A stretch of DNA of 4,186 nt from Naegleria gruberi (taxonomy: Eukaryota). The notes under the pieces were generated by a model that was given only the letters and a program-made list of their open reading frames with translations, was not told where the DNA came from and did no database searches. Position 1 is the first letter of the stretch; the number at the start of each line of letters is the position of its first letter. Made by a program: the position numbers and the translations under genes. Location of the stretch: NCBI GenBank assembly GCA_000004985.1, contig GG739192.1; one strand, written 5' to 3'. Of the stretch, positions 1 through 4,186 are shown one piece after another.

Positions 1-6
1 TAAAAA

Positions 7-1329
7 ATGGTTGAAAACACTCTTTTCCAACCACGACAAGAACCAATTCATAAACGTTCAACAACTACTAGTAGAACATTCAATGTTCAAGGTGATAATA
101 ATTTATTAATTCAAAATCCAAATGTTTTACCTGAAGATGAAGAACAAGTTTATGAAGAATTAACTATATTTGATACACCACCTAAATCTAATTTATTATT
201 AAAACAACAACATCAATTTGATGATAATATTTTATATAATAGAAGTAATACATTTCTAAATGAAGATATAACTGATATTAATGAAAATTTAAATTTAAAT
301 AGTAAACAATTTAATTTATTTTATAAAAATAATATTTTATATATTTTATTAACATATTATTTATTTATTTGTGTTAAATTTCATAATAATACATTAATAT
401 ATCCAAATTCAATTTCTAATTTTTATTTATTTTTTAAAGATCAAATATTAACACCTATTTACAATTATGGAATTCCTAAAGATTTCAATATAATTATTTT
501 ATTAAGTATTTCAAATATTATTAATTTATTAAATGTATTTAATTATAATTTATATTTAAATTGGTTATTAAATTTATCAAGTATTTTAATTTTACATTTT
601 ACTAATTTATTTCCAATTACGGAATTTTATGAACATTATATTTCTTTATTTACAGTTACTATTTTATTAAATAATTTTATTAAAGTTAAGGAATTTAATC
701 ATTATAATTTATTTAGTATTTTATCAATTAGTATTTTATTTAAATATTATCAATTAAATGATTTTTCTTTATTAGGAAATTTAAATATTATTTATAATTT
801 ATTAATTTGTAATTTTGTATTTTTAAATAATATTAAATTATCAATCAATAGATTAGCATTTTTAAATACATTAAATTTATTAAATATGAATTTTAATGAA
901 ATTAATATTTTATCTATTTGTATATTTTTATTAGGTTACTATATATGGACAATATCAAATTTACAATATAAATATTTTAGAAATTATATTTCTTTTAATA
1001 ATACTGCTACTACTAATATTAAATCATTTCCATATTTTTTATTTAATTCTACAAAAACACCTAGATTTATATCTTCCAAAGATGGAAATTATATTTTAGC
1101 TGATAGTGGATGGTTAACATGTAGAAATATTGATTTATTTGGTGAATTATTAATTATATTTTCTATTTTTATTTTAAATATTAATATTATTTCGTTTATT
1201 ATATTTATTTGTAATGTTATTGATATTATTAATTTGGAAAATGAAAGAAATAATTTAAATATGAATAATAGTGATTATATTAAATATTGTAATTTAGTTC
1301 CTTTTAGATTGGTACCTTTTATTTATTAG
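7..1329 (+). CDS. Complete 440-aa multi-pass membrane protein. It is a divergent member of the sterol reductase (ERG4/ERG24, lamin-B receptor, TM7SF2, DHCR7) family, and the canonical signature residues are substituted.
   Basis: A 1,323-nt ORF stays open in extremely AT-rich DNA, where random sequence would hit TAA/TAG/TGA within tens of codons. The ATG at 7 sits in an A-rich context (taaaaaATGg) with an in-frame TAA at 1-3, and the stop is TAG at 1327-1329. The N-terminal ~100 aa are hydrophilic, followed by about 330 aa of strongly hydrophobic I/L/F/N/Y-rich segments consistent with multiple TM helices. The C-terminus '...ILADSGWLTCRNIDLFGEL...NERNN...DYIKYCNLVPFRLVPFIY' aligns by eye with the sterol-reductase C-terminus as I recall it for lamin-B receptor and ERG24: 'LLVSGWWGFVRHPNYLGDL...HREARDE...EKYCQRVPYRIFPYIY'. 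The SGW, R, G[DE]L, KYC and VP[FY]R[IL]xP[FY]IY-end positions are shared. Family membership is from recollection of those sequences and was not searched. Confidence 0.6.
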   Translation: MVENTLFQPRQEPIHKRSTTTSRTFNVQGDNNLLIQNPNVLPEDEEQVYEELTIFDTPPKSNLLLKQQHQFDDNILYNRSNTFLNEDITDINENLNLNSKQFNLFYKNNILYILLTYYLFICVKFHNNTLIYPNSISNFYLFFKDQILTPIYNYGIPKDFNIIILLSISNIINLLNVFNYNLYLNWLLNLSSILILHFTNLFPITEFYEHYISLFTVTILLNNFIKVKEFNHYNLFSILSISILFKYYQLNDFSLLGNLNIIYNLLICNFVFLNNIKLSINRLAFLNTLNLLNMNFNEINILSICIFLLGYYIWTISNLQYKYFRNYISFNNTATTNIKSFPYFLFNSTKTPRFISSKDGNYILADSGWLTCRNIDLFGELLIIFSIFILNINIISFIIFICNVIDIINLENERNNLNMNNSDYIKYCNLVPFRLVPFIY

Positions 1330-1330
1330 A

Positions 1331-1336
1331 AATAAA
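1331..1336 (+). promoter_or_regulatory. Candidate AATAAA polyadenylation signal for the upstream membrane-protein gene
   Basis: A canonical AATAAA hexamer lies 2 nt after the TAG stop at 1327-1329. Dictyostelium mRNAs have short 3' UTRs. AT-rich hexamers occur by chance in this DNA, so confidence is low. Confidence 0.3.
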
Positions 1337-1414
1337 ATTGTATTTGTAATTTATATTATATTAGATTTCATGATTAGTTTATCAAATATGGTTTATCAAC
1401 TAATTTTATGTGCT

Positions 1415-1485
1415 CGTCTCGTGGTGTAATGGTAGCATAGTGGACTTTGAATCCATTGACGGAGGTTCGATTCCTCCCGAGACGG
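1415..1485 (+). tRNA. tRNA-Gln, anticodon UUG, nuclear type, 71 nt including the discriminator
   Basis: The cloverleaf was folded by hand. The acceptor stem is CGTCTCG (1415-1421) paired with CGAGACG (1478-1484), a perfect 7-bp helix. The D stem is GTGT/GCAT around the D loop AATGGTA, which carries GG. The anticodon stem is GTGGA/TCCAT with loop CTTTGAA, giving anticodon TTG at 1447-1449. The variable loop is 4 nt (TGAC). The T arm is GGAGG-TTCGATT-CCTCC and the discriminator is G1485. The stretch TGGTGTAATGGT-AGCA...TGGACTTTGAATCCA closely resembles human tRNA-Gln-TTG as I recall it. Confidence 0.88.
1422..1474 (+). promoter_or_regulatory. Internal RNA polymerase III promoter of the tRNA: A box 1422-1432 (TGGTGTAATGG) and B box 1464-1474 (GGTTCGATTCC)
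   Basis: The B box matches the GGTTCGANTCC consensus exactly. The A box is a reasonable fit to TRGCNNAGTGG. Both sit at the canonical tRNA positions 8-19 and 52-62. Confidence 0.6.
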
Positions 1486-1500
1486 TAACGTGGCGAGCCA

Positions 1501-2847
1501 TNNNNNNNNNNNNNNNNNNNNNNNNNNNNNNNNNNNNNNNNNNNNNNNNNNNNNNNNNNNNNNNNNNNNNNNNNNNNNNNNNNNNNNNNNNNNNNNNNNN
1601 NNNNNNNNNNNNNNNNNNNNNNNNNNNNNNNNNNNNNNNNNNNNNNNNNNNNNNNNNNNNNNNNNNNNNNNNNNNNNNNNNNNNNNNNNNNNNNNNNNNN
1701 NNNNNNNNNNNNNNNNNNNNNNNNNNNNNNNNNNNNNNNNNNNNNNNNNNNNNNNNNNNNNNNNNNNNNNNNNNNNNNNNNNNNNNNNNNNNNNNNNNNN
1801 NNNNNNNNNNNNNNNNNNNNNNNNNNNNNNNNNNNNNNNNNNNNNNNNNNNNNNNNNNNNNNNNNNNNNNNNNNNNNNNNNNNNNNNNNNNNNNNNNNNN
1901 NNNNNNNNNNNNNNNNNNNNNNNNNNNNNNNNNNNNNNNNNNNNNNNNNNNNNNNNNNNNNNNNNNNNNNNNNNNNNNNNNNNNNNNNNNNNNNNNNNNN
2001 NNNNNNNNNNNNNNNNNNNNNNNNNNNNNNNNNNNNNNNNNNNNNNNNNNNNNNNNNNNNNNNNNNNNNNNNNNNNNNNNNNNNNNNNNNNNNNNNNNNN
2101 NNNNNNNNNNNNNNNNNNNNNNNNNNNNNNNNNNNNNNNNNNNNNNNNNNNNNNNNNNNNNNNNNNNNNNNNNNNNNNNNNNNNNNNNNNNNNNNNNNNN
2201 NNNNNNNNNNNNNNNNNNNNNNNNNNNNNNNNNNNNNNNNNNNNNNNNNNNNNNNNNNNNNNNNNNNNNNNNNNNNNNNNNNNNNNNNNNNNNNNNNNNN
2301 NNNNNNNNNNNNNNNNNNNNNNNNNNNNNNNNNNNNNNNNNNNNNNNNNNNNNNNNNNNNNNNNNNNNNNNNNNNNNNNNNNNNNNNNNNNNNNNNNNNN
2401 NNNNNNNNNNNNNNNNNNNNNNNNNNNNNNNNNNNNNNNNNNNNNNNNNNNNNNNNNNNNNNNNNNNNNNNNNNNNNNNNNNNNNNNNNNNNNNNNNNNN
2501 NNNNNNNNNNNNNNNNNNNNNNNNNNNNNNNNNNNNNNNNNNNNNNNNNNNNNNNNNNNNNNNNNNNNNNNNNNNNNNNNNNNNNNNNNNNNNNNNNNNN
2601 NNNNNNNNNNNNNNNNNNNNNNNNNNNNNNNNNNNNNNNNNNNNNNNNNNNNNNNNNNNNNNNNNNNNNNNNNNNNNNNNNNNNNNNNNNNNNNNNNNNN
2701 NNNNNNNNNNNNNNNNNNNNNNNNNNNNNNNNNNNNNNNNNNNNNNNNNNNNNNNNNNNNNNNNNNNNNNNNNNNNNNNNNNNNNNNNNNNNNNNNNNNN
2801 NNNNNNNNNNNNNNNNNNNNNNNNNNNNNNNNNNNNNNNNNNNNNNN
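1501..2847. other. Assembly gap: a 1,347-nt run of N with a sized estimate. It is unsequenced and should not be read as biological sequence.
   Basis: The run of n is contiguous and 1,347 long rather than the conventional 100, which suggests a scaffold gap with an estimated length. It begins 16 nt after the tRNA discriminator and ends exactly at the start of an (AAT)n tract inside the xdh reading frame. Confidence 0.95.
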
Positions 2848-2849
2848 AT

Positions 2850-4186
2850 GATAATAATAATAATATTAATGATATTAATGAAAATAATATTAATGAAAAT
2901 AATAATGATAATAATAATAATAATAATGATAATAATATTAATAATATTAATAATAATAATAATTCAAAAGTTAAAAGTTTAATTATTGGATCATCTATTA
3001 CAATAAGTAATTTAGAAGAATTTATTAAAAAACAAATTAAAATATTACCAAAATATCAATCACAAAGTTTAGAATGTATTTTACATCAAACAAAATATTT
3101 TGCATCTACACCTATTAGAAATGCAGCATGTTTAGCAGGTAATATTATAACTGCTAGTCCTGCAAGTGATTTAAATCCATTATGGGTTGCATTGGATTGT
3201 AATTTAAAAATTATGCAAATGGATGGTCATGTTAAAACTATTCCATTTAAGGAATTTTTTACTGGATATAGACAAGTACAATTAAAAAAGAGTGAATTAT
3301 TAATACATTTAGAAATACCATTACCACAATTAGATAATAATAATAATACAATACAATTAGTTAAATCATTTAAACAATCTAAAAGAAGAGAAGATGATAT
3401 TGCCATTGTTACATCTGCTATGAAAATTAAATTATTTAAAAATAATAATTTAAATAATATAAATAATAATAATTTAAATAATATTAATAATAATAATTCT
3501 AATTCTAATAATAATAATATAAATAATAATAATATAAATAATAAATATTATATTCAAGATATAAAATTAGTATATGGTGGTATGAATGCATATACAGTAT
3601 CAGCAGAAAAGACACGTCAATATTTAATAGGTAAAGAATTAAATGATGAAATATTTAATGAATCAATTGAATATTTAATTAAAGATTTACCATTAGCTTC
3701 AAATGCACCTGGTGGAATGATTGAATATAGAAAAACACTTTCATTATCTTTTTATTATAAATTTTATTTATTTTTATTAAAAGAATTAAAAATAAGAGAA
3801 TTAAATCAAGATGAAGAATCAGTTTTATTAAATCATCATTACATTCCAAGAATATATCCAAAAGGTGAACAATTTTATTCAAATACAATTGAAATTGGAC
3901 AATCTATTGGAAAATCAATTTTACATCAATCATCAAATATTCAAGTAACAGGTGAAGCTAAATATGTAGATGATATACAACCTATATATGGACAATTATA
4001 TGCAGCATTAGTACAATCAAGTAAACCATTAGCATTAATTAAATCAATTTCATATGATAAAGCATTATCAATGAAAGGTGTAATTGGTTATGTTGATTAT
4101 AGAGATGTTAAAGGACATAATAGAGTTGGTGCTGTTATACCTGATGATGAAGAATTATTCATTTCATTGAAAACTACTTGTATTGG
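2850..4186 (+). CDS. xdh: Partial xanthine dehydrogenase/oxidase CDS, internal fragment. It covers the C-terminal half of the FAD-binding domain, the linker, and the start of the Mo-pterin (a/b hammerhead) domain. It is open at both ends, cut by the gap on the 5' side and by the window end on the 3' side.
   Basis: Frame 3 is uninterrupted from the gap edge to position 4186. The translation carries XDH motifs in the correct order against human XDH as I recall it. '[27 protein letters not shown]' matches '[24 protein letters not shown]'. 'FKQSKRREDDIAIVTSAM' matches 'FKQASRREDDIAKVTSGM'. 'LVYGGMNAYTVSAEKT' matches 'LCYGGMANRTISALKT'. 'SNAPGGMIEYRKTLSLSFYYKFYL' matches '[24 protein letters not shown]'. 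'VTGEAKYVDDIQ...LIKSISYDKALSMKGVIGYVDYRDVKGHN...KTTCIG' matches 'ASGEAVYCDDIP...[29 protein letters not shown]...KVTCVG'. No intron-like interruption appears in the resolved part. Confidence 0.92.
2853..2963 (+). repeat. In-frame Asn-rich low-complexity tract of (AAT)n type, about 37 codons: NNNNINDINENNINENNNDNNNNNNDNNINNINNNNN. It lies within xdh, just upstream of the conserved 'IIGSSITIS' FAD-domain segment.
   Basis: An AAT/GAT/ATT codon run read in the xdh frame, with no stop codon. This is the typical Dictyostelium poly-Asn insertion. It abuts the 3' edge of the assembly gap. Confidence 0.8.
3441..3542 (+). repeat. Second in-frame Asn-rich insertion in xdh, 34 codons: NNNLNNINNNNLNNINNNNSNSNNNNINNNNINN. 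It sits between the conserved 'RREDDIAIVTSAM' and 'YGGM' segments of the FAD domain.
   Basis: Codons read directly in frame 3. The corresponding human segment, as recalled, is a short non-repetitive loop, 'RVLFKPGTTEVQELAL', so this is a lineage-specific low-complexity expansion. Confidence 0.8.

Follow-up and report, generated by a model that had tools for sequence, protein, structure and literature searches.

The window, by which we mean the whole 4,186-nucleotide stretch of contig GG739192.1 (Naegleria gruberi assembly GCA_000004985.1) that was analysed, opens with a complete, intronless coding sequence on the plus strand (positions 7–1329; 440 aa plus stop). It encodes a divergent membrane protein of the ERG4/ERG24 family, as judged from the list of open reading frames, openness statistics, homologues, and matches to PF01222 and to MaSR1. 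Outside this protein gene, and on the same strand, lie a tRNA-Gln(UUG) gene at 1414–1486 (ARAGORN; Rfam RF00005, 68.8 bits) and, beyond an assembly gap seen as a run of N at 1502–2847, a fragment of a xanthine dehydrogenase/aldehyde oxidase gene at 2850–4186, which is open at both ends, carries poly-Asn inserts, and was recognized from its translation and from matches to PF00941, PF03450 and PF01315. The public N. gruberi protein at this locus (P0001) is a chimeric model, in which the first 98 codons of the reading frame at 7–1329 are wrongly fused to the xanthine dehydrogenase fragment, and it should be replaced by the 440-aa frame. Exact-sequence look-ups of the 440-aa product and of P0001 returned no record, and a word-indexed protein search with the product, whose candidate list was filled by low-complexity words, had P0001 as its sole match.

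The reading frame starts at the first ATG downstream of an in-frame TAA at positions 1–3 and contains no stop, as against 27–81 stops in the remaining five frames. At its composition, 440 stop-free codons in a row have a probability of 4e-20, and 2000 shuffles gave open runs of up to 129 codons. The gene has a GC content of 15.4% (GC3 4.3–4.5%) and 269 of its 440 codons consist of A and T only, while Asn, Leu, Ile and Phe together make up 54% of the product and the FYMINK residues 49.5%, so that an earlier description of an I/L/N/F-rich body near the AT-only limit was accurate. One substitution would turn 168 of the 440 codons into a stop, and a stop results from 269 of the 3960 single-base changes that are possible. 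Frame disruptions were sought in this gene and in its orthologues from N. fowleri, N. lovaniensis and Willaertia magna, and none were found. Since the orthologues are intact in three other species and the frame has stayed open despite its many near-stop codons, the sequence data support a real, conserved gene and not a decaying pseudogene, as the sequence-only reading had proposed. Nei–Gojobori estimates of omega, for which synonymous sites are saturated and compositionally skewed, are about 0.45–0.5 between the window gene and N. fowleri, about 0.8–1.0 between the window gene and W. magna, and about 0.37 between N. fowleri and W. magna.

Close relatives were recovered only in N. fowleri (FDP41_009022, P0009/P0002; E 2.4e-53), W. 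magna (ABK040_004223, P0003; E 2.2e-26) and N. lovaniensis (C9374_013669, P0018), all three annotated as hypothetical proteins; the E values come from a HMMER scan of the window protein against 1.84 billion representatives. The same scan contained no dictyostelid or other relative; the organism had been taken for a dictyostelid on sequence alone, a guess displaced by the contig record, which names N. gruberi, and by these homologues. All four members are single open frames, the N. fowleri and W. magna loci being intronless and translating exactly to their proteins, and the N. lovaniensis protein likewise full length. Neighbour joining gives the topology (W. magna,(window,(N. fowleri, N. lovaniensis))); the node uniting all four members and the one uniting Naegleria each have 100% bootstrap support. 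The three proteins are orthologues of the window protein, in a topology that matches the species tree, and as far as databases show, the clade is limited to the heterolobosean amoebae Naegleria and Willaertia. A metagenome scan with clade motifs yielded three loci, each for a canonical reductase of the bacterial type whose signatures are intact, and no environmental clade members. With a profile built from the W. magna and N. fowleri proteins at a strict cut-off (E ≤1e-10), the word-indexed search picked up P0003, one metagenomic protein of canonical type (P0017) and nothing else, thereby missing P0002. The genomic neighbours in N. fowleri and W. magna have nothing in common with the window, with neither a tRNA nor a xanthine dehydrogenase gene nearby, and a literature search for the locus tag FDP41_009022 found no mention in any paper.

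The four proteins share an N-terminal extension, N359D and D363E in the numbering of MaSR1, an aromatic residue at the position of Lys319, and the loss of Arg398 and Cys403. Compared with its orthologues, the window protein is 110–165 aa shorter (440 aa versus 553–605 aa), lacks their low-complexity loop inserts and is encoded with a much stronger AT bias; its identity to the N. fowleri protein is 33–48%. The W. magna protein is far less derived, matching PF01222 with 237 bits over profile positions 8–432 and retaining Tyr241, Asp257 and signature 1; this least derived member of the clade could, from its residues, still be an enzyme.

Membership of the sterol reductase family, which had been proposed from the C-terminus, is upheld by a match of the last 140 aa to PF01222 (ERG4_ERG24; E 4.2e-7, 29.5 bits against a gathering cut-off of 27 bits, profile positions 309–432) and by a phmmer match of aa 350–440 to MaSR1 in the PDB (4quv; E 1.6e-5). 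The profile search that had been recommended for the whole translation would have misled, for the full-length protein matched no Pfam family at E up to 10, and aa 101–440 gave no match either. Because the C-terminal fragment does match PF01222, the full-length miss is presumably an artefact of the HMMER composition correction and not missing homology. Full-length membership is assigned transitively through the W. magna protein; canonical members score 384–432 bits, compared with 29.5 bits for the window protein. The AlphaFold2 model (pTM 0.61, mean pLDDT 64.6, core mostly 70–90) has 4quv as its best Foldseek match (E 1.3e-8, TM 0.59/0.66 over about 400 columns), a match partly guided by the canonical reductases in the input alignment, and indicates that an MaSR1-like membrane fold of about ten helices is kept. 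The second match, ICMT, stands at E 0.48, and both it and SRD5A2 are far weaker than 4quv, so that neither ICMT nor SRD5A is the nearest fold. Chance resemblance in low-complexity sequence is likewise ruled out, by the PF01222, MaSR1 and clade-homologue matches.

The hydrophilic N-terminal extension (aa 1–98; 7–300, plus strand) occurs in all four clade members and not in canonical reductases, according to the alignments; it is acidic and of low complexity, contains no Pfam domain, and is predicted to be disordered (pLDDT <50). Downstream of it, the protein is homologous to the canonical ERG4/ERG24 reductases (MaSR1 4quv, ERG24/TM7SF2/the LBR C-terminal domain, ERG4 and DHCR7) across the whole membrane body. 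Common to both are the TM1 motif YYLxICV, the helix GYYIW...N.Q..F(R/K), Arg356, and the terminal YC..VP..(L/I).P.IY. The TM1 block ILLTYYLFICVKFHNNTLIYP (aa 113–133; 343–405, plus strand) corresponds to LVYYLWICVTYYQGELVF of MaSR1, by the first phmmer domain against 4quv and by the alignments, and the family C-terminus is retained as YIKYCNLVPFRLVPFIY (aa 424–440; 1276–1326, plus strand), by phmmer, Pfam and alignment. Unlike the canonical reductases, the window protein has lost signature 1, the EKFGW/Asp257 loop and Tyr241, and has replacements in the His, Asn, Tyr and Asp of signature 2 and in HRExRD.

Where canonical signature 2 has LLxSGWWGxxRH(P/M)NYxGDL, the window protein reads ILADSGWLTCRNIDLFGEL, within the remodelled block NYILADSGWLTCRNIDLFGELL (aa 361–382; 1087–1152, plus strand; phmmer, alignment and site table). 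Arg373 is kept (MaSR1 R356), and His357, Asn359, Tyr360 and Asp363 have become Asn374, Asp376, Leu377 and Glu380, in line with the degenerate cofactor and catalytic signature first noticed by eye. With the conserved Arg as the anchor of the register, the second Trp, which that reading took for lost, is present (W369, MaSR1 W352), and the missing one is the first, whose position varies among canonical members too. The motif HRExRD...C..KYG is likewise absent. The substitution of HREKRD had been correctly perceived, but the segment that aligns with it is NLENER (aa 409–414; 1231–1248, plus strand) and not NERNN, with Arg395, Arg398 and Asp399 replaced by Leu410, Glu413 and Arg414.

Across the clade, the replacements were tabulated in MaSR1 numbering against a canonical set of eight sequences only (MaSR1 and seven others). 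In the order window, N. fowleri and W. magna, Lys319, which is Lys or Arg in the eight, has become Tyr, Tyr and Trp, and Asn359, which is Asn or His in the eight (His in the ERG4 type), is Asp throughout. Residues invariant in the eight are replaced at Tyr360 (Leu, Leu, Phe), Asp363 (Glu, Glu, Glu), Arg395 (Leu, Thr, Lys), Arg398 (Glu, Asn, Thr), Asp399 (Arg, Arg, Glu) and Cys403 (Asn, Tyr, Asn); D363E and the R395K of W. magna are conservative changes. At the site of Tyr241, which is Tyr in seven canonical sequences and Phe in one (P0004), the clade has Ile, Ile and Tyr. In the window protein, Lys406 is also Asn, and Tyr407 and Gly408 are absent. Retained pocket residues are R356, W352, N316, Q318, R/K323 and Y414, so the column-by-column comparison of NADPH-contacting residues that had been suggested finds most of them replaced across the clade and several kept. 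The net charge over 11 pocket positions is +3 to +5 in canonical proteins versus 0 or -1 in the clade, and -1 in the window protein. In ScERG24, the cofactor-lining residues include K335, R339, H368, N370, Y371, D374, R406, D410, K417 and Y418. Asn359 of MaSR1 (N547 of LBR) is described as forming a hydrogen bond to an NADPH phosphate; in human LBR, NADPH binding is severely reduced by N547D and R583Q (MaSR1 N359 and R395), and neither allele restores cholesterol synthesis (PMC4951196). Tyr241 and Asp363 are put forward as catalytic residues in PMC12489058; in the window protein the former, equivalent to ScERG24 Tyr257, is replaced by Ile267 (805–807, plus strand; site table), the latter by Glu380, and Asp257 is deleted.

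Two loops are missing from the N. gruberi protein, both through in-frame deletions. At the junction of aa 237/238 (715–720, plus strand), the alignment shows signature 1 (MGxxLNPRIGxxDLKxFxExRPG) to be deleted outright, where the by-eye reading had recognized no such signature; of the loop YDxFxGxxLNPRIGxxDLKxFxExRPG only YNLFS pairs with YDFFM. The segment IYNYGIPKDFN, which had been offered as a possible remnant, belongs instead to the TM1–TM2 loop with the family-invariant Pro157. W. magna retains the motif, and N. fowleri has poly-Thr in this region. At the junction of aa 274/275 (826–831, plus strand), alignments and the site table place the deletion of the TM6–TM7 loop with Asp257 and the EKFGW motif. 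The predicted confidence is low at both junctions (aa 226–232 and 276–281).

Conservation is unevenly distributed along the protein. In 20-residue windows, identity to N. fowleri is 65% at aa 341–360 and 85% at aa 361–380, and elsewhere it is 5–50%, save for aa 301–320 (70%). The clade's best-conserved stretch thus includes the remodelled signature-2 block. The canonical ERG24, ERG4 and DHCR7 are listed for N. fowleri as well as for N. gruberi, with 71–86% identity (PMC6136796, S1 Table), and the window protein evolves at about twice the rate of the canonical sterol enzymes in this species pair.

Taken together, these observations are probably best explained by a lineage-specific, fast-evolving, ERG4/ERG24 paralog, extra to the canonical C14-, C24(28)- and C7-reductases of Naegleria, that is non-catalytic and has had its pocket repurposed. 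The protein keeps the predicted fold of about ten helices and has gained an N-terminal tail of some 100 aa that is predicted to be disordered. In the cytosol-facing cofactor pocket, the Asn and the basic residues that hold the NADPH phosphates of canonical enzymes have given way to aromatic, neutral or acidic residues. The proposed proton-donor Tyr is lost in Naegleria, and two conserved loops are deleted in the N. gruberi copy. NADPH-dependent sterol reduction has therefore most likely been lost, judging from residue substitutions only. The pocket is probably still in use, for another ligand or partner, since no part of the protein is better conserved within Naegleria than its rebuilt segment. 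A speculative role would be the binding of a sterol or lipid without reduction, in the endoplasmic reticulum or nuclear envelope.

The rival that survives best, though we consider it unlikely, is a reductase that is still active with altered specificity, using NADH or another hydride donor, or acting on another double bond or lipid in a Naegleria-specific sterol branch. A different donor is conceivable because phosphate binding is the expected role of most of the lost residues. Concentration of conservation in the pocket segment is what a working active site would show, and R356, W352, N316, R/K323 and Y414 are retained, with only a conservative change at Asp363; Tyr241, Asp257 and signature 1 are all present in W. 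magna. Some sterol steps of Naegleria also lack an assigned enzyme: the 3-ketoreductase and C22-desaturase were not identified, and C7 reduction was not observed (PMC6136796). Against it, the change of Asn359 to Asp is the very one that severely reduces cofactor binding in LBR, Arg395, Arg398 and Asp399 are all substituted, and the proposed proton donor Tyr241 is missing from both Naegleria lineages. In the window copy, signature 1 and the EKFGW loop with Asp257 are missing as well, and the rate of evolution is about twice that of the canonical sterol enzymes in the same species pair.

Recent inactivation of the N. gruberi copy alone, decaying under extreme AT pressure without having yet acquired a stop, while its orthologues remain functional, is improbable. 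It would fit the shortest and most degenerate member of the clade, with the lowest Pfam score among the members scanned, a GC content of 15% and a FYMINK fraction near one half, on a tiny gapped scaffold without a correct gene model. The pair of core deletions is common to no orthologue; yet N. fowleri has poly-Thr in place of signature 1, and it is the loss of the EKFGW/Asp257 loop that is unique to the window copy. Both deletions are in-frame and lie in loops, and the predicted structure is still an MaSR1-like bundle. No stop has arisen, despite the number of stop-creating changes and near-stop codons given above, a dN of about 0.5–0.6 and saturated synonymous sites, and the 85% identity of the signature-2 block to N. 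fowleri is hard to square with neutral decay. Least probable of all is a contaminant or mis-binned scaffold from another AT-rich organism, carrying the orthologue of an unsampled lineage, for although the contig has about 15–25% GC against 35% for the N. gruberi genome, contains poly-Asn tracts, and encodes a protein that shares far less identity with N. fowleri than the 69–90% of other sterol-pathway proteins, the NCBI record is N. gruberi, the gene branches with 100% support at the place expected for that species (within Naegleria, outside N. fowleri and N. lovaniensis), no second N. gruberi orthologue came up when the N. fowleri protein served as query, and the exhaustive scan brought up no dictyostelid or other relative.

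A non-catalytic paralog would have a precedent in Drosophila LBR (dLBR, CG17952), likewise an ERG4/ERG24-domain protein with an N-terminal extension, which is stated in PMC2478713, citing Wagner et al. 2004, to have lost sterol C14-reductase activity while being retained under selection. The two cases differ in that dLBR is the orthologue of a known enzyme, resides in a sterol auxotroph and has a charged, lamin-binding N-terminal domain, whereas the window protein is an extra paralog in a sterol prototroph with the full canonical set, its tail contains no recognized domain, and its loss of activity is deduced from sequence. LBR's nucleoplasmic N-terminal domain (Tudor plus RS/charged region), which bears on the LBR-like structural role that the sequence-only reading had suggested as possible, also has no counterpart here, the 98-aa extension being acidic and of low complexity, and neither basic nor RS-rich. 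With regard to the disease alleles of human LBR, all four clade members naturally have Asp at the site of N547, and the R583 position is occupied by a non-basic residue in the window protein, N. fowleri and N. lovaniensis, and by Lys in W. magna. Each of the LBR alleles alters one residue of an enzyme that is otherwise canonical, in contrast to the clade, where the changes are fixed together with many other changes in the pocket.

More tentatively, and as a possibility that we regard as less likely than not, the Naegleria/Willaertia clade may represent an undescribed functional class within the sterol reductase fold, in which a pocket without phosphate-binding basic residues has been repurposed and maintained since before the Naegleria–Willaertia split, beside a complete canonical sterol pathway. 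Such a protein might act as a sterol or lipid sensor, as a transporter-like protein, or as a scaffold anchored by its disordered acidic N-terminal tail. A non-catalytic paralog of either kind would be a natural case of a sterol reductase fold that has given up NADPH chemistry although its host continues to make sterols, and it carries, as a fixed and conserved state, the Asn-to-Asp change that in human LBR gives rise to Greenberg dysplasia. The graded natural series from W. magna through N. fowleri and N. lovaniensis to N. gruberi lends itself to asking what a non-catalytic role requires of the fold. For N. fowleri, a lethal pathogen in which drugs are aimed at the sterol pathway, it is also useful to know that reductase activity is improbable for one of the PF01222 proteins.

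The resemblance of the 440-aa product of the ORF at 7..1329 (+) to sterol reductases is real. Among all PDB sequences, phmmer matched it only to MaSR1 (4quv), a bacterial delta-14 sterol reductase (E 1.6e-5, aa 350-440), with a second, weak stretch that corresponds to the TM1 motif. A Pfam scan of the full-length protein and of aa 101-440 returned no match, whereas the C-terminal 140 aa alone matched PF01222 (ERG4_ERG24) at E 4.2e-7 and 29.5 bits, the curated cut-off being 27. The full-length miss is most simply accounted for by HMMER's biased-composition correction, and a refutation by lack of a significant PF01222 hit would therefore have been a false negative on the whole protein. Thus, the ERG4/ERG24-type C-terminus described in the sequence-only reading stands, its suggested HMM check having succeeded on the C-terminal 140 aa and not on the complete protein, and chance resemblance in low-complexity sequence is rejected on the MaSR1 and C-terminal PF01222 matches. 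An AlphaFold2 model (mean pLDDT 64.6, pTM 0.61), run on a shallow nine-sequence alignment, predicts residues 1-98 to be disordered and a helical bundle over aa 99-440. Foldseek against the PDB matched this model to MaSR1 with E 1.3e-8 and TM 0.59/0.66 over about 400 columns, while the related folds ICMT and SRD5A2 reached just E of about 0.5-7; since canonical reductases were among the aligned sequences, the match indicates compatibility with the MaSR1 fold, not independent proof of it.

An exhaustive HMMER scan of 1.84 billion representatives returned two strong relatives, FDP41_009022 of N. fowleri (P0002, E 2.4e-53) and ABK040_004223 of Willaertia magna (P0003, E 2.2e-26), both encoded by single exons with exact translation, and below them canonical sterol reductases only (E about 1e-5 to 1e-3). 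With the N. fowleri protein as query, C9374_013669 of N. lovaniensis (P0018) was recovered as well, but no second protein from N. gruberi. A neighbour-joining tree of these four clade proteins and seven canonical reductases has the order (W. magna,(window,(N. fowleri, N. lovaniensis))), which is that of the species tree, with 100% bootstrap at the four-member and Naegleria nodes. The dictyostelid origin supposed earlier is therefore rejected, as both scan and tree point to Naegleria and Willaertia. PF01222 scores drop steadily from the canonical proteins (384-432 bits) through W. magna (237 bits, full length) and N. fowleri (37 bits, C-terminus only) to the window protein (29.5 bits, isolated C-terminus only). 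The W. magna protein scores 241 bits to P0004, one of the comparison set, and 220 to MaSR1, but just 154-172 bits to the Naegleria members, and so is closer to canonical reductases; for the Naegleria members it is nevertheless the best match outside Naegleria, as expected for one slow-evolving member beside fast-evolving ones. The orthologues are annotated just as hypothetical or transmembrane proteins, despite precomputed PF01222 matches. A JGI metagenome scan with the clade motifs recovered canonical, bacterial-type enzymes only; three contigs of one assembly, ERZ1370068 (L003-L005), carry near-identical canonical MaSR1-like genes with intact signatures, probably from a bacterial sterol producer with several copies or strains.

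In MaSR1, the NADPH pocket includes N359 and R395, which are equivalent to LBR N547 and R583, and N359 hydrogen-bonds a phosphate oxygen (PMC4951196). With the LBR substitution N547D or R583Q, NADPH binding is severely reduced and cholesterol synthesis is not restored; for N547D the authors invoke possible Asp-phosphate charge repulsion (PMC4951196). Catalysis is proposed to depend on the pair Tyr241 and Asp363, and conservation of Asp257 is complete (PMC12489058). Residues lining the cofactor in ScERG24 correspond to MaSR1 N316, K319, R323, H357, N359, Y360, D363, R395, D399, K406 and Y407. Key positions were read per column from an alignment in which MaSR1 residues 26-427, rebuilt from a HMMER alignment, were set beside the clade and another six canonical sequences, the residue comparison set being small (MaSR1 and seven canonical sequences). 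In the window, N. fowleri and W. magna proteins, respectively, K319 (canonical K or R) is Y, Y and W, and N359 (canonical N or H) is D in all three; among positions invariant in the canonical set, Y360 is L, L and F, D363 is E throughout, R395 is L, T and K, R398 is E, N and T, D399 is R, R and E, and C403 is N, Y and N. Y241 (Y in seven canonical sequences, F in one) is I, I and Y, and the canonically invariant D257 is deleted in the window protein and kept in the other two. W. magna retains signature 1, N. fowleri has poly-Thr in its place, and the window protein has lost it by deletion (aa 237/238) and is alone in also lacking the EKFGW loop (aa 274/275); the AlphaFold2 model dips exactly at both deletion junctions. 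Counted from these residues, canonical proteins have a net charge of +3 to +5 at 11 charged pocket positions, against 0 in N. fowleri and W. magna and -1 in the window protein. Retained are R356, W352, N316, Q318, R/K323, Y414 and the C-terminal VP..(L/I).P.IY. The per-column check thus confirms a degenerate catalytic signature and corrects its details: the second Trp is kept and the lost one is the first; the counterpart of HREKRD is NLENER, not NERNN; and IYNYGIPKDFN, once offered as signature 1, is the TM1-TM2 loop.

The known reductase steps of Naegleria sterol metabolism are already covered, and the window protein is an extra paralog, 33-48% identical to its N. fowleri orthologue and evolving much faster than the canonical reductases of the same species pair. 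We favour, with somewhat better than even confidence, a lineage-specific, fast-evolving ERG4/ERG24 paralog that is no longer an NADPH-dependent sterol reductase and is kept for another role, which would use the remodelled pocket and perhaps also the disordered N-terminal tail. That the protein is still a reductase, with an altered cofactor or substrate, is unlikely, and most plausible for W. magna.

The ORF contains no stop in 440 codons, against 27-81 in each of the other five frames; so long an open frame has a chance of 4e-20 at its base composition, and 2000 shuffles yielded no open run above 129 codons. One step separates 168 of the 440 codons from a stop, by 269 of 3960 possible single-base changes, and no stop is present even though dN to the nearest orthologue is about 0.5-0.6. 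This nonsense avoidance is strong evidence for selection on the ORF; the frame is kept open, as had been proposed, and decay of the N. gruberi copy alone is accordingly improbable. Nei-Gojobori omega, about 0.45-0.5 against N. fowleri and about 0.8-1.0 against W. magna, is not relied upon because of saturation and AT-driven skew at synonymous sites. Identity to N. fowleri in 20-residue windows reaches 65% at aa 341-360 and 85% at aa 361-380 (SFPYFL..T.TPR..SS.DG.YILADSGWL.CRNIDL.GELL), and is 5-50% in all remaining windows save aa 301-320 (70%); the aa 341-380 segment is the same in N. fowleri and N. lovaniensis. In real enzymes the cofactor pocket is formed by the equivalent segment. That the pocket is more constrained than the rest of the protein, although its NADPH-binding chemistry is lost, suggests that it has been re-used and not abandoned.

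P0018 (605 aa) and P0009 (the N. fowleri protein, 555 aa) carry large Thr/Ser/Gly-rich low-complexity loop inserts, some of them at the signature 1 site and some separating the last helices. Such inserts are absent from the N. gruberi copy, the shortest in the clade, so that loop lengths are very plastic, while the remodelled signature-2 block is fixed. Within the N-terminal extension, elsewhere poorly conserved, lies a loose common acidic-aromatic patch, EDEEQVYEELTIFD in the window (130-175, aa 42-56), QQEYYLMSEDLQEE in P0009 (aa 55-75) and SEEQEFLTATE in P0003 (aa 75-90), which is reminiscent, purely as a pattern, of FFAT-like motifs. Such motifs bind VAP proteins at ER contact sites.

Pseudo-enzyme paralogs are common, and the window protein is therefore not surprising in principle. 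A literature search pairing 'sterol reductase' with 'pseudoenzyme' found no paper, and one for the locus tag FDP41_009022 no mention. Among family members without catalysis, Drosophila LBR is the nearest precedent, being retained without C14-reductase activity (PMC2478713). It is an enzyme orthologue with a defined lamin-binding domain in a sterol-auxotroph host; in contrast, the window protein is an extra paralog in a sterol-making host, with no recognisable domain in its N-terminal tail. The clade offers a clean, testable natural series.

The 4186-bp scaffold has four features, the first being the ORF, which begins at the first ATG past an in-frame TAA at 1..3. Its composition (GC 15.4%, GC3 about 4%, 269/440 codons of A/T alone, 49.5% FYMINK in the protein) bears out the extreme AT limit noted earlier, the published N. 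gruberi genome having 35% GC and the N. fowleri orthologue 37% (GC3 32%). In composition the entire scaffold is a strong outlier and looks Dictyostelium-like, yet its phylogenetic placement is Naegleria; an AT-rich region, accelerated evolution or mis-binning may be the cause. A contig from an unsampled AT-rich relative rather than N. gruberi proper would fit an ORF of 15% GC in a 35% GC genome and is, given that placement, very improbable.

The sole hit of a word-indexed protein search with the window protein, and the sole database protein for this contig, was P0001 ('predicted protein, partial [Naegleria gruberi]'), a 450-aa chimera that joins ORF aa 1-98 (7-300) over a 1346-N gap (1502..2847) to the frame of a xanthine-dehydrogenase fragment (about 2973-4180), and whose second 'intron' drops 51 conserved residues (about 3630-3782). 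Databases therefore lack the real 440-aa product, for which an exact-sequence look-up found no entry. A tRNA-Gln(UUG) gene at 1414..1486 (+) (ARAGORN; Rfam 68.8 bits) lies 85 nt downstream of the ORF stop codon; the N. fowleri orthologue has no tRNA within 10 kb, hence no synteny signal. The xanthine-dehydrogenase fragment at 2850..4186 (+), about 14-25% GC with poly-Asn tracts, is one open frame of 445 codons, in frame to the scaffold end, with FAD-binding, CO_deh_flav_C and a/b-hammerhead domains (xanthine dehydrogenase or aldehyde oxidase); long Asn-rich inserts interrupt it, and the gene runs into the gap at one end and off the scaffold at the other.

What the first reader, a model, noticed from the sequence alone, without database searches (positions are those of the whole stretch)
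1486..2847. The sized gap starts 16 nt after tRNA-Gln and must hide both the tRNA 3' control region and about 0.9 kb or more of xdh 5' coding sequence
There are two competing readings of what is missing. (a) In Dictyostelium, tRNA genes are the landing pads of tRNA-targeted retroelements. TRE3 elements insert roughly 100 bp downstream, and TRE5 and DGLT-A insert upstream. Such repeats classically cause assembly gaps, so a gap that opens right after a tRNA suggests an unresolved retroelement or its remnant. (b) The xdh frame is open at the gap's 3' edge. By homology, about 300 residues of XDH precede the first resolved motif: the two [2Fe-2S] domains and the first half of the FAD domain. That is at least 0.9 kb of CDS, plus the ATG and promoter, that must lie inside a gap estimated at 1.35 kb. 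If the size estimate is right, there is room for only about 0.4 kb of non-xdh sequence, which is far too little for a full TRE3. So either the gap is mostly unique but unclonable xdh sequence, or its length is underestimated, or xdh's 5' end is elsewhere and the gene is disrupted. The gap's 3' edge falls exactly at an (AAT)n tract, a typical sequencing-failure point.
Basis: inference. Interest (0 to 1): 0.5.

Follow-up and report, generated by a model that had tools for sequence, protein, structure and literature searches.

The report
Assembly gap hiding Naegleria xdh start
The run of Ns is an ordinary sized gap in a tiny two-contig scaffold of the Naegleria gruberi draft genome (not Dictyostelium), and comparison with related amoebae indicates that it is filled almost entirely by the missing front end of the xanthine dehydrogenase gene, not by a mobile element.

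Summary
A 1346-base N-run (1502-2847) begins 15-16 nt after a genuine tRNA-Gln(UUG). It ends at an imperfect (AAT)n tract that is in frame with a xanthine dehydrogenase (XDH) reading frame open to the window end.

The Dictyostelium premise is wrong. The window is a 4186-bp scaffold of the JGI Naegleria gruberi assembly. Its deposited protein is a chimeric gene model spliced across the gap. The closest XDHs in about 1.8 billion representative proteins are N. fowleri and N. lovaniensis (54%, about 60% outside the poly-Asn inserts), then Willaertia magna (46-51%). All others are 43% or less.

The point matching the first homology-supported residue is residue 328 in N. fowleri, 373 in N. lovaniensis, about 339 in W. 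magna and about 290 in bovine XDH. N. fowleri and W. magna also share two introns at identical positions in that part. The missing xdh 5' part is therefore about 0.9-1.2 kb of genomic DNA. That leaves about 0.15-0.45 kb for the tRNA trailer and terminator and the xdh promoter.

Reading (a), a TRE-type retroelement, is not: TREs are confined to dictyostelids and a full element would not fit.

This is an assembly artefact of low interest. The gap could not be closed in silico.

The parts
7..1329 (+). Upstream neighbour: a 440-codon ORF with hydrophobic, Asn/Ile/Leu-rich sequence. It is an orphan protein. The stop codon lies about 85 nt before the tRNA.
   Evidence: Open frame in 15% GC DNA. No Pfam family at E<=0.01. 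The only hit among 5.8 billion proteins is the chimeric model P0001. No match in the N. fowleri or W. magna xdh loci.
1415..1485 (+). Cytosolic-type tRNA-Gln, anticodon UUG.
   Evidence: ARAGORN 1414-1486. Rfam RF00005 1415-1485, 68.8 bits against a gathering score of 29, full-length model match with a perfect 7-bp acceptor stem.
1486..1501 (+). Resolved tRNA 3' trailer: 15-16 nt, 60% GC, with no T-run. The Pol III terminator is therefore not resolved and should lie inside the gap.
   Evidence: Direct reading and composition.
1502..2847 (.). Sized assembly gap of 1346 N. Inferred content, in order: the rest of the tRNA trailer with its T-run terminator, a short spacer and xdh promoter (about 0.15-0.45 kb), then xdh exon 1, intron 1, exon 2, intron 2 and the 5' part of exon 3 (about 0.9-1.2 kb). 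These encode the two [2Fe-2S] domains, the Cys-rich linker and the first quarter of the FAD domain.
   Evidence: N-run. Homology arithmetic against bovine, N. fowleri, N. lovaniensis and W. magna XDH. Gene structures of the N. fowleri and W. magna genes. The content is inferred, not observed.
2850..2963 (+). Imperfect (AAT)n tract, in frame with xdh and encoding an Asn-rich stretch of 38 residues. It corresponds to a short surface loop in relatives (N. fowleri 'AVYNGDSGEAS', W. magna 'ITENNNAKE'). It is also the likely point where reads or assembly failed.
   Evidence: TRF period 3, 37.7 copies, 78% matches. Translation. Alignments.
2964..4186 (+). xdh coding sequence covering the FAD domain from PF00941 position 55, CO_deh_flav_C and the start of the a/b hammerhead. 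It runs off the window end, so the molybdopterin domains are absent from the scaffold.
   Evidence: Pfam E-values 7e-27, 2e-23 and 2e-14. PDB bovine XDH, E=7e-51. N. fowleri XDH E=2e-158 and N. lovaniensis E=5e-161.

Best explanation
The N-run is a mate-pair-sized gap between the two contigs of a 4.2-kb scaffold of the Naegleria gruberi draft genome. It is not a biological feature.

The locus is compact: an orphan membrane-protein gene, about 85 nt of spacer, a tRNA-Gln(UUG) gene, a short spacer, then the xanthine dehydrogenase gene, all on the + strand.

The gap hides the following (inferred):
- the rest of the tRNA trailer with its Pol III T-run terminator;
- a short xdh promoter and 5' UTR, together about 0.15-0.45 kb;
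- about 0.9-1.2 kb of xdh: exon 1 (N-terminus and first [2Fe-2S] domain), a short intron after ...SQ|CGFC..., exon 2 (second [2Fe-2S] domain), a short intron after ...CTGY..|I..., and the start of exon 3 (Cys-rich linker and first quarter of the FAD domain).

The assembly probably broke here because the DNA is extremely AT-rich and low in complexity (GC 15-22%, GC3 about 4%). The 3' edge is an (AAT)n tract and the 5' edge is a multicopy tRNA gene. Both make Sanger reads and clone coverage fail. This cause is an inference.
For: Identity of the record. Protein P0001, 'predicted protein, partial [Naegleria gruberi]', sits on a contig of exactly 4186 bp. It maps to window 7-301, 2971-3629 and 3783-4178.

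Lineage. An exhaustive HMMER search of 1.84 billion representatives ranks three proteins first: P0001 itself, Willaertia magna XDH (P0038, 51%), and an ORF (P0015, 60%) from contigs L001/L002. Neighbouring ORFs on L001/L002 are exact matches to N. fowleri FDP41_005370-005375, so those contigs are N. fowleri. The window fragment is 53.8% identical to N. fowleri XDH and 54.5% to N. lovaniensis XDH over 420 aligned columns, with E-values of 1e-158 and 1e-161. It is 46.5% identical to W. magna. Every other protein compared pairwise is 42% or less, and the exhaustive list tops out at 43%.

Size budget. Fragment residue 30 (window 2937) aligns with residue 328 of N. fowleri and 373 of N. lovaniensis, and fragment residue 28 with residue 337 of W. 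magna (so residue 30 is about 339). Fragment residue 44 aligns with bovine residue 296. The genomic distance from the ATG to that point is 1206 nt in N. fowleri and about 1140 nt in W. magna. Each includes two introns at identical positions: 127 and 98 nt in N. fowleri, 71 and 55 nt in W. magna. The gap is 1346 nt.

Gap edges. A tRNA and an (AAT)n tract.

Native composition. An N. gruberi XDH-family paralog on a 304-kb main scaffold (P0179, NAEGRDRAFT_73166) has the same Asn/Ile/Lys-rich make-up: FYMINK fraction 0.40 against 0.36-0.45 for the window XDH.
Against: Nothing inside the gap is observed, so its content is inferred from orthologs.

If N. gruberi carries Asn-rich insertions in the missing part at the rate seen in the resolved part (about 75 extra residues in 445), plus N. 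fowleri-sized introns, almost no room remains for a spacer and promoter. The gap size would then have to be an underestimate.

The accuracy of the 1346-nt estimate and the correctness of the scaffold join cannot be checked here.

Gene order upstream of xdh is not conserved. The neighbour in N. fowleri is an epimerase gene on the minus strand, and in W. magna an amidohydrolase gene. Neither has a tRNA there. Synteny therefore gives no independent support for the tRNA-xdh adjacency.

The window's GC3 of about 4% is far below what a 33% GC genome suggests. I could not fetch any other N. gruberi DNA to confirm that such loci are normal there.
Confidence: 0.8

Rival explanations
1. The gap hides a tRNA-targeted retroelement or its remnant, which is the reader's reading (a). 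This would require the gap size to be underestimated, or the insert to be only a solo LTR or short fragment lying between the tRNA and the xdh promoter.
For: The gap opens 15-16 nt after a tRNA gene. Repeats are a classic cause of assembly gaps. The resolved trailer is oddly GC-rich for this locus. A remnant of up to about 0.15-0.45 kb cannot be excluded by the size budget.
Against: The organism is a heterolobosean, not a dictyostelid. tRNA-gene targeting by TRE elements is described as unique to dictyostelids (PMC5006619). No reverse-transcriptase, endonuclease or LTR-like sequence is present in the resolved flanks. Pfam finds only XDH domains in the xdh fragment and nothing in the upstream ORF. 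A literature search turned up no report of tRNA-targeted elements in Naegleria. A full element of about 5 kb (my recollection) would not fit beside 0.9-1.2 kb of xdh in 1346 nt.
Confidence: 0.05
2. The scaffold join is wrong or the xdh gene is disrupted. The two contigs would not be neighbours (a chimeric clone, a collapsed repeat or a haplotype mix-up), so the xdh 5' end lies elsewhere and the gap size is meaningless.
For: The scaffold is tiny: 1501 + 1339 resolved bases, probably a handful of Sanger reads. It is isolated from the main assembly. The xdh 3' half is also missing from it. Gene order upstream of xdh is not shared with N. fowleri or W. magna.
Against: Both contigs share the same extreme composition and codon usage (GC3 about 4%) and the same strand orientation. 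The estimated gap is just the size needed for the missing xdh part, which would be a coincidence if the join were spurious. The resolved 445 codons are intact and conserved, so there is no sign of a pseudogene.
Confidence: 0.08
3. The scaffold is not N. gruberi DNA. It would be a contaminant from another very AT-rich eukaryote: a dictyostelid, or an unsampled amoeba of the Naegleria clade.
For: GC 15-22% and GC3 about 4%, against 33% for the N. gruberi genome (PMC6892926). Poly-Asn tracts and Dictyostelium-like codon preferences (TTA, AAT, CAA, AGA, GGT, CCA). The N. gruberi assembly is known to contain some contaminant proteins, 60 removed by ContScout and mostly bacterial (PMC10831095). The upstream ORF has no homolog anywhere.
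Against: The XDH is closest to the two Naegleria species and next to Willaertia. No dictyostelid protein ranks above 43% in an exhaustive search, which rules out a dictyostelid origin for this gene. A bona fide N. gruberi main-scaffold protein, P0179, shows the same amino-acid skew. An origin in another Naegleria-clade organism cannot be excluded, but it would not change what the gap contains.
Confidence: 0.07

Closest known systems
Naegleria fowleri xanthine dehydrogenase FDP41_005373 (XP_044560092.1, 1451 aa) and N. lovaniensis C9374_005873 (1496 aa)
   Same: These are the best matches in the databases: 54% identity over 420 aligned columns, about 60% outside the Asn-rich inserts. Domain order is the same and the match is collinear from window residue 30 to the window end.
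   Different: The window gene has two Asn-rich insertions of about 38 residues each. It has GC3 of about 4% against 30-34% in N. fowleri. It lacks the N. fowleri intron before ...LVYGGM. Its upstream neighbours are different. Its first 320-370 or so residues and its molybdopterin half are not in the scaffold.
Willaertia magna XDH (KAL9651081.1, 1423 aa)
   Same: This is the next-closest named relative, at 46-51% identity. It shares two intron positions in the [2Fe-2S] region with N. fowleri. Its genome is AT-rich at 25% GC.
   Different: It has no Asn-rich loop expansion and a different upstream gene. A tRNA-Gln(UUG) lies about 9 kb downstream of xdh, not upstream, and its sequence is quite different from the window's tRNA.
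Bovine and human xanthine oxidoreductase (PDB 1FO4, 1N5X, 2CKJ)
   Same: FAD and hammerhead domains align, with E about 7e-51. Window residue 44 equals bovine residue 296.
   Different: Identity is only about 35-40%. These structures serve as the reference for domain boundaries only.
Dictyostelid tRNA-gene-targeted retroelements (TRE3, TRE5, DGLT-A, Skipper-2)
   Same: The only shared property is the position of the unresolved DNA, immediately downstream of a tRNA gene.
   Different: The host lineage is wrong. No element sequence is resolved. A full element does not fit in the residual space. TRE targeting is reported as unique to dictyostelids (PMC5006619).

Membership tests
Eukaryotic xanthine dehydrogenase/oxidase (XOR) family | FAD-binding domain (PF00941) followed by CO_deh_flav_C (PF03450) | tested here: met
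   PF00941 E=6.9e-27, but only profile positions 55-169 of 170. PF03450 E=2.3e-23. Aligns to bovine XDH 296-441 and 447-662.
Eukaryotic xanthine dehydrogenase/oxidase (XOR) family | a/b hammerhead domain (PF01315) after the FAD domain | tested here: met
   PF01315 E=1.9e-14, profile positions 1-79 of 110, cut by the window end.
Eukaryotic xanthine dehydrogenase/oxidase (XOR) family | Two N-terminal [2Fe-2S] domains (PF00111 and PF01799) | not testable with these tools
   They would lie inside the N-run 1502-2847. They are present in the N. fowleri and W. magna orthologs.
Eukaryotic xanthine dehydrogenase/oxidase (XOR) family | C-terminal molybdopterin-binding domains (PF02738 and PF20256) | not testable with these tools
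   They lie beyond the 3' end of the 4186-bp scaffold. They are present in the orthologs.
Dictyostelid tRNA-targeted retroelements (TRE3, TRE5, DGLT-A) | Host is a dictyostelid | tested here: not met
   The record is deposited as N. gruberi. The XDH is closest to N. fowleri, N. lovaniensis and W. magna. TRE targeting is described as unique to dictyostelids (PMC5006619).
Dictyostelid tRNA-targeted retroelements (TRE3, TRE5, DGLT-A) | Element sequence (ORF1/ORF2 with endonuclease and RT, or LTRs) about 100 bp downstream or about 50 bp upstream of the tRNA gene | tested here: inconclusive
   Upstream of the tRNA there are about 85 nt of AT-rich spacer and then the stop codon of a host ORF, so no TRE5- or DGLT-A-type insertion is present. 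Downstream, only 15-16 nt are resolved before the gap.
Dictyostelid tRNA-targeted retroelements (TRE3, TRE5, DGLT-A) | Room for a full-length element of several kb | tested here: not met
   1346 nt minus 0.9-1.2 kb of xdh leaves about 0.15-0.45 kb. This depends on the gap-size estimate being right.
Eukaryotic cytosolic tRNA-Gln gene | Cloverleaf with UUG anticodon scoring above the Rfam tRNA threshold | tested here: met
   68.8 bits against a gathering score of 29, full-length model match. ARAGORN calls Gln(ttg).
Eukaryotic cytosolic tRNA-Gln gene | Pol III terminator (T-run) shortly downstream | tested here: inconclusive
   There is no T-run in the 15-16 resolved trailer bases. The rest is hidden in the gap.
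Sized scaffold gap (assembly artefact) | Uninterrupted run of N of non-round length that joins two contigs in one orientation and is flanked by repeat or low-complexity sequence | tested here: met
   1346 N. A tRNA lies at the 5' edge and an (AAT)n tract at the 3' edge. The deposited gene model spans it as an 'intron'.

The most novel reading that the evidence does not exclude
The scaffold may be a fragment of an unusual, extremely AT-biased compartment. Its GC3 is about 4% and its coding GC 15-22%, within or alongside a 33% GC Naegleria gruberi genome. Two things could explain this. One is a native compartment that resists cloning and holds the organism's only canonical xdh. The other is DNA of an unsampled, hyper-AT-rich amoeba of the Naegleria clade that was co-sequenced with NEG-M. 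In either case the gap could hide something besides xdh, such as a second tRNA gene or a short mobile-element remnant.
Probability: 0.1. Interest if true: 0.4.

Novelty: not a real feature. Interest (0 to 1): 0.1.

Why it matters
The consequences are mainly practical.

- The public N. gruberi record carries a chimeric protein model, built across this gap, that fuses an unrelated membrane protein to XDH. It also deletes a conserved XDH segment. This can mislead orthology and domain-architecture surveys.
- Canonical XDH of N. gruberi survives in the assembly only as this fragment. Metabolic reconstructions could therefore wrongly score purine catabolism as absent or partial.
- Composition alone (AT-richness, poly-Asn) misassigned the lineage. 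Homology corrected it.

There is no new biology in the gap itself.

Tried and rejected
In-silico gap closure failed.
- An exact-product look-up of the upstream ORF and of P0001 in the assembly index found nothing.
- A look-up of the N. gruberi paralog P0179 also found nothing, so no other N. gruberi DNA could be read.
- A scan of JGI metagenome contigs for relatives of the XDH fragment found none.
- A scan of the same contigs for the exact tRNA 3' half found none.

Dictyostelium origin was considered because of composition and codon usage. It was rejected on XDH similarity ranking.

Synteny was tried as independent support for the tRNA-xdh adjacency. It is not conserved in N. fowleri or W. magna.

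I compared the window tRNA-Gln with the W. magna tRNA-Gln(UUG). They are too different to be informative.

I considered that the GC-rich trailer might start a second tRNA. Only about 12 bases are available and the register would overlap the tRNA-Gln 3' end, so this cannot be tested.

I considered that xdh might start downstream of the gap. This is rejected. Homology to N. fowleri residue 328 onward begins at window residue 30, the first in-frame Met is about 120 residues further on, and the ATG at 2848 is out of frame.

I considered that 2850-2963 might be intronic rather than a poly-Asn loop. It cannot be excluded, because AG acceptors exist at 2969-2970 (the one the JGI model used) and at 2976-2977. 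However, N. fowleri and W. magna have no intron there. Either way the conclusion is unchanged.

Full report
WHAT IS IN THE WINDOW

The window has two resolved blocks, 1-1501 and 2848-4186, separated by one run of exactly 1346 N at 1502-2847.

The left block holds a 440-codon ORF (7-1329, + strand) and about 85 nt of AT-rich spacer. It also holds a tRNA-Gln(UUG). ARAGORN places the tRNA at 1414-1486. Rfam's tRNA model places it at 1415-1485 with 68.8 bits against a threshold of 29. The Rfam register gives a perfect 7-bp acceptor stem and a canonical U8.

Only 15-16 trailer bases (AACGTGGCGAGCCAT, 60% GC, no T-run) precede the gap.

The right block begins with an imperfect period-3 array (2851-2963, unit ATA/AAT, 37.7 copies, 78% matches). 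That array is in frame with a 445-codon open frame running to the window end. The frame carries FAD_binding_5 (profile positions 55-169 of 170), CO_deh_flav_C and the first 79 positions of the a/b hammerhead domain. It aligns to bovine xanthine dehydrogenase with E = 7e-51, and window residue 44 matches bovine residue 296.

There are two caveats. The ATG at 2848 is out of frame. An (AAT)n tract is open in two frames by construction, so homology-supported coding starts only at about 2937-2964.

WHERE THE SEQUENCE COMES FROM

The top database hit, P0001, is named 'predicted protein, partial [Naegleria gruberi]' and lies on a contig of exactly 4186 bp.

P0001 maps to window 7-301, 2971-3629 and 3783-4178. 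It is a chimeric gene model. It splices the first 98 codons of the upstream ORF onto xdh through an 'intron' that swallows the rest of that ORF, the tRNA gene and the whole gap. A second false intron removes 51 conserved codons (...PGGMIEYRKTLSLSF...).

The window is therefore a tiny two-contig scaffold of the JGI N. gruberi draft assembly. The non-round N-run is a mate-pair-sized scaffold gap. That last point is an inference from standard assembly practice.

IS IT REALLY HETEROLOBOSEAN, NOT DICTYOSTELID?

The composition looks like Dictyostelium. GC is 15% in the left gene and 22% in xdh, GC3 is about 4%, there are poly-Asn tracts, and the preferred codons are TTA, AAT, CAA, AGA, GGT and CCA.

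Homology says otherwise.
- An exhaustive HMMER search of 1.84 billion representative proteins ranks three proteins first: P0001 itself, P0038 (51% identity) and P0015 (60%). Everything else is 43% or less.
- P0038 is Willaertia magna, the sister genus of Naegleria.
- P0015 and P0004 come from contigs L001/L002. Other ORFs on those contigs are exact matches to N. fowleri proteins FDP41_005370 to 005375. L001/L002 are therefore N. fowleri.
- Against the annotated full-length XDHs, the window fragment is 53.8% identical to N. fowleri (E = 2e-158) and 54.5% to N. lovaniensis (E = 5e-161) over 420 columns. It is 46.5% identical to W. magna.
- No dictyostelid protein appeared among the named top hits.

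An N. gruberi XDH-family paralog, P0179 (NAEGRDRAFT_73166), sits on a 304-kb main scaffold. It is only 34-40% identical to the window XDH. It has the same Asn/Ile/Lys-rich make-up: FYMINK fraction 0.40, against 0.36 for the window XDH without its poly-Asn inserts and 0.29-0.31 for the N. fowleri, N. lovaniensis and W. magna XDHs. Such skew therefore occurs in bona fide N. gruberi genes.

I could not fetch other N. gruberi DNA to compare GC3 directly. Published genome GC values are 33% for N. gruberi and 25% for W. magna (PMC6892926).

WHAT THE GAP MUST CONTAIN

Window residue 30 (nt 2937) aligns with residue 328 of N. fowleri XDH and 373 of the N. lovaniensis model. Window residue 28 aligns with residue 337 of W. 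magna XDH, so residue 30 corresponds to about 339. In bovine numbering the point is about residue 290.

The resolved residues 1-38 are an Asn-rich expansion of a short loop (N. fowleri 'AVYNGDSGEAS', W. magna 'ITENNNAKE'). Essentially all of the preceding 290-370 residues are therefore missing. They comprise both [2Fe-2S] domains, the Cys-rich linker and roughly the first quarter of the FAD domain.

N. fowleri and W. magna share two introns at identical positions in this part, after ...SQ|CGFC... and after ...CTGY..|I.... The intron lengths are 127 and 98 nt in N. fowleri and 71 and 55 nt in W. magna. By parsimony they are expected in N. gruberi as well (inference).

The genomic distance from the ATG to the matching point is 1206 nt in N. 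fowleri and about 1140 nt in W. magna. A minimal intron-less core would need about 0.88 kb. Against a 1346-nt gap, about 0.15-0.45 kb is left for the tRNA trailer and terminator plus the xdh promoter and 5' UTR.

If Asn-rich inserts occur in the missing part at the rate seen in the resolved part, the gap estimate must be somewhat low.

THE TWO READINGS OF THE FIRST STAGE

Reading (b), that the gap is mostly unique xdh sequence, is supported and made sharper.

Reading (a), a TRE3-type retroelement, fails on three counts.
- The host is not a dictyostelid. The literature describes tRNA-gene targeting by TRE elements as unique to dictyostelids, with TRE3 inserting about 100 bp downstream and TRE5 about 50 bp upstream (PMC5006619).
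- A full-length element cannot fit.
- No element-like sequence is present in the resolved flanks, and the upstream flank is a host ORF only about 85 nt away.

A short remnant or solo LTR of a few hundred bases at most cannot be excluded. A literature search found no report of tRNA-targeted elements in Naegleria.

WHY THE ASSEMBLY BROKE HERE (INFERENCE)

The 3' edge is an (AAT)n tract. The 5' edge is a multicopy tRNA gene. The whole locus is extremely AT-rich and low in complexity (23 TRF rows in 2.8 kb of resolved sequence). Such DNA is poorly represented in clone libraries and gives poor Sanger reads. That would also explain why this locus ended up as an isolated 4.2-kb scaffold lacking the xdh 3' half.

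ATTEMPTS TO CLOSE THE GAP

Exact-product look-ups and two metagenome scans found nothing. Synteny gives no help. Upstream of xdh lies an epimerase gene in N. fowleri and an amidohydrolase gene in W. magna, both on the minus strand and without a tRNA.

REMAINING UNCERTAINTY

The gap content is inferred, not seen. The gap-size estimate and the scaffold join cannot be verified here. A misjoin (about 8%), a small extra insert (about 5%) or a non-gruberi origin (about 7%) remain possible. The ContScout study found 60 contaminant proteins in this assembly, mostly bacterial (PMC10831095).

VERDICT

This is an ordinary assembly gap in a draft Naegleria gruberi scaffold. It is not a biological feature. 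Its content is predictable as the 5' third of xdh plus a short spacer. Interest is low.

The useful by-products are the corrected lineage, the exposure of a chimeric deposited gene model, and the note that this locus has a remarkably extreme AT bias.

Noticed in passing
window 7-301, 2971-3629, 3783-4178: The deposited N. gruberi protein P0001 ('predicted protein, partial') is a chimeric gene model. It joins the first 98 codons of the upstream ORF to xdh through an 'intron' (302-2970) that contains the rest of that ORF, the tRNA-Gln gene and the whole gap. A second false intron (3630-3782) deletes 51 conserved XDH codons (...PGGMIEYRKTLSLSF...).
   Followed up: yes
window 7-1326 and 2964-4184: The AT bias is extreme. 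GC3 is about 4% in both genes and coding GC is 15% and 22%. AAT:AAC is 139:1, CAA:CAG 32:0 and GAA:GAG 40:0. The orthologous stretch has GC3 of 30-34% in N. fowleri and 16.5% in W. magna. The published GC of the N. gruberi genome is 33%. I could not obtain other N. gruberi DNA to see whether this locus is an outlier.
   Followed up: partly
protein P0179 (NAEGRDRAFT_73166, N. gruberi 304-kb scaffold); not in the window: N. gruberi has a second, divergent XDH-family gene on a main scaffold. It is 34-40% identical to the window XDH and to the N. fowleri and W. magna XDHs. It is equally Asn/Ile/Lys-rich, and its model lacks the first [2Fe-2S] domain and part of the FAD domain. The canonical xdh ortholog seems to exist in the assembly only as this fragmentary scaffold.
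   Followed up: partly
window 7-1329: The upstream ORF (440 aa, hydrophobic, 16% Asn, FYMINK fraction 0.50) is an orphan. It has no Pfam family and no homolog among 5.8 billion proteins apart from the chimeric P0001. It has no counterpart next to xdh in N. fowleri or W. magna. The C-terminal stretch 'SGWLTCRNIDLFGE' loosely recalls the sterol-reductase / ICMT-type motif. That resemblance is from memory only and was not tested.
   Followed up: partly
window 1414-1501: ARAGORN and Rfam disagree by one base on the tRNA register. ARAGORN gives U1.G72 with discriminator U. Rfam gives a perfect stem with discriminator G. The 15-16 nt trailer is 60% GC in a locus of 15-20% GC and has no Pol III T-run. 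This could be a low-quality read end or a real conserved flank.
   Followed up: partly
L001 9534-9660 and 9790-9887; L003 10406-10476 and 10606-10660; window 3427-3560: N. fowleri and W. magna xdh share two intron positions in the [2Fe-2S] region. N. fowleri has a further 46-nt intron immediately before ...LVYGGM. That intron is absent in the window, where the sequence is contiguous (...IQDIKLVYGGM) just after the second Asn-rich tract.
   Followed up: yes
L003 19769-23894 (W. magna): A small tRNA cluster (Gly-GCC, Gln-UUG, Gly-GCC) lies 5-9 kb downstream of the W. magna xdh. Its tRNA-Gln(UUG) differs substantially from the window's tRNA-Gln(UUG).
   Followed up: partly
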